Part shown: in pieces, positions 1 to 10,947 of the stretch | How positions within the stretch are numbered: position 1 is the stretch's first letter | Layout: every line of letters starts with the position of its first letter | Source of the DNA: a virus | Lineage: Duplodnaviria > Heunggongvirae > Uroviricota > Caudoviricetes | DNA: 10,947 nt | IMG/VR virus record: IMGVR_UViG_2648501669_000001 | Reading direction: 5' to 3' (one strand) | Program-made: the position numbers and the translations under genes | Notes under the pieces: generated by a model | Told to the model about the DNA's origin: nothing | Seen by the model: only the letters and a program-made list of their open reading frames with translations | Databases searched by the model: none

Positions 1-20
1 TAGTGTGGTAGGTGGTGGGT

Positions 21-159
21 CTGATGTCCGGCGGTGCTTTTGCCGTTACGCACCACCCCGTCAGTAGCTGAACAGGAGGGACAGCTGATAGAAACAGAAG
101 CCACTGGAGCACCTCAAAAACACCATCATACACTAAATCAGTAAGTTGGCAGCATCACC
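21..159 (-). mobile_element. Truncated IS1 copy (terminal inverted repeat plus first 139 bp), inverted, with its outer terminus abutting phage DNA at 160
   Basis: Positions 21-159 are the exact reverse complement of 10611-10749, which begins GGTGATGCTGCCAACTTACTGAT, recognised as the IS1 end. Positions 1-20 do not continue the IS1 sequence. Confidence 0.85.
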
Positions 160-339
160 GAAAGTGCGTTATCTGCAATGACGATAAAGGGTAATTCGTT
201 TACCTACGAGTCAATTGCGGTTTTACAACAACTGAAAAGGGATTACGAAAAACAACTCGTAAAACTCATTCAGCAAGAACGGCGCAAGGCTGGCAATTAC
301 TCACCAATTACACCGATTAAAGTACGCTTAACTCGATAA
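160..339 (+). other. Possible 3' remnant of an upstream gene truncated by the IS1 insertion (perhaps terminase large subunit C-terminus), or a small 53-aa ORF from ATG 178
   Basis: The frame is open from the IS1 junction to TAA at 337-339, ending 9 bp before the portal start. There is no convincing Shine-Dalgarno before ATG 178. It is below the ORF-track length cutoff. No family was recognised. Confidence 0.3.
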
Positions 340-348
340 GGATTTAAC

Positions 349-1872
349 ATGTTTAATTTTTTCAAACGCAAAAAAGATATGCCCGTGAATCCGGTTAAGA
401 AAATCGGTATTCGCCAACACCGCAAATTATTTGTAGATCGCAAGATTGAAGAATTTACCAAAGACTTACATAAACGCTCTTTGGGATTGGTTGAAAGCGA
501 CCGCATTGAAGGAAGTATGGCGCGTAATGTCATCACTGGCAGCATTAACAGCGCGATTAAGGGGTCCGCATCACGTCTATACAATCAAGGCCGTTATCTT
601 GCGTTAAACACTTCTATTGGCTCCCGTTATTGCCAACACGTTATTGATTCCGTGGTAGGTACTGGCTTACAGCCTCGAACCTTCGTTATGAAAGGGGAAA
701 AGCTGGACGCAACCACTAACACCGCTATTGAGAATGCTTTTTGGCGTTGGGCTAGCTCTCAGAAACGATTCTCGCGCATCGGAAAGATTAACTTCCTTGA
801 ATGCTTAAAGTTGATGGAAAAAGAGCGCGTGATGGGTGGTGATGCGTTTCTGGTACTCCATGAAGATGGTAAGGATCTGCAAGTATCCATTTATGGTGCG
901 GATTGTGTTGATTGGTCAGATCAGCGCACCTTAGATAACGGTAATGTCGTTTACGCTGGCATCGAATATGAAGATGAAAAGCCCGTTGCATATTGGTTTA
1001 GGCGTCGTGACCTGTTTACTCAGTCCTTTACTGGCGAACGTGTACGAATCCCGGCGGAAAGAGTGCTGCATTACTTTATCCCTGGTACAGCCGACGCATT
1101 ACGTGGTATTACTGATTTCTTGCTAATAATCAAAGATATAGCTCATCTTGAAGCGTTCCGCGAGACTGTAATAATCGGTAAGCGCGTGCACGCAAGCAGC
1201 ATGGCCTTTATCACAAGCGATAAAGAAAATCAAGATTCATTTGATGTTGGTGAAGATGACACGGAAAACTATCAACCGCCAACAATGATCACTGACTTCG
1301 AACCGGGTACTATCAATATACTGGAACCGGGGCAAGACGTTAAAACGGTACAATCAACTCAAGGCGGCGATGATTTCGAAAAATTCAATGAAGCAATGCT
1401 GACTTCTATTTCTATGGGTCTGTCTAGCTTTAAACAAGCTCTTACAGGAGATACAAGTTCTATTAACTACTCATCAGCAAAATTCGGTCATAATATTGAA
1501 TCCGCTCGCTTCAAGACGCATCAAGATCGCTTAGTTGATACTGTTATTCTTCCATTATTTGAGGCGTTTTTACGTCACGCGGTAATTAACTCAAAAATCA
1601 ATGTTCGCATGACGCAGATCGATTCTATTTTGGATGCAACGACAATTATTAGACCTCGCGTTACGTCTATTGAACCGATCAAAGATATTCAGAGTGAAGT
1701 TCTGTTAATAGAAAGCGGATTGAAGTCTAAAGCTCAGGTCATTATGGAAATGGGTCAAGATCCGTCTCAGGTCTTTAAAGAAATTGAGGCAGAAAAACAC
1801 ATGCTAAATACATGCGTCGTGAGTGAGGGTGAGACTGAAAAAGAAAAATCTCCTGATACTCAAAATGAATAA
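349..1872 (+). CDS. Phage portal protein (lambda gpB-like family)
   Basis: 507-aa ORF with AAGGA Shine-Dalgarno 7 nt upstream. Size and position (first gene of the head module, directly before the protease-capsid gene) fit a portal. The C-terminal region (LLIESGLKSKAQVIMEMGQDPSQVFKEIEAEK) resembles the lambda gpB C-terminus as I recall it. Confidence 0.8.
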   Translation: MFNFFKRKKDMPVNPVKKIGIRQHRKLFVDRKIEEFTKDLHKRSLGLVESDRIEGSMARNVITGSINSAIKGSASRLYNQGRYLALNTSIGSRYCQHVIDSVVGTGLQPRTFVMKGEKLDATTNTAIENAFWRWASSQKRFSRIGKINFLECLKLMEKERVMGGDAFLVLHEDGKDLQVSIYGADCVDWSDQRTLDNGNVVYAGIEYEDEKPVAYWFRRRDLFTQSFTGERVRIPAERVLHYFIPGTADALRGITDFLLIIKDIAHLEAFRETVIIGKRVHASSMAFITSDKENQDSFDVGEDDTENYQPPTMITDFEPGTINILEPGQDVKTVQSTQGGDDFEKFNEAMLTSISMGLSSFKQALTGDTSSINYSSAKFGHNIESARFKTHQDRLVDTVILPLFEAFLRHAVINSKINVRMTQIDSILDATTIIRPRVTSIEPIKDIQSEVLLIESGLKSKAQVIMEMGQDPSQVFKEIEAEKHMLNTCVVSEGETEKEKSPDTQNE

Positions 1873-1914
1873 CCCAACGGGGCGCAATGCCCCCAATAAT
1901 TTTCAAGGTGATCT

Positions 1915-3969
1915 ATGACAACAAAACAATTCCGTCGTAGTGTTGCGGTAGATACCCCTGATTTTATCGAAGAAAAAGACGAACGAATTATTGAATTGGC
2001 TTTCTCAAGCGAGGCTCCTTATACACGTTATTACATGAATCAGGACGGCGAGCAAGTCGAATTAAAAGAGATTCTCGTACACGATGAATCAGCGGTTGAT
2101 CTATCCGTTTTAAACGAGACTAACGCAAGTCTTCTGTTTAATCACAATCTGGATCTTCATATCGGCAAGATTGTTCCTGGCTCCGCTCGTATTGACGAAG
2201 ACCGTGTAGGTCGTTGCCTTGTCCAATTCTCCAAAGTAGGCCAACTGGCTAATGAATGCTTTGAGAAGGTAAAAGAGGGAACACTTTCACAAGTTAGCGT
2301 CGGTTATAACGTTCTTGATGGCAAAGCCGATTTTAACAAAGGGATCTATTATGTTACACGCTGGCAACCTTTCGAATGCAGTCTTGTAACGTGTGCCGCA
2401 GATCCATTTAATGCGGGTGTTGGACGCTCTCTAAATACAGACAACGAAATGATTGTTTTGGAGGGTGAACAAGTGGAAGACGAAATTAAAGATACTCCGG
2501 TCGAAGAAATTAAACCGGAAGATGAAGAAAAACGTTCCGAAGAAGAGAAAGAGGAACAAGAAAATGAAGAAATTGATTCCGATTCTGGAAATAGTGCTGA
2601 CAGTGGCGAAGATGTGGAAGAACCGCAAGAAGTAACGCCAGAAGAAAAAGAAGAACGTTCCGAAGATGAACCGGAAGAAACAGAAGAACTAAATAAAGAT
2701 ACAGACGAGAACGACGAAACGGAAAATACATCCGAACCAGTCGAAGAAGAAAAGATTGAAGACGAAGAAAAACCGTTTGAACGTTCTCGCGAAGATACCG
2801 CCGAAATTCGTGCTATCGGAAAACATCTAAATATCTCCGAAGACGTGATTGAAGCTGCAATTAAAGATAGTGCCGTGACTATTGAAAATTTTAAAGAAAA
2901 AGCACGCGCACTAAATACTACCGAATCTAAAACTTTTGTTAAAGGAAAAATTACCATGACCGATACCATTAAAACTCTGGAATCCCGTTTCGATCTTAAT
3001 AAAGCTGTACGTGCAATCGCAGAGGGTAAAGCCCTGACTGGCGCAGAAGCTGAATATTCTCAGGAAGAAGCACGTAAAGCCGCAGCGCGTGGTCGTGCGC
3101 AGCGTTCTAACTCCGTATTCATTCCGGCGTCCGCTCTGCGTGCTAGCCAGAACATGGAATCTCTGAAACCAGTAGTTGGTGAAGAAATCCGCCATGATTG
3201 CTTCGTTGATATGATCATGGAACGTTCTATTCTGGGTAAATTGGGTGTGCGTACCATTAACGCAACTGGTCCTGTTTCTCTGCCGTCTCTGACTTCCAGC
3301 AATCTGGAAAACTTCGGTTTTGTTGCAGAAGGTCAATCCGCTGGTGAAGGTACTATTAAGTTTGCAGCGCAGCCGATGACTCTCAAGACTTTTAACGGAA
3401 TTGTTCCTGTAACGCGTCAGGCTGCAATCACACTGCCCAATATTGGCGCTATCGTTGGTGAGCACATGCTGAAACACAGTGCTATCGCTCTGGAAAAAGC
3501 GATTCTGTCCAATGCTGCTAACACTAACGCTCGTGATGGTCTGACTAAGATCCTGACCGACGCTGGCAAAGTTAAACAGATTGATTGGACCTATGCCGAG
3601 TTCCTGAAACTGGTAGCTGAACTGACCGACAAAGGTTATAACGAAGCGGATCTGGCATTTGCTACCCGTGGTGTTGTTAAAGCTGAACTGGCAGCGCAAC
3701 TCAAAGCAGCTAATGTTCCGGGCTTCCTGGTAGAAGGCGATAAACTGGTTAACCGTCCGATCTATGGCTCTGGTGTAGTTGCTCAGGATACCATGCTGTT
3801 TGGTGACTTTAGCTCCCTTGTTGTTGCAGACTTCGGATCGCTGGAACTGGATTGCGACGATACCACAGGTCGCGCGGCTGGCAACCTGTACTTCCGTGTA
3901 TGGGCTGATCTGGATTGGGCTGTTATGGACCATAGCGCACTGACCGTAGTTCAGAAAAAAGTTGACTGA
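1915..3969 (+). CDS. Prohead protease - acidic scaffold/delta linker - HK97-fold major capsid protein fusion
   Basis: 684-aa ORF with AAGGTGA Shine-Dalgarno. The N-terminal ~170 aa look like an HK97-type prohead protease. Residues ~183-300 are a hyper-acidic low-complexity linker (EEKRSEEEKEEQENEE...). The C-terminal ~290 aa are HK97-fold capsid-like (e.g. GDFSSLVVADFGSLELD). It sits immediately after the portal. Confidence 0.8.
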   Translation: MTTKQFRRSVAVDTPDFIEEKDERIIELAFSSEAPYTRYYMNQDGEQVELKEILVHDESAVDLSVLNETNASLLFNHNLDLHIGKIVPGSARIDEDRVGRCLVQFSKVGQLANECFEKVKEGTLSQVSVGYNVLDGKADFNKGIYYVTRWQPFECSLVTCAADPFNAGVGRSLNTDNEMIVLEGEQVEDEIKDTPVEEIKPEDEEKRSEEEKEEQENEEIDSDSGNSADSGEDVEEPQEVTPEEKEERSEDEPEETEELNKDTDENDETENTSEPVEEEKIEDEEKPFERSREDTAEIRAIGKHLNISEDVIEAAIKDSAVTIENFKEKARALNTTESKTFVKGKITMTDTIKTLESRFDLNKAVRAIAEGKALTGAEAEYSQEEARKAAARGRAQRSNSVFIPASALRASQNMESLKPVVGEEIRHDCFVDMIMERSILGKLGVRTINATGPVSLPSLTSSNLENFGFVAEGQSAGEGTIKFAAQPMTLKTFNGIVPVTRQAAITLPNIGAIVGEHMLKHSAIALEKAILSNAANTNARDGLTKILTDAGKVKQIDWTYAEFLKLVAELTDKGYNEADLAFATRGVVKAELAAQLKAANVPGFLVEGDKLVNRPIYGSGVVAQDTMLFGDFSSLVVADFGSLELDCDDTTGRAAGNLYFRVWADLDWAVMDHSALTVVQKKVD

Positions 3970-4098
3970 ACTCCTGTAGAACCTTCTGAACCTTCCCCCG
4001 ATTCGGGGGAAGAAAATCTGATTCCTAAACCGGAAGAAGAATCCCAGACGGTTACGGCGAAAGCCACAGCAAAACGAGGCCGCAAGCCTAAAGAATGA
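3970..4098 (+). other. In-frame open extension after the capsid UGA stop (42 codons ending ...VTAKATAKRGRKPKE); candidate readthrough product
   Basis: Same frame as 1915-3969, with no stop codon until TGA at 4096-4098. The stop context is UGA-A. It contains the 36-bp core repeat 4051-4086 that is identical to 9994-10029. Confidence 0.4.
4051..4086 (+). repeat. 36-bp exact direct repeat, copy 1 (gttacggcgaaagccacagcaaaacgaggccgcaag); encodes VTAKATAKRGRK
   Basis: Identical to 9994-10029. The flanking sequence is also similar at DNA and peptide level. Confidence 0.9.
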
Positions 4099-4103
4099 TA
4101 ATT

Positions 4104-4130
4104 AGCCCTGCCTAGTGCGGGGCTTTTTTG
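4104..4130 (+). terminator. Rho-independent terminator downstream of the capsid gene and its extension
   Basis: GC-rich hairpin agccctgc / CTAGT loop / gcggggct followed by TTTTTT. Confidence 0.6.
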
Positions 4131-4159
4131 TATGTAAATACTCCATAAAGGGGGTAACT

Positions 4160-4450
4160 ATGTTCAAATTATCAGAATCACAATTATCAAGAATGTTTAA
4201 GAGTGCTCCTGTATTTTCGGTGGAAGGTGGTAAATCAATTCGTGCTTATCATGAAATTACTACTACCGACGAATCGGGGGTAATGACAGAAACCGAATTT
4301 CTATTCTGTCGTGAGGGAGACTTAAATCAGGGTGATATTGTCATTGTAGAAAACCAGCGTTTCAAAGTTCAATACGTTAAGCGCAATGGTGATAATACCA
4401 CTGATTGCTTTATTACTCTGGCAGGGGGTACACATGCTCGCTACCGTTAA
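4160..4450 (+). CDS. Small head-tail connector / head completion protein (putative)
   Basis: 97-aa ORF from the internal ATG at 4160, preceded by AAAGGGGG Shine-Dalgarno. The longer ORF-track start at 4115 lies inside the upstream terminator. Size and position (between capsid and tail terminator) fit a connector. No strong motif was recognised. Confidence 0.5.
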   Translation: MFKLSESQLSRMFKSAPVFSVEGGKSIRAYHEITTTDESGVMTETEFLFCREGDLNQGDIVIVENQRFKVQYVKRNGDNTTDCFITLAGGTHARYR

Positions 4451-4856
4451 TAATATGCCTAGACTGAAAATCAAACGCGCCTTGCAAGATATTATCGAAC
4501 AAGATTTAGGTCTGGCTTTAAACGTAGAACAAACTCAGCAAGGTTTTAGTGATGACGTGGTTTGTTGGATTACTGGCATGAATGAGACTTACACTAGGGT
4601 CCGTGGTGGTAATGCAATGCAAGCTGAATGCGTTATCGAAATGCAATTATATTCTCAGATTCATGAAACAAAAATCCATGAGGGTATTTGCCAGATAATC
4701 CAGATTCAGCCGGATAACCCACGTTTTAAAGATTTGGGCTTCTCTATTTCAGATATCACTCCAGTAGCCTCTAATACCGATTATGACGATGATTCTAGTG
4801 ATGGGGGTATCGTTGGGACACTTAGCCTTAAATTTTCTTATCTAGCGCGTTTTTAA
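4434..4856 (+). CDS. Tail terminator protein, lambda gpU-like (putative)
   Basis: 140-aa ORF from ATG 4434 with AGGGGG Shine-Dalgarno, overlapping the previous gene by 17 bp. VCWITGMNETYT...ECVIEMQLY and the acidic C-terminal TDYDDDSSDGG resemble lambda gpU (VAVYLTGAEYT...ELHIEVFL...YDYRRDDDAG) as I recall it. Confidence 0.55.
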   Translation: MLATVNNMPRLKIKRALQDIIEQDLGLALNVEQTQQGFSDDVVCWITGMNETYTRVRGGNAMQAECVIEMQLYSQIHETKIHEGICQIIQIQPDNPRFKDLGFSISDITPVASNTDYDDDSSDGGIVGTLSLKFSYLARF

Positions 4857-4865
4857 GGGGTAATA

Positions 4866-5699
4866 ATGAATATTACACAAGATAACTTAGATATTTTCAC
4901 TGGATCACATGTTGAAGTGTCGATCTCTAACCAGATAGACAATCAGGTCGACTTTTTCGATCCTAGCTTTAGTTCTATGGAGAACATCGCAGCATTCCCT
5001 ACGCTAACCGAATCCACAGAGATAGAAACTCTGGAAGAGTACGATCAGGACGCTACGGGGAAACTTGCTGGTTATCGTAGACTGGAACCGACAACACTCA
5101 CATTAAACCGTGTTCTTGACGATGAACATCAAGCAATGTTGATGAAAGCGGTAGAGGATAAAACACCTTTACGCTTCCGTATGTTCTATGTTGTGAACTC
5201 TGGCTATAGTGCTGCTAACACTGGTTACTATGTCATCTATGACGCTTATGTCACTAGTCACAAAACCCGTGGCGCAGATAACAAAGCTGTAACACTGGAA
5301 TTTAAACTTGAACCAGATGGCGGGATTTTGGCAAGGGGTATTGCTACCGAAGGCCGGATCTTACGTCAGGGTGATTTTGGTATCGGTGCTGGTGTAAATC
5401 CTTTCAGTGGTCCTATTGATAGTGAATCTCTGACAGGAAACCGTTTCGTAACTTACAAGGGAACTGCTAGCACTAACCCTTATGGTGCTGATACATCGTT
5501 AATTCATCTTCAAGCTAATGAGCATGGCGCATGGCAATTAACCTGTAATACTTCTGGCGCACCGCGTTTACGCGTCCGAAATATTCAGGAAAACGGTAAA
5601 TCTGAATGGATTAAAGTCTATTCTACAAACGAGAAACCGACACCTAGCGAAATTGGCGCAGTGGCTAAGACTGACCGGATCGATTTCGGCGAATACTAA
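4866..5699 (+). CDS. Major tail (tube) protein with a C-terminal fibre-like domain
   Basis: 277-aa ORF with AAGGGG Shine-Dalgarno, placed after the gpU-like gene as in the lambda Z-U-V order. The N-terminal ~135 aa are paralogous to ORF 9445-9915. The C-terminal ~70 aa are homologous to an internal segment of the tail fibre (shared KPTP-x-EIGA motif). Confidence 0.6.
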   Translation: MNITQDNLDIFTGSHVEVSISNQIDNQVDFFDPSFSSMENIAAFPTLTESTEIETLEEYDQDATGKLAGYRRLEPTTLTLNRVLDDEHQAMLMKAVEDKTPLRFRMFYVVNSGYSAANTGYYVIYDAYVTSHKTRGADNKAVTLEFKLEPDGGILARGIATEGRILRQGDFGIGAGVNPFSGPIDSESLTGNRFVTYKGTASTNPYGADTSLIHLQANEHGAWQLTCNTSGAPRLRVRNIQENGKSEWIKVYSTNEKPTPSEIGAVAKTDRIDFGEY

Positions 5700-5729
5700 G
5701 GATTCTCCTACCTAAATAAAACATGACGC

Positions 5730-5763
5730 GGGGAGGTTAACGCCTCCCTTATTCCTGTTTTAT
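5730..5763 (+). terminator. Putative intrinsic terminator after the major tail gene
   Basis: Hairpin GGGGAGG / ttaacg / CCTCCC followed by a T-rich tract (ttattcctgtttta). The T-run is interrupted. Confidence 0.45.
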
Positions 5764-5779
5764 AGTGAGGTGATTCTAG

Positions 5780-8700
5780 ATGCAATCAATCCAATTTAAA
5801 CGCACACAAACGGCTGGTAAAAAACCAACGCCGGAACAATTATCACAGGGTGAATTGGCTATTAACCTTGCTGATCACGTTCTGTATACCAAAGATAAAA
5901 ATAACGCAGTAGTTCAAATCTCTGTTTCTCCAGAAAAACACGCTGAACTTAACACGAAAGTAGACCAGAATAAAACTAGCACTGACCGTGTTATTGCTTC
6001 CAACAAACAAGAGGCCGCTAATAATCTGGCTAGTGTTAAAGCTGAACTGAATCAGACTATTACCGCTAAAGACACCGCAACCAATAAGCGCATTGATGCT
6101 ACCAACACCACTGTTAGTAACTTAACCCAGACAGTTACGGCAAATAAAACCGATGCCGACACTAAGATCAATAACCTTACGGGGACCGTATCTGCGAATA
6201 AGACCGCAATTGAAAGAACCGTTGCCGCAAACAAATCTGATGCAGATAGCAAACATGCAGCTTTAACGAAAACGGTCACTGACAATAACACCGCGATTAA
6301 CAACAAGGTTAATACCACTAACACCAACGTTAGCAACTTAACTAAAACTGTTACTGCAAATAAAACCGATGCAGATAACAAAATTTCTAGCTTAACTAGC
6401 ACGGTTGCAGCTAACAAAACAGCGATTGAAAAGGTCGTTTCCGACAACAAGAAAGATGCTGATACTAAAATCAGTAACCTTACTGGCACTGTGAATAGTA
6501 ACCATACCGCTATTAACAACAAGGTAGACCAGAACAAATCATCGACCGATGCCGCAATTACAGCCGCCAACAAGCGAATTGATGGTATTGAAGGTAGTGC
6601 TAACGCAGCATATATCAAGAAGAACACAAAGACCTATCACGGCGCGTATTTGTATAGCAAGACTGGTAACTATCTGGAAGATTCAACCGCGAGAGATCTT
6701 AATTACTTCGGTGCATTCCGTACCAATGGTCAAGATGGACTCATGGATCTAACCCTTAACGTTCCTCACTCTTCCGGTAAAGCGCATGGTCGAGGATTTA
6801 CTTTCCGTTATGCGTCTGGCGGATCTCGTGTTGAAACCTATGGTTTTGATGCTCAGGGACAAAAAGCGTTTAGCTATAAAATGTATCACGAAGGGGATAA
6901 ACCGACTCCTGCTGAAATTGGCGCATATACCAAAGGCGAAATTGATAAGATGTTTATTAAAAATGTCACAATGTCTGTTCCTTCTGGTAGTGAATCCCGT
7001 GCTTATTTCAAGATTGCTACGGCTACGATCCCACAAAATGGTCGTATGGTAATGCTTCGTATCTTCGGTGGTAATGGTTATAACGTTAACTCCTATGATC
7101 AGGTTGATTTCCTTGAAATTGTTATCCGTTCCGGTAACAATAACCCGAAAGGCGTTAGTATTGCTGCTTATCGTCGAAACTCTTTGAACGTTCATCAAGT
7201 ATTTGCGGTTAATACTTCCGGTGATAACTACGACATTTACGTTAACTACGGTCGTTATACTGATAACGTTATTGTCGAATATGGTAAGACTAGCGGTGTT
7301 TCACTGACTGTTCATGACACCCCAGCTATGACTAACGTTAAGCCGTCTACTGGTGTTACAGATGGACGTGTTATTACAATGTTCAACACCGAAAACAAGG
7401 CCGGAACGTTGATGTTTGATAATAACGGACAGGGTACATATGATATTGTCAGTTTGAATAACGATTCAGGTACTGGTAAAAAATATCTTCGTAAATTCCG
7501 TAGTAAAGCCGCAGAAACAATCTGGCATGAAACTGTTCAAGGTAACGTTTATCGTTTAGCGACTGGTACTACCGATTCTAGCGAAGTTCTACGAATCACT
7601 GGTCGCACCATGTTTACTGGTAAAGGTGTATTTGATGCCGGACAAAACGTTCTTAGATTAGAGCGTCCTAGTAATCAATCAAACTATATTGAATGGCAAG
7701 ACCGCCGCAATGGTGCTAATGCTCGTCAAGGTTGGATTGGTTTTGGTAGTGCTGAAACAAATAACTTCCAATGGTATAGCGATCAGGGGAAAAACTCATT
7801 TCAGCTAGAAGCTAACGGTCAATGCTCTATTACCACTGGTGCAACTAAAATTGTATATACAAACGGCGAGTATGTAGCTGCTAACTCAAATGCATTCCGT
7901 ATGATTTACGGCAATTATGGTGCATTTTGGCGCAATGACTCCGCAAAAGTTTATCTTCTGTCAACGGCTGAAAACGATAAGTTTGGTGGTTGGAATACTT
8001 ATCGACCATTCATTTATGATCTGACTTCCGGTAACGTTCAATTAGGCGGTGATGGTAACGAAGATGCATTAACGTTAGAACGTGCAAGCCGTGCCGCTCG
8101 TTTTAGTAATGACGTTTACATTAAGAAAGGTTTTTTGACTTTCGACGCTGGGCGTTCTGGATCGCGTGATTATATTCGATTTAATCATTGGGGCGATAGC
8201 AACAACGCCCGTGATAACGTTTTATACCTCGAAGACAGCAAAGGTCGCCATTTCAGCACCGAACGTAATATGGCTACAGGTGGACTAAAGGCATATTTCT
8301 TAGGTGATCTTGAAGTTGCTGGTCAAATGAGATGGGGTAAGAATACCGGACAATCTAGCTTCAATATTCGTGCATGGGGTAATGATACTCGTAAACAAGT
8401 ATTAGAATGCGCAGATGAAAGCGGCTGGCATTTCTACACACAGCGTGCTGGCGGTCCTGGTACTACCGCAATCGAGTTTAGCGTAAACGGTAAAATTAAC
8501 GCTCCCCAACTGTCTATTAGTCAGGATGCAACCATTCCTAAGTTTAATAGCGGTTTTGGTGTTGGTGTTGCTAACGGATTGGGTGGAAATTCTATTGTTT
8601 TAGGCGATAGTGATACTGGATTTAAACAAAACGGTGATGGTGTCCTTGATACCTACGCTAATAACGTTAATGTTGTTCGTCACACATCTGGCGGCATTAC

Positions 8701-9388
8701 CTTTAACCGTCGTGTTGTTGTTGCTAACAAAAATGGTTTAGGTTATTCCGATATCTCTGATGTAACTCGTGACCGTGCTCCATTCTTGGTTAACATGGAT
8801 AGTATTAAGGGGTCTGGTGCATATTTCCCTATTATCGCTGGCTATAGTAACTTAGGTGATGTTGGTTATCGTCAGTCCTTCGAGTTTGGTTGGACGGGTA
8901 GCGGTTCGACTCACGGTTGGCGTACTGGTATTATCCGTATGCGTGGCGATAACGCCAACGGGCAGCAAGCACGCTGGGAATTTACTATGGATGGTGACTT
9001 TACCGCAGGTCGTAACGGTAGCTTTAACGATGTTTACATTCGCTCTGACTCCCGTTTGAAGATTAACAAGGAAGAATTACAGGACGGCGCATTAGAGAAA
9101 GTAAACTCCCTGAAAGTCTACACCTACGATAAAGTTAAATCTCTTTCAGATGACACAGTGATTAAACGCGAAGTAGGTATTATTGCTCAGGATCTGGAAG
9201 AAGTGTTGCCGGAAGCAGTAGGTATTCAATCCACCGAAGATCCAGAACAACCGGAAGCAATTAAGACTATTTCTAACTCTGCTGTTAATGCCTTGATTAT
9301 TAAAGCTATTCAGGAAATGGACGCCAAATATCAAGCTAAGATTGAAGCATTGACTAAAGAGATTGCCGAACTCAAAGCAACTAAATAA
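5780..9388 (+). CDS. Tail fibre protein with a repetitive shaft and a C-terminal intramolecular chaperone (peptidase S74-like) domain
   Basis: 1202-aa ORF with GAGGTGA Shine-Dalgarno. The N-terminus has a tail-fibre anchor-like motif (KKPTPEQLSQGELAINL). Tandem T/N/K-rich repeats form the shaft. GLGGNSIVLGDSDTGFKQNGDGVLD and ADESGWHFYTQR resemble the conserved distal region of P2 gpH-type fibres as I recall them. The C-terminus has an SDSRLK (S-D-x-R-x-K) autoprocessing motif followed by a coiled-coil-like tail. Confidence 0.85.
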   Translation: MQSIQFKRTQTAGKKPTPEQLSQGELAINLADHVLYTKDKNNAVVQISVSPEKHAELNTKVDQNKTSTDRVIASNKQEAANNLASVKAELNQTITAKDTATNKRIDATNTTVSNLTQTVTANKTDADTKINNLTGTVSANKTAIERTVAANKSDADSKHAALTKTVTDNNTAINNKVNTTNTNVSNLTKTVTANKTDADNKISSLTSTVAANKTAIEKVVSDNKKDADTKISNLTGTVNSNHTAINNKVDQNKSSTDAAITAANKRIDGIEGSANAAYIKKNTKTYHGAYLYSKTGNYLEDSTARDLNYFGAFRTNGQDGLMDLTLNVPHSSGKAHGRGFTFRYASGGSRVETYGFDAQGQKAFSYKMYHEGDKPTPAEIGAYTKGEIDKMFIKNVTMSVPSGSESRAYFKIATATIPQNGRMVMLRIFGGNGYNVNSYDQVDFLEIVIRSGNNNPKGVSIAAYRRNSLNVHQVFAVNTSGDNYDIYVNYGRYTDNVIVEYGKTSGVSLTVHDTPAMTNVKPSTGVTDGRVITMFNTENKAGTLMFDNNGQGTYDIVSLNNDSGTGKKYLRKFRSKAAETIWHETVQGNVYRLATGTTDSSEVLRITGRTMFTGKGVFDAGQNVLRLERPSNQSNYIEWQDRRNGANARQGWIGFGSAETNNFQWYSDQGKNSFQLEANGQCSITTGATKIVYTNGEYVAANSNAFRMIYGNYGAFWRNDSAKVYLLSTAENDKFGGWNTYRPFIYDLTSGNVQLGGDGNEDALTLERASRAARFSNDVYIKKGFLTFDAGRSGSRDYIRFNHWGDSNNARDNVLYLEDSKGRHFSTERNMATGGLKAYFLGDLEVAGQMRWGKNTGQSSFNIRAWGNDTRKQVLECADESGWHFYTQRAGGPGTTAIEFSVNGKINAPQLSISQDATIPKFNSGFGVGVANGLGGNSIVLGDSDTGFKQNGDGVLDTYANNVNVVRHTSGGITFNRRVVVANKNGLGYSDISDVTRDRAPFLVNMDSIKGSGAYFPIIAGYSNLGDVGYRQSFEFGWTGSGSTHGWRTGIIRMRGDNANGQQARWEFTMDGDFTAGRNGSFNDVYIRSDSRLKINKEELQDGALEKVNSLKVYTYDKVKSLSDDTVIKREVGIIAQDLEEVLPEAVGIQSTEDPEQPEAIKTISNSAVNALIIKAIQEMDAKYQAKIEALTKEIAELKATK
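6101..6530 (+). repeat. Tandem in-frame coding repeat in the fibre shaft (two ~72-aa units built from ~12-aa sub-repeats)
   Basis: Unit A (TNTTVSNLTQTVTANKTDADTKINNLTGTVSANKTAIER...TAINNKV) and unit B (TTNTNVSNLTKTVTANKTDADNKISSLTSTVAANKTAIEK...TAINNKV). The antisense ORF 6052-6627 is a shadow of this repeat. Confidence 0.8.
9044..9388 (+). other. Predicted C-terminal intramolecular chaperone domain of the fibre, released by autoproteolysis at Ser ~1089
   Basis: SDSRLK at 9044-9061 matches the S-D-x-R-x-K Ser/Lys dyad pattern of tail-spike and fibre chaperone domains (endosialidase, T5 pb1) as I recall it. The domain is ~113 aa, a typical size. Confidence 0.55.
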
Positions 9389-9395
9389 TAAAAGT

Positions 9396-9414
9396 CGGGG
9401 GACTAGTTCCCCCG
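9396..9414 (+). terminator. Perfect 7-bp GC hairpin after the fibre gene (terminator or RNA processing/stability element)
   Basis: cggggga / CTAGT loop / tcccccg, 8 nt after the TAATAA stop. It is followed by an A/T-rich tract but no clean T-run. Confidence 0.4.
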
Positions 9415-9444
9415 TAATAACAATTTTAATTAAGGGGTAATTCT

Positions 9445-9915
9445 ATGTCTCAATTTAATGATATTTTTACTGGTGGTCTGGTAAGTCTGTTCTATCACGC
9501 TGATACCACTAACACCGCTCTCGATCACTCCGGTTACGAAGAAATTAAAGAGTGTGCTGGTTTTCCTGAAACTGGTATCGAGCGCGGTACTGTAGAAGTT
9601 AAATCCTTCTCTTCTCAGTATAACCGTAAGCTGGTAGGGAAACTGAACGTTCCTGATCTGACTCTGACCGTTAACTACATCCCAGGCGATGCGGTGCACG
9701 AGAAGCTCATTAAAGCTGCCGAAGACGGTACTCGAATTCAGATTAAGATTGAATACTATGTTGATGCAGCAAAACAGACTGGTATTCGCACCGCTTTCAA
9801 CGGCTTTATTTCTAAAGTTGCTATGAACGGTGGCGATGAAGAAGTTGTAACCAAAGAGTTTACCTTCGCGGTGGACGGAAAGCCGATCAAACAGGAAATC
9901 TTCACTGCCGGATGA
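9445..9915 (+). CDS. Tail tube protein paralog (tube domain only)
   Basis: 156-aa ORF with AAGGGG Shine-Dalgarno. It is homologous to the N-terminal domain of ORF 4866-5699 (MSQFNDIFTG vs DNLDIFTG; GKLNVPDLTLTVNYIPGDAVHEKLIKAAEDGT vs GYRRLEPTTLTLNRVLDDEHQAMLMKAVEDKT). Confidence 0.6.
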   Translation: MSQFNDIFTGGLVSLFYHADTTNTALDHSGYEEIKECAGFPETGIERGTVEVKSFSSQYNRKLVGKLNVPDLTLTVNYIPGDAVHEKLIKAAEDGTRIQIKIEYYVDAAKQTGIRTAFNGFISKVAMNGGDEEVVTKEFTFAVDGKPIKQEIFTAG

Positions 9916-10041
9916 ACTAACGAAGAACTTCCTTTAATAGAACCGGAACCACTACCGGAACATGAAGCGGTGGGGATTCCAGAAGTAGAAGAAGTTACGG
10001 CGAAAGCCACAGCAAAACGAGGCCGCAAGGCTAAGAATTAA
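9916..10041 (+). other. In-frame open extension after the tube-paralog UGA stop (41 codons ending ...VTAKATAKRGRKAKN); candidate readthrough product
   Basis: Same frame as 9445-9915, with no stop until TAA at 10039-10041. The stop context is UGA-A, identical to the capsid case. It contains the 36-bp repeat 9994-10029. The reading frame here is taken from the ORF track. Confidence 0.4.
9994..10029 (+). repeat. 36-bp exact direct repeat, copy 2
   Basis: Identical to 4051-4086. Confidence 0.9.
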
Positions 10042-10045
10042 TTTT

Positions 10046-10075
10046 AAGCCCTGCCTTAATGGTGGGGCTTTTTTA
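10046..10075 (+). terminator. Rho-independent terminator downstream of the tube paralog and its extension
   Basis: Hairpin aagccctgcc / ttaat / ggtggggctt followed by TTTTTT. It is homologous in position and sequence to the terminator at 4104-4130. Confidence 0.55.
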
Positions 10076-10089
10076 TTGGAGTAATCAAA

Positions 10090-10596
10090 ATGGCAAATGT
10101 CGTTAATAAGCCCGGCTGGGTCGGATCATCTGCTGTATCGGTGACGGGTAAGCGATGGATGAAAGAAGCATTAACAGCTTTAAAAGTTCCGGCTCCGCGT
10201 AATATGTCGGCAATGGCTGGTCGTGGTATGGATACGGTTGTAGCTACTGCATCGTGGTCTACTTCATTGGGTAATAACTGGGGTGTAACTGCTTCAAACT
10301 ATCCTGTTTCCGGTATGCAAAGCAAAGGATCTATGGAGAACCCCGAAAACGTGGGCGTAGGCCGTCTAATTGGCGTTATCGTTGGTCAATTCAATGGCGG
10401 TACTCCTACTATGGCTGTATATCTCCAGAACGGTAGAGCGGGGAATATAACCGTTAATTTGGGTGGTGCTGCTGTCACTGTTCCTTATAACAGTATGCAA
10501 AGTGGTTTTCATTACTACTGGTTAAGCAATCCTCCGGCAGCTTTCCTCAATAACATTAAGAAGACTGGCACTAAGCAGACTTTGAAAATCTCTTAA
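10090..10596 (+). CDS. Hypothetical protein (168 aa), G/S/T/N/W/Y-rich, possibly a structural or receptor-binding accessory
   Basis: ORF with GGAG Shine-Dalgarno and a TAA stop 14 bp before the IS1 terminus. No family was recognised. Confidence 0.55.
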   Translation: MANVVNKPGWVGSSAVSVTGKRWMKEALTALKVPAPRNMSAMAGRGMDTVVATASWSTSLGNNWGVTASNYPVSGMQSKGSMENPENVGVGRLIGVIVGQFNGGTPTMAVYLQNGRAGNITVNLGGAAVTVPYNSMQSGFHYYWLSNPPAAFLNNIKKTGTKQTLKIS

Positions 10597-10610
10597 ATTC
10601 TAAATAAACA

Positions 10611-10850
10611 GGTGATGCTGCCAACTTACTGATTTAGTGTATGATGGTGTTTTTGAGGTGCTCCAGTGGCTTCTGTTTCTATCAGCTGTCCCTCCTGTTC
10701 AGCTACTGACGGGGTGGTGCGTAACGGCAAAAGCACCGCCGGACATCAGCGCTATCTCTGCTCTCACTGCCGTAAAACATGGCAACTGCAGTTCACTTAC
10801 ACCGCTTCTCAACCCGGTACGCACCAGAAAATCATTGATATGGCCATGAC
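10611..10850 (+). mobile_element. Truncated IS1 copy (terminal inverted repeat through the 5' part of insA)
   Basis: Matches the canonical IS1 sequence from base 1 (GGTGATGCTGCCAACTTACTGAT) for ~239 bp as recalled. Mismatches begin at ~10850 and similarity is lost by ~10865. Confidence 0.9.
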
Positions 10851-10884
10851 TGGAGTTGGAAGCCTGCATCTTATACACATCTGA
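10666..10884 (+). pseudogene. insA: Truncated/hybrid insA: first ~61 aa identical to IS1 InsA, then an unrelated 11-aa tail
   Basis: [61 protein letters not shown] matches the InsA N-terminus including the CPSC...CSHC zinc-finger. The C-terminal [11 protein letters not shown] diverges from the InsA helix-turn-helix region. Confidence 0.7.
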
Positions 10885-10947
10885 CGCTCACGACGATCGA
10901 TCTAGAACAAACAACACAGACTCACACCCGCAATCAACAGAAATACA

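Follow-up and report, generated by a model that had tools for sequence, protein, structure and literature searches.

What is the origin of a block of phage structural genes that lies between two insertion sequence ends forming a perfect inverted repeat? The window, i.e. the whole stretch of 10,947 nt analysed here, corresponds in full length to contig JRQF01000147.1 of GCA_000768125.1, the draft genome of the pig E. coli 77-30253-3, which was assembled into 790 contigs from MiSeq 2x300 reads of a Nextera XT library (PMC4276829). The original prediction saw in it a decayed prophage captured or rearranged by truncated IS1 copies, possibly an inversion or deletion product. We consider it very likely that the window represents two IS1 insertions in a native prophage and that the contig is broken inside the IS1 repeats.

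The repeat itself was described correctly: positions 21-159 and 10611-10749 are 100% complementary over 139 nt, and a perfect repeat of this length in 11 kb would be beyond chance. Both arms correspond to bases 1-139 of an annotated IS1A (NZ_CP138416.1), counted from its IRL terminus GGTGATGCTGCC, and the IS1 terminal inverted repeat (IRL GGTGATGCTGCCAACTTACTGAT...) is present on both sides. As had been predicted, the IS1 termini abut phage DNA, with the junctions at 159/160 and 10610/10611, and two oppositely oriented copies bracket a segment of 10,451 bp with the same end (IRL) inward and the bodies outward:

21-159, minus strand: left IS1, bases 139 to 1, with IRL at 159 and the body running leftwards off the contig; 139/139 identical to IS1A
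10611-10849, plus strand: right IS1, bases 1-239, with IRL at 10611 and the body running rightwards; 239/239 identical to IS1A

Judged from the sequence, the inverted repeat of 139 nt is simply the IRL end that both oppositely oriented IS1 copies have in common. The insA ORF of the right copy (10666-10849, starting near IS1 base 56) encodes an InsA N-terminus that matches NF050000, the IS1/IS1595 zinc-binding domain, with 41.5 bits (cut-off 28); its score against the IS1 transposase model NF033558 was 59 bits, below the cut-off of 100, and covered profile positions 1-57 of 199. For the partial insA ORF of the left copy, the Pfam domain Zn_ribbon_InsA is on record.

The segment between the two copies carries the following genes:

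349-1872, plus strand: portal protein of the lambda family (PF05136, E 6e-58)
1915-3969, plus strand: prohead protease - major capsid fusion of 684 aa with a UGA stop (PF04586 Peptidase_S78, PF05065 Phage_capsid)
4160-5699, plus strand: three ORFs of 96, 140 and 277 aa
5780-9388, plus strand: tail fibre of 1202 aa (PF21446, PF13884), part of which resembles the T4-type distal long tail fibre
9445-9915, plus strand: tail tube protein of 156 aa with a UGA stop (PF16460, PHROG 158)
10090-10596, plus strand: gp38-like tail-fibre adhesin (PF21721 Gp38_N, PHROG 1121)

The region of the 96-aa ORF matched a head-tail attachment family weakly and under its cut-off, and the N-terminal half of the 277-aa protein is tail-tube-like. 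From about 6508 to 8333, the tail fibre gene and gp37 of RB49-group phages are 74-86% identical at the nucleotide level. In five assemblies (L003, L005, L006, L007, L009), the prophage is uninterrupted: a 165-aa gene precedes the portal gene and tail genes follow gp38. The interior of the window differs from these prophages at only 2-4 of 10,451 positions (99.96-99.98% identity), every ORF is intact and no inactivating mutations are present. Therefore, the bracketed DNA is not decayed, contrary to what had been proposed. Strain 39EVA (NZ_CP138416.1) has an uninterrupted relative of the prophage.

On the left side, IS1 indeed cuts off the gene upstream of the portal. This is the 165-aa gene, which all uninterrupted prophages have at full length after the terminase and before the portal, and which is split here at codons 107-109:

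160-339, plus strand: 3' remnant of the head-tail joining gene, codons 107-165 (PHROG 5774 'head-tail joining', E 2.8e-9)
160-168, plus strand: target-site duplication of 9 bp, inner copy, GAAAGTGCG; on contigs L024 and L025 these 9 bp stand before IRR

IS1 usually duplicates 9 bp of its target, occasionally 8 bp. The uninterrupted reference has a single copy of GAAAGTGCG. Another contig of the same assembly, JRQF01000003.1, contains the prophage DNA immediately upstream, followed by the duplicate GAAAGTGCG and the IRR end of IS1, and the sequence across this junction is ...CCAATGAT GAAAGTGCG GGTAATGACTCC... on contig L024, which belongs to this assembly, and on contig L025. To locate the reciprocal left junction, we predicted the fusion protein it should encode and sought it by exact sequence in protein records. 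The predicted 135-aa fusion (109 phage codons including the 9-bp duplication, plus read-through into IS1 IRR) had an exact match in the database, and the variants expected for a 7-, 8-, 10- or 11-bp duplication or for the other IS1 orientation were absent from it. Other assemblies break at the same codon, leaving partial proteins of 105-108 aa; in one of them, contig L026 ends 4 nt into the duplicate. Since the reciprocal junction and the 9-bp duplication are found in the same assembly, we conclude that the left IS1 is, as far as the sequence can tell, a simple insertion splitting the head-tail joining gene. An independent insertion with its own duplication and a prophage that continues beyond it is thus what was found for the left copy, and for this copy only. 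The suggestion that the segment was captured or is a deletion product is contradicted on this side, where upstream prophage DNA is joined to IS1 IRR.

The right IS1 begins, as had been noted, 14 nt past the stop of the ORF at 10090-10596. The insertion is intergenic, between the gp38-like adhesin gene and the next tail gene, which starts about 30 nt further on:

10602-10610, plus strand: presumed target site AAATAAACA, followed by TATCGAATT in the reference and by GGTGATGCTGCC in the window

We infer that AAATAAACA is the duplicated target and that the right IS1 is probably a simple insertion as well. The outer junction expected in this case is the IS1 IRR joined to AAATAAACATATCGAATT, i.e. 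GTTGGAGTCATTACC-AAATAAACA-TATCGAATT. This reciprocal junction (IS1 IRR + AAATAAACA + TATCGAATT) gave 0 matches in species-representative genomes and JGI metagenomes, and it is crossed by no ORF; therefore, the right insertion is characterised from one side only. Target-site duplications in the wider context, which had been proposed as a check, were thus obtained as a 9-bp repeat for the left copy, and the second copy on the right was not retrieved. In comparison with IS1A-type simple insertions in chromosomes and prophages of E. coli, nothing is unusual: the same 239-nt terminus, the InsA zinc-finger ORF and, for the left copy, the 9-bp duplication are present, the right copy likewise lies in an AT-rich target, and the outer parts are missing here as the contig ends.

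According to the proposed course of events, a siphovirus-type prophage of about 37 kb in E. coli 77-30253-3 would have received at least three insertion sequences. One IS1 would have entered the head-tail joining gene that separates terminase and portal, the other, in opposite orientation, the intergenic space past the gp38-like adhesin gene, and ISKpn26 the terminase gene. Both IS1 copies are presumably full length, 768 bp with insB' and IRR, and the contig would then consist of the unique 10,451 bp plus the reach of the reads into IS1, ending in low-quality tails and adapter read-through.

Alternatively, the 10.45-kb segment could have been flipped with respect to the remaining prophage, either in one step, when the first IS1 copy transposed replicatively within the molecule to the second site, or later through homologous recombination between the two inverted 768-bp copies. 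According to the established transposition model, inversion by replicative transposition leaves inverted IS1 copies with the same end inward, and the observed layout is exactly the expected one. The four junction sequences, and with them both 9-bp duplications, should come out alike for inversion and for two independent insertions, and therefore the observed junctions do not tell one from the other. However, no positive evidence points to an inversion, and independent insertion is the simpler explanation where other IS elements have also struck this prophage; we regard an inversion as unlikely. The IS1 pair might also make the 10.45-kb block an invertible or transposable 12-kb cassette, but the only argument for this is the architecture, and we consider it very doubtful. 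If true, the cassette could flip relative to the late operon, or carry the T4-type receptor-binding genes (gp37-like and gp38-like) to another replicon.

It is highly improbable that IS1-segment-IS1 is a composite transposon that captured phage head and fibre genes and now resides outside the original prophage. Composite transposons with direct (Tn9) and inverted (Tn1681) IS1 copies are known, and two inverted copies around about 10 kb of unique sequence resemble Tn1681. Unlike Tn9 and Tn1681, the unit lies in its native prophage context and bears no sign of having moved as a unit: in the same assembly, the outer end of the left IS1 joins the sequence lying ahead of the segment where the prophage is uninterrupted, and the 9-bp duplication brackets that one IS1 and not the unit as a whole. 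Furthermore, neither IS1 junction occurred in any of 5,426 complete E. coli genomes, and within IMG/VR only the clonal contig L011 had the junctions. On the left side, this explanation is already largely refuted.

The IS1 copies had been described as truncated inside the window, at base 139 on the left and at about base 240 on the right, and identity to IS1 does stop at these points. If real, the truncations would be remnants of IS1-mediated deletions of neighbouring prophage DNA. However, the sequence beyond them is not genomic DNA but noisy IS1 in register, followed on the right by Nextera adapter:

1-20, minus strand: noisy copy of IS1 bases 140-159, read tail, with 10/20 in-register matches
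10850-10947, plus strand: contig-end artefact consisting of noisy IS1, Nextera adapter and low-quality tail

All mismatches of positions 1-20 to IS1 bases 140-159 are G/T on the plus strand, which is consistent with an error-laden read tail, a match of 10/20 being weak by itself. The left edge encodes a partial InsA of 34 aa which includes this noisy tail and has the record WP_348270303.1 ('IS1 family transposase, partial') for one NCBI contig, JRQF01000147.1; for the 72-aa InsA ORF with the artefactual tail and for the 53-aa connector remnant, no record was found. On the right, positions 10850-10864 continue IS1 to about base 254 with 3 errors in 15 nt, 10864-10896 match the Nextera read-2 adapter CTGTCTCTTATACACATCTGACGCTGCCGACGA at 29/33 positions, and A/C-rich junk lies beyond; as judged by eye, the sibling contig L024 ends in the same adapter artefact. 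A comparison of both ends with other sequences, as had been suggested, identified IS1 noise and adapter but no genomic IS1 breakpoint.

A second, cleaner assembly of the same DNA, contig L011 (IMGVR_UViG_2740892423_000001), corresponds to positions 72-10702 of the window with 0 mismatches. It lacks positions 1-20 and stops elsewhere, 88 nt (left) and 92 nt (right) into IS1; sibling contigs of its IMG taxon 2740892423 were not found in IMG/VR. In addition, the upstream prophage DNA that a deletion would have removed is present in the same genome, on the other end of an IS1. Genuine truncation is therefore a very remote alternative, and the number 139 is apparently just the point where good sequence stops on the shorter side: the window ends within IS1, a multicopy repeat beyond which the assembler could not proceed. 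Least probable of all is an assembly chimera in which one IS1 junction was read at both contig ends, since, although these ends do hold other artefacts, the phage sequence next to IS1 is not the same at the two junctions (GAAAGTGCG... and ...AAATAAACA), and both junctions are mismatch-free in the independently processed assembly L011.

The activity of insertion sequences on this prophage is not limited to IS1. In the same genome ISKpn26 interrupts the terminase gene, so this prophage copy is probably dead, and the copy in strain HCP5S3_I4 has an IS2 in the capsid gene. Since its connector and terminase genes are both disrupted and a polar IS1 precedes the tail genes, the copy studied here is probably defective. 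The original prediction was thus right that insertion sequences are at work, as the copy is being broken up by them, and wrong in regarding the bracketed DNA as decayed. IS-riddled defective prophages are known in E. coli and Shigella, and like them this prophage has several IS elements (IS1 twice, ISKpn26) in essential morphogenesis genes. Unlike them, its decay is very recent, the intervening 10.45 kb being still free of inactivating mutations.

IS1 insertions into prophages are commonplace, and the finding is an ordinary one of a kind already known. Biologically it is minor: in a single pig E. coli lineage, one prophage copy is losing its function. It is nevertheless a caution for genome scans: it is routine for short-read contigs to break off in multicopy IS elements, and adapter left untrimmed and tails of low quality here mimic a 'truncated IS' and a 'bracketed segment'. 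The prediction of a fusion protein at the reciprocal junction, combined with an exact-sequence look-up, could resolve similar cases elsewhere.

Unrelated to IS1, the capsid and tail-tube genes are the only ones in the segment that end in UGA. In both, the stop is TGA followed by ACT, and behind each UGA there is a conserved in-frame extension of 28-44 codons that closes with a common basic tail. In addition to a hairpin at 3992-4012, downstream of the capsid UGA, hairpins lie directly 3' of the extensions in the window:

3970-4095, plus strand: candidate readthrough extension of 42 codons behind the capsid UGA, with the basic tail VTAKATAKRGRKPKE at its end
4104-4130, plus strand: intrinsic-terminator-like hairpin with T-run, directly 3' of the capsid extension
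9916-10038, plus strand: candidate readthrough extension of 41 codons behind the tail-tube UGA, with VTAKATAKRGRKAKN at its end
10047-10075, plus strand: intrinsic-terminator-like hairpin with T-run, directly 3' of the tube extension

UGA readthrough is known from the Q-beta coat protein. The substitutions in the extensions showed no excess at third codon positions, so this classic coding test lends translation no support and conservation of the frame is the remaining basis; we nevertheless lean towards programmed UGA readthrough of the capsid and tail-tube proteins being real. A 198-aa protein, P0010, was considered as a natural sense-codon variant ('tail tube + extension') and rejected: the codon in its DNA is TGA, which must have been read as Trp in the gene call. 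A literature search found no description of readthrough in these capsid and tail-tube genes, which is no proof of novelty. Recoding is known to extend the major capsid and tail proteins of Lactobacillus phage A2 and the Listeria phages PSA, A118 and A500 (PMC5009743). As in these phages, capsid and tail tube both have a conserved C-terminal extension that is reachable only by recoding. In contrast to their frameshifts, the candidate extension is in frame behind the UGA, which would imply readthrough, and it is made up of a short Pro/Glu linker and a basic tail rather than an Ig-like domain. If this is confirmed, the capsid and tail extensions known to depend on frameshifting would be joined by a case that depends on readthrough.

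A repeat search of the window showed that positions 21-159 and 10611-10749 are complementary over 139 nt at 100%, and both arms are identical to bases 1-139 of the IS1A annotated in E. coli 39EVA, counted from its IRL terminus GGTGATGCTGCC. Since both arms begin at IRL, both IS1 copies have this end directed inward and their bodies outward. The left terminus adjoins phage DNA (GAAAGTGCGTTATC...) at 159/160, and at the other end ...TTCTAAATAAACA leads into the right terminus at 10610/10611, 14 nt past the stop of the ORF 10090-10596. The perfect inverted repeat of inward-facing IS1 ends, the contact of both outer termini with phage DNA and the spacing after the last ORF had all been part of the original prediction.

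The same prediction had taken the IS1 copies to be truncated at about base 139 (left) and 240 (right), which did not hold. The right copy agrees with IS1 without error over 239 nt and then stays in register to approximately IS1 base 254 with 3 errors in 15 nt; positions 10864-10896 agree with the Nextera read-2 adapter at 29 of 33 sites, and A/C-rich junk makes up the rest. Of the leftmost 20 nt, 10 are identical to IS1 bases 140-159, and all mismatches are G or T on the plus strand. The terminal stretches are thus noisy IS1 at 1-20, and noisy IS1, adapter and junk from 10850 onward. A 34-aa partial InsA with the noisy tail is on record for a single NCBI contig of 10,947 nt, JRQF01000147.1 of GCA_000768125.1, and therefore the window is the whole contig. 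This assembly belongs to E. coli 77-30253-3, a strain from a pig fed with copper (Nextera XT library, MiSeq 2x300, 790 contigs; PMC4276829). A second, cleaner assembly, IMGVR_UViG_2740892423_000001, corresponds to window 72-10702 with 0 mismatches and ends 88 and 92 nt into IS1. Genomes that have IS1 contain a median of 10 matching places for it, and the contig ends inside IS1 because it is a multicopy repeat. The "truncations" are contig-end artefacts, and the figure of 139 has no biological meaning.

For a simple insertion of the left IS1, we predicted that the first 109 codons of the 165-aa connector gene, including a 9-bp duplicate, are read on into the IRR end of IS1 to give a 135-aa protein. 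This exact sequence was found in the protein database, and exact look-up in the same database gave no match when the duplicate was set to 7, 8, 10 or 11 bp or IS1 was placed in the other orientation. Two contigs encode the protein: JRQF01000003.1, which belongs to the window's own assembly, and JRGD01000181.1. Each of them reads ...CCAATGAT (gene), GAAAGTGCG (duplicate) and GGTAATGACTCCAAC... (IRR end). As the duplicate is also present before the IRR end, it flanks the single left IS1, which is a simple insertion. The gene upstream of the portal is indeed cut, as had been claimed: the 165-aa gene, which matches a PHROG annotated 'head-tail joining', is broken after 109 codons (duplicate included). 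JRQF01000003.1, which by eye likewise ends in noisy Nextera adapter, carries native upstream prophage DNA of the same genome. Several other assemblies have contigs that end within the connector gene, leaving partial proteins of 105-108 aa, and one such contig, with an intact terminase, stops 4 nt into the duplicate; therefore, a small lineage appears to have this insertion in common. Neither IS1 junction was present in any of the 5,426 complete E. coli genomes searched.

For the right IS1, the inner junction alone was observed. Its presumed target, AAATAAACA, is AT-rich and intergenic, about 30 nt before the ATG of the next gene. Of the target duplications that were to be looked for, the 9-bp one was seen on both sides of the left copy; on the right, a scan of two DNA collections found neither a second copy nor the predicted reciprocal junction, which no ORF spans. 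By analogy with the left copy, the right IS1 is quite probably a second simple insertion.

A less likely possibility is that the 10.45-kb segment was inverted between the two sites by replicative transposition, or by later recombination between the inverted copies. Working through the replicative transposition model, we found that neither the four junction sequences nor the duplications would differ between inversion and a pair of independent insertions, and therefore short-read contigs do not tell a flipped segment from a collinear one. Of the original suggestions, capture (taken here as capture in a composite transposon) and deletion are contradicted on the left side, where the duplicate flanks one IS1 and native upstream DNA is present in the same genome. 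The IS1 bracket amounts to two ordinary IS1 insertions together with artefacts of assembly, which is already known biology.

Many E. coli carry a ~37-kb prophage with which the 10,451-bp interior is collinear; index entries for the exact tail-fibre protein exist for 99 blocks of the collection. The interior contains:
lambda-family portal
prohead-protease/major-capsid fusion
three small ORFs
1202-aa tail fibre with a T4 gp37-like stretch
tail tube protein
gp38-like adhesin
None of these ORFs is disrupted, so the interior is not the decayed prophage that had been proposed; compared with uninterrupted copies from five assemblies, it has only 2-4 differences. In these copies, the portal comes after the terminase and the 165-aa gene, while gp38 is followed by chaperone-like genes, the tape measure and tail-tip genes.

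In addition, the end of an IS5-like ISKpn26 adjoins the terminase gene at about codon 47 on both sibling contigs (JRQF01000003.1, 1-15; JRGD01000181.1, 1-89), so the prophage has at least three IS elements. IS1 is strongly polar. With a split connector gene, a broken terminase and IS1 ahead of the tail-assembly genes, this copy very probably can no longer form virions. Its damage would be recent, because the intervening genes are unmutated. Elsewhere in the family, the HCP5S3_I4 copy has two IS2 elements, one within the capsid gene and the other further downstream. Family members have a large serine-type recombinase at one end, have no cultured phage relative and occupy different sites (hicB in one strain, a cytosine permease gene in another; NZ_CM149869.1 and NZ_CP138416.1).

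The DNA of the distal tail fibre (6508-9160) is 74-86% identical to gp37 of RB49-group T4-like myophages, and the gp38-like adhesin gene (10090-10596) lies downstream of it, which makes this a T4-type receptor-binding module in a temperate lambda/T5-like siphovirus-type prophage. The N-terminal half of a 277-aa protein (4866-5699) and a whole 156-aa protein (9445-9915) both match PHROG 158 'major tail protein'; the position of the fibre gene between these tube-like genes points to insertion of fibre, tube and gp38 together as a module. Where the protease domain of the 684-aa fusion protein is joined to its capsid domain, imperfect GAA/GAAG-rich direct repeats at 2450-2780 (families D3, D4, D6, D7 and D11) code for an acidic linker rich in Glu and Lys, which may be a scaffold-like region.

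Seven of the nine window genes stop at TAA; the capsid and tail-tube genes alone stop at TGA, in both cases followed by ACT and an open extension:
3967-4098 (including stops), plus strand, capsid extension, 42 open in-frame codons after TGA
9913-10041 (including stops), plus strand, tail-tube extension, 41 open in-frame codons after TGA
4104-4130, intrinsic-terminator-like hairpin after the capsid extension
10047-10075, intrinsic-terminator-like hairpin after the tail-tube extension
Both extensions have a Pro/Glu-rich stretch and then a shared basic, AT-hook-like tail, VTAKATAKRGRK(P/A)K, which is the 63-nt direct repeat D2 of the window. Salmonella homologues, in contrast, have a TAA stop and a terminator ~25 nt later, without an extension. 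Among relatives, TGA with an extension of at least 25 codons is kept at 45 of 47 tail-tube loci (15 distinct nucleotide versions) and at 21 of 22 capsid loci (8 versions), always as TGA-A, and even after capsids whose C-terminus is only ~41% identical. The nine length variants (108, 117 or 123 nt for the tail tube; 84, 99, 105, 126, 129 or 132 nt for the capsid) are all multiples of 3. Frame 0 has no stop in any version, and frames +1 and +2 have stops in every version. No third-position substitution bias was detected across the versions, so this test lends translation no support.

Judged from these sequences, the extensions are rather likely to be translated, and programmed UGA readthrough is a candidate mechanism that would give C-terminally extended minor capsid and tail-tube forms. 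Phages A2, PSA, A118 and A500 extend both their capsid and tail proteins, but by frameshifting (PMC5009743); in-frame UGA readthrough, if true, would be a new variant of this theme. No cultured phage carries this tail-tube protein (best match 45% identical).

A 198-aa protein (P0010) was rejected as a sense-codon fusion: the DNA has TGA, which the gene call read as Trp. Its source is the ENA metagenome contig k141_243218, and such entries can pass for sense-codon variants. The only capsid locus of the 22 without the TGA-extension arrangement, in NZ_CP122923.1, has a changed frame just before the stop, so that UGA is lost and the extension is out of frame. The C-terminal translation QKKLTELL points to what is probably a 1-nt change in an A-run; this could reflect an error in sequencing the homopolymer or else a genuine loss. 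Inside the capsid extension, from 23 nt after the UGA, lies a 9-bp G+C-rich hairpin (3992-4012; CTTCCCCCG-ATT-CGGGGGAAG). The 93-nt region with this hairpin folds better than shuffles (z = -3.05), and the hairpin could be a recoding stimulator, or an RNA processing or pause site.

Follow-up and report, generated by a model that had tools for sequence, protein, structure and literature searches.

Why should a phage capsid gene end at a UGA codon and be followed, in the same frame, by a run of sense codons that closes only just ahead of the transcription terminator? The window, that is, the whole 10,947-nucleotide stretch of DNA analysed here, contains this arrangement twice. The virus is a temperate, lambda-like E. 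coli siphovirus, and the two genes concerned, capsid and tail tube, are its two most abundant virion genes. From sequence comparison, we consider it rather likely that UGA-A is a candidate site of programmed readthrough, probably by tRNA-Trp, that would yield minor, extended head and tail subunits.

An open frame behind the capsid stop codon

The features at the capsid end of the window are:

1915 to 3969, plus strand: protease-capsid fusion gene, consisting of an S78 prohead protease, an acidic scaffold-like linker and an HK97-type major capsid protein (open reading frame list, translation)
3967 to 3970, plus strand: candidate leaky stop UGA-A closing the capsid gene (TGA then A in 45 of 46 related loci)
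3970 to 4095, plus strand: in-frame capsid extension of 42 codons (translation, homologs, codon usage, charge)
3970 to 4059, plus strand: net-acidic, proline-containing linker of the extension (translation, charge pattern)
4060 to 4095, plus strand: cationic tip of the extension, last 12 codons, net charge +5 (translation, charge pattern)
4096 to 4101, plus strand: TGA TAA tandem strong stop closing the extension (TAA TAA or TGA TAA here in homologs)
4104 to 4130, plus strand: intrinsic terminator 3' of the extension (GCCCUGCC ... GCGGGGC plus U6; fold; kept in all homologs)

The fusion gene encodes 684 amino acids and stops at TGA 3967-3969. Pfam matches Peptidase_S78 at residues 59-162 (7.4e-10) and Phage_capsid at residues 427-680 (4.2e-14); the S78 protease and HK97-type capsid domains are joined in one polypeptide. 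RefSeq labels the gene "phage major capsid protein". Among the 150 representatives listed, relatives are mostly ~580-690 amino acids long with the capsid-domain query aligned to their C-terminal half only, and no long constitutive tails were found, the alignment ending ~3-25 residues before the C-terminus.

A first-pass annotation of this DNA had pointed to the UGA at 3967-3969, to the A that follows it and to the 42 sense codons in frame behind it; all are present as described, and the terminator is found only after the extension, at 4104-4130, beyond TGA TAA. The 42 open codons of 3970-4095 encode TPVEPSEPSPDSGEENLIPKPEEESQTVTAKATAKRGRKPKE, and the junction peptide predicted for readthrough is VD-X-TPVEPSEPSPDSGEENLIPK, where X is the residue at UGA. 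Neither an in-frame ATG, GTG or TTG nor a listed plus-strand open reading frame was found within the extension. On the minus strand, an antisense open reading frame (3951-4085) is broken in some variants and looks purely mechanical. Current pipelines call both the capsid and the tube gene short, leaving about 130 nt unannotated.

A second extension on the tail-tube gene

The corresponding features at the tail-tube gene, and the block that the two loci have in common, are:

9445 to 9915, plus strand: lambda gpV-like tail tube gene, 156 amino acids (TGA stop 9913-9915, then A; Pfam, AF2 model)
9916 to 10038, plus strand: in-frame tube extension of 41 codons, with an acidic Glu-Pro-rich linker and a cationic tip (last 12 residues, net charge +6)
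10039 to 10041, plus strand: TAA stop closing the tube extension
10046 to 10076, plus strand: intrinsic terminator 3' of the tube extension (fold)
4051 to 4113, plus strand: block common to capsid and tube loci, comprising tip codons, stop codons and terminator 5' arm (direct repeat D2)

The tube protein matches the Pfam families Phage_TTP_11 and Phage_TTP_12. Its AF2 model (pLDDT 74.5) is closest to the lambda tail tube gpV (8k36_A, E 1.7e-7, TM 0.62) and also matches 7t2e and 7t4f (probability 1.00 and TM 0.61-0.62 for the three), indicating a predicted tail-tube fold like that of the gpV N-terminal domain. Readthrough at this gene is predicted to give the junction peptide ...EIFTAG-X-TNEELPLIEPEPLPEHEAVGIPEVEEVTAK, X again being the residue at UGA. 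The capsid and tube terminators have GC-rich stems of 8 bp and 10 bp, each followed by U6, and both are conserved in homologs.

Direct repeat D2 relates 4051-4113 to 9994-10056 over 63 nt at 87% identity, and its first 36 nt are identical (4051-4086 and 9994-10029). The linkers differ in sequence and have only their acidic, proline-containing composition in common. Thus, the near-identical module that had been reported behind a tail-tube paralog is confined to D2, and the gene that carries it is the tail-tube gene itself. Moreover, the 36 identical nucleotides were clearly exchanged between the two sites, so that speaking of two independent genes overstates the case. A recombination breakpoint lies at ~3963, and the capsid extension moves with the downstream module across it; since the extension travels in this way and the tip codons are identical between the genes, the many loci are not independent of one another.

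Conservation of stop and frame among relatives

TGA-A followed by an open in-frame extension is kept in 45 of the 46 related capsid loci and in all 22 tube alleles that are at least 86% identical to that of the window, where the extension is 36, 39 or 41 codons long. Copies out of frame or interrupted by stops in homologs had been named beforehand as the finding that would speak against translation. They are confined to a single capsid locus, L006, where a 1-nt deletion throws the extension out of frame. The capsid TGA-A occurs across at least 14 different flanking-codon contexts, and the extensions behind it fall into 8 length classes (27, 28, 33, 35, 42, 43, 44 and 45 codons), all differing by whole codons. 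The capsid set comprised 24 unique sequences of 7 lengths from 41 loci, to which four further loci added the 27-codon form; the tube set comprised 12 unique sequences from 22 loci. None of these 36 unique extensions, nor those of the four further capsid loci, contains an in-frame stop, whereas the other two plus-strand frames always do. Two capsid clades with ~40% protein identity both terminate at this TGA.

Other relatives end their genes differently. Fourteen other E. coli-type tube alleles (59-73% identical; ~40% of relatives) end in TAA-T and have no extension, and in a syntenic Salmonella relative the capsid and tube genes both end in TAA-T, directly adjoining the terminator. Within one prophage, L001, TAA closes 22 of 28 genes and TGA-A is found only at the capsid and tube genes. 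Where relatives have short constitutive tails, these have basic ends (capsid ...EASKAK, tube ...SGLRK, E. tarda ...IPEAVAAKEK). No homolog was found in which a sense codon replaces the UGA; one protein, P0007 (198 amino acids, W at the stop), was considered as such a natural variant, but its DNA carries TGA, so the W is a code-4 gene-calling artefact.

Searches were also made more widely. The extension peptides have no tblastn match in isolated phages, among which the nearest capsid is 33% identical. A protein search with capsid, W and extension as a single query returned 3 matches only, probably as the list of candidates was saturated by low-complexity words. The peptide pattern of the extension was not found in a scan of genome contigs; a 17-mer scan of genome contigs gave 87 matches, and the three inspected, including the sole Enterobacterales one, are chance matches in unrelated genes. 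E. coli isolates whose genomes have been sequenced, such as 39EVA and PE15, carry prophages of this family; that of 39EVA is inserted in codB.

Coding-like signature of the extensions

Codon usage was scored in each plus-strand frame. For the capsid extension, frame 0 scores +0.32 bits per codon and the other two frames -0.93 and -0.98; for the tube extension the values are +0.21, and -1.19 and -0.84. Of the 24 unique capsid sequences, 23 have a net charge of +5 over the last 12 residues, and the 12 unique tube sequences all have +5 or +6. The overall range is +4 to +6, and the charge is kept across at least four different sequences (RGRKPKE, KQRKTKE, KERKTKAK, KVGRPPKAK, RSRKAKD). The linker is net negative in every extension sequence analysed. 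The acidic, proline-containing linker and basic end described in the first-pass annotation are therefore borne out, tip charge being kept while the sequence changes.

The proposed resemblance of the basic end to an AT-hook (PF02178) did not hold up. Both are short basic peptides, and Gly-Arg-Pro occurs in the variant KKVGRPPKAK, the only one to match, at 13.2 bits against a threshold of 17.4 (E 0.088). KRGRKPKE and KRGRKAKN, the tails of the window, contain RGRKP and RGRKA in place of the Arg-Gly-Arg-Pro core that an AT-hook has between basic residues. Neither they nor KQRKTKE have a Pfam match, and charge alone is conserved.

Constraint on the amino acids is weak. The ratio pN/pS is 0.71 in the capsid extension against 0.46 upstream, and 0.43 in the tube extension against 0.11 upstream; variable sites by codon position number 14/20/18 and 11/8/14, without a third-position excess. 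Purifying selection on the peptide, which had been put forward as a check, is weak by these values. Some alternative explanations draw on this weakness.

Firstly, the extension could be a relic, left when a nonsense mutation cut an ancestral constitutive C-terminal tail, the downstream sequence being now untranslated and drifting. The fairly high pN/pS, the short, basic-ended constitutive tails of relatives and the frameshifted L006, in which loss of the tail is seen to be possible, would all fit such a history. But a relic would have had to survive behind two genes. Neither a stop nor a frameshift could have crept in at 45 of 46 capsid and 22 of 22 tube loci, although the extensions changed length at least 8 and 3 times, respectively. 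Such a relic would also have had to retain coding-like codon usage together with a constant tip charge, while its stop never switched to the preferred TAA. We think there is little chance that this explanation is right.

Secondly, translation could act on the terminator and not via the peptide: ribosomes that have read through would reach the second stop, 5-9 nt before the stem, and mask it, coupling readthrough to how far the downstream genes for head completion and tail are transcribed. The second stop is always just upstream of the terminator stem, and weak peptide constraint would suit a need for an open frame only. However, the extension-less alleles and the Salmonella relative already have their normal stop beside the terminator, so that coupling needs no extension. 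Readthrough of a few per cent would probably shift termination only marginally, and the acidic-then-cationic pattern is left unexplained. We regard this coupling as improbable.

Constraint at the nucleotide or RNA level

Parts of the data point to the nucleotide sequence itself. One further feature is needed here:

3992 to 4012, plus strand: 9-bp hairpin inside the capsid extension (UUCCCCCGA-UUC-GGGGGAA; fold; starts 22 nt after UGA)

A small hairpin had been placed at about 3994-4008; it is real, and a little larger than was thought. All capsid variants of 33-45 codons are predicted to form it with 8-9 bp, while the 27- and 28-codon variants have a different hairpin of 11 bp that starts 10 nt after the UGA. 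Capsid hairpins thus vary among variants in sequence, position and loop (UUC or GAAA). Covariation in the 11-bp hairpin amounts to one compensatory pair, which shuffles equalled in 93 of 500 cases, there being too little variation. When the capsid extension peptide is recoded synonymously, the resulting RNAs are less structured than the natural one (z -2.4 to -4.6 for the latter), and the tube extension has no hairpin comparable to that of the capsid. The extension shows less synonymous divergence than the genes do, indicating that nucleotide-level homogenisation or RNA constraint is present too; together with the extra structure of the capsid RNA, it means that some constraint acts at the nucleotide or RNA level. 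The possibility that conservation is of nucleotides only, raised at the outset, is answered in part: such constraint also acts, and frame-0 codon usage is coding-like.

Chance openness of the frame was assessed as well. When bases are shuffled, frame 0 is open in 15.5% of the capsid and 12% of the tube shuffles, and minus-strand frames of the extension regions are often open because the plus strand is purine-rich. The open frame is partly explained by this purine richness, and the comparative sequence data make the extension more than chance. The earlier argument that two such extensions are unlikely to arise by chance therefore survives through the comparison of relatives and is weakened by the exchanged 36 nt and the shuffles.

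These observations bear on a third alternative, in which what lies between UGA and terminator is not translated. It would be a 3' module common to the two late genes with the highest expression, perhaps a structure that stabilises the mRNA, a small RNA derived from the 3' UTR or a linker for recombination, and its open frame would arise from purine richness. Low synonymous divergence, the 36 nt identical between the sites, mosaic breakpoints at the capsid stop, structure in excess of synonymous recodings in the capsid extension, hairpins retained with one compensatory pair, often-open minus-strand frames and weak amino-acid constraint are all on its side. What it leaves unexplained is why lengths differ by whole codons, why plus-strand frame 0 alone is open in 36 of 36 unique sequences and alone has coding-like codon usage, why tip charge is steady at +4 to +6 despite sequence change, and why the stop is always UGA-A here and UAA-U in the extension-less alleles. 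No Rfam family matches the region, and RNA constraint and translation can coexist. We judge an untranslated module unlikely.

How the UGA might be decoded

E. coli possesses selenocysteine machinery, and capsid variants have hairpins 10-22 nt beyond the UGA, so the UGA might be read as selenocysteine with the downstream hairpin acting as a bacterial SECIS. A permissive Rfam scan (E up to 5) found neither a SECIS nor any other family, the hairpins differ among variants in sequence, position and loop, and the tube extension lacks a comparable one. We consider this fourth alternative exceedingly improbable.

Frameshifting was also considered as a route to the extensions and rejected, as these continue frame 0, and +1 and +2 are closed; nor does the run of A6 ahead of the capsid stop form a slippery heptamer in the zero frame. 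No tRNA gene was found in L001, the 33.8-kb locus of the 39EVA prophage. ARAGORN matches in four IMG/VR loci (91 nt, Gln/Glu anticodons, on the strand opposite the structural genes) were judged false positives, and none of them has the UCA anticodon of a suppressor tRNA. In E. coli, tRNA-Trp misreads UGA most readily when A follows and least readily when U stands at +4 (PMC5289835). In full-text searches of open-access papers we found no description of UGA readthrough in a capsid or tail-tube gene of a dsDNA phage.

A model for leaky-stop tails on head and tail

In the readthrough model that we favour, most ribosomes would stop at the UGA and give normal capsid and tube subunits, while a small fraction would decode it by a near-cognate tRNA, most likely tRNA-Trp. 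The latter would continue for 27-45 codons to the strong stop just ahead of the terminator, and the product would be a subunit with a disordered C-terminal tail, made of a net-acidic, proline-containing spacer and a tip of charge +4 to +6.

The extended T7 capsid form 10B displays peptides on the outside of the particle. In lambda gpV, the part beyond residue 156 is a domain that sticks out from the tube (PMC8718954). Together, these two cases suggest that the tails should project outside head and tail, on few subunits per particle. Tails so located may serve adhesion, most plausibly a weak electrostatic one to negatively charged polymers, for example LPS, capsule, mucus or extracellular DNA, and the leaky stop would keep their copy number low, sparing assembly. 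As a whole, the interpretation offered in the first-pass annotation is partly supported.

Among RNA viruses, programmed readthrough is a textbook strategy. Table 1 of one review gives Qβ as the only example from a bacterial virus (PMC7026636). It is quite possible, and we put this forward tentatively, that the window holds the first case to be described of programmed readthrough of a stop codon in a tailed dsDNA phage, at UGA-A, possibly aided by the capsid hairpin without selenocysteine machinery, giving a few whiskers with acidic stalk and cationic tip on head and tail, whose number reports the state of the producer cell. In E. coli, the level of UGA readthrough changes with cAMP and with carbon metabolism (PMC10570021); if the proposal is true, whiskers per virion would reflect the physiology of the producing cell, and progeny would be phenotypically mixed. 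Tailed dsDNA phages would then use an in-frame route besides frameshifting (PMC5009743), and virions would have a new kind of decoration, a short charged tail and not a folded Ig-like domain. The pattern can be searched for in other phages: UGA-A, an open frame and a terminator only after the second stop.

Comparison with known systems

Like the Qβ A1 system, the present one is found in an E. coli phage whose coat gene ends in a single UGA with an in-frame extension behind it. The Qβ context is also UGA-A (the first residue of the extension being Thr, ACA), Trp is inserted, and the extension opens with a Gly/Pro-rich linker. Qβ, however, is an ssRNA levivirus with an unrelated coat fold and a folded readthrough domain of ~195 amino acids, whereas here we deal with a dsDNA tailed prophage, an HK97-type capsid and a predicted extension of 27-45 residues that has no detectable domain; unlike in Qβ, the device would be used on the tail tube too. 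In Qβ, according to Table 1 of the review cited above, ~5% readthrough of the coat-gene UGA gives A1, a minor virion coat species needed for infectious particles (PMC7026636).

The Listeria phages PSA, A118 and A500 have frameshift-derived C-terminal extensions on both capsid and major tail protein (PMC5009743). As in these phages, in T3/T7 gene 10B, in Lactobacillus phage A2 and in SPP1 gp17.1*, each structural gene here would have two products, the extended one being the minority, as the stop codon suggests. Systems of the Listeria and T7 type rely on a frameshift, +1 or -1, and in most of them the piece added is a folded Ig-like or FN3 domain, whereas the present extensions lie in frame behind a UGA and are short charged tails in which Pfam recognises no folded domain. 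The gp17.1* extension of SPP1 lies outside the tube and is dispensable (PMC8718954), and the tube extension likewise appears dispensable, being absent from ~40% of relatives.

Residue 157 is where the exterior domain of lambda gpV starts, and this domain stands out from the tube (PMC8718954). The tube extension would have the same attachment point, behind a 156-residue gpV-like domain, and a similar proposed role in weak surface adhesion. The C-terminal Ig domains of T5 pb6 and YSD1 belong to this comparison as well; but gpV's C-terminal Ig-like domain is constitutive, folded and on every subunit, unlike the tails proposed here. By analogy with these systems, the best reading is that a dsDNA tailed phage probably uses leaky-stop tails that combine readthrough of the Qβ A1 type with the pattern, known from Listeria phages, of extending both capsid and tail.

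Two virion-protein genes end in UGA followed by an open frame

The window is part of an E. coli prophage, that of a temperate, lambda-like siphovirus; the 39EVA prophage is about 36 kb long, is inserted within codB and encodes a serine recombinase. The features considered here are:

1915-3969: capsid gene, 684 aa, a Peptidase_S78 prohead protease fused to an HK97-type capsid protein (Pfam)
3967-3969: capsid stop, TGA with A at +4
3970-4095: capsid extension, 42 open in-frame codons, peptide TPVEPSEPSPDSGEENLIPKPEEESQTVTAKATAKRGRKPKE
Directly after 4095: stop pair TGA TAA, ending the capsid extension
4104-4130: capsid intrinsic terminator, 3' of TGA TAA
9445-9915: tail-tube gene, ending TGA-A; Pfam lambda-like tube families, AF2 model best matching lambda gpV
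After this TGA-A: tube extension, 41 in-frame codons, peptide TNEELPLIEPEPLPEHEAVGIPEVEEVTAKATAKRGRKAKN, then TAA
10046-10076: tube terminator, 3' of TAA

The UGA-A capsid stop, its 42-codon in-frame extension and a terminator placed only afterwards are present as the first-pass annotation described them. The small hairpin that it put at about 3994-4008 is also there, as a 9-bp stem at 3992-4012. A near-identical module had been reported at the tail-tube gene. This holds for the tip, i.e. the cationic last 12 residues, whose codons are spanned by 36 identical nucleotides at the two sites (63 nt at 87% identity), but not for the net-acidic, proline-containing linker before it, the two linkers being unlike in sequence and having composition alone in common. 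Elsewhere in the capsid fusion, about 130 extremely Glu/Asp-rich residues (window 2400-2800, residues ~170-300) separate the protease and capsid domains. This stretch contains the internal direct repeats D3, D4, D6, D7 and D11, is very variable in length in relatives and probably serves as a scaffolding or delta-like segment that is cut away during maturation.

The open frame is conserved across related loci

That two genes share such an open extension had been judged unlikely by chance. From one sequence alone that case is weak, as 15.5% of base shuffles of the capsid extension and 12% of those of the tube extension keep frame 0 open, and minus-strand frames are also open in many variants because the plus strand is purine-rich; the claim stands on comparison across related loci. 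Matches were found in 54 of 5,426 complete E. coli genomes, and the comparison set comprised 15 loci from such genomes and 47 from IMG/VR. In 45 of 46 E. coli-type capsid genes, spanning two clades with a mutual protein identity of only ~40%, the stop is TGA-A and an open extension continues in frame. There are 24 unique capsid extension sequences in seven lengths, plus a 27-codon form from further loci, giving lengths of 27, 28, 33, 35, 42, 43, 44 and 45 codons, whole codons throughout. None of the extension sequences contains an in-frame stop, while each of the remaining two plus-strand frames always has at least one. In the sole exception (L006, E. coli ETEC1703, 8075-8150), an A6 run 9 nt 5' of the stop is one A short, so that the capsid ends ...QKKLTELL-TAG with the extension shifted out of frame; this may reflect a sequencing error in the homopolymer, or a decaying prophage that has truly lost its extension.

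Tube alleles at least 86% identical to that of the window carry TGA-A and an extension in 22 of 22 cases (36, 39 or 41 codons), and the remaining 14 E. coli-type alleles end in TAA-T without one. Missing from ~40% of relatives, the tube extension is thus an accessory feature. Loci with the extension-less allele (L002, L003, L006, L011 and others) have three extra small genes of ~100 aa each between fibre and tube, and where such E. coli loci are annotated (five cases) the tube gene is followed by something other than a gp38-like adhesin gene, indicating that the tube extension co-varies with a whole tail-fibre accessory module.

In a syntenic Salmonella relative, both genes end in TAA-T with the terminator immediately adjoining; capsid relatives farther off also stop at TAA, and in the wider capsid family (150 representatives listed) C-termini lie within ~3-25 residues of the fold. 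In the 33.8-kb 39EVA prophage locus, TAA ends 22 of 28 genes and TGA-A is confined to two, capsid and tube, expected to be the most heavily translated of all.

Signs for and against translation

Codon usage is coding-like in frame 0 only (+0.32 bits per codon for capsid and +0.21 for tube; other frames score -0.8 to -1.2 and real coding controls +0.56). The tip carries a net charge of +5 in all but one of the 24 unique capsid sequences, and each of the 12 unique tube sequences has +5 or +6 there, despite varied sequence (RGRKPKE, KQRKTKE, KERKTKAK, KVGRPPKAK, RSRKAKD), and the linker is negative without exception (-2 to -9). No in-frame start codon was found within the extension, which therefore cannot be a separate gene. 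Relatives translate short tails constitutively, and these end in basic residues: ...EASKAK in capsid, ...SGLRK in tube and, in E. tarda, ...IPEAVAAKEK, which is similar to IPEVEEVTAKATAK.

The first-pass annotation asked whether homologous extensions stay in frame and stop-free, as those of the 45 capsid loci do, and under purifying selection. Several results speak against a simple coding reading. pN/pS reaches 0.71 in the capsid extension and 0.43 in the tube extension, both above the respective upstream genes. Third-position bias is absent from the variable sites, the extensions have diverged less at synonymous sites than the genes have, and recombination breakpoints lie at ~3963. Selection therefore seems to target composition and charge rather than exact sequence; nucleotide-level homogenisation acts too, and perhaps RNA structure as well.

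Tube, W and extension are joined in P0007 (198 aa; locus L060, ENA contig k141_243218, 41-637), a protein from a public metagenome. It was set aside, being a TGA-as-Trp gene call on an 842-nt contig that by accident equals the predicted tube readthrough product.

RNA structure and alternative decoding

Also against a simple coding reading, recoding the capsid extension synonymously gives RNA with less structure than the natural sequence has (natural z -2.4 to -4.6); for the tube extension the difference is weaker (z -1.25 to -1.9). Capsid variants of 33-45 codons retain an 8-9 bp hairpin ~22 nt past the UGA, and the 27/28-codon alleles (L005 7965-8009 and equivalents) have an 11-bp hairpin, AAUUGCCGGAA-GAAA-UUCCGGUAGUU, starting 10 nt past it, a spacing that would put it at the ribosome mRNA entry site with UGA in the A site. 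In the 11-bp hairpin, one U-A pair is replaced by C-G, a compensatory exchange in which each mutation is non-synonymous (L to S, V to I); three other changes affect one side only and leave pairing intact, and one gives a mismatch. Pairing is seen in 98.5% of cells and falls to 3-53% with the partner slid. The covariation of this hairpin, an underpowered count, was reached by shuffles in 76-93 of 500 trials. No comparable hairpin was found in the tube extension. A readthrough-stimulating RNA structure is possible at the capsid gene.

A mini-hairpin with a GNRA loop, GGC-GAAA-GCC, lies inside the 36-nt block at 4056-4065 and 9999-10008. One related locus (L149) has GGA-GAAA-UCC, a compensatory change altering two amino acids, and another (L029) has GGU...GCC, with a wobble pair; given a stem of only 3 bp, this may be chance.

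A permissive Rfam scan gave no SECIS, and no tRNA genes were found in the 39EVA locus. ARAGORN calls of 91-nt tRNA-Gln/tRNA-Glu in L021, L027, L038 and L030 (~11620-11716, minus strand) are probably false positives; they lie ~600 nt beyond the capsid stop, antisense to the structural genes.

Contig ends and tail fibre

A 139-nt perfect inverted repeat (21-159 and 10611-10749) is the IS1 left end (GGTGATGCTGCC...) in both orientations. IS1 sequence runs on to ~10848 and gives way to a degenerate string resembling a Nextera/Tn5 adapter (...CTTATACACATCTGACGCT...); unrelated sequence occupies bases 1-20. Both contig ends have the appearance of assembly artefacts at IS1 copies, not of true terminal repeats. 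IMG/VR contig UViG_2740892423_000001 matches the window at 100%.

The 1,202-aa side tail fibre (5780-9388), with Gp34_trimer and Peptidase_S74 chaperone domains, forms a mosaic with gp37, the distal long tail fibre of Krischvirus phages, virulent T-even phages that include RB49 (nucleotide identity 74-86%). This suggests that temperate siphoviruses and T-even myoviruses have exchanged fibres. A gp38-like adhesin gene lies 3' of the tube gene (10090-10596).

Mechanistic model and comparison with known systems

The conserved recoding signal is real and probably functional, and we consider it fairly likely that the extension is translated through readthrough and maintained by selection. The majority of ribosomes would terminate at UGA, and a minority would decode it, most likely with tRNA-Trp, and run on to the strong second stop, yielding a minor capsid or tube subunit bearing a disordered tail. 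E. coli UGA with A at +4 is particularly prone to tRNA-Trp misreading and +4U gives the least readthrough (Engelberg-Kulka 1981, as cited by Wei and Xia, PMC5289835). In lambda gpV, the tube domain has 156 residues and an Ig-like domain from residue 157 projects outside the tube (PMC8718954). Since the tube protein here also has 156 residues and is gpV-like, its tail should, by analogy, be external. The capsid tail would likewise lie on the outside of the head, by likeness to T7 10B, whose extension is displayed on the capsid exterior. A cationic tip on an acidic stalk, placed outside head and tail, suggests, with much lower confidence than for readthrough itself, weak electrostatic adhesion to anionic polymers; an analogous role has been proposed for Ig-like decorations (PMC8718954). 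The proposed AT-hook likeness is not supported by Pfam for the window's own tails.

Closest in mechanism is Qβ A1, a minor virion protein made by ~5% readthrough of the coat-gene UGA (PMC7026636). Closest in biology are the frameshift extensions of T3/T7, Lactobacillus phage A2 and SPP1 and, above all, of Listeria phages PSA, A118 and A500, in which capsid and major tail proteins are both extended (PMC5009743). Unlike these systems, the present one combines a dsDNA tailed phage with an in-frame UGA at which readthrough is predicted, and the added piece is short, without a Pfam-recognisable domain. Searches of open-access papers gave no precedent for UGA readthrough in a dsDNA phage.

Follow-up and report, generated by a model that had tools for sequence, protein, structure and literature searches.

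In HK97, the protease and the capsid protein are encoded by separate genes, and the protease is targeted through a C-terminal tail. S78 proteases remove the N-terminal regions of HK97-type capsid proteins. A different arrangement is found in lambda (C/Nu3), HSV-1 (UL26/UL26.5) and HFTV1 (gp17/gp17.5), where an in-frame internal start yields nested protease/scaffold genes whose long form is approximately 3- to 10-fold rarer; such genes also occur in OsHV-1 and other herpesviruses. The rare long form carries the protease, the abundant short form is its structural partner, and covalent linkage between the two functions guarantees that the protease enters the procapsid. P2 gpO likewise combines an N-terminal protease, a flexible region and a C-terminal assembly domain, but it lacks a nested start, and its capsid protein, gpN, is not part of the fusion. 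Direct fusions of protease and capsid protein have been termed common (PMC9671004, PMC8601537). In the limited set of literature that could be searched, these genes are treated as simple fusions, and we found neither a description of an internal capsid start nor an experimental study of processing or start sites. Xanthomonas phage Xp10 was considered as a further fusion and discarded, since in both Xp10 and Xop411 the ClpP-type p08 is separate from the capsid protein p09.

The window (the whole 10,947-nucleotide stretch of viral DNA analysed here) contains such a gene (Table 1). Its 684-residue product combines a Peptidase_S78 protease with an HK97-fold capsid protein in the order protease, acidic tract, three-helix module, short linker and capsid protein, and the gene lies in a rare prophage of E. 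coli. Of 5426 complete E. coli genomes, 7 carry the element, which is known in prophage form only; no match to the gene was obtained by megablast among 50,697 phage records. The ORF matches PHROG 617 over its full length (1.5e-68) and also PHROG 4523, "major head and protease protein", and it is labelled "phage major capsid protein" in RefSeq. It shares the N-terminal S78 protease and C-terminal HK97-fold capsid with the fusions of small siphoviruses and related phages (Microbacterium cluster EE, Rhodobacter cluster RcC, E. coli phage ep3, Halomonas phiHAP-1 and Vibrio VP882), as well as a low-complexity linker and a conserved three-helix motif between the two domains.

The protease domain is recognized by the PF04586 profile at aa 59-162 with E 7e-10 and a score of 39.6 bits, above the cut-off of 21, and is modelled by AF2 with pLDDT 87-97. 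His77 (nt 2143-2145) and Ser128 (nt 2296-2298) are the putative catalytic residues, which we take to be equivalent to H65 and S114 of HK97. Together with E154 they are invariant in an alignment of 147 fusion sequences (A1), and the invariance of H77 and S128 suggests that the protease is intact. Homology to S49, assemblin or gpO proteins was not found in a Pfam search. The capsid part matches PF05065 at aa 427-680 (E 4e-14, or 4e-15 when M348-D684 is searched alone) and, by sequence, 8gta_A (E 9.5e-12), and in Foldseek the capsid body matches the R4C, D3, HK97, 80alpha/SaPI1 and RcGTA capsids (E 1e-16 to 1e-11), with TMt values of 0.6-0.77 for R4C, D3, HK97 and RcGTA. Between the portal and head-completion genes there is no evident gene for a separate scaffolding protein. 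The locus resembles HK97 in its protease family (PF04586), its capsid fold and the apparent lack of a scaffolding gene.

Table 1. Features of the protease-capsid locus, in positions of the window.
Feature	Positions	Strand	Basis
Long ORF, 684 aa, 75.5 kDa, pI 4.5	1915-3969	+	ORF list
Prohead serine protease domain, aa 12-172	1948-2430	+	PF04586, AF2, alignment
Hyper-acidic disordered tract, aa 175-289	2437-2781	+	Composition, AF2, Uversky plot, length polymorphism
Weak candidate second internal start: GGAGG (2460-2464), 8 nt, GTG187 (2473-2475)	2460-2475	+	
Direct repeat D1, copy 1, encodes ..EEIKPEDEEKRSEEEKEEQE	2504-2562	+	Repeat search
Direct repeat D1, copy 2, encodes ..QEVTPEEKEERSEDEPEETE	2627-2685	+	Repeat search
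Three-helix module, aa 290-334	2782-2916	+	AF2 pLDDT 91-94, conserved motif
Short disordered linker, aa 335-347, containing the Shine-Dalgarno (SD)-like AAGGA (2942-2946)	2917-2955	+	AF2 pLDDT <50 (335-346)
Putative nested capsid cistron, M348-D684, 337 aa, 36.1 kDa	2956-3969	+	Codon step, SD and ATG, mosaic junction
Helical N-terminal domain of capsid cistron, aa 348-411	2956-3147	+	AF2, conserved residues
Flexible segment, aa 412-425, predicted maturation cleavage region	3148-3189	+	AF2 pLDDT <50, R4C alignment
HK97-fold capsid body, aa 426-684	3190-3966	+	PF05065, Foldseek
In-frame 42-codon extension after TGA, with double stop ("readthrough tail")	3970-4101	+	

The preliminary description had placed a hyper-acidic, E/D/K/S-rich stretch with internal repeats at 2461-2815, between the protease and capsid domains, and its composition, repeats and location are all borne out. 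Read in frame with the ORF, this range encodes aa 183-301 (119 residues, including 44 E, 13 D, 8 K and 5 R), of which 57 (48%) are acidic compared with 13.6% in the remainder of the protein (binomial tail 3e-19). E, D, K and S account for 61% of the residues, the net charge is -44, and the Shannon entropy is 3.2 bits against 3.96 elsewhere in the protein. At the DNA level the repeats take the form of a 59-nt direct repeat with 73% identity and a spacing of 123 nt. The acidic core of the earlier range thus stands, but its 3' limit does not: the last 12 residues (ERSREDTAEIRAI) are part of helix 1 of the three-helix module in the AF2 model, and the structural boundaries are those in Table 1. Within them, the 115 residues comprise 56 D/E, 10 K/R and 16 hydrophobic residues, with a pI of 4.05. 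The tract does not adjoin the capsid fold, from which it is separated by approximately 135 residues of ordered sequence and linker. The disorder prediction suggested previously was carried out: AF2 gives aa 175-283 a pLDDT of 38-45 and no secondary structure, with confident domains on both sides, and a Uversky charge/hydropathy plot also classes the tract as disordered. No Pfam or PHROG family was matched by it. ORFs over the tract in other frames or on the other strand (such as 2349-2969, minus strand, 206 aa, S/F-rich) were dismissed as by-products of the GAA-rich sequence. By itself, an acidic low-complexity linker is ordinary.

Downstream of the tract, the ORF contains an in-frame internal start codon with its own SD, in which AAGGA is followed after 9 nt by ATG (2956-2958, M348). 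Codon usage changes sharply at this point, with Fop rising from 0.47 to 0.79 (the optimal-codon set was chosen after general E. coli usage; ENC values are independent of it) and CTG accounting for 3 of 19 leucine codons upstream of M348 against 27 of 32 downstream. The codon change point has an LLR of 30, reached in 0 of 2000 shuffles, and M348 is the sole SD-preceded in-frame ATG within the change-point interval. Pooled over relatives, codon adaptation is 0.85 for the capsid cistron against 0.49 for the tract and three-helix module combined (p = 5e-53), and 0.54 for the protease.

The same start signals recur among the roughly 15 loci covered at the DNA level. SD and ATG are conserved in the window group, three Salmonella loci, L003, DCP80, L015-L017 and L020. 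AAGGA or AAGGTG lies 6-10 nt 5' of the homologous ATG in L003, DCP80, L015, L016, L017 and L020, and in L003, DCP80, L012-L017 and L020 the nucleotides of AAGGA are preserved despite differences in the residues that they encode. A clear bias step accompanies these signals in L003, DCP80, L015, L017 and L020, the exception being L016 (ENC 38.1 to 37.0). In the Salmonella relatives, Fop rises from 0.55 to 0.90 (LLR 42-50), with change points at codons 343, 346 and 365 and ATGs at 340, 345 and 354. The step lies farther upstream, at approximately codons 204-221, in DCP80 and ep3, which indicates that the position of the nested start varies within the family. Among the 22 of 118 diverse fusion representatives with hyperacidic linkers, inspection by eye found a Met approximately 0-8 residues (mostly 1-4) from the capsid N-motif in 21, and K-[D/E] 4-5 residues upstream of that Met in about 15 of the 21. 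The -8 Met of the motif "gMSDKE..YSL" was also considered as a start in the wider family and rejected as a structural residue, since it alternates with Leu and lacks an SD in ep3.

M348 also coincides with a mosaic recombination junction. Three proteins (P0008, P0021 and P0024) match the window at approximately 100% identity as far as aa 340-358 and at 30-55% beyond, and their nucleotide identity falls from 100% to about 33% at ORF nt ~1020. The junction indicates separate histories for the two halves of the ORF, and the codon-usage step could partly reflect this mosaic ancestry. No sigma-70-like promoter was found 5' of 2956 on the + strand, and there is thus no sign of an internal transcript. 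When M348-D684 was used to look for stand-alone capsid homologues beginning at the same Met, only five proteins were returned, mostly partial; the lone stand-alone relative (P0274) has a 70-aa N-terminal extension. P0155 (297 aa, protease and linker only) was rejected as a natural upstream cistron because it is truncated by an IS3-family insertion. Taken together, the SD and ATG at M348, the codon step and the mosaic junction point to synthesis of most capsid subunits without the acidic tract, which is probably present only in a minor long form. On balance, we think it probable that the ORF represents two cistrons run together without a stop codon and that the tract serves as a protease leash on a minority of capsid subunits.

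A further start could lie at GTG187, directly after the protease, which would give three nested products, including a protease-less tract/three-helix/capsid protein of intermediate abundance with a scaffold-like role resembling that of lambda Nu3 or HSV UL26.5. An SD and start occur right after the protease in the window, in L003 (GGAGG, then ATG182), in the Salmonella relatives (GAGGA, then GTG185) and in DCP80, ep3, phiHAP-1 and VP882. A Met within the 30 aa that follow the protease is found in 76% of the 118 representatives compared with 40-53% in control windows, and the codon-bias steps of ep3 and DCP80 are located in this region. However, codon adaptation does not rise here in the window clade (protease 0.54, tract 0.49), a Met at this position is depleted in the hyperacidic members, and an SD followed by GTG could arise by chance in G/A-rich sequence. 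We therefore consider a third product quite unlikely.

The length of the tract is variable. Outside the tract, natural alleles with lengths of 649, 632 and 616 aa share 99.5-100% identity; within it they have lost 41-68 aa in frame, with end points that fall in the internal repeats; the 41-codon deletion in strain HeN100 (P0002) equals the 123-nt spacing of the D1 repeats. These deletion alleles may come from defective prophages. An acidic tract is present at the same place in all 120 enterobacterial homologues, with a length of 52-155 aa and a charge of -15 to -47. Across the 118 representatives, linkers are 20-148 aa long (median 54 aa) and have a median charge of -6 and a maximum of +3; the charge of -45 here is more extreme than in any of them. 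The sequence of the tract is unconserved, and in contrast to this hyperacidic linker those of ep3, phiHAP-1 and VP882 are short, rich in Q/T/G/P and not acidic. On the sequences compared, hyperacidity is thus clade-specific, and L003, DCP80 and the 22 hyperacidic linkers of unrelated sequence suggest that composition is kept rather than sequence.

In-frame indels between repeats, the wide range of linker lengths with many linkers just mildly acidic, and a mosaic junction inside the tract of P0005 could all reflect a GAA-rich spacer prone to slippage and recombination that is largely neutral filler, with no specific role for its charge or length. Such a spacer would not account readily for the bias towards negative charge, which extends to nearly all linkers and leaves a maximum of only +3, or for the emergence of hyperacidity with unrelated sequences in 22 of 118 representatives. 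Hyperacidity also co-occurs with a start immediately ahead of the capsid N-motif (21 of 22) and with fewer starts right after the protease (12 of 22 versus 78 of 96, p = 0.012), and an acidic content of at least 33% is kept in 120 of 120 enterobacterial homologues. These observations suggest that selection may act on the composition of the tract, and we regard neutral filler as unlikely.

Two helical modules separate the tract from the capsid fold. The first, the three-helix module (helices 292-304, 309-317 and 323-333 in the AF2 model), matches no Pfam or PHROG family; its motif ExxRxxEIxAIGxx...AIxxGxxxxxF is kept family-wide, including in ep3, phiHAP-1 and VP882. It is followed by the short linker aaAAGGAaaaattaccATG and then by the N-terminal domain of the capsid cistron, with predicted helices at 352-358, 361-370 and 376-391 (pLDDT 80-91) and the motif FDLxxAVRA...GxExExS...FIPxxxLR, in which P404 and R409 are nearly invariant. 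Only the C-terminal ~270 aa of the ORF product can be aligned with solved homologous capsid chains (243-300 aa), and the R4C chain begins at approximately query aa 417, its residue 5 aligning with aa 421.

These alignments bear on the earlier proposal that the tract is a built-in scaffold/delta domain removed on maturation; in such a model every capsid subunit would be the full fusion and the tract would drive assembly before being digested. The removal part of that proposal is upheld, because mature homologous chains span the C-terminal ~270 aa only, and the tract is very probably absent from the mature shell. The tract is also N-terminal to the capsid fold in a single ORF, as would be expected of a region cleaved by an S78 protease in the manner known for HK97-type capsid proteins. 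Many scaffolding proteins are acidic, which is a further point in favour of the proposal. Its identity as a scaffold or delta domain fits less well. The HK97 delta domain is ordered, helical and contiguous with the capsid fold, and the acidic tract is predicted to be none of these. Its sequence is unconserved and non-acidic in distant fusions, and otherwise identical alleles lack up to 68 of its ~115 residues. Its codon adaptation is low, like that of the protease, and far below that of the capsid part, and the M348 start and mosaic junction suggest that most subunits would lack it. In the structural models, aa 290-334 and 348-411 are better scaffold/delta candidates; aa 348-411 is a candidate for the true delta-like domain, which, as in HK97 gp5, would probably be removed. 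We consider it very unlikely that the tract itself has this role.

A mechanism is proposed where initiation at ATG 1915 would yield a low-abundance 684-aa long form that comprises the protease, leash, three-helix module, linker and a complete capsid protein, and initiation at AAGGA-N9-ATG (nt 2956) would yield an abundant 337-aa capsid protein that carries a helical, delta-like N-domain. Through its capsid moiety, the long form would join the procapsid shell and thereby place the protease inside on a flexible leash. As an unperturbed coil the leash would have an Rg of approximately 3 nm, and a larger one at -0.4 charge per residue, which could bring the N-terminal segments of adjacent subunits within reach of one enzyme. 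With its strong negative charge, the leash would stay expanded and soluble and would not bind nucleic acid; once the chain has been cut near aa 412-425, the charge would favour release of the protease-leash fragments upon DNA entry.

With its in-frame internal start, this arrangement would resemble lambda C/Nu3, HSV-1 UL26/UL26.5, HFTV1 gp17/gp17.5 and OsHV-1, and we infer the same division of labour between a rare protease carrier and an abundant structural partner. [quoted passage not shown] The protease would consequently be anchored in the shell, in contrast to the core in lambda- and herpesvirus-type systems.

The preliminary description had further contrasted the acidic tract with a basic readthrough tail at the C-terminus of the same protein and suggested a charge-based interaction between them. 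The frame of the tail is open in the E. coli relatives examined, two of which carry an in-frame 27-nt indel; the exception is L004, in which a 1-nt change shifts the tail into another frame. In L020 the tail is a different one that shares the end motif. The terminal 12-residue segment (KATAKRGRKPKE) is indeed basic, but the tail as a whole is not (7 K/R versus 9 D/E, net charge -2), and the Salmonella relatives have an equally acidic tract, end in TAA and possess neither a tail nor a downstream ORF. Either element would be present on a small fraction of subunits at most. N-terminal extensions of HK97-fold proteins face the interior and C-terminal ones, for example in T7 10B, are displayed outside, so by analogy with T7 10B the tract and tail would occupy opposite faces of the shell. 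Electrostatic pairing between them is barely credible on these grounds, and the tail is mentioned as context only, with no functional link to the tract.

Annotation as a single polypeptide, which is common in phage and prophage genomes, implies one protease per capsid subunit and approximately 400 extra residues per subunit inside the procapsid. An internal start for the capsid protein would remove this stoichiometry problem. If the gene is indeed a dicistron without an internal stop, the full-length read-through product would be a rare shell subunit that tethers the protease, a mode of delivery distinct from the non-covalent, tail-mediated targeting of HK97 and from the scaffold fusions of lambda and herpesviruses. 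These genes would then join the nested morphogenetic theme of lambda, herpesviruses and HFTV1, with the new twist that the protease is anchored on the shell protein, and annotation pipelines would have to call the nested cistron. It is possible, if doubtful at present, that the widespread "protease-capsid fusion" family as a whole consists of such stop-less dicistrons, that in its hyperacidic members repulsion between leashes limits the number of protease-bearing subunits and that incoming DNA expels the leash electrostatically. If the proposed arrangement is correct, the acidic tract and its existing deletion alleles would offer a simple natural means of relating the length and charge of a tether to the action of an encapsidated enzyme.

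The window covers the head and tail-fibre part of an E. coli prophage, in which terminase gpA, a small gene and a lambda-type portal precede the 684-aa ORF (1915-3969), and an FII-like head-tail protein, two unknown genes, a 1202-aa fibre and the tail tube follow it. The ORF is 100% identical to copies in strains 39EVA and HCP5S3_I4, near-full-length matches are confined to 7 of 5426 complete E. coli genomes, and a megablast of the gene against 50,697 phage records found no DNA-level match in sequenced phages. Within the phage collection, DCP80 matches best (L008, PQ671644.1, 1492-3492; 37% identity); there a lambda-type portal and a fusion gene lie in a 141 kb record classified as Straboviridae/Tevenvirinae; this neighbourhood is odd for a T4-like genome, and the record may be chimeric or misassembled. 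The fibre gene (5780-9388), flanked by head-completion genes on one side and the tail tube gene on the other, has an N-terminal array of ~25-aa repeats (NKTDADTKI.NLTGTV.ANKTAIE); the 39EVA copy differs in length and sequence, with pieces only 81-89% identical, and the gene at this position in distant syntenic relatives carries a Peptidase_S74 chaperone domain. A 168-aa protein (10090-10596) has the N-terminal domain of the T-even Gp38 adhesin (PF21721, E 2e-15), here in a lambda-like, siphovirus-type prophage. The 39EVA prophage is colinear with the window only up to ~10608, and an IS1 InsA-like ORF occupies 10637-10947, which suggests that the tail module of the source strain was truncated by an IS1 insertion.

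The 684-aa ORF matches PHROG 617 end to end, and contains Peptidase_S78 (aa 59-162) and Phage_capsid PF05065 (aa 427-680). An AlphaFold2 model from a 147-sequence alignment (mean pLDDT 79.8) resolved seven segments (see table), of which only the acidic tract falls on the disordered side in charge/hydropathy analysis. The protease looks active by sequence, because H77, S128 and E154 are invariant in the alignment. Foldseek matched the C-terminal ~270 residues to the mature capsid chains of R4C, D3, HK97, 80alpha/SaPI1 and RcGTA, the R4C chain starting at about query residue 417; since these matches cover the C-terminal part, everything N-terminal of ~aa 410-425 is probably removed at maturation.

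Segments of the 684-aa ORF, and candidate internal capsid starts in its homologues
Segment or lineage	Position or start	Observation
Protease	aa 12-172	AlphaFold2 pLDDT 87-97
Tract, no secondary structure	aa 175-283	AlphaFold2 pLDDT 38-45
Three-helix module	aa 292-333	AlphaFold2 pLDDT 91-94
Disordered linker	aa 335-346	AlphaFold2 pLDDT <50
Helical domain	aa 352-408	AlphaFold2 pLDDT 80-91
Flexible segment	aa 412-425	AlphaFold2 pLDDT <50
HK97 fold	aa 426-684	AlphaFold2 pLDDT ~80-97
Salmonella (57-72% identity)	ATG codons 340/345/354	Change point 343/346/365, LLR 42-50; Fop 0.55 -> 0.90
L003 (~40-50% identity by region)	AAGGA-7 nt-ATG	Bias step at same place
Phage DCP80 (37% identity)	AAGGA-10 nt-ATG	Best change point further upstream, codon 204; Fop 0.57 -> 0.82 across M321
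L015, L017 (other hosts, 26-37% identity)	AAGGA-7 nt-ATG	ENC 49 -> 35 and 46 -> 36
L016 (other host)	AAGGA-7 nt-ATG	ENC 38.1 -> 37.0, essentially no step
E. coli L020	AAGGTG-6 nt-ATG	Fop 0.47 -> 0.79

The acidic stretch of the preliminary description was recovered in frame at aa 183-301, where 44 E and 13 D among 119 residues give a net charge of -44 (remainder of the protein 13.6% acidic; binomial tail 3e-19), and its internal repeats reflect a genuine 59-nt direct repeat (73% identity, 123-nt spacing). The tract does lie between protease and capsid domains, but its boundaries are aa 175-289 and ~135 further residues precede the capsid fold. Its proposed role as a scaffold or delta domain is not supported, as the tract is predicted to be unordered, is non-contiguous with the capsid fold and is probably absent from some subunits; it is very unlikely that every capsid subunit is the full fusion, with the tract as a universal built-in scaffold.

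Alignment of seven E. coli prophage copies placed every indel inside the tract: the window lacks PEEEIK, HeN100 lacks 41 aa (the exact spacing of the direct repeat), and alleles of 632 and 616 aa are short of 58 and 68 aa and 99.6-100% identical elsewhere. An acidic tract of 52-155 aa and charge -15 to -47 occupies the same position in all 120 enterobacterial homologues (53-98% identity). Across 118 wider-family representatives (clusters at 50% identity), linkers are 20-148 aa long (median 54 aa) and carry charges of -37 to +3 (median -6); none is as extreme as that of the window, at -45. Of the 118, 22 have hyperacidic linkers whose sequences are unrelated, whereas phages ep3, phiHAP-1 and VP882 have non-acidic Q/T/G/P linkers. 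Given the variable length and unrelated sequences, the conserved property is hydrophilic, net-negative disorder, and neither a specific sequence nor a fixed length. The tract is real yet ordinary in itself: protease-capsid fusions have a disordered linker, of which this is an extreme form specific to its clade. Neutral, slippage-prone filler would account for the indels, but we consider it unlikely: the negative bias persists across linkers, and hyperacidic linkers go together with a start immediately ahead of the capsid N-motif, while a start right after the protease is depleted among them (12/22 vs 78/96, p = 0.012).

Analysis of codon usage revealed a sharp contrast within the ORF. The share of codons preferred in E. 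coli (Fop; E and K excluded, with an assumed list of preferred codons) rises from 0.47 in aa 1-347 to 0.79 in aa 348-684, compared with 0.53 for the portal and 0.69 for the tail tube, and CTG encodes 3 of 19 leucines upstream of M348 vs 27 of 32 downstream. The maximum-likelihood change point falls on a plateau at codons 331-364 (LLR 30, reached by 0 of 2000 shuffles), within which M348 is the only in-frame ATG preceded by a Shine-Dalgarno sequence (aaAAGGAaaaattaccATG, nt 2942-2958). Comparable starts occur in homologues (see table; ENC is independent of the codon list), and the Shine-Dalgarno is conserved as nucleotides though the encoded residues vary (KGK, KD, KE). In 21 of 22 hyperacidic representatives, the capsid N-motif has a Met no more than ~0-8 residues away (mostly 1-4), and about 15 of them have, by eye, K-[D/E] 4-5 residues upstream of that Met. 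Pooled over five enterobacterial lineages, codon adaptation is 0.54 for the protease, 0.49 for the tract plus three-helix module and 0.85 for the capsid part (p = 5e-53). Every ribosome that starts at 1915 crosses the ORF to its end, so that under equal flux both parts should be equally adapted; no promoter-like site was found upstream of 2956. The simplest explanation of the contrast would be that initiation at M348 is strong and independent, although the partly separate recombination histories of the gene halves could contribute.

Homologues P0008, P0021 and P0024 match the window at ~100% identity until aa 340-358 and at just 30-55% thereafter (nucleotides, 100% until ORF nt ~1020 and ~33% beyond); in these comparisons position 348 behaves like a gene boundary in recombination. 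The gene is also mosaic relative to P0005, with a junction inside the tract (aa ~225), and P0009, with a junction before the HK97 body (body 85% identical, remainder 64-77%). In another E. coli strain (L018, 2501-4564), an IS3-family element cuts a DCP80-like fusion gene directly after the three-helix module, leaving a 297-aa protease-plus-linker protein (P0155).

That GTG187, with GGAGG upstream, starts a third nested product is quite unlikely. A Shine-Dalgarno and start directly follow the protease in 6/6 lineages examined, Met is enriched there family-wide (76% vs 40-53% in control windows), and the codon-bias steps of ep3 and DCP80 fall at that place, but codon adaptation does not rise there in the window clade.

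The capsid ORF's TGA is followed by 42 in-frame codons and a double stop, TGA TAA (3967-4101). This frame is open in 6 of 7 E. coli copies, one with a much-diverged capsid gene, and is shifted by a 1-nt change in L004; two copies carry an in-frame 27-nt deletion. L020, with a different capsid module, has another tail with the same end motif (..TAKATAKKAGRPSKTAK), whose K/R-G-R-K/P we take to resemble an AT-hook core. The tail is compatible with UGA readthrough to a minor, C-terminally extended capsid subunit, by analogy with T7 10B or Qbeta A1. A perfect 9-bp G+C-rich hairpin (CUUCCCCCG-AUU-CGGGGGAAG; 3992-4012) lies within the tail ORF, 23 nt past the TGA and without a U-run, and could serve in readthrough stimulation, as a pause site or in mRNA stability; a canonical intrinsic terminator with a T-run follows at 4104-4124 (region noted as 4104-4130), and the 181-nt region has a folding z of -3.6. 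The suggestion that the tract pairs by charge with this supposedly basic tail is extremely improbable: the tail's net charge is -2, and Salmonella relatives have the tract, yet end in TAA with no tail.

We infer internal initiation, co-assembly, cleavage and a role for the charge from sequence statistics and predicted structure, and consider moderately probable a mechanism with an abundant capsid protein and a rare protease-bearing long form. The abundant product would be the 36-kDa M348-D684 protein with its own helical, delta-like N-domain. The capsid moiety of the rare 75.5-kDa form would co-assemble into the shell, so that the protease would sit within it, held by a polyanionic leash of ~115 residues and, after that, the three-helix module. 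A coil this long, if unperturbed, has a computed Rg of ~3 nm; at -0.4 charge per residue the leash would be more expanded and could reach the N-terminal segments of neighbouring subunits. The charge may keep it extended, soluble and clear of nucleic acid, and may favour loss of cleaved fragments during DNA packaging.

Annotators already recognise protease-capsid fusions as a class; they have been called 'common in small-genome siphoviruses' (PMC9671004), and the RcC cluster is reported to have them (PMC8601537). Lambda C/Nu3, HSV-1 UL26/UL26.5, HFTV1 gp17/17.5 and OsHV-1 are known examples of nested protease/scaffold genes in which the long form is the rarer one; there the nested short product is the scaffold, whereas here it would be the capsid protein itself, so that the present case would combine both themes. 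No description of a nested capsid-protein start in a protease-capsid fusion was found in the literature searched, which is weak evidence of novelty. The 'fusion' gene appears to be a stop-less dicistron, and its nested capsid start would change which molecules carry the tract and what the tract can do.

Follow-up and report, generated by a model that had tools for sequence, protein, structure and literature searches.

A putative tube-fold fibre anchor and candidate stop-codon readthrough extensions in a lambda-like prophage of Escherichia coli

Introduction

Both gp54 of T4 and p140 of T5 form a specialised ring at one end of the tail tube. T5, a coliphage with a non-contractile tail, has a central tip fibre and L-shaped long side fibres that are dispensable, and a ring made of a tube-protein paralog serves fibre anchoring there: in its p140/p132/pb1 system, a duplicate of the tube protein has diverged (p140 and the tube protein pb6 share only 9% identity, according to the authors) and retained the tube fold (PMC10038345). 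The p140 protein has two tube domains per chain and is a trimer; the paralog ring itself is bare, the fibres being held by a separate Ig-like collar protein, a dodecamer of p132; in lambdoid phages, the authors write, anchoring must be of another kind (PMC10038345). The distal long tail fibre of T2 and RB49 consists of gp37, with a cleaved C-terminal chaperone, and the gp38 adhesin, and is mounted on a myovirus baseplate via gp34-36 and gp9. In lambda, the tail module has the order U, V, G/T, H, M/L/K/I, J, and the fibre genes follow J.

Structural proteins with alternative C-termini are known as well. The Listeria phages PSA, A118 and A500, SPP1 (gp17.1*), and T3 and T7 (10B) produce a minor, C-terminally extended capsid or tail protein from the same gene by non-standard decoding at its 3' end; they use +1 or -1 frameshifting, mostly with Ig-like or FN3 extensions, and in the Listeria phages capsid and tail genes of one phage are both recoded (PMC5009743, PMC8718954). 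In the RNA phage Q-beta, occasional decoding of the coat-gene UGA as Trp in E. coli yields the minor extended structural protein A1, whose folded extension of ~200 residues starts with a proline-rich stretch and is essential for infectivity (PMC6526423). Here these systems are compared with a 10,947-nt stretch of DNA, the window (IMG/VR record IMGVR_UViG_2648501669_000001); features lie on the plus strand unless stated otherwise.

Extent of the Window and Head Genes

The window is the portal-to-fibre part (neck and upper tail) of a lambda-like siphovirus prophage of E. coli, with a gpA-type terminase, a lambda-family portal, a protease-capsid fusion, and a J-like tip protein among the prophage features. 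The contig is bounded by two IS1 copies, inverted relative to each other. At the left, the end of an IS1 copy (20-159, minus strand, IRL end towards the prophage DNA, as read from the sequence) cuts the prophage within a head-tail joining gene, the prophage match beginning at 160; IS1-family transposase annotations underlie the matches to window positions 30-190 in thousands of E. coli records. At the right, prophage DNA stops at 10610, and the left end of IS1 with the start of insA (10611-10860) begins 14 nt past a gp38-like gene. The last ~90 bases (10861-10947) are neither IS1 nor prophage sequence and resemble a Nextera adapter, as recognised from CTGTCTCTTATACACATCT; therefore, the window is probably a draft contig broken at IS1 repeats.

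Comparison of the open reading frame list with the intact gene showed that the C-terminal 53 codons of the joining gene, in the position of lambda gpW, remain at 178-339; in loci L001 and L002 this gene is intact at 165 aa and matches phrog_5774 'head-tail joining' at 2.8e-9. It is followed by the lambda-family portal gene (349-1872; Phage_portal_2 at 6e-58) and by a single fusion of prohead protease, acidic linker, and major capsid protein (1915-3969; Peptidase_S78, Phage_capsid, phrog_617 at 1.5e-68), which stops at a TGA (3967-3969). A gpFII-like head-tail attachment protein of 96 aa (4160-4450, start as annotated in L002) was assigned by a Phage_attach match with an E-value of 3.6e-4, under the Pfam cut-off, and the 140-aa tail terminator protein is encoded at 4434-4856.

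Order of the Tail Genes

Next to the terminator gene lie a gene for a 277-aa tube-like protein (4866-5699), a 3.6-kb fibre gene (5780-9388), and the tube gene (9445-9915). This order, with two diverged tube-fold paralogs on either side of the fibre gene, had been pointed out in an earlier note as unusual, and the arrangement is both real and unusual. The 156-aa product of the last gene, ending at the TGA at 9913-9915, matches phrog_158 (7e-22) and Phage_TTP_11 (1e-6), in agreement with its earlier assignment as a tube protein; this major tail tube protein would be the repeating tube subunit. The product of the fibre gene (1202 aa), rightly taken for a tail fibre, matches Gp34_trimer (1e-27) and Peptidase_S74 (7e-14) and belongs to long tail fibres of the T2/RB49 gp37 type with a self-cleaving, intramolecular S74 chaperone at the C-terminus; the gene shows ~80% nucleotide identity to RB49 gp37 over positions 6667-8463. 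It had been described as terminator-flanked. Hairpins are indeed present on both sides, one between the 277-aa and fibre genes (5730-5749, with a weak T-tail) and a GC-rich one, assigned to neither strand, 3' of the fibre gene (9396-9414), but the second has no T-run on the plus strand. Downstream of the tube gene, a gp38-like tail-fibre adhesin of 168 aa (10090-10596; Gp38_N at 2e-15, phrog_1121 at 2e-34) gives tblastn matches to 'receptor recognizing protein Gp38' in 117 phage records. The Gp34_trimer and Peptidase_S74 domains with a Gp38_N partner are thus shared with T2 and RB49; unlike in these phages, the tube gene separates the adhesin gene from the fibre gene in the clade of the window.

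The tape measure and assembly chaperones, described in the earlier note as absent, most probably lie beyond the window: the prophage ends at the IS1 at 10611, and relatives, all diverged ones included, have the missing genes directly downstream. The full downstream tail module is carried by the HCP5S3_I4 prophage, 100% identical to the window, and the module is likewise present in the 39EVA prophage (95% identical). The order in relatives is the gp38-like gene, two chaperone-position genes, tape measure protein (TMP), distal tail protein, hub, DUF6950, and J-like tip; in these two prophages, the products after the gp38-like gene are of 102 aa, 100-116 aa, 809 aa (TMP), and then 186, 217, 139, and 1258 aa. 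The chaperone-position genes match phrog_344 (tail assembly chaperone) and, weakly, Phage_tail_T; the TMP matches phrog_13674 at 9e-64, and further matches are phrog_1302 (distal tail protein), DUF6950, and Ig_GpJ_C at 7e-34. In distant relatives and in another E. coli clade the tube gene stands immediately 5' of the chaperone pair and TMP, while in the clade of the window the gp38-like gene alone intervenes.

The relatives thus share with lambda the order of terminator, tube, chaperone pair, TMP, distal/hub, and tip genes, and their tip protein has the C-terminal receptor-binding domain of lambda J. Unlike in lambda, the fibre genes lie between the terminator and tube genes, and the loci examined show no overlap between the two chaperone-position ORFs. 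The arrangement of terminator, tube-like/fibre gene(s), tube, chaperones, and tape measure was found in 47 IMG/VR loci and phage DCP80, to 30-45% identity; distant relatives have a single ORF for the tube-like domain and the fibre. The fibre gene is not inserted between two tube genes, as had been proposed; conservation of the order at identities as low as about 30% makes it a lineage trait and not a remnant. Intact relatives with a standard order and no second tube gene would have spoken against the reading of the earlier note; the relatives retain both genes.

The 277-aa Protein

The 277-aa protein has four parts: residues ~1-165 form a tube-like domain, ~166-199 a Gly-rich linker that is invariant, and ~200-265 a fibre module, and the conserved C-terminus reads IDFGEY. 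In the AF2 model, the N-domain has the tube fold with pLDDT of 80-90, and the C-terminal half is of low confidence (pLDDT <50 over residues 162-237). The protein matches its cognate tube protein in BLASTP at E 1e-13, the tube domains being 29% identical, and its N-terminal domain is presumably a diverged duplicate of the tube gene. The fibre-like nature of the C-terminal part, already recognized earlier, was confirmed by matches of residues 199-270 to tail-fibre PHROGs; this part also shares 32% identity with the adjacent fibre, at residues 330-385 of the latter (E 1e-5). A profile search of the family against 1.84 billion representatives yielded 287 matches, most of them proteins of 400-1600 aa in which the module occupies the extreme N-terminus; some of the fused homologs end in Peptidase_S74 and are located between the terminator-position gene and the tube gene. 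Where the module is a separate protein, it always ends in ...D[FL]G[ET][YF], and the following gene always begins M..I[QK]FKRT...GE[ILV][AG]I.., regardless of the fibre body; the N-terminal ~45 aa of the fibre, conserved family-wide, are a candidate docking domain. Among isolated, characterised phages, the module was found in none except the odd record DCP80.

The reading that we favour for the 277-aa protein is an anchoring subunit of the fibre, and we regard it as quite likely that the window cuts short a canonical tail module and that this protein is a tube-fold fibre anchor. That the role of terminator is already filled by another gene was counted in favour of the anchor. The earlier idea of a tail with two tube subunit types survives only in this modified form, and not with a second bulk tube subunit. 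Within a long side fibre of three parts, the 277-aa protein would be the one that attaches to the virion; it would be joined by the 1202-aa gp37-like fibre, and the gp38-like adhesin would cap the tip. The tube-fold domain of the anchor may occupy a position of tube type within the tail stack and make up a specialised ring where the tube begins or ends, although we rate the formation of such a ring at slightly below an even chance. The C-terminal fibre module would point outward, its conserved D-x-G-x-[FY] end binding the conserved N-terminal residues of the fibre; a match between hexamer and trimer symmetry would be part of this scheme. As to the position of the ring, gene order (terminator, anchor, tube) would point to the head-proximal end, and fibre function points to the tip-proximal end.

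As in T5, a diverged tube-protein duplicate retaining the tube fold would thus attach side fibres to a non-contractile tail. In contrast to T5, the tube-fold domain is covalently joined to a fibre module, and to the whole fibre in most relatives; there is one tube domain per chain; and among the genes identified from the neck to the tube gene, none is evidently that of a separate collar protein. The anchor gene adjoins that of the terminator, whereas the T5 p140 gene lies among baseplate genes. Compared with T2 and RB49, the same type of distal fibre would be mounted on a siphovirus tail through a tube-fold anchor.

It is barely credible that the locus is a deletion/insertion remnant, in which a decaying prophage lost chaperones and tape measure and received a fibre gene between its two tube genes, and for the lineage this reading is already refuted by the synteny in relatives. 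The prophage of the window is damaged, with IS1 in the joining gene and next to the gp38-like gene; neither IS1-prophage junction is present in any of 5426 complete E. coli genomes. However, all relatives examined have the order tube-like, fibre, tube, among them intact prophages of 35-38 kb with the full downstream tail, the single ORF of distant relatives joins the tube-like domain to the fibre, and the ends of the window look as if the contig had broken at a repeat, with adapter-like sequence at the end. Co-polymerisation of two tube subunits, with the 277-aa protein or its fused homologs at many positions of a fibre-decorated tail, likened to SPP1 gp17.1* or to the TpeX extensions of 936 phages, which carry binding modules, seems to us quite improbable. 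Both proteins share the tube fold, detectable sequence similarity, and a strong, nearly identical ribosome-binding site (TAAGGGGTAAT), and minor tube-protein variants with C-terminal extensions are known (PMC8718954; PMC6669499); yet those variants originate from the same gene and have a tube domain identical to that of the major form, whereas the domains here, with their low identity, evolve separately, fitting a distinct position. Dozens of fused fibres of more than 1000 aa with S74 chaperones per tail would also be unlikely, and in distant relatives an Ig-like domain already decorates the true tube. The anchor could also sit directly beneath the terminator, its fibres being neck fibres or whiskers and not tip-proximal side fibres, which we consider unlikely but deserving of some weight. 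The anchor gene always has the terminator gene on one side and the tube gene on the other, the order of structural genes in phages often mirrors that of the virion, and the fibre module (profile positions 206-263) weakly resembles a segment of the 'collar spike protein' of phage XM1 (E 0.24); but that match is not significant, and the matched module recurs as repeats in many long proteins hit by the profile. By rough length rules, a tape measure of ~809 aa gives a tail of about 120 nm and a gp37-like fibre of ~1200 aa about 70-80 nm, so that a neck-mounted fibre would be too short to reach the tip. Moreover, p140 of T5, the sole precedent with a structure, is found towards the tip of its tail (PMC10038345).

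Extensions Past the Capsid and Tube Stop Codons

As noticed earlier under the name of a readthrough-like extension, the frame of the tube gene stays open for 41 codons past its TGA (9916-10041, TNEELPLIEPEPLPEHEAVGIPEVEEVTAKATAKRGRKAKN), to a TAA at 10039-10041; the stretch singled out in the earlier note ends exactly at this TAA. The capsid gene has a homologous in-frame extension of 42 codons (3970-4101, TPVEPSEPSPDSGEENLIPKPEEESQTVTAKATAKRGRKPKE), closed by the double stop TGA TAA at 4096-4101. Both candidate readthrough tails directly follow TGA-A, are homologous to each other from the stop codon on, and are followed by homologous terminator hairpins (4104-4124 and 10046-10070).

The capsid extension occurs in 19 DNA variants of six lengths, all multiples of 3, behind two capsid types that share only ~38% identity, with TGA-A as the stop in every case; for the tube extension, there are 13 DNA variants, with lengths of 36, 39, or 41 codons. 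The reading frame is conserved: every indel across more than 30 sequence variants of both extensions preserves it, and it contains no stop in 32 of 32 capsid and tube variants, as against 1-6 stops in each other frame. In favour of readthrough, pN/pS is 0.24-0.54 across five pairs of the tube extension. Against it, selection on the extension is weak, with a median pN/pS of 0.69. No in-frame ATG was seen within the extensions in the sequences read, and the sole in-frame GTG lies mid-extension, without an obvious ribosome-binding site, so a separate ORF does not explain the conserved first half. A further point against readthrough is that none of the relatives replaces the TGA by a sense codon; P0083, the one apparent case, proved to be a gene-caller artefact. 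The homologous extensions after TGA-A, together with the frame-keeping indels, suggest programmed UGA readthrough, and real readthrough at the capsid and tube stops appears reasonably probable from these sequence patterns.

A minority possibility, which we think improbable, is that the sequences past the stops are untranslated, a duplicated terminator-associated nucleic-acid element whose open frame is incidental. Roles that may be considered for such an element are mRNA 3'-end stability, processing, or a recombination boundary. The most conserved block, GTTACGGCGAAAGCCACAG, has almost no nucleotide variation and no synonymous change in 17 aligned sequences, contains a GGC-GAAA-GCC mini-hairpin, and lies ~50 nt 5' of the conserved terminator, at the point where highly divergent capsid types give way to conserved genes downstream; its invariance could reflect a nucleic-acid function or gene conversion instead of protein constraint, and the weak selection on the frame points the same way. 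Against an untranslated element, all of at least seven indels in capsid and tube variants are multiples of 3 (chance about (1/3)^7), stops are confined to the other two frames, and the cassette begins exactly at TGA-A in both genes and ends in TAA TAA or TGA TAA; the extension alignment shows no compensatory base changes and, beyond the terminator, no RNA covariation, and an Rfam search of the extension gave no match.

Implications for the Virion

If UGA readthrough takes place, a leaky TGA-A would close the capsid gene and, in the clade of the window, also the tube gene; each is followed in frame by a cassette in which a Pro/Glu-rich linker leads into a basic tail (...VTAKATAKRGRK...), with strong stop(s) and then a terminator behind it. 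Like the Listeria phages, this prophage would have both capsid and tail genes recoded, but through a candidate leaky UGA-A and not by frameshifting, with a disordered acidic linker of 28-45 residues and a basic tail, AT-hook-like in some variants, as the extension, and with one cassette common to both genes. The proline-rich start of the candidate extension is shared with the Q-beta A1 protein, whose long folded domain has no counterpart here and whose readthrough is established, that of the prophage being deduced from sequence. A small fraction of the capsid and tube subunits would probably be extended in this way and may display the basic tail on the virion.

Gene Content and Contig Ends

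All real genes of the window are encoded on the plus strand. The series opens with the last 53 codons (178-339) of a 165-aa head-tail joining gene cut by the left IS1, and continues with genes for a lambda-family portal (349-1872; Phage_portal_2, 6e-58), a single protein in which an S78 prohead protease and an HK97-type capsid protein are fused through an acidic linker (1915-3969; Pfam and PHROG matches), a gpFII-like head-tail attachment protein (4160-4450; weak Phage_attach match) and the 140-aa tail terminator protein (4434-4856). These are followed by a 277-aa ORF (4866-5699), a 1202-aa fiber (5780-9388; Gp34_trimer, 1e-27; Peptidase_S74, 7e-14; phrog_1699, 2e-128), a 156-aa tube protein (9445-9915; phrog_158, 7e-22; Phage_TTP_11, 1e-6), and a gp38-like adhesin (10090-10596; Gp38_N, 2e-15; phrog_1121, 2e-34). 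No NCBIfam model matched any of the six proteins searched. In the capsid fusion, positions 2450-2800 (residues ~180-300) encode an extremely Glu/Asp-rich linker of ~120 residues between the protease and capsid domains, which accounts for the AT-skew peak at 2250-3000 and for the long spurious minus-strand ORFs found there.

An IS1 end in inverted orientation occupies positions 20-159, and an IS1 left end with insA begins at 10611 and runs to 10860. The two copies are inverted relative to each other, their left ends both turned toward the prophage piece of 10.45 kb; this layout would fit two independent insertions, a composite-transposon-like unit and an IS1-mediated inversion alike. Neither IS1/prophage junction was found in the 5426 complete E. 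coli genomes searched. Bases 1-19 and 10861-10947 match neither IS1 nor the prophage, and the right end (about the last 90 bases, …CATCTTATACACATCTGACGCTCACGACGA…) resembles the Illumina Nextera transposase adapter, suggesting that the outermost bases are a raw draft-assembly contig end and not genomic sequence. A 10,631-nt IMG/VR contig (L005) is identical to the window wherever the two were compared, a rare variant included. The likeliest conclusion is therefore that the window is a draft contig broken at IS1 repeats.

Tail Genes Downstream in Related Prophages

The earlier note had described a non-canonical tail module devoid of tape measure and assembly chaperones. E. coli chromosomes match the window from 160 to 10610 only; the prophage of strain HCP5S3_I4 is 100% identical to it over this span, apart from an IS2 in the capsid gene, and that of strain 39EVA (NZ_CP138416, ~1.217-1.251 Mb) is ~95% identical. 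In both, the gp38-like gene is followed directly by genes for a 102-aa protein, a 100-116-aa protein and an 809-aa tape measure, and then by those for 186-, 217- and 139-aa proteins, a 1258-aa tip protein, lysis proteins and a serine recombinase. Family searches with these downstream proteins agreed with the functions expected from their positions: a tail assembly chaperone (phrog_344, weak Phage_TAC_13) plus a weak Phage_tail_T match, the tape measure (phrog_13674, 9e-64), a distal tail protein (phrog_1302; the 186-aa protein in HCP5S3_I4), a hub N-terminal domain, DUF6950 and, in the tip protein, Phage_Tail_Tip together with the lambda J C-terminal domain (7e-34). Hence the absence of chaperones and tape measure is not real: the window ends in IS1, and near-identical prophages carry both after the gp38-like gene. 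Once this truncation is recognized, the tail module is ordinary and lambda-like, and the main claim of the note falls. For annotation in general, when a gene block seems to be "missing" beside an IS element at the edge of a sequence window, its absence should not be assumed.

In the loci of these two prophages (L001, 25239-25930; L002, 26816-27495), the two chaperone-position ORFs do not overlap, being separated by a gap of 9-68 nt; this lineage therefore shows no sign of the G/GT-type -1 frameshift arrangement that is usual elsewhere. The prophages integrate at differing chromosomal sites by a large serine recombinase: the 39EVA copy is inserted inside codB next to prpE and the HCP5S3_I4 copy inside hicB, the target gene being split each time.

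Synteny and Distribution of the Lineage

When IMG/VR was scanned for the 277-aa family, 47 loci were recovered, mostly on 35-38-kb contigs, and reference proteins were mapped onto them and onto phage DCP80. Gene order is kept down to 30-45% protein identity. The head part consists of the terminase, 165-aa protein, portal, protease-capsid, FII-like and terminator genes; the tail part of the tube-like/fiber gene or genes, fiber accessory gene or genes in some loci, the tube gene, two chaperone-position genes and the tape measure, after which come the distal tail protein, hub, DUF6950 and tip. The intact relatives thus retain the tube-like, fiber and tube genes in the order seen in the window. 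The arrangement terminator, tube-like/fiber, tube is, as judged from this synteny, ancestral to the lineage, which, for the lineage, disposes of the suggestion that it is a deletion or insertion remnant.

More distant loci encode a longer tube-like protein (446-485 aa; in DCP80, 699 aa), with extra fiber repeats inserted ahead of an unchanged C-terminal end; in these loci the gp38-like gene lies between the fiber and tube genes, and the tube protein, of ~252 aa, has an Ig/Hoc-like C-terminal domain. In another E. coli clade (locus L028, 14357-15263), three tandem paralogous ORFs of 98-101 aa with the motif M.[YFW]W[VI].....FDIPNG[YW]... replace the gp38-like gene in the slot between fiber and tube; these are possibly alternative fiber-tip accessory or adhesin proteins.

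Among 5426 complete E. coli genomes, 54 (~1%) carry the 277-aa gene, always annotated as "hypothetical protein", and 20 carry a prophage of the window's clade. Relatives of the lineage also occur in Salmonella, Proteus, Edwardsiella, Providencia and metagenomes; a scan of species-representative genomes for the 277-aa family found nothing. A tblastn search of 50,697 phage records with the tube-like module returned DCP80 only (PQ671644, 1-32000). This 141-kb record is classed as a T4-like Gaprivervirus; a full set of siphovirus structural genes belonging to the present family fills its first ~22 kb, and T4-type genes (endonuclease VII, motA) come next. The record has the appearance of a chimeric assembly or of sequences wrongly joined. 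No characterized phage carrying the anchor module or the extension cassette discussed below was found, DCP80 being the only phage record with the module by tblastn.

A Tube-Fold Paralog as Candidate Fiber Anchor

The three genes named in the earlier note, a tube gene, a fiber gene and a second tube paralog, are all real. The 277-aa and 156-aa proteins are diverged tube paralogs, sharing 29% identity over the whole tube domain (BLASTP, E 1e-13); the last ~90 residues of the former resemble an internal module of the adjacent fiber (32% identity, E 1e-5), both ending in KPTP.EIGA; and the fiber gene is flanked by hairpins on both sides. BFVD matches of the 277-aa protein were mostly major tail and tube proteins. 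It was also considered as the tail terminator, a role rejected since the 140-aa neighbor holds the terminator fold. The module has no Pfam or NCBIfam model, and comparison of the family profile with PDB sequences gave non-significant matches only (collar spike, E 0.24; trigger factor, E 0.88).

By position and family signature, the predicted repeating tube unit is the 156-aa protein. Both it and the 277-aa protein have the fold of siphovirus major tail tube proteins of the lambda gpV/Phage_TTP_11 type, a beta-sandwich with a long beta-hairpin. The 156-aa gene stands just upstream of the chaperones and tape measure: distant relatives and the other E. coli clade have it directly before the chaperone pair, and the gp38-like gene alone intervenes in the window's clade. 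The 277-aa gene is separated from the chaperones by the fiber and tube genes in every relative, and the fusion of its module to fibers of more than 1000 aa in relatives argues against a repeating hexameric ring of this protein along the whole tail. A near-identical ribosome-binding stretch, TAAGGGGTAAT, precedes the anchor and tube genes (4855-4868 and 9432-9447), consistent with an origin by duplication or with a shared late-gene translation signal.

A search of 1.84 billion representatives with the family HMM found 287 proteins, 147 of them at E ≤ 1e-10. The majority have lengths of 400-1600 aa, with profile positions ~8-258 matching the very start of the protein. Three examples, of 1049, 1057 and 1349 aa, have a Peptidase_S74 chaperone at the C-terminal end; their genes fill precisely the interval from the terminator-position gene to a tube gene of 151-153 aa, which is followed by chaperone-position genes and a tape-measure-sized gene. 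These long relatives, with the module at one end and S74 at the other, are the decisive evidence that the 277-aa module is the N-terminal, virion-proximal part of a tail fiber, encoded as a separate gene in the window's lineage. Whatever the fiber body, the separate-gene versions end in ...KPT..[ED][IL].A[VI]....[IVL]D[FL]G[ET][YF] and the next gene begins with M..I[QK]FKRT...G[KR].PT......GE[ILV][AG]I..; such a constant anchor end and constant start of the next gene form the pattern expected for two docking pieces. The most conserved stretch of the family, a Gly-rich linker LR.GDFG[IV]GAG...F.G..DSE.L.GNRFVT, suggests a structural role at the junction between ring and fiber.

Model of Fiber Assembly

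The 1202-aa fiber is ~80% identical in nucleotides over 1.8 kb to gp37 of RB49-like phages (Megablast matches to RB49 and Krischvirus gp37). Two features of T2-type fibers are present: a gp37-like shaft with a C-terminal intramolecular chaperone, and a separate adhesin with a Gp38 N-terminal attachment domain, whose homologs are annotated as gp38 or adhesin in 117 phage records. In the T2-type scheme of T-even fibers, the gp38 adhesin sits on the gp37 tip.

As the terminator role is filled, the 156-aa protein has the attributes of the tube unit, and the 277-aa protein is an extra paralog joined to fiber modules, we infer that its tube-fold domain may form a single specialized ring at a tube-type site of the tail stack. 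The fiber would be built outward from this ring, from the anchor to the gp37-like fiber, whose S74 domain would be cleaved off, and on to the gp38-like adhesin on the new tip, this last stage being modeled on the T2-type fibers. Gene order favors the head-proximal end of the tube for the ring, and fiber function, together with the T5 precedent, would favor the tip end.

In T5, a single ring of p140, a diverged duplicate of the tube protein, is set where the tube meets the distal tail protein, and the p132 collar encircles this ring and holds the pb1 fibers; the authors of the T5 structure state that the p140/p132 pair is confined to T5-like phages and that lambdoid phages must anchor their fibers differently (PMC10038345). 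Like p140, the 277-aa protein is a diverged copy of the tube protein found in the same phage, which encodes both. Unlike the bare T5 ring with its p132-type collar, it carries the fiber module itself, and the terminator-tube interval of the relatives contains no extra gene besides fiber and fiber accessory genes. The collar would thus be dispensed with, the tube-fold domain being covalently joined to the fiber; what appears to be new here is a tube-fold paralog as part of the fiber, as opposed to a bare ring with a collar.

In-Frame Extensions of the Tube and Capsid Genes

The readthrough-like extension noticed earlier behind the tube gene was confirmed: the frame is open for 41 codons past the tube TGA (9916-10041). 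In the window's clade the tube gene ends in TGA-A in every locus, followed in frame by 36, 39 or 41 codons that close with ...VTAKATAKR[GS]RKAK[ND], TAA and a terminator. The extension has 13 DNA variants; the two indels among them, of 6 and 9 nt, leave the frame intact, each other frame has 1-5 stops, and pN/pS is 0.24-0.54 (five pairs). A search with the tube extension showed that its 3' part also matches an unannotated stretch after the capsid gene in the family's other prophages. In the window (3967-4124), the capsid gene ends in ...KKVD TGA-ACT and continues in frame (3970-4101) with 42 codons, TPVEPSEPSPDSGEENLIPKPEEESQTVTAKATAKRGRKPKE, TGA TAA and a terminator. The capsid and tube extensions have an identical core of 33 nt. 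The loci of the E. coli clade have two capsid types, ~38% identical, with the capsid stop always TGA followed by A. The capsid extension occurs in 19 DNA variants of 28, 33, 42, 43, 44 or 45 codons, never has a stop in its frame (1-6 in each other frame), and always ends in a basic tail and a strong stop or stops. The tube extension is homologous over its whole length to a short capsid variant, NNEELPEEIPVVTAKATAKK....

All length differences among the 32 variants (13 tube, 19 capsid) are multiples of three, as are the indels, at least seven, of the joint capsid/tube alignment. The junction is TGA + A in every case, and the extension closes with TAA or a double stop. In E. coli, UGA-A terminates translation weakly. 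We conclude that the extension cassette is probably translated by UGA readthrough, by which a small number of the capsid and tube subunits in each virion would be extended. The junction showed no stimulatory structure. A separate small ORF was rejected: the extension sequences read contain no in-frame ATG, their single in-frame GTG stands mid-extension, and indels upstream of this GTG keep the frame, so that the conserved first half does not come from a separate ORF. For the best-conserved block, which lacks any synonymous change at the nucleotide level, a nucleic-acid role or gene conversion may apply. An RNA element was judged less likely: RNAalifold gave the terminator and a 3-bp mini-hairpin alone, without covariation, and an Rfam search found nothing.

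A sense codon in place of the TGA was seen in no relative. A 198-aa tube protein (P0083, ENA contig L051, 41-637) was rejected as such a case: it translates the tube TGA as Trp, fusing tube and extension and mimicking the readthrough product, while its DNA has TGA; this gene-caller artifact presumably arose from applying a code with TGA as a sense codon. The extension peptide had no tblastn match in phage records. In IMG/VR the core 17-mer was found in ten contigs outside the known set of the family, namely 3 further prophage copies and 7 unrelated chance matches. The tube tail of Edwardsiella, ...HMNVIPEAVAAKEK, resembles the extension too weakly to be counted.

The variant tails KKVGRPPKAK and KKAGRPPKAKE reached 14.2-14.7 bits (E 0.03-0.04) with the AT-hook model (PF02178), below its cut-off of 17.4, and the window's own tails, KRGRKPKE and KRGRKAKN, had no AT-hook match; the likeness is no more than a resemblance. 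That the tail displays a polyanion- or DNA-binding peptide on the surface is speculation.

Extended forms of structural proteins have precedents in the frameshift-derived capsid and major tail proteins of Listeria phages PSA, A118 and A500, in SPP1 gp17.1* and in T3/T7 10B (PMC5009743, PMC8718954), and readthrough as a mechanism in the A1 protein of Q-beta in E. coli (PMC6526423). The present case would differ from the known frameshift-derived Ig-like domains in being a leaky-UGA cassette common to capsid and tube genes. A limited search of the literature turned up no case of a tailed phage whose structural genes are reported to be read through. To our knowledge, there is no earlier programmed stop-codon readthrough in the structural genes of a tailed dsDNA phage.

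Implications

Taken as a whole, the following reading is tentative, and we hold it to be somewhat doubtful: the window may represent an uncharacterized lambda-like lineage whose tube-fold ring protein is covalent with the fiber, an undescribed mode of attachment, and whose E. coli members might carry a portable cassette of leaky UGA, linker, basic tail and terminator, in frame on both capsid and tube genes, with a few subunits per virion showing a polyanion- or DNA-binding peptide. Its parts are a putative fiber-anchor module, unannotated and widespread, and a UGA cassette that may be a case of recoding; inducible relatives would allow both to be tested directly. The module marks tail fibers in more than 100 protein clusters and would improve the annotation of receptor-binding proteins and fiber engineering. 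If the UGA cassette is truly read through, stop-codon readthrough would join the recoding repertoire of tailed phages, and the cassette would provide a natural low-copy display site on head and tail. For the fixation of long side fibers to the tails of lambdoid siphophages, this lineage offers a concrete alternative to the p140/p132 solution of T5-like phages, a tube-fold domain that would be fused to the fiber.

Follow-up and report, generated by a model that had tools for sequence, protein, structure and literature searches.

We have identified ORF277, a paralogue of a tail-tube protein that carries a fibre-type C-terminal extension and most likely plugs the neighbouring fibre into the tail of this E. 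coli prophage. The explanation that we moderately favour casts ORF277 as a ring protein of tube fold, to which a distal fibre of the T4 type is attached by a joint like that of gp36 and gp37. Folds, homologies, terminal motifs and a conserved gene order were observed; from these we infer the presence of ORF277 in the virion, the attachment and formation of the joint, trimerisation, and how many rings there are and where they sit. The features discussed below are collected in Table 1, in coordinates of the window, the whole stretch of 10,947 nucleotides that was analysed.

Table 1. Positions of tail genes, protein domains and motifs in the window
Feature	Position	Strand	Description or basis
Tail terminator, 140 residues	4434..4856	+	lambda gpU-type fold; AF2 mean pLDDT 76; Foldseek
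ORF277, 277 residues	4866-5699	+	lambda gpV-type tube fold at residues 1-162 and fibre-type C-terminal extension
ORF277 residues 1-162	4866..5351	+	tail-tube fold domain, ORF156 paralogue; phrog_158, AF2, Foldseek
ORF277 residues 163-206	5352..5483	+	invariant glycine-rich linker, LRxGDFGIGAG...G.ID...L.GNRFV...NP
ORF277 residues 207-244	5484..5597	+	beta-strand part of fibre-type module; AF2, PHROGs, Phi1 gp36
ORF277 residues 245-268	5598..5669	+	junction motif (S)EWIKVYSTNEKPTPSEIGAVAK; hhalign
ORF277 residues 269-277	5670..5696	+	C-terminal tail TDRIDFGEY, gp36 type; terminal motif, BLASTP
Fibre, 1202 residues	5780-9388	+	gp37-type N-terminal domain at start
Fibre residues 1-47	5780..5920	+	gp37-type N-terminal domain (IQFKRT..G.KP....GELAINL.D..LYTKD), includes KKPTPEQLSQGELA
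Fibre residues 290-361	6647..6862	+	module unrelated in sequence to ORF277; tblastn, motif-less HMM
Fibre residues 362-385	6863..6934	+	junction motif (Q)KAFSYKMYHEGDKPTPAEIGAYTK; hhalign template columns 74-97, BLASTP
Fibre residues 637-746	7688..8017	+	Gp34_trimer domain; Pfam PF21446, E 1.1e-27
Fibre residues 1089-1147	9044..9220	+	Peptidase_S74 intramolecular chaperone; Pfam PF13884, E 7.1e-14
ORF156	9445..9915	+	lambda-like tail tube protein, probable major subunit; Pfam, phrog_158, gene context
Terminator-like hairpin with T-run after ORF156	10046..10070	+	10-bp stem, 6 GC pairs, then TTTTTATT

ORF277 and the adjacent fibre

ORF277 matches phrog_158 (major tail protein) with an E value of 5.9e-8, and its BFVD matches are tube proteins without exception. 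AF2 modelled residues 15-162 with pLDDT values of 80-90, and Foldseek aligned the model to the lambda tube (8k36_A; E 5.4e-7, TM 0.66). The predicted domain has the tail-tube beta-sandwich fold with the inter-ring hairpin. Similarity to ORF156 (29% identity, E 1e-13) spans the entire tube domain with small gaps. No Pfam or NCBIfam family matched ORF277, and searches of PDB sequences gave no useful match to the ORF277 family profile, ORF156 or the 140-residue family.

Residues 164-277 were not modelled confidently (pLDDT 31-67, and below 50 in the linker at 163-206). The linker is kept in all fusion proteins of tube fold and fibre, and among 42 sequences G163, G172, G174, G176, G182, D185, G191, N192, R193, N204 and P205 are invariant, with G169 and D170 conserved in at least 90%. 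It is present in 91 of 149 representatives, which were drawn from the 150 best matches.

The preliminary description had portrayed a tube-fold protein with a fibre-type C-terminal extension, and this portrayal holds: residues 199-270 match tail-fibre PHROGs (E 3e-4 to 3.5e-3), and the extension resembles the C-terminus of gp36 from end to end. Using BLASTP, ORF277 207-277 aligned with Phi1 gp36 426-496 at 33% identity (E 2e-5), reaching the final residue of both proteins; within this alignment residues 207-244, where AF2 placed strands at 210-218, 221-228 and 235-240 (pLDDT about 50-65), pair with Phi1 gp36 426-463. A 482-residue relative (P0081) matched gp36 over 283 columns, also reaching the final residue (E 1e-17). 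The Pfam family Phage_T4_gp36 (PF03903) had no match in ORF277 and matched two of 18 longer relatives (best E 1.4e-7). Residues 188-252 may resemble 'knob'-type fibre domains. The N-terminus typical of gp36 (MADLKVGST.GGS.IW.QGN..., which joins gp35/gp34) is absent from ORF277, where the tube fold stands instead.

The gp36 proteins of T4, VR20, Roth23, K65, ZZ1 and Phi1 all terminate in [IVLQE]D[FY]G.[YF], a pattern that the ORF277 terminus RIDFGEY fits, and D273 and G275 are invariant in 42 homologues. We propose that this tail, residues 269-277, may act as a docking peptide for the fibre N-terminus. Because PDB sequence searches, with T4 gp36 among the queries, found no solved structure of the gp36-gp37 joint, the role of the DFG tail is deduced from conservation only.

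The fibre gene begins 80 bp downstream of ORF277 in the window, and its N-terminus is 34% identical to residues 4-64 of T4 gp37 (E 6e-15). This gp37-type motif opens every fibre gene that lies downstream of an ORF277-type gene, and likewise gp37 of six T-even-type phages. In those six phages, the window, the relative L002 and DCP80, a protein end of the form ...D[FYL]G.. is paired with a downstream start of the form ..FKR...G..P....GE.a.N..D..lytK. Tail class correlates with fibre N-terminal class, a relation confounded by common descent. In Aeromonas Aes508, the protein called 'gp36' unites gp36 and gp37 in a single chain and is thus uninformative on the joint.

Further along the fibre, the Gp34_trimer domain matches T4 gp34 in the PDB (4uxe/5nxf; E about 2e-13) and the C-terminal S74 chaperone matches its counterpart in Phi1 gp37. 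The whole protein matches phrog_1699 (E 1.9e-128). With 74-81% identity to RB49-like gene 37 across about 1.6-1.8 kb, the 1202-residue fibre is, as judged from its DNA, clearly a mosaic with RB49-like gp37. Tandem Repeats Finder found nothing in its repetitive N-terminal third.

The junction motif common to ORF277 and the fibre

The C-terminus of ORF277 had been described as sharing a domain of about 65 residues with an internal segment of the fibre. Both segments are present: ORF277 207-270 corresponds to nt 5484-5675, and the fibre segment, given as ~6716-6930, is real with slightly shifted boundaries, extending from about residue 317 to residue 387 (nt 6728-6940). In a single BLASTP comparison, ORF277 214-268 and fibre 330-385 were 32% identical (E 2e-4), and none of 2000 shuffles (mean 35.5, sd 4.8) reached their Smith-Waterman score of 73. 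When the Y..KPTPxEIGA motif was removed, the score dropped to 25, which 375 of 2000 shuffles reached. Profile-profile alignment using hhalign compared the ORF277 C-terminal family with the fibre-module family (RB49-like gp37, Aeromonas gp36, Felixounavirus and Mu fibres) and aligned just 24 columns, ORF277 245-268 with fibre 362-385, at a probability of 95.9% and E 5e-9. After the motif was cut off, the hhalign probability was 0.15%; the two modules, ORF277 207-244 and fibre 289-361, had no detectable similarity, and motif-less HMMs of both matched no overlapping segments in about 500 related proteins. At the level of sequence, what ORF277 and the fibre segment truly have in common is only about 24 residues, the last beta-strand and a junction motif; the larger shared domain was not borne out by the shuffles, hhalign or the motif-less HMMs.

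The motif has the consensus W.KVY..(E/D)KPTPxEIGA..K and recurs in many tail fibres at module boundaries. Phi1 contains three copies in gp36, one near the gp34 C-terminus and one in gp37. The fibre module at 290-361 is common to RB49-like gp37, Aeromonas gp36, and Felixounavirus and Mu fibres; it was found in 240 phage records by tblastn, and its motif-less HMM matches only fibres. A word-indexed homologue search with the fibre segment yielded two fragments only.

A related motif had also been noted at the fibre N-terminus. The string KKPTPEQLSQGELA is indeed present there, at residues 14-27; its match to ORF277 is insignificant (BLASTP, E 3.0). The 'KKPTP' at this position belongs to the gp37-type N-terminal domain and is ruled out as a third copy of the module. 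A possible second match, ORF277 205-245 with fibre 865-905, was not significant either (BLASTP, E 0.18).

Tube genes, relatives and alternative explanations

The preliminary description took ORF277 for the major tail-tube protein. ORF277 is probably a paralogue of the tube protein and not its main form, the likelier major tube protein being ORF156, which is the stronger tube match (phrog_158 at 7e-22 versus 6e-8). ORF156 also matches the Pfam families Phage_TTP_11 (E 1e-6) and TTP_12 (E 1.8e-5), passing the TTP_11 gathering score (29.0 vs 28.4). In the distant relative L002 and in L003, the ORF156-type gene directly precedes the tail chaperone and tape-measure genes; in the window and in L001, an E. 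coli relative that is closer, it is set apart from them by a gp38-like gene. In all four, the fibre gene and ORF156 stand between the ORF277-type gene and those for the chaperone and tape measure. A strong, terminator-like hairpin lies behind ORF156.

Other tail roles for ORF277 were also considered. The 140-residue ORF just upstream has a gpU fold (Foldseek against the PDB: lambda gpU 3fzb, E 1.6e-5, 21% identity; further matches to T5 p142, the T1 terminator and the NF5 neck), which rules out ORF277 as the tail terminator. A role as distal tail protein is unlikely, an intact relative having a separate distal tail protein behind its tape measure (phrog_1302). Since a terminator, a distal tail protein, chaperones and a tape measure are already accounted for in this phage, ORF277 is an extra tube-fold protein.

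The ribosome-binding contexts of ORF277 and ORF156 are nearly identical; expression signals therefore do not mark ORF277 as a minor species. ORF277 could instead be a minor tube subunit, forming several rings or interspersed among ORF156, with fibres or bare stubs at several heights. Co-polymerisation is conceivable given a fold like that of ORF156 at 29% identity, the translation signals are alike, and the sequence does not fix the position of ORF277. Against this, such fibre modules are trimeric in solved T4 gp34 structures (PMC5537660), and isolated ORF277 subunits could not trimerise. The literature searched offered no precedent, and we regard this arrangement as unlikely.

It is very unlikely that ORF277 is the major tube protein, with its C-terminal module decorating the whole tube as an adhesin-like element for reversible carbohydrate binding, in the manner of the lambda gpV Ig domain. 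The full tube fold, an extension placed like the gpV Ig domain and a ribosome-binding site as good as that of ORF156 would fit such a role. However, ORF156, the better tube match, is present in every related locus long enough to hold it, and in L002 it is the ORF156 orthologue that carries the decoration, a Hoc/Ig-like C-terminal domain. In relatives the ORF277 extension reaches 540 fibre residues, always ending in a gp36-type tail before a gp37-type gene. No Ig-type or carbohydrate-binding family in Pfam, NCBIfam or PHROGs matched ORF277, whose C-terminal AF2 model is of low confidence. We found no pointer to the carbohydrate binding suggested for the module; what is conserved is a connector-type C-terminal tail with a fibre gene always immediately next.

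The order paralogue, fibre, tube was found in 52 loci among 61 IMG/VR loci and L002-L004. The remaining loci are incomplete contigs or end just before the third gene, and the order is kept wherever all three genes fit. In the syntenic loci, the paralogue has 277-699 residues and as little as 34% identity to ORF277; after a gap of 10-83 bp follows a fibre of 685-1302 residues with a gp37-type N-terminus, and the tube gene product has 156-267 residues. The extension differs in length while the C-terminal tail and first module are kept. In Enterobacterales prophages the family forms 90 or more clusters at 50% identity. Among 50,697 deposited phage genomes it is essentially missing, and cultured phages are almost entirely without the arrangement.

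In related E. coli prophages, ORF277 and the first ~55 fibre codons are kept and the rest is exchanged, with matches stopping at nt 5943-5949. Such a pattern is typical of an attachment end that is conserved. The C-terminus of ORF277 might also be a mosaic scar, with KPTPxEIGA as a linker where fibre genes recombine and the terminal segment a stranded fragment with no attachment function. The recurrence of the motif at module boundaries of many fibres, the shuffled versions of the last ~25 residues in E. coli ORF277 variants and the clear DNA-level mosaicism of the fibre would suit this account. Yet between E. coli and Proteus the 277-residue form keeps both its length and its sequence (50-95% identity), D273, G275 and the linker glycines being invariant, and where identity is down to 34-40% and the extension differs in length, the terminal motif is still there. 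The conserved form and persisting terminal motif indicate selection and not decay, which makes a scar decidedly improbable.

Least credible is a role outside the virion, as an assembly factor that departs once it has held or trimerised the fibre N-terminus. Assembly proteins often flank fibre genes, but no chaperone function is known for a full tube-fold domain. In ~68 of the 149 representatives, which are single-chain fibres of at least 700 residues tipped by an S74 chaperone or another tip, a complete fibre begins with the tube domain in the same chain, and the domain must stay with it.

Proposed attachment and comparison with known systems

Under the fibre-anchor explanation that we favour, ORF277 would be a duplicate of the phage's own tube protein, its tube fold (residues 1-162) fused to the linker, the fibre-type module and the tail (...EKPTPSEIGAVAKTDRIDFGEY). 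The tube-fold domain would join the ring stack of the tail tube, most simply as one homohexameric ring, with the bulk of the tube built by ORF156. The C-terminal arms would trimerise into short gp36-like stubs, in which the KPTPxEIGA motif may be the counterpart of the short axial helix in the fibre repeats of T4 gp34/gp12. A single trimer of the 1202-residue fibre would then dock on each stub through a gp36/gp37-type joint; the T4 trimers of gp36 and gp37 are joined in this way, C-terminus to N-terminus (PMC9603124). A hexameric ring would present six arms to trimeric fibres, and two fibres per ring is a guess.

An evenly balanced proposal is that ORF277 represents an undescribed side-fibre mount: a dedicated ring of a tube paralogue inside the stack, either fused to the fibre or ending in a gp36-type connector that docks a gp37-type fibre. 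Our literature searches found no description of a tube-protein paralogue or a tube-fold fibre anchor; the 'two major tail proteins' of JBD30, considered as a precedent, refers to two subunits and not two genes. If the mount is real, the gp36/gp37 joint would be a portable plug-and-socket beyond T-even phages. Conserved ends of this kind are the basis of fibre swapping when the host range of phages or tailocins is re-targeted. The element is common in prophages of E. coli, Salmonella and their relatives whose particles remain unstudied, and several hundred proteins now labelled 'hypothetical' or 'phage tail' would have their annotation corrected.

In Gram-positive siphophages, Dit is a tube-fold hexameric ring whose extensions hold trimeric receptor-binding proteins. 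Unlike these rings, ORF277 resembles the tube protein far more than it does Dit and is encoded between the terminator and tube genes, and this phage group has the separate distal tail protein downstream of the tape measure. The Ig-decorated tube of lambda gpV likewise joins a tube-fold domain to a C-terminal extension standing out from the surface of the tube, and T5 pb6 and SPP1 gp17.1* are further C-terminally decorated tube proteins. There, the major subunit carries a monomeric Ig or FN3 domain on every ring, whereas ORF277 is a second paralogue with a fibre or connector module of variable length, and the Ig-like decoration of this phage group, where present, is on the other tube protein.

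The problem of placing trimeric side fibres on a six-fold or three-fold tail is also met by collars. In Ur-lambda, a dodecameric N-terminal collar of Stf fixes the side fibres (PMC12617516), and T5 p132 and DT57C LtfC form side-fibre collars (PMC13455828). Those collars are Ig-like or beta-sheet 12-mers wrapping the outside of the junction of tube and distal tail protein, whereas the anchor here would be a tube-fold subunit within the stack. If true, this would be a third way for siphophages to fix trimeric side fibres to a six-fold tail, beside the Stf and p132/LtfC collars.

The closest likeness is to the distal joint of the T-even phages T4 and RB49/Phi1. ORF277 is homologous to gp36 in its C-terminal module and tail, the proteins end alike (..IDFGEY in ORF277, ..IDFGTF in Phi1, ..QDFGYY in T4), and the order of connector then fibre gene is the same, with the next gene opening with a gp37 N-terminal domain. 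In contrast, a tail-tube fold replaces the gp36 N-terminus that in T4 joins gp35/gp34 at the knee, and the genes examined here included no equivalent of gp34 or gp35. The T-even phages are myophages and the phage here is a lambda-like siphophage. The jointed distal half-fibre would, if this is true, have been transplanted onto a lambda-like tail, where it would hang directly on the tail tube and not on a baseplate through a proximal half-fibre.

Gene order and the two tube-fold proteins

The window represents the late region of an E. coli prophage, a lambda-like siphophage, truncated at both ends by IS1. Because one cut falls just past the gp38-like gene, the copy is without the chaperone, tape-measure and tip genes of an intact relative in E. 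coli 39EVA (NZ_CP138416, 1.222-1.247 Mb), where the next genes encode a tail assembly chaperone, tape measure, distal tail protein, hub proteins and tail tip protein.

Features of the prophage late region and the flanking IS1 sequence
Feature	Coordinates	Strand	Remarks
IS1 sequence, window ends	1-160 and 10610-10947		InsA ORF at 10666-10884
Lambda-family portal	349-1872	+	
Prohead protease fused to major capsid protein	1915-3969	+	
FII-like head-tail joining protein	ends at 4450	+	
140-residue ORF	4434-4856	+	
ORF277	4866-5699	+	
1202-residue fibre	5780-9388	+	
ORF156	9445-9915	+	
gp38_N-like ORF	10090-10596	+	

The prohead protease (S78) and the major capsid protein form a single 684-residue ORF, with a highly acidic linker of ~110 residues, rich in Glu, Asp and Ser, between them (about 2400-2800; AT skew 0.40), and a terminator-like hairpin (4104-4124) lies downstream. 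A mechanical ORF list gave two overlapping genes of 111 and 156 residues between capsid and ORF277 (4115-4450, 4386-4856). RefSeq relatives have shorter versions of 96 and 140 residues (window 4160-4450, 4434-4856), and these shorter starts agree with the conserved parts of the orthologues.

Residues 1-162 of ORF277 are predicted by AF2 to form a complete tail-tube fold (pLDDT 80-90), which Foldseek matched to the lambda tube (8k36_A, E 5.4e-7, TM 0.66) as well as to 80alpha, monocin and Hcp. This domain is 29% identical to ORF156 across its full length (E 1e-13), so the two proteins are paralogues. ORF277 had been described preliminarily as the major tail protein, a role for which ORF156 is the better candidate: it reaches Pfam Phage_TTP_11 and matches phrog_158 at 7e-22, versus 6e-8 for ORF277. 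In a distant relative (L002), the ORF156 orthologue has a Hoc/Ig-like domain at its C-terminus and sits immediately upstream of the chaperone and tape-measure genes. In the window, ORF156 is followed on its 3' side by a strong terminator-like hairpin (10046-10070), just as the capsid gene is, and ORF156 and its hairpin both stand between the fibre gene and the gp38-like ORF.

A role for ORF277 as tail terminator was excluded by the model of the adjacent upstream 140-residue ORF (pLDDT 76), which is of gpU type (lambda gpU 3fzb, E 1.6e-5, 21% identity) and also matches T5 p142 and the T1 terminator. The sequence just before the start codon is nearly the same for ORF277 and ORF156 (TTAAGGGGTAAT; 4845-4865, 9425-9444), which could be left over from the duplication behind both tube-fold genes. 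With ribosome-binding contexts almost equal, no signal marks ORF277 as the minor protein, which counts against the mechanism proposed below.

The segment shared by ORF277 and the fibre

The C-terminus of ORF277 had been thought to share a 65-residue domain with an internal fibre segment. The two segments do align, at the expected place save for ~10 nt in the fibre coordinates (ORF277 214-268 with fibre 330-385; 32% identity, E 2e-4, BLASTP), and their Smith-Waterman score of 73 was reached in none of 2000 shuffles. The signal is confined to the last ~24 residues, which contain the motif Y..KPTPxEIGA; once the motif was removed the score was ordinary, being matched by 375 of the 2000 shuffles. 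Profiles were then compared with hhalign, one built from the ORF277 C-terminal family and the other from the fibre module of the window, RB49-like gp37, Aeromonas gp36, and Felixounavirus and Mu fibres. Only ORF277 245-268 was aligned with fibre 362-385 (probability 95.9%, E 5e-9), and without the motif the probability fell to 0.15%. Motif-less HMMs of both modules matched no segment in common among ~500 related proteins. Since the signal is lost with the motif, the shared element is a junction motif, and pairwise and profile alignment do not support domain-wide homology beyond its 24 residues. The supposed related motif KKPTPEQLSQGELA at the fibre N-terminus likewise gave no significant match to ORF277 (E 3.0, BLASTP).

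Copies of the junction motif also occur in phage Phi1: three in gp36, one near the end of gp34 and one in gp37. In the T4 gp34/gp12 repeats, a short helix capped by a conserved Ser/Thr-Pro forms a bundle of three helices along the axis of the trimer (PMC5537660). AF2 places a short helix at ORF277 260-263, and KPTPxEIGA may, by analogy, be the same helix element.

A gp36-like end beside a gp37-like fibre

Homologues of ORF277 (275-281 residues) were found in E. coli, Shigella, Salmonella, Providencia, Edwardsiella and Proteus. In them a glycine-rich linker (GDFGIGAG...GNRFV...NP) is invariant, as is the terminal D.IDFG.[YF]. Distant relatives on IMG/VR contigs (341-583 residues in total) retain the tube domain, linker, first module and end, with extra fibre modules inserted; one of 482 residues (P0081) has GDTMTG repeats and three modules, each ending in ...Y..KPTPA.IGA. 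The end of ORF277 resembles the C-terminus of T-even gp36: residues 207-277 align with Phi1 gp36 426-496 (33% identity, E 2e-5), and P0081 aligns with the same protein over 283 columns (E 1e-17), in each case to the last residue of both. A C-terminal [IVLQE]D[FY]G.[YF] is found in gp36 of T4, VR20, Roth23, K65, ZZ1 and Phi1. Pfam Phage_T4_gp36 was matched in 2 of 18 longer relatives and gave no match in ORF277 itself.

The start of the adjacent fibre (MQSIQFKRTQTAGKKPTPEQLSQGELAINLADHVLYTKDKNN) is 34% identical to T4 gp37 4-64 (E 6e-15) and similar to Phi1 gp37; a later portion forms a DNA-level mosaic with RB49-like gene 37 (74-81% identity), and Gp34_trimer and S74 intramolecular chaperone domains are present. 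The C-terminal end of T4 gp36 is the part that binds gp37, at the latter's N-terminal end, and trimers of gp36 are assembled on this region of gp37 (PMC9603124). Given this contact and the adjacency of both homologues, the window holds both halves of a gp36/gp37-type joint, of which the gp36 half is grafted onto the tube-fold domain of ORF277.

Several further features of these genes were observed. Among E. coli alleles of ORF277 the last ~25 residues are shuffled in at least four versions (...EKPTPSEIGAVAKTDRIDFGEY, ...ERPTAQDVGAVSITARVDFGEY, ...EKPTAAELEVVSIHDRIDFGYY and ...EKPTPAEIEAVSIHDRIDFGEY), which suggests recombination at the junction motif; the fibre N-terminus is nearly constant across these alleles. 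Fibre residues ~60-260 (window 5960-6560) contain many degenerate NKTDADTKINNLTGTVSANKTAIE-type repeats in translation; the region is Asn/Thr/Lys-rich with negative GC skew and an AT skew of 0.32, and Tandem Repeats Finder detected nothing there at the DNA level. The fibre carries its own S74 chaperone. The gp38-like gene encodes 168 residues, whose Gp38_N adhesin domain matches Pfam at 2.1e-15 and phrog_1121 at 2e-34; this gene is missing from L002.

Synteny was examined in 61 IMG/VR loci and three others, among which identity to ORF277 extends down to 34%. The order ORF277-type gene, fibre, ORF156-type tube gene was found in 52 loci (products of 277-699 and 156-267 residues for the first and third genes), the others being truncated contigs or stopping just before the third gene. 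The fibre gene begins 10-83 bp after the ORF277-type gene, and the fibres, of 685-1302 residues, start with a gp37-type N-terminus. Terminal-peptide classes pair with fibre N-termini (DFGEY with MQSIQFKRT, DLGTF mostly with MAKIKFKR, DLGYL with MAKIQMRRTKTAG, and LDAGxF with MANNKV.HYRT), a correspondence confounded by shared ancestry. Several E. coli relatives match the window through ORF277 and no more than the first ~55 fibre codons (to nt 5943-5949), after which the fibre diverges; this pattern is usual for exchangeable fibres with a conserved attachment end.

When 1.84 billion representatives were searched exhaustively with HMMER, 296 proteins were obtained at E <= 1e-3, and 149 of the best 150 were analysed. 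The tube domain and linker are present in 91 of the 149, and 68 of those 91 have at least 700 residues; the DFG-type tail is missing in 66 of the 68, and the three long ones scanned against Pfam have a tip of their own, either an S74 chaperone or Phage_tail_C_2. A DFG-type tail ends 14 of the 149. The members with names, whose annotations are 'tail fiber protein' or hypothetical, belong to Serratia, Kluyvera, Pantoea, Leclercia and Yersinia. Tube-fold N-termini thus recur across this prophage group as probable fibre anchors, and the window holds the split version. Among 50,697 deposited phage genomes the arrangement occurs in one record only, Escherichia phage DCP80 (PQ671644.1, nt 1-22000), a 141-kb record assigned to the T4-like Gaprivervirus. 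It starts with a full siphophage-type module, encoding a gpA-type terminase, a portal, a capsid, a tube-fold fibre of 698 residues, a fibre, a tube protein and a tape measure, and looks like a chimeric assembly or mixed sample.

Proposed fibre anchor and comparison with known systems

The folds, homologies, paired terminal motifs and synteny are shown by the analysis, and on them is built a proposal in which ORF277 would be incorporated into the virion as a ring within the tube stack and ORF156 would form the remaining tube. The arms of ORF277 would trimerise into short gp36-like stubs, each holding one gp37-like fibre via its C-terminal tail. Virion incorporation, trimerisation and the joint contact, like the number and position of rings, are what we infer from this evidence. 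Several points count against the proposal: the AF2 model of ORF277 164-277 is not confident, a PDB sequence search with T4 gp36 found no gp36-gp37 structure, and six arms per ring would suit trimers only as two fibres. The idea that the tube bears a fibre-type module survives in part, in that a fibre-type extension on a tube fold does exist; it was wrong about how much is shared and, probably, about which protein forms the tube, and binding of cell-surface carbohydrate is probably not the function.

In the literature searched, no description of a tube-protein paralogue as fibre anchor was found. The proposed joint is of the kind found in T-even distal half-fibres, with gp34, gp35 and the gp36 N-terminus missing. 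The nearest concept is that of Dit rings, whose extensions hold receptor-binding proteins; this phage group has a separate distal tail protein. The position of the extension recalls the gpV-type Ig decoration, although ORF277 is a second paralogue with a connector and not an Ig domain. The collars formed by Stf of Ur-lambda (PMC12617516) and p132 of T5 (PMC13455828) are 12-mers wrapped around the tube; they perform the same task and, unlike the proposed ORF277 anchor, are not tube subunits.

Follow-up and report, generated by a model that had tools for sequence, protein, structure and literature searches.

A Krischvirus-type gp37 tail fibre with a C-terminal S74 chaperone in a lambda-like Escherichia coli prophage

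The stretch of DNA analysed here (the window; 10,947 nucleotides from the virus IMGVR_UViG_2648501669_000001) carries an intact tail-fibre gene; the fibre is of an ordinary kind, the phage that hosts it an unusual one. The protein is built of four parts, namely an anchor, a shaft with a period of 72 residues, a long distal region and a Peptidase_S74 chaperone (Table 1). It is probable, though far from certain, that the product of the gene serves a lambda-like E. coli prophage as its long tail fibre, this being a Krischvirus-type gp37 with a coiled-coil shaft inserted after the N-terminal joint, that cleaves itself, is capped by a gp38-like protein and is docked on the 277-aa protein encoded directly upstream. 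In the assembly pathway that is proposed, three chains would trimerise under the guidance of the C-terminal intramolecular chaperone. After folding, Ser1089/Lys1094 would cut the chain, most likely between R1088 and S1089, which would free the 114-aa chaperone and expose the tip ...GDFTAGRNGSFNDVYIR. The gp38-like protein would then cap this tip, as in RB49, T2 and S16, with its conserved N-terminal domain on the tip and its C-terminal beta domain on the cell surface, and the first 55 residues of the fibre would attach to the 277-aa tube-fold protein at its gp36-like C-terminus.

Table 1. Positions of the fibre gene, its parts and the neighbouring features in the window
Feature	Residues	Position (nt)	Strand	Basis or remark
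277-aa protein directly 5' of the fibre gene		4866..5699	+	tail-tube fold in N-terminal half, RB49 gp36-like C-terminal ~70 aa
Second hairpin		5730-5749		directly 5' of fibre gene; terminator-like scan
Tail-fibre gene	1-1202	5780..9388	+	1202 aa plus stop, ATG start; longest ORF in window (ORF list and translation)
N-terminal anchor	1-55	5780..5944	+	DNA-match breaks in relatives, RB49 gp37 similarity
Repeat shaft	55-272	5942..6595	+	three copies, 72-aa unit of 11/18/29-residue sub-repeats
Krischvirus (RB49) gp37-like body	290-919	6647..8536	+	72% identity over 639 aa to RB49 gp37
Gp34_trimer domain	637-746	7688..8017	+	Pfam PF21446, E 1e-27
Distal module of mature fibre	901-1088	8480..9043	+	ends in tip motif
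Only clearly P2-gpH-like stretch	922-985	8543..8734	+	FGVGxxNxLGGxSIVLGDxDTGFKQNGDGxLDxYAN
Tip motif	1072-1088	8993-9043	+	GDFTAGRNGSFNDVYIR
Intramolecular chaperone Peptidase_S74	1089-1202	9044..9385	+	Pfam PF13884; C-terminal coiled-coil helix
Catalytic Lys1094 codon	1094	9059-9061	+
G+C-rich hairpin		9396..9414		directly past fibre stop codon; terminator-like scan
156-aa lambda-like tail tube protein		9445..9915	+	Pfam Phage_TTP_11/12, phrog_158; between fibre and gp38-like genes
Strong terminator-like hairpin		10046-10070		terminator-like scan; with tube gene separates gp38-like from fibre gene
168-aa short-form gp38-like protein		10090..10596	+	Gp38_N (residues 4-43) and compact beta domain (48-168)

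The fibre gene, its prophage and its gp37-like body

The fibre protein matches phrog_1699, 'long tail fiber protein distal subunit' (E 2e-128), and is 100% identical to WP_032083079.1 of E. coli HCP5S3_I4, which is encoded in a chromosomal prophage and annotated as 'tail fiber domain-containing protein'. The element is a rare siphovirus-type prophage, present in 21 of 5426 complete E. coli genomes, and its neighbouring genes encode a lambda-family portal, an HK97-type capsid, a lambda-like tube protein and a tape measure protein. In the window, IS1 ends at 159 and 10611 delimit the prophage segment. Given that IS1 cuts the prophage on both sides in this strain, the fibre may never be assembled there. 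These IS1 ends would also fit a gene that has fallen out of use and is decaying inside a defective prophage, as would the IS2 in the capsid gene of the identical prophage of HCP5S3_I4 and the IS2 inside the fibre gene of the relative L024. Such a decay is nonetheless very improbable, given that the 3.6-kb ORF has remained whole here and also in at least 11 other relatives, with invariant catalytic residues, and that several relatives have a complete and uninterrupted set of structural genes.

The mosaic nature of the gene, proposed from the first inspection of the sequence, is evident at the DNA level. Within the window, only 6667-9319 matches sequenced phages, all of these matches being to T4-related Krischvirus/Tequatrovirus gp37 genes with 74-86% identity, and nothing in the phage collection is closely similar to the remainder. 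The homology to gp37 runs along the length of the protein, the N-terminal joint and the C-terminal processed end included. RB49 gp37 is 47% identical over residues 1-51 of the fibre (its own residues 4-54), 72% over residues 290-919, where the nucleotide identity is ~80% (6667-8463), and 64% over residues 1060-1199. The Gp34_trimer domain within this body matches the structures 4UXE/5NXF (T4 gp34) and 5YVQ (Mu protein S). Residues 901-1089 share 74% identity with Cognac49 gp37 and 55-62% with T2-like gp37 proteins. By sequence the fibre is in essence a gp37 of the Krischvirus type into which a shaft of 235 aa has been inserted.

A P2-H-like distal region had been proposed for this fibre, and only two stretches of it bear this out: residues 922-985, with 58% identity over 64 aa to P2 gpH 477-533 (E 1e-16), and residues 855-906 (40%). 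In the main, the region resembles gp37 of RB49 (290-919) and of Cognac49 (901-1089). The BLASTP matches to P2 gpH are confined to these two stretches and to residues 757-830, and all of them are internal repeat motifs. In the relative L007, the same P2-gpH-like motif is followed by a different C-terminal continuation. A P2 gpH-type fibre was also considered and rejected, since homology to the N-terminal and C-terminal receptor-binding parts of gpH was not found, nor was a Tfa/gpG gene directly downstream.

The tandem repeat that was ascribed to the shaft holds for the protein and not for the DNA. Shifted by 72 residues, the segment 55-270 is 41% identical to itself (z = 12 versus shuffles), with sub-periods of 29, 43, 18 and 11, whereas TRF detected no DNA tandem repeat in the shaft and the repeat search gave only short scattered matches. 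The hydrophobicity of the shaft has a period of 3.6 residues (power 120 versus a shuffle maximum of 45 +/- 11), and its 218 residues contain four glycines, no proline and no aromatic residue. The shaft is predicted from these properties to be, probably, an alpha-helical coiled coil. RB49 gp37 is devoid of it, and its alignment skips from residue 54 to 71.

The C-terminal chaperone and its cleavage site

The HMM search that had been suggested for the S74 domain places PF13884 at residues 1089-1147 (profile positions 1-57 of 58, E 7e-14, 52.3 bits versus a cut-off of 22). The motif SDSRLK occupies residues 1089-1094, and its first serine, after which the initial annotation had placed the cut, is indeed residue 1089, with its TCT codon at 9044-9046, exactly where that annotation had put it; 113 residues come after it. 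Ser1089 and Lys1094 have the S-x4-K spacing of the S74 family, for which the Ser-Lys pairs of endoNF (S911/K916), T5 (S1264/K1269) and MyRF (S587/K592) serve as reference (PMC8326128, PMC4690869). R1088, S1089, D1090 and K1094 are invariant in 19 homologues, and S1089/K1094 also in 8 fibres from different elements. The C-terminus of the fibre also aligns to that of S16 gp37 in 6F45_A.

The AF2 monomer model of residues 1044-1202 has pLDDT values of 81-96 over the chaperone and, at the level of the monomer, it has the S74 fold, that is, beta hairpins followed by a long C-terminal helix (model residues 123-158), which in this family forms a trimeric coiled coil. The top 11 matches of this model in the Foldseek search of the PDB are only to the intramolecular-chaperone structures 7DC3, 3GW6 and 3GUD. 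Those to the MyRF ICA have TM values of 0.56-0.64 with a probability of 1.00, and the others are only to endoNF (3GW6) and GA-1 (3GUD). By its domain, catalytic residues and fold, the C-terminal domain is an S74 intramolecular chaperone. Together with the periodicity at a lag of 72 residues, these Pfam, invariant-residue and fold matches support the description given at the outset, that of a modular fibre in which an N-terminal anchor is combined with a repeat shaft and an S74-type chaperone.

In T5 pb1 the mature fibre ends at residue 1263 and Ser1264 departs with the chaperone (PMC4690869), and mass spectrometry places the cut of MyRF at P586↓S587 (PMC8326128). Given that in both proteins the cut lies before the serine, the scissile bond expected here is most likely R1088↓S1089, which would release 114 aa. 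The cut had instead been placed after Ser1089, with ~113 aa freed; the position of the serine stands, and the bond is likely to be one residue earlier.

The gp38-like protein and the fibre tip

The initial annotation also held that no separate assembly gene lies downstream of the fibre gene. This is correct for the Tfa/gpG type, of which none was found there by Pfam or PHROGs. The genes at this place encode the tube protein and, two genes 3' of the fibre gene, a 168-aa protein with the attachment domain Gp38_N (PF21721, E 2e-15, 56.8 bits versus a cut-off of 25). A downstream chaperone gene had been named as evidence against the original proposal; since gp38 of the T2/RB49 type is an adhesin cap and not a Tfa chaperone, the presence of this gene goes against it only partly, and in spirit.

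The 168-aa protein is 58% identical to residues 6-45 of Phi1 gp38 and shares with T-even gp38 proteins the invariant motif GWVGSSA...M..A...MS. The glycine-rich, hypervariable C-terminal specificity domain of T2-type gp38 (PF05268, GP38) is absent from it, while Phi1 gp38 scores E 2e-70 for this domain. The C-terminal 120 aa are instead modelled with confidence as an independent, globular and compact beta domain, for which no fold match was found in the PDB, and the PDB sequence search with the protein returned no match to S16 gp38. Across subfamilies of gp38-like proteins the C-terminal domain differs and the N-terminus is invariant. The 168-aa protein is 91-97% identical across loci, and such conservation is unlike that of a hypervariable specificity determinant; the distal 150 residues of the fibre are only 17-24% identical between types.

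In RB49, the chaperone of gp37 cleaves itself, and a single gp38 monomer then binds to the fibre and recognises the receptor (PMC9569957). In T2/T6, gp37 is cleaved and then receives the gp38 cap, and the g38 gene of RB49 lies apart from g37 (PMC3157838). The tip motif of the present fibre is common to RB49, to the fibre of Stx phage 75/02 and to the nine of nine related S74-bearing fibres that have a gp38-like gene at the locus. Among 13 related E. coli loci, the gp38-like gene accompanies all nine fibres with the tip GDFxAGRNG(S/N)FNDVYIR↓S and one of the four without it, a count that does not represent independent events because the loci are mutually related. An S74 fibre with a short Gp38_N protein encoded immediately behind it is also found in Stx phage 75/02, in phage scaffolds of ~225 kb and in elements of ~105-208 kb that carry ParA. 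By analogy with these systems, the 168-aa protein probably caps the cleaved fibre tip.

The exceptions among the relatives lend themselves to another explanation, in which S74 replaces the helper, the tip (~900-1088) binds the receptor by itself as in T5 pb1, and the gp38-like gene serves, for example, another tail component. L003 and L004 have S74 fibres without a gp38-like gene, even though the tip of L004 (GEFHATGNGNFNDVYIR↓S) is similar, and L007 has kept the gene beside a fibre with a different, non-S74 C-terminus. S74 fibres without gp38 are common and functional, the T5 pb1 tip binding O-antigen after removal of its chaperone (PMC4690869), and a distal end that varies strongly beside a gp38-like protein that hardly does fits a specificity that resides in the fibre. 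The tube gene and the terminator-like hairpin between the two genes point the same way. Nonetheless, homology to gp37 proteins with a known gp38 cap (PMC9569957) extends over the entire distal part, the 168-aa protein has at its N-terminus the domain that attaches to the gp37 tip, the gene is present with every fibre that has the matching tip motif, and the same pairing recurs in unrelated elements. Moreover, no other S74 or gp37-like fibre to which the 168-aa protein could bind is annotated in the prophage. A fibre that works without the gp38-like protein is for these reasons considered rather unlikely.

It is still less likely that the gp38-like protein resembles T4 gp38 in being only an assembly chaperone, absent from the virion. 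Its strong conservation would suit such a role, and some database records name gp38 homologues 'distal long tail fiber assembly catalyst', but the T4-type gp38 chaperones are unrelated to the T2-type adhesin family (PMC3157838), and it is the adhesin-type Gp38_N that is found in the 168-aa protein. The fibre already has its own intramolecular chaperone, and an independent 120-aa domain that varies by subfamily behind an invariant N-terminus is the layout of an attachment domain and a specificity domain.

Capping by the gp38-like protein thus being the preferred reading, the placement of the host-range information in ~7000-9040 of the window is likely to be only partly correct. Given that gp38 caps the gp37 tip and reads the receptor in RB49/T2-type fibres, this information probably lies in part outside the fibre gene, in the gp38-like gene.

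Docking on the tail and comparison with known systems

The DNA matches to H30 and H32-H34, relatives with otherwise different fibres, end at 5943-5949 of the window, at residue ~55 of the fibre. In T-even fibres, the N-terminal end of gp37 to which this anchor corresponds joins gp36. The genes for gp34, gp35 and gp36 are absent, and the T-even arrangement, with an N-terminal joint to a gp36 trimer in a gp34-gp35-gp36-gp37 fibre of a contractile-tailed phage, is not found here. The only gp36-like stretch is the C-terminus of the 277-aa protein, where residues 207-277 align along their full length to RB49 gp36 426-496, with 33% identity and a pairwise E of 2e-5; a database-wide search with this stretch did not recover RB49. 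This similarity is weak, consists of one single pair and rests partly on the common fibre motif KPTxxxxG. Residues 10-154 of the 277-aa protein match phrog_158 (major tail protein), and with the 156-aa tube protein it shares 29% identity. In DCP80, its homologue (33% over 266 aa, E 2e-46) extends to 698 aa with the same IDFG motif at the end. The fibre encoded after it shares the N-terminal motif of the present one, and its N-terminus is 46% identical to the present anchor. The 277-aa protein is, from these similarities, a candidate docking partner of the fibre N-terminus.

A more far-reaching picture can be put forward only tentatively. A T-even distal half-fibre would sit on a non-contractile tail by means of an adaptor, a tail-tube paralogue (4866-5699) with a C-terminus that imitates the gp36 end and so lets the fibre plug into a ring of the tail. 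The tip would be capped by a short-form gp38 with a 120-aa beta receptor-binding fold absent from solved structures, with the cap conserved and the distal modules swapped. If this were true, cap and shaft would each hold part of the specificity, an arrangement that has not been described for T-even fibres.

With gp37 of RB49 and Cognac49 (Krischvirus, Straboviridae) the fibre shares 72-74% identity over most of its length, the N-terminal joint motif, the Gp34_trimer domain, the tip NGSFNDVYIR↓SD and the S74 chaperone; in RB49 the Gp38_N gene is also placed away from the fibre gene (PMC3157838). The present carrier is a lambda-like siphovirus-type prophage, whereas theirs are T4-like myoviruses. 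The present fibre differs from theirs by the 218-aa coiled-coil repeat shaft inserted after the N-terminus, by the tube-fold protein with a gp36-like end in place of gp34/gp35/gp36, and by a gp38 partner that is a 168-aa short form without PF05268. The gp37-gp38 tip complex of Salmonella phage S16 (PDB 6F45) is similar in the aligned C-terminus, the Ser and Lys of the cleavage motif included, and in a partner protein with the same N-terminal Pfam domain. The S16 tip is of another subtype (...AIYCRDLNVS↓SDRRIK), and its gp38 was not among the PDB sequence matches of the 168-aa protein, whose beta domain has no fold match in the PDB. P2 gpH, with its chaperone gpG, has in common with the fibre the conserved 64-aa motif (58% identity) and a 50-aa repeat (40%); it differs in its N-terminal and receptor-binding parts, and the present system has an S74 chaperone at the C-terminus and no gpG/Tfa-type gene.

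The L-shaped tail fibre pb1 of T5 (PDB 4UW7/4UW8) is likewise a long siphovirus side fibre with a C-terminal S74 chaperone and with Ser and Lys five residues apart, and it releases about 130 aa (PMC4690869). Beyond the S74 motif there is no detectable similarity, pb1 being missing from the PDB sequence-search matches, and the pb1 tip binds the receptor directly, without gp38. Stx phage 75/02 (Sepvirinae), with its fibre and 'tail fiber adhesine', and the large ParA-carrying elements, with a Gp34_trimer and S74 fibre, combine an S74 fibre ending in NGSFNDV(Q/Y)IR↓SD with a Gp38_N protein of 170-185 aa. Their fibre and Gp38_N genes are adjacent, whereas here the tail tube gene lies between them, and the Stx fibre has a length of only 494 aa and a collagen-like character, but the adhesine of Stx phage 75/02 shares 45% full-length identity with the 168-aa protein of the window.

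Domain organization of the fibre

The longest open reading frame of the window (5780-9388, plus strand) encodes the fibre, a protein of 1202 residues in which Pfam places two domains above threshold, Gp34_trimer and Peptidase_S74. PHROGs assigns it to 'long tail fiber protein distal subunit' families (phrog_1699, E 2e-128), and the RefSeq label of the gene is 'tail fiber domain-containing protein'. The translation, Pfam and PHROGs confirm the initial annotation in its observation of a fibre with an SDSRLK motif and an S74-type C-terminus.

Features of the fibre (residues) and of its surroundings (window positions)
Feature	Position	Evidence
Anchor	residues 1-55	DNA similarity of relatives with otherwise different fibres runs exactly to window 5943-5949
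Shaft	residues 55-272	three 72-aa units; 41% identity at lag 72, z = 12
RB49-like body	residues 290-919	72% identity to RB49 gp37
Gp34_trimer	residues 637-746	Pfam, E 1e-27
Distal module	residues 901-1089	74% identity to gp37 of Krischvirus Cognac49; 55-62% to T2-like gp37 proteins
Peptidase_S74, 'chaperone of endosialidase'	residues 1089-1147	Pfam, E 7e-14, from profile position 1
168-aa (gp38-like) protein	10090-10596	Pfam Gp38_N, E 2e-15
IS1 left ends (insA side)	1-159 and 10611-10947	inverted, facing inward; bracket prophage segment 160-10610

The anchor shares 47% identity with the N-terminus of RB49 gp37, and in T-even fibres this terminus is the end that joins gp36. The shaft that follows, which is absent from RB49 gp37, contains no proline and no aromatic residues and has a hydrophobic period of 3.6 residues, well over shuffled controls; judged from these sequence properties, it most likely forms a coiled coil of three alpha-helices. 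Tandem-repeat (TRF) and direct-repeat searches of the DNA across the shaft gave nothing useful and the repeat is visible at the protein level only, because its copies are too diverged at the DNA level.

A candidate partner for the anchor is encoded directly 5' of the fibre gene. This 277-aa protein is a longer tail-tube paralogue (29% identity to the 156-aa tube protein) with a tube-like N-terminal half, and the ~70 residues at its C-terminus show end-to-end similarity to the very end of RB49 gp36 (33% identity, E 2e-5 for the pair). Its homologue in Escherichia phage DCP80 (33% over 266 aa) extends to 698 aa with the same IDFG ending, and the fibre encoded after it has the N-terminal motif of the window fibre. 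Sequences in the PDB gave no match to the 277-aa protein, and a tblastn search of the whole database with its C-terminal domain recovered DCP80 and three weak matches only, without RB49 gp36. Given that neither search returned gp36, the link consists of one pairwise alignment and the DCP80 arrangement; these suggest a joint of the gp36-gp37 type carried by a tube-fold protein, a hypothesis that is weak at database scale.

The distal region had been described as P2-H-like. Within it, likeness to P2 gpH is limited to residues 922-985 (58% over 64 aa) and 855-906 (40%), and for this reason the label fits a short shared motif rather than the region. Membership of the fibre in the P2 gpH family was considered and rejected on this comparison. 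In two relatives (L007:4738-8013 and L024:8048-9112) the fibre has a different C-terminus (...IFKNIQDSNFVPREIWVEDE), which lacks an S74 domain and has no Tfa-type gene beside it. The divergence sets in past the P2-H-like motif, which suggests that the motif is a recombination joint.

The intramolecular chaperone and its predicted cleavage site

The chaperone (residues 1089-1202) is 64% identical to that of RB49 and aligns to the C-terminus of S16 gp37 (PDB 6F45) with the serine and lysine in register, while R1088, S1089, D1090 and K1094 are invariant across 19 homologues. An AlphaFold2 monomer model of this domain matches solely intramolecular-chaperone structures, namely MyRF 7DC3 (TM 0.56-0.64), endoNF 3GW6 and GA-1 3GUD. 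The assignment as an S74 chaperone is very probably correct, whether the fibre is capped by the gp38-like protein or needs no partner.

The SDSRLK motif occupies residues 1089-1094, and the codon of Ser1089 lies at 9044-9046, where it had been placed initially. In T5 pb1 the mature fibre comprises residues 970-1263 and Ser1264 departs with the chaperone, and a serine leaving with the chaperone was likewise seen for the K1F tailspike (PMC4690869). For MyRF, mass spectrometry located the cut between P586 and S587, with S587 and K592 being the equivalents of endoNF S911 and K916 (PMC8326128). By homology, the predicted scissile bond is that between R1088 and S1089, which would release 114 aa; the cut after the serine (113 aa) proposed in the initial annotation lies one residue later than the position expected from T5 pb1 and MyRF.

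The gp38-like protein and the fibre tip

Pfam and PHROGs searches of the downstream genes detected no chaperone gene of the Tfa/gpG type. To this extent the earlier claim that no separate assembly gene lies downstream stands, but it missed a candidate partner gene with a Gp38_N domain. The 168-aa product of this gene shares 58% identity with the N-terminal end of Phi1 gp38, and the gene is labelled 'receptor recognizing protein Gp38' by RefSeq in E. coli HCP5S3_I4 and several of these genomes. It is a short form, without the glycine-rich GP38 domain, and carries a confidently predicted 120-aa beta domain that has no match in the PDB.

In RB49, the self-cleaving chaperone of gp37 is removed before one gp38 monomer is placed on the tip, and the C-terminal domain of gp38 reads the receptor (PMC9569957). 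Likewise, gp38 caps gp37 of T2 and T6 once the latter has been cleaved; the tip of gp37 and the N-terminal domain of gp38 occur as matched subtypes, and g38 of RB49 is far from g37 (PMC3157838). A single-sequence homologue search with the gp38-like protein returned near-identical E. coli proteins only, and a profile search was needed. Short forms lie directly behind the S74 fibre of Stx phage 75/02 (45% identity over the full length to the 168-aa protein), and directly behind Gp34_trimer plus S74 fibres both in phage scaffolds of ~225 kb and in elements of ~105-208 kb that carry ParA and have GpJ-type tail tips. Across these elements the tip before the cut is conserved as NGSFNDV(Y/Q)IR, with SD following the cut. 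Some elements have two Gp38_N proteins behind one S74 fibre (L012:6800-7306, L015:7992-8816), either two short forms or a short form and a full GP38 form, and these pairs may be alternative caps for one fibre.

Among 13 related E. coli loci, the gp38-like gene accompanies all nine fibres that end in GDFxAGRNG(S/N)FNDVYIR before the serine and is found in one (L007) of the four loci without this tip, a co-occurrence that is supportive rather than statistical proof because the loci are related. Several points speak against capping. The fibre gene and the gp38-like gene are separated by the tube gene and a terminator-like hairpin; L007 has the gp38-like gene although its fibre is not of the S74 type; L004, with a similar tip, lacks the gene; and the gp38-like protein is 91-97% conserved across loci, whereas identity between fibre types is just 17-24% over the distal 150 aa. 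Because of these points, we regard capping of the cleaved tip by the gp38-like protein as somewhat probable on the present comparisons, and a fibre that needs no partner as rather unlikely.

Relatives whose S74 fibres have no gp38-like partner carry three ORFs of ~100 aa between the fibre and tube genes in its place (L003:18377-19283 and L004:18198-19104), and these ORFs gave no PHROG match. The tube gene of the window ends with a TGA at 9913-9915, after which 41 in-frame open codons (TNEELPLIEPEPLPEHEAV...KRGRKAKN) lead to a TAA (window 9913-10040). This frame stays open in each of the five loci with a gp38-like gene that were examined, namely the window and four relatives, L007 having an in-frame deletion of 6 nt in it; in relatives without a gp38-like gene, the tube gene stops with a TAA plus a terminator. 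The tube protein may be extended by stop-codon read-through.

Prophage setting and relation to known systems

The segment bracketed by IS1 ends matches, at 100% identity, a prophage that adjoins hicAB in the chromosome of E. coli HCP5S3_I4. The gene order of this prophage is terminase, lambda-family portal, S78 protease-HK97 capsid fusion and head-tail genes, then the 277-aa protein, the fibre, the 156-aa lambda-like tube protein and the 168-aa protein, and finally tail chaperones, tape measure, a 1258-aa tip protein, lysis genes and a serine recombinase. The host element is a siphovirus-type temperate phage without a close sequenced phage relative; the best match of its capsid has 37% identity, and of 5426 complete E. 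coli genomes 21 carry the fibre. A capsid-forming phage satellite was ruled out, given that the identical HCP5S3_I4 element has a full tail module with tape measure, tip protein and lysis genes.

The capsid gene of the window (1915-3969) encodes a 684-aa fusion of S78 prohead protease and HK97-type capsid protein, and in the otherwise identical HCP5S3_I4 prophage it is split by IS2 (L001:17065-18293). On the left, the gene that lies between those for terminase and portal is truncated by IS1. Sequence diverging from IS1 makes up the terminal ~20 nt at the left end and ~100 nt at the right end, so that the contig probably ends in repeats. An exact 19-mer, CTTATACACATCTGACGCT, at 10870-10888 is the core of the Illumina Nextera transposase adapter; the full 33-nt adapter was not found with up to 3 mismatches allowed, and the core suggests untrimmed adapter and hence an assembly artefact at the right end. 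The DCP80 record (PQ671644.1), of 141 kb and classed as Straboviridae, opens in its first 18 kb with lambda-like head and tail genes (portal, protease-capsid fusion, tube, tape measure) that are related to those of the window prophage, and the record may be an assembly chimera.

Horizontal exchange of fibre modules among unrelated phages is well known, as are S74 chaperones on fibres, and current understanding is not overturned by these findings. They suggest that the RB49/T2-type system of a self-cleaving gp37 plus a gp38 cap extends beyond T4-like phages, as a cassette circulating in enterobacterial temperate siphoviruses, Stx podoviruses and large plasmid-like phages. For host-range prediction and fibre engineering, what matters is that the part that reads the receptor may be encoded by a small gene of its own that does not adjoin the fibre gene, and annotation of the fibre ORF only would overlook it. 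The domain of the short-form gp38 and the putative tube-fold adaptor lend themselves to complex prediction and pull-downs, as concrete targets that cost little. The closest known system is gp37 of RB49/Cognac49 with gp38, from which the window differs in its siphovirus-type prophage context, in the coiled-coil shaft inserted in the fibre, in the absence of gp34-36, in its short-form gp38, and in the tube gene that sits between the fibre gene and that of the proposed cap.

Follow-up and report, generated by a model that had tools for sequence, protein, structure and literature searches.

The window, by which we mean the whole 10,947-nt stretch of tailed-phage DNA analyzed here, contains two structural genes on its plus strand whose TGA stop codons are each followed by an in-frame run of about 40 codons and an intrinsic terminator. 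The first is the capsid gene (1915–3969; PF04586, PF05065, phrog_617), which is a fusion of a prohead protease (S78), a Glu-rich scaffold region, and an HK97-type major capsid domain. Its closest counterpart in the phage collection by tblastn is the capsid protein of phage DCP80, which is 37% identical. The gene ends at TGA (3967–3969), followed by A. Past this codon, the capsid extension (3970–4101, plus strand) comprises 42 in-frame codons (3970–4095), encoding TPVEPSEPSPDSGEENLIPKPEEESQTVTAKATAKRGRKPKE, and closes with the tandem stops TGA TAA at 4096–4101. The second-best terminator match in the window (4104–4130, plus strand) lies behind it. The hairpin at 4104–4124 has 8 pairs, 6 of them G-C, and leads into TTTTTT, as is typical of a Rho-independent terminator; the stem begins 5 nt past the first of the tandem stop codons.

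The second gene (9445–9915) encodes a 156-aa protein with the fold of the lambda gpV N-domain. Its last codons are GCC GGA TGA (TGA at 9913–9915), and the next base, at 9916, is A. The 41 codons that follow in frame 0 (9916–10038) contain no stop and encode TNEELPLIEPEPLPEHEAVGIPEVEEVTAKATAKRGRKAKN; they lead to TAA at 10039–10041, TTT, and a second TAA at 10045–10047, which together delimit a tube extension at 9916–10047 on the plus strand. The best terminator match in the window (10046–10076, plus strand) closes this gene end, with 10 pairs, 6 of them G-C, at 10046–10070 and then TTTTTT, which again fits a Rho-independent terminator. A preliminary description of this locus had read a UGA-A stop, 41 further in-frame codons, TAA, and a terminator here, and each of these elements is confirmed at the sequence level, with the extension in frame 0 exactly as it had been given.

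The same description had labeled this gene a tail-tube paralog, a label that does not hold. In a Pfam profile search the gene scores 29.0 bits against PF16460 (cutoff 28.4), it matches phrog_158 at 7e-22, and Foldseek matches its core to lambda gpV (8k36 and 7t2e, E∼1e-6, probability 1.00). In the intact relatives L001 and L002, the tube gene lies upstream of two small genes, with a gp38-like gene alone intervening, and these are followed by a long presumed tape-measure gene; the chaperone and tape-measure assignments in these relatives are by position and size, and the records call the products hypothetical. A profile score above the cutoff, a gpV-like fold, and the gene order together identify the gene as that of a lambda-like major tail tube protein. 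The actual tube paralog is a 277-aa protein with a tail-tube-like N-terminal domain (4866–5699, plus strand; phrog_158, E = 5.9e-8), which shares 22–31% identity with the tube proteins by tblastn. In distant relatives such as L023, a paralog of this type is fused to a fiber, so that a single ORF contains both the tube-like part and the fiber. Immediately downstream of the tube gene in the window is a gp38-like tail-fiber adhesin gene (10090–10596, plus strand; PF21721, phrog_1121). This neighbor follows the tube gene in 34 of 36 distinct extension-bearing alleles versus 0 of 26 extension-less alleles.

A repeat shared by both gene ends

The segments 4051–4113 and 9994–10056 are 87% identical and enclose a 36-nt core that, as had been noted, is identical between the capsid copy (4051–4086, plus strand) and the tube copy (9994–10029, plus strand). 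The tube copy encodes VTAKATAKRGRK, and both contain the 10-nt sequence GGCGAAAGCC, at 4056–4065 and 9999–10008, respectively. Identity over the full 36 nt is limited to the lineage of the window; in other phages, 14–25 nt are common to both copies. Local gene conversion between the copies best accounts for the 36-nt identity, and part of the block was thus recently copied. A search of IMG/VR with an 18-nt core returned 57 matches, every one of them behind a capsid gene (34) or a tube gene (23), and no third context for the cassette was found among them. Another 21 metagenome matches to the 18-nt core were set aside as chance 18-mers in unrelated sequence.

Exchange between the copies is also apparent in the TEKST variant and in the TNEELP start, which are found on either gene depending on the phage. 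The earlier proposal that the duplicated cassette could drive recombination between head and tail modules is borne out to the extent that the copies have exchanged sequence, but we see no sign of deletions between them.

Conservation of the module among relatives

We compiled 46 distinct capsid-end and 28 distinct tube-end variants from E. coli genomes, IMG/VR, metagenomes, and a Providencia prophage, in which the same arrangement is present. The stop codon is TGA-A in 74 of these 74 module-bearing variants, which are not independent, because the extension travels with a conserved downstream block across capsid lineages (e.g., L015) and the copies exchange sequence. Frame 0 is open in every variant, with 1–7 stops in frames 1 and 2, and neither a frameshift nor an internal stop occurs in the 74 from E. 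coli and Providencia. Extension lengths are 25, 28, 33, 42, 43, 44, or 45 codons behind the capsid gene and 36, 39, 40, or 41 codons behind the tube gene. All differences among these 11 length classes are whole codons, whereas past the final stop, in the same alignment, the indels are of 1–2 nt. Nearly all extensions close with tandem or near-tandem TAA: the capsid copies end in TAA TAA in 39 of 45 variants, TGA TAA also occurs, and the tube copies end in TAA-NNN-TAA.

Gene ends that lack the module mostly use TAA (43 of 50 in the capsid set and 85 of 112 in the tube set), in a survey that pools close and distant relatives and whose tube set also includes paralog ends. Among 26 extension-less alleles identified as the tube gene itself, the stop is TAA in every case and TAA-T in 23. 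The intact prophage L001 uses TAA as the stop in 27 of its 34 genes, and its sole two TGA-A stops are those of the capsid and tube genes. In-frame run lengths behind the other prophage genes were also computed and are uninformative because neighboring genes are often in the same frame.

No homolog carries a sense codon in place of the TGA. A 198-aa protein retrieved with the readthrough product as the query (P0001), in which the ENA entry calls the TGA as Trp, was rejected as a gene-caller artifact on a short contig, since its DNA carries TGA. The tube module is present in 20 of 5,426 complete E. coli genomes, and capsid-end extensions are found in relatives without the tube module as well. 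A scan of genome contigs by capsid alignment gave one distant locus, in Mangrovibacter, without the module. A nucleotide search of the phage collection matched only a T-even-like fiber segment and returned no isolated phage of this type.

In one sequence alone, an open frame is weak evidence (P = 0.12–0.20): frame 0 stays open in 20% of dinucleotide shuffles of the capsid extension and in 12% of those of the tube extension. The weight comes from the relatives. That UGA-A, the open frame, whole-codon indels, and tandem final stops are retained across the family points to ribosomes reading this stretch.

Character of the extension and competing readings

The changes seen within the extension are 10 synonymous to 18 nonsynonymous at the tube end (36% synonymous) and 16 to 45 at the capsid end (26%), where a synonymous share of about 25% is expected without selection. 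The corresponding counts for the gene bodies are 84:36 and 95:51 (65–70% synonymous). The synonymous excess that forms the substitution signature of protein-coding sequence is absent from the extension, whose amino acid sequence has evolved nearly neutrally, with charge pattern and composition alone being kept. The features that are kept are an acidic, proline-containing spacer and a Lys/Arg tip. The basic tip is reached through differing sequences and codons, among them KRGRKPKE, KKQRKTKE, KKVGRPPKAK, and KRSRKAKD, and in Providencia KRRKSK. The preliminary description had argued for a peptide under selection rather than a recently copied non-coding block. Retention of the frame, UGA-A, and the stops favors translation over a freshly copied non-coding block, but given the near-neutral ratios selection on the peptide is too strong a claim, and the probable gene conversion of the 36-nt core makes part of the block a recent copy after all.

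For P0001, which has a 39-codon extension and is a close homolog of the tube protein, AlphaFold returns block-mean pLDDT values of 38–54 and no secondary structure for the extension, and block means of 75–93 for the tube core, the N-terminus and one long loop excepted. At 41–42 residues, with pLDDT in this range and no Pfam match, the extension does not resemble a folded Ig-like or FN3 domain and is predicted to be disordered. The Pfam search with the extension peptides of the window gave no family match, and none that favors a binding function. An AT-hook (PF02178) was considered and rejected: the tips in the window, RGRKPK and RGRKAK, do not match, and the KKVGRPPKAK variant of other phages reaches 13.1 bits against a cutoff of 17.4 (E = 0.09).

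Related tails are directly encoded elsewhere. The tube proteins of Salmonella and Providencia end in ..ARK/SRK and the Salmonella capsid protein in ..ASKAK, and the Edwardsiella tube protein has the directly encoded end ..NVIPEAVAAKEK, with a tblastn alignment that runs through the E. coli TGA. Only in the Edwardsiella relative is the module in the −1 frame.

The combination of near-neutral amino acid evolution with a persistent frame and persistent stops would also be expected from translation-coupled attenuation, in which a readthrough ribosome masks the 5′ arm of the terminator and RNA polymerase proceeds to downstream genes whose products are needed at low levels; leaky translation would then set leaky transcription, and the peptide would be irrelevant. 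The geometry is suited to such a device, in that every variant has its final stop 4–6 nt 5′ of the terminator stem, and the gaps between the terminators and the next genes, of 13 nt and about 40 nt, leave no space for a promoter. Both sites also follow the genes of the two most abundant virion proteins. However, the extension-less alleles and relatives have the same kind of terminator 7–20 nt past the main stop, within reach of every ribosome, so that an extension is unnecessary for coupling. The model does not require a Lys/Arg tip and an acidic spacer, which nevertheless persist via differing nucleotides, nor does it call for the directly encoded tails of other genera. We regard attenuation as an unlikely account, though it is the alternative that survives best.

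A second alternative places the constraint in the RNA. GGCGAAAGCC is invariant at the nucleotide level, without synonymous variation, and its sole variant, GGAGAAATCC, is a compensatory hairpin change that keeps the pairing, which hints at RNA-level constraint. Taken further, the core, small hairpins, and terminator could form an untranslated 3′ RNA element that stabilizes or processes the two most abundant late mRNAs, with the open frame being incidental and the near-neutral substitution ratios being the natural outcome. Folding is more stable than in shuffles for both regions (z = −3.3 and −4.0, terminators included), and a conserved CCCCC/GGGGG hairpin, whose loop varies, follows the UGA in the capsid copy. 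The tube copy has no equivalent, with a weak CCGG hairpin that is broken in some variants; more generally, beyond the 10-nt core, the hairpins are not common to the variants or to both copies. The covariation amounts to a single event, and no Rfam family is matched at E ≤ 1. An RNA element would, moreover, leave unexplained the strict TGA-A, the whole-codon indels over 11 length classes, the openness of frame 0 only, and the in-frame tandem stops. We consider this reading improbable and rank it after attenuation.

The directly encoded tails of relatives raise a further option, that an ancestral tail in the main ORF was severed by a nonsense mutation and that the remainder is a decaying relic, drifting without a present role. 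The near-neutral ratio of synonymous to nonsynonymous changes and the existence of extension-less tube alleles in otherwise similar prophages are consistent with decay. Drift is difficult to reconcile, though, with zero frameshifts or internal stops across the 74 distinct variants, with a stop that is the leaky TGA-A in every case, TAA and TAG being absent, and with tandem stops preserved at the end of the extension, and the same state would have to have arisen and persisted at two genes. A relic therefore seems to us very unlikely. Lastly, specific decoding of the UGA, whether as selenocysteine or through reassignment of the genetic code, is effectively refuted, since the Trp that the ENA gene caller gave for the tube TGA in P0001 is an artifact of a short contig, the host is E. 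coli, TGA is an ordinary stop in five other prophage genes, and no SECIS-like or readthrough-stimulating hairpin 3′ of the UGA is conserved in both copies or matches Rfam at E ≤ 1.

Probable readthrough at two gene ends and its parallels

The reading that we favor, and hold to be reasonably likely from the sequence comparisons, is that readthrough of the Qbeta type yields minor extended forms of the capsid and tube proteins. Both genes end in UGA ACU, a hexamer that also forms the leaky stop of the Qbeta coat gene. Among stop codons in E. coli, UGA is read through most often, mainly as Trp and at percent levels (PMC11126739). Ribosomes ending either gene would meet UGA-A in this context, and most would terminate. 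In roughly one to a few percent of cases, near-cognate tRNA-Trp would insert Trp and translation would continue for 41–42 further in-frame codons, until the tandem or near-tandem stops directly 5′ of the strong intrinsic terminator halt the extended ribosomes. UGA termination may be more efficient in natural E. coli isolates than in K-12, and K-12 differs from natural isolates and B strains in its prfB allele. Expected readthrough junction peptides would include QEIFTAGWTNEELP... and ...VDWTPVEPSEPSP..., and, with W at the stop, ..IFTAG-W-TNEELP.. and ..KKVD-W-TPVEPS...

Given UGA-A and a conserved in-frame extension of ∼40 codons on both genes, the same flexible, positively charged tail is probably present on a few percent of the subunits of head and tail; display of one basic tail on both, as had been suggested, is the most economical interpretation. 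The products would be minor forms bearing a disordered acidic, proline-rich spacer of ∼30 residues and a Lys/Arg tip (..TAKATAKRGRKxK). The C-terminus of the lambda gpV tube domain leads into an exterior domain (PMC8718954). The tail extension would project from the exterior of the tube, because the point at which the tube domain stops is the one at which lambda gpV goes on into an Ig-like domain that faces outward, and the head extension may likewise be taken as exposed, by analogy with T7 10B. Each virion would then carry a handful of cationic tethers on its head and tail. The most likely role of these tethers would be to bind, weakly and without specificity, to polyanions, for example LPS, capsule, mucus, or nucleic acid. 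More tentatively, and with doubts greater than our confidence, we suggest that an E. coli temperate siphovirus uses Qbeta-style readthrough as deliberate copy-number control at two genes, such that a shared short polycationic tether, present in few copies each on head and tail, gives general polyanion adhesion (LPS, capsule, mucus, DNA) in place of folded Ig-like domains.

The A1 extension of Qbeta is essential. The arrangement described here resembles it in having an E. coli host, a leaky UGA ACU, and an in-frame extension of a major coat protein, which in Qbeta is a few-percent minor component of the virion (Qbeta record annotation). The two systems differ in that Qbeta, a small ssRNA phage, recodes a single gene and has a folded extension of ∼200 aa, whereas here a tailed dsDNA prophage has two putatively recoded genes and a putative peptide of ∼40 aa that is predicted to be disordered.

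Recoding at capsid and tail gene ends is a known route to sub-stoichiometric decoration of virions, and in tailed phages the cases on record involve frameshifting that appends folded domains. In the Listeria phages PSA, A118, and A500, recoding extends both the capsid (Cps) and tail (Tsh) proteins (PMC5009743), and the present locus would be similar in that the capsid and major tail proteins of one siphovirus are predicted to gain a C-terminal recoded extension. The Listeria phages use +1 or −1 frameshifting, whereas the extensions here lie in frame 0 behind a stop codon and not in a +1 or −1 frame at a slippery site; here, unlike in those phages, the capsid and tube extensions share one cassette, terminator included. 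T3/T7 10B and SPP1 gp17.1* are recoded extensions of one protein each (PMC5009743, PMC8718954). The SPP1 and lambda add-ons have been shown to project outward, several add-ons are dispensable, and the SPP1 domain has been proposed to be a weak carbohydrate binder (PMC8718954, PMC5009743). The T3, SPP1, and lambda add-ons are folded Ig-like or FN3 domains, and the T7 10B extension is not Ig-like (PMC5009743). In T3/T7, SPP1, and lambda the additions are made by frameshifting or directly encoded, in contrast with the short unstructured peptide behind a UGA seen here.

Our literature search found programmed stop-codon readthrough for RNA phages and eukaryotic viruses only, with no report of it in the structural genes of tailed dsDNA phages. 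An engineered counterpart is the vector "lambda foo", which reportedly achieves mosaic display on lambda gpV via a suppressible stop, mixing plain and extended subunits. Its design is artificial and depends on an amber codon and a suppressor host, whereas the predicted system is natural, uses UGA, and involves no suppressor. If the extensions are translated, Qbeta-type readthrough would extend to dsDNA prophages carried by a small share of the complete E. coli genomes, a disordered peptide of ∼40 residues could be the cargo of such recoding, and the locus would serve as a natural example of peptides displayed at low copy number on head and tail alike. Tests would cost little, since intact inducible relatives reside in sequenced strains; candidates are the E. 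coli 39EVA prophage (NZ_CP138416, about 1.217–1.250 Mb) and that of strain CE0007a (NZ_CP119011), for which the analysis covered the structural module at roughly 4.305–4.320 Mb. For annotation, standard gene callers miss both products, and one caller switched the genetic code.

The tube and capsid gene ends

The tube gene (9445-9915) terminates ...GCC GGA TGA, with A immediately after the stop. Beyond it, frame 0 remains open for 41 codons (9916-10038), encoding TNEELPLIEPEPLPEHEAVGIPEVEEVTAKATAKRGRKAKN, and closes at a TAA (10039-10041); TTT and another TAA come next, and a terminator stem of 10 bp begins at 10046. The preliminary description of this gene end holds, namely a UGA-A stop and 41 in-frame codons ahead of TAA and a terminator, with the frame as proposed. 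The capsid gene (1915-3969) ends with TGA-A, 42 further codons (3970-4095), TGA TAA, and a terminator at 4104-4130. The two 3′ ends have 63 nt in common at 87% identity, including the 36-nt core that had been described as identical and indeed is (4051-4086 and 9994-10029). This 36-nt identity is limited to the lineage of the window, other phages having only 14-25 nt in common. Depending on the phage, the TEKST variant belongs to either the capsid or the tube gene, as does the TNEELP start; together, these features bear the mark of gene conversion between the two copies. The earlier proposal that the cassettes could recombine between head and tail modules thus holds as gene conversion but not as deletion.

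The label "tube paralog" for 9445-9915 has to be withdrawn. The gene encodes the main tube protein, as judged by a PF16460 match that exceeds the curated cutoff, a match to phrog_158 (7e-22), an AlphaFold model that superposes on the tube domain of lambda gpV (E∼1e-6), and gene order: in intact prophages the homolog lies upstream of two small genes and a long gene, with only the gp38-like gene between. The true tube paralog is the 277-aa gene at 4866-5699, whose tube-like N-terminal domain is fused to the long fibre as one ORF in distant relatives (e.g., locus L023, 4049-7702). At nine loci (L044, L045, L050, L051, L052, L056, L058, L061, and L084), the tube-like domain is parted from the fibre gene by TAA, 3-5 codons, and ATG, and the fibre gene is always in the same frame as that domain; this arrangement may be a gene fission or another readthrough candidate.

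Conservation of the module among relatives

Taken singly, the open frames in the window are not beyond chance: when the sequence is shuffled with dinucleotides preserved, frame 0 stays open in 12% of cases for the tube and 20% for the capsid. The case rests on comparison. Gene ends were gathered from 15 E. coli chromosomes, 80 IMG/VR relatives of the capsid protein, contigs from Salmonella, Edwardsiella, Providencia, and a metagenome that encode more divergent tube proteins, and every exact occurrence of an 18-nt core sequence in IMG/VR and a metagenome collection. De-duplication left 74 distinct variants bearing the module, 46 at capsid ends and 28 at tube ends. The stop is TGA followed by A, and frame 0 is open, in 74/74; frames 1 and 2 contain 1-7 stops in the 35 unique extensions checked frame by frame. 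The lengths observed (25, 28, 33, 42, 43, 44, and 45 codons for capsid; 36, 39, 40, and 41 for tube) all differ by whole codons; past the final stop, the same alignment has indels of 1-2 nt. Capsid extensions finish with TAA TAA in 39/45 variants and TGA TAA in three, and tube extensions with TAA-NNN-TAA. Within IMG/VR the 18-nt core is found only behind the capsid gene (34 times) and the tube gene (23); the metagenome scan added 23 further copies, all TGA-A, along with 21 chance matches elsewhere. That the module is a decaying relic is quite improbable, given zero frameshifts or internal stops in the 74 variants.

The capsid protein is less well conserved than its extension: the C-terminal domains of the two E. 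coli capsid lineages are only ∼47% identical, yet both lineages have the extension in common, and locus L015 combines the capsid lineage of the window with the extension of the other. We conclude that the extension travels with a conserved downstream block, so the independent lineages are fewer than the variants.

The stop codon itself differs in alleles that do not carry the module. Tube alleles without the extension exist in otherwise similar E. coli prophages (e.g., PE15) and use TAA in 26/26 distinct cases (TAA-T in 23), some ending TAA TAA, with the terminator directly after. Module-less capsid ends have TAA in 43/50, in a broader survey that also takes in distant relatives and paralog ends. 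TAA ends 27/34 genes of the intact prophage L001, where TGA-A occurs only at the capsid and tube genes. We also note that the gp38-like adhesin (window 10090-10596) follows the tube gene in 34/36 distinct extension-bearing alleles vs 0/26 without extension, which could reflect mosaic linkage or a functional link.

The peptide had been thought to be under selection rather than part of a recently copied block, and this survives only in part. At the level of sequence there is no conservation of the ordinary kind: column-parsimony counts of synonymous:nonsynonymous changes come to 10:18 for the tube extension and 16:45 for that of the capsid (absence of selection would give ∼25% synonymous), the extension fails the usual coding-signature test, and the ratios are 84:36 in the adjacent tube gene body and, in capsid gene bodies, 95:51 for the larger lineage and 26:13 for the other. 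What persists is a pattern, in which a spacer rich in Glu, Pro, Ser, and Thr is followed by the motif (V)TAKATAK and a terminal Lys/Arg cluster with several unrelated spellings (KRGRKPKE, KKQRKTKE, KKVGRPPKAK, KRSRKAKD, and KRRKSK in Providencia). AlphaFold leaves the extension of a close homolog unstructured (block-mean pLDDT 38-54), no Pfam family matches the extension peptides of the window, and AT-hook gives a sub-threshold score from the GRPP variant only.

Other relatives encode similar tails differently. The Edwardsiella tube protein ends ..NVIPEAVAAKEK, encoded directly, and the tblastn alignment runs straight through the E. coli TGA; in Salmonella and Providencia, the tube proteins likewise have directly encoded ends, ..ARK or ..SRK, as does the capsid protein of Salmonella (..ASKAK). 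The Edwardsiella capsid gene (L020/L021/L031; L020 2700-2860) stops at TGA-T, with a recognisable basic module (..VSVKSGRKPKTDN; VIPTGREEVSVKSGRKPKTDN) in the -1 frame, a frame that opens no earlier than 11 codons ahead of the stop; the sequence, with G GUA AAG as a possible slip site, suggests that this relative may reach the same tail via -1 frameshifting. With direct, -1-frame, and TGA-A encoding, a basic C-terminal tail looks like a family trait served by different decoding routes. In a more distant capsid lineage (L050 and L084), the gene ends TAA-G, followed by an in-frame Lys/Arg-rich stretch before the terminator (EKQKQKRKRKLKLL.. and EKQKRKLKLL.., respectively), which could be coincidence or an analogous tail.

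Probable readthrough and competing explanations

We favor the reading that UGA-A readthrough probably yields minor extended forms of the capsid and tube proteins. In E. coli, UGA is the most readthrough-prone stop, decoded mostly as Trp at percent levels in reporters (PMC11126739), and the UGA ACU hexamer is also the leaky stop of the Qbeta coat protein, whose record annotates readthrough to A1. Most ribosomes would terminate at UGA-A, and a small fraction would insert Trp and run on to the tandem stops. The public gene call on ENA contig L016 rendered the tube-gene TGA as Trp, giving a 198-aa protein (P0001); we rejected this as genuine decoding, since the call is a genetic-code artefact arising on a short contig, and its identity with the readthrough product we predict is fortuitous.

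Translation-coupled attenuation, in which a readthrough ribosome halting 4-6 nt before the terminator stem could suppress termination, is unlikely, although it would fit the stop-to-stem spacing, the lack of promoters downstream of the terminators, and the neutral evolution of the peptide; it leaves the conserved charge pattern unexplained, and relatives without the extension also keep a terminator near the main stop. An untranslated RNA element is a little less credible. In its favor, folding z-scores are -3.3 and -4.0, and the mini-hairpin GGCGAAAGCC (4056-4065 and 9999-10008; 3-bp stem, GAAA tetraloop) is nucleotide-invariant in all E. coli copies; the single variant, GGAGAAATCC (tube of L014 and capsid of Providencia L022), is compensatory, with pairing kept and two amino acids altered. 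However, the frame, indel-length, and stop-codon evidence contradicts it, and there is no Rfam match. Selenocysteine insertion or a reassigned code has a negligible chance of being correct, as the host excludes it, TGA serves as a normal stop in other prophage genes, and there is no SECIS element.

For the readthrough products, lambda gpV offers a guide, as it continues from its tube domain into an outward-facing Ig-like domain (PMC8718954). The tube domain here ends where gpV enters that domain, so a tail-borne tether should be external. By analogy with T7 10B, we assume that the capsid tether would be external too. If readthrough is supposed to be 1-5%, and if the capsid and tube have, as we estimate, ∼400 and ∼200 subunits, the number of tethers per virion would lie between a few and about twenty. 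Weak polyanion binding is their most plausible role, though this is speculation.

The closest parallel is Qbeta A1, which shares the host and the stop hexamer and also involves a minor, extended form of the coat protein, here predicted. The logic also resembles SPP1 gp17.1*, T3/T7 10B, and the Listeria phages PSA, A118, and A500, in which capsid and tail proteins are both extended, by frameshifting (PMC5009743) rather than readthrough. Unlike the known systems, this would be readthrough in a tailed dsDNA phage, with the same cassette on two genes, a short disordered peptide in place of a folded domain as cargo, and failure of the usual coding-signature test. We found no literature report of stop-codon readthrough in tailed-phage structural genes.

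Prophage context

Window 160-10610 is the module for head and proximal tail in a siphovirus-type prophage of E. coli, with gene families assigned from Pfam and PHROGs. The best match is strain HCP5S3_I4 (100% identity across the aligned 95%), where the region is split by IS2; the tube region is present in ∼20/5,426 complete E. coli genomes at 84-100% identity. An intact relative adjoins prpBCDE in strain 39EVA, in the order terminase, portal, protease-scaffold-capsid fusion, two small genes at the head-tail connector position (one of which, in the window copy, matches a head-tail attachment family weakly and below threshold), 277-aa tube-like protein, long fibre, tube protein, gp38-like adhesin, two small genes and a long gene (hypothetical in the record; presumed tail assembly chaperones and tape measure by position and size), distal tail proteins, lysis genes, and serine recombinase. 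The segment in the window has neither the terminase nor the presumed tape-measure gene, and so represents either a remnant or an assembly that was cut in IS1. This copy is truncated, both ends of the window (1-159 and 10611-10947) being non-phage DNA that consists of inverted IS1 fragments (139 nt, 100% complementary, 21-159 vs 10611-10749) and junk sequence; the final ∼90 nt (..CTTATACACATCTGACGCT..) resemble a degraded Nextera/Tn5 adapter.

Two strong intrinsic terminators (4104-4130 and 10046-10076) lie within the presumed single late operon with no promoter room before the next gene, so expression of the tail genes beyond them must rely on antitermination or on polymerase passing the terminators; we identified no antiterminator. 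The fibre gene (6667-9319) is a mosaic, with 74-81% nucleotide identity at 6667-8492 to the distal long-tail-fibre gene gp37 of the T-even phages RB49, Phi1, and JSE, 86% identity at 7843-9081 to phage Cognac, and an S74 chaperone domain at its C-terminus; its likeness to T-even gp37 therefore marks a myovirus adhesin module within a siphovirus prophage. The scaffold region of the capsid fusion (2467-2773) consists of diverged Glu/Lys-rich direct repeats (families D3, D4, D6, D7, and D11) at spacings of 78-240 nt, most commonly 123.
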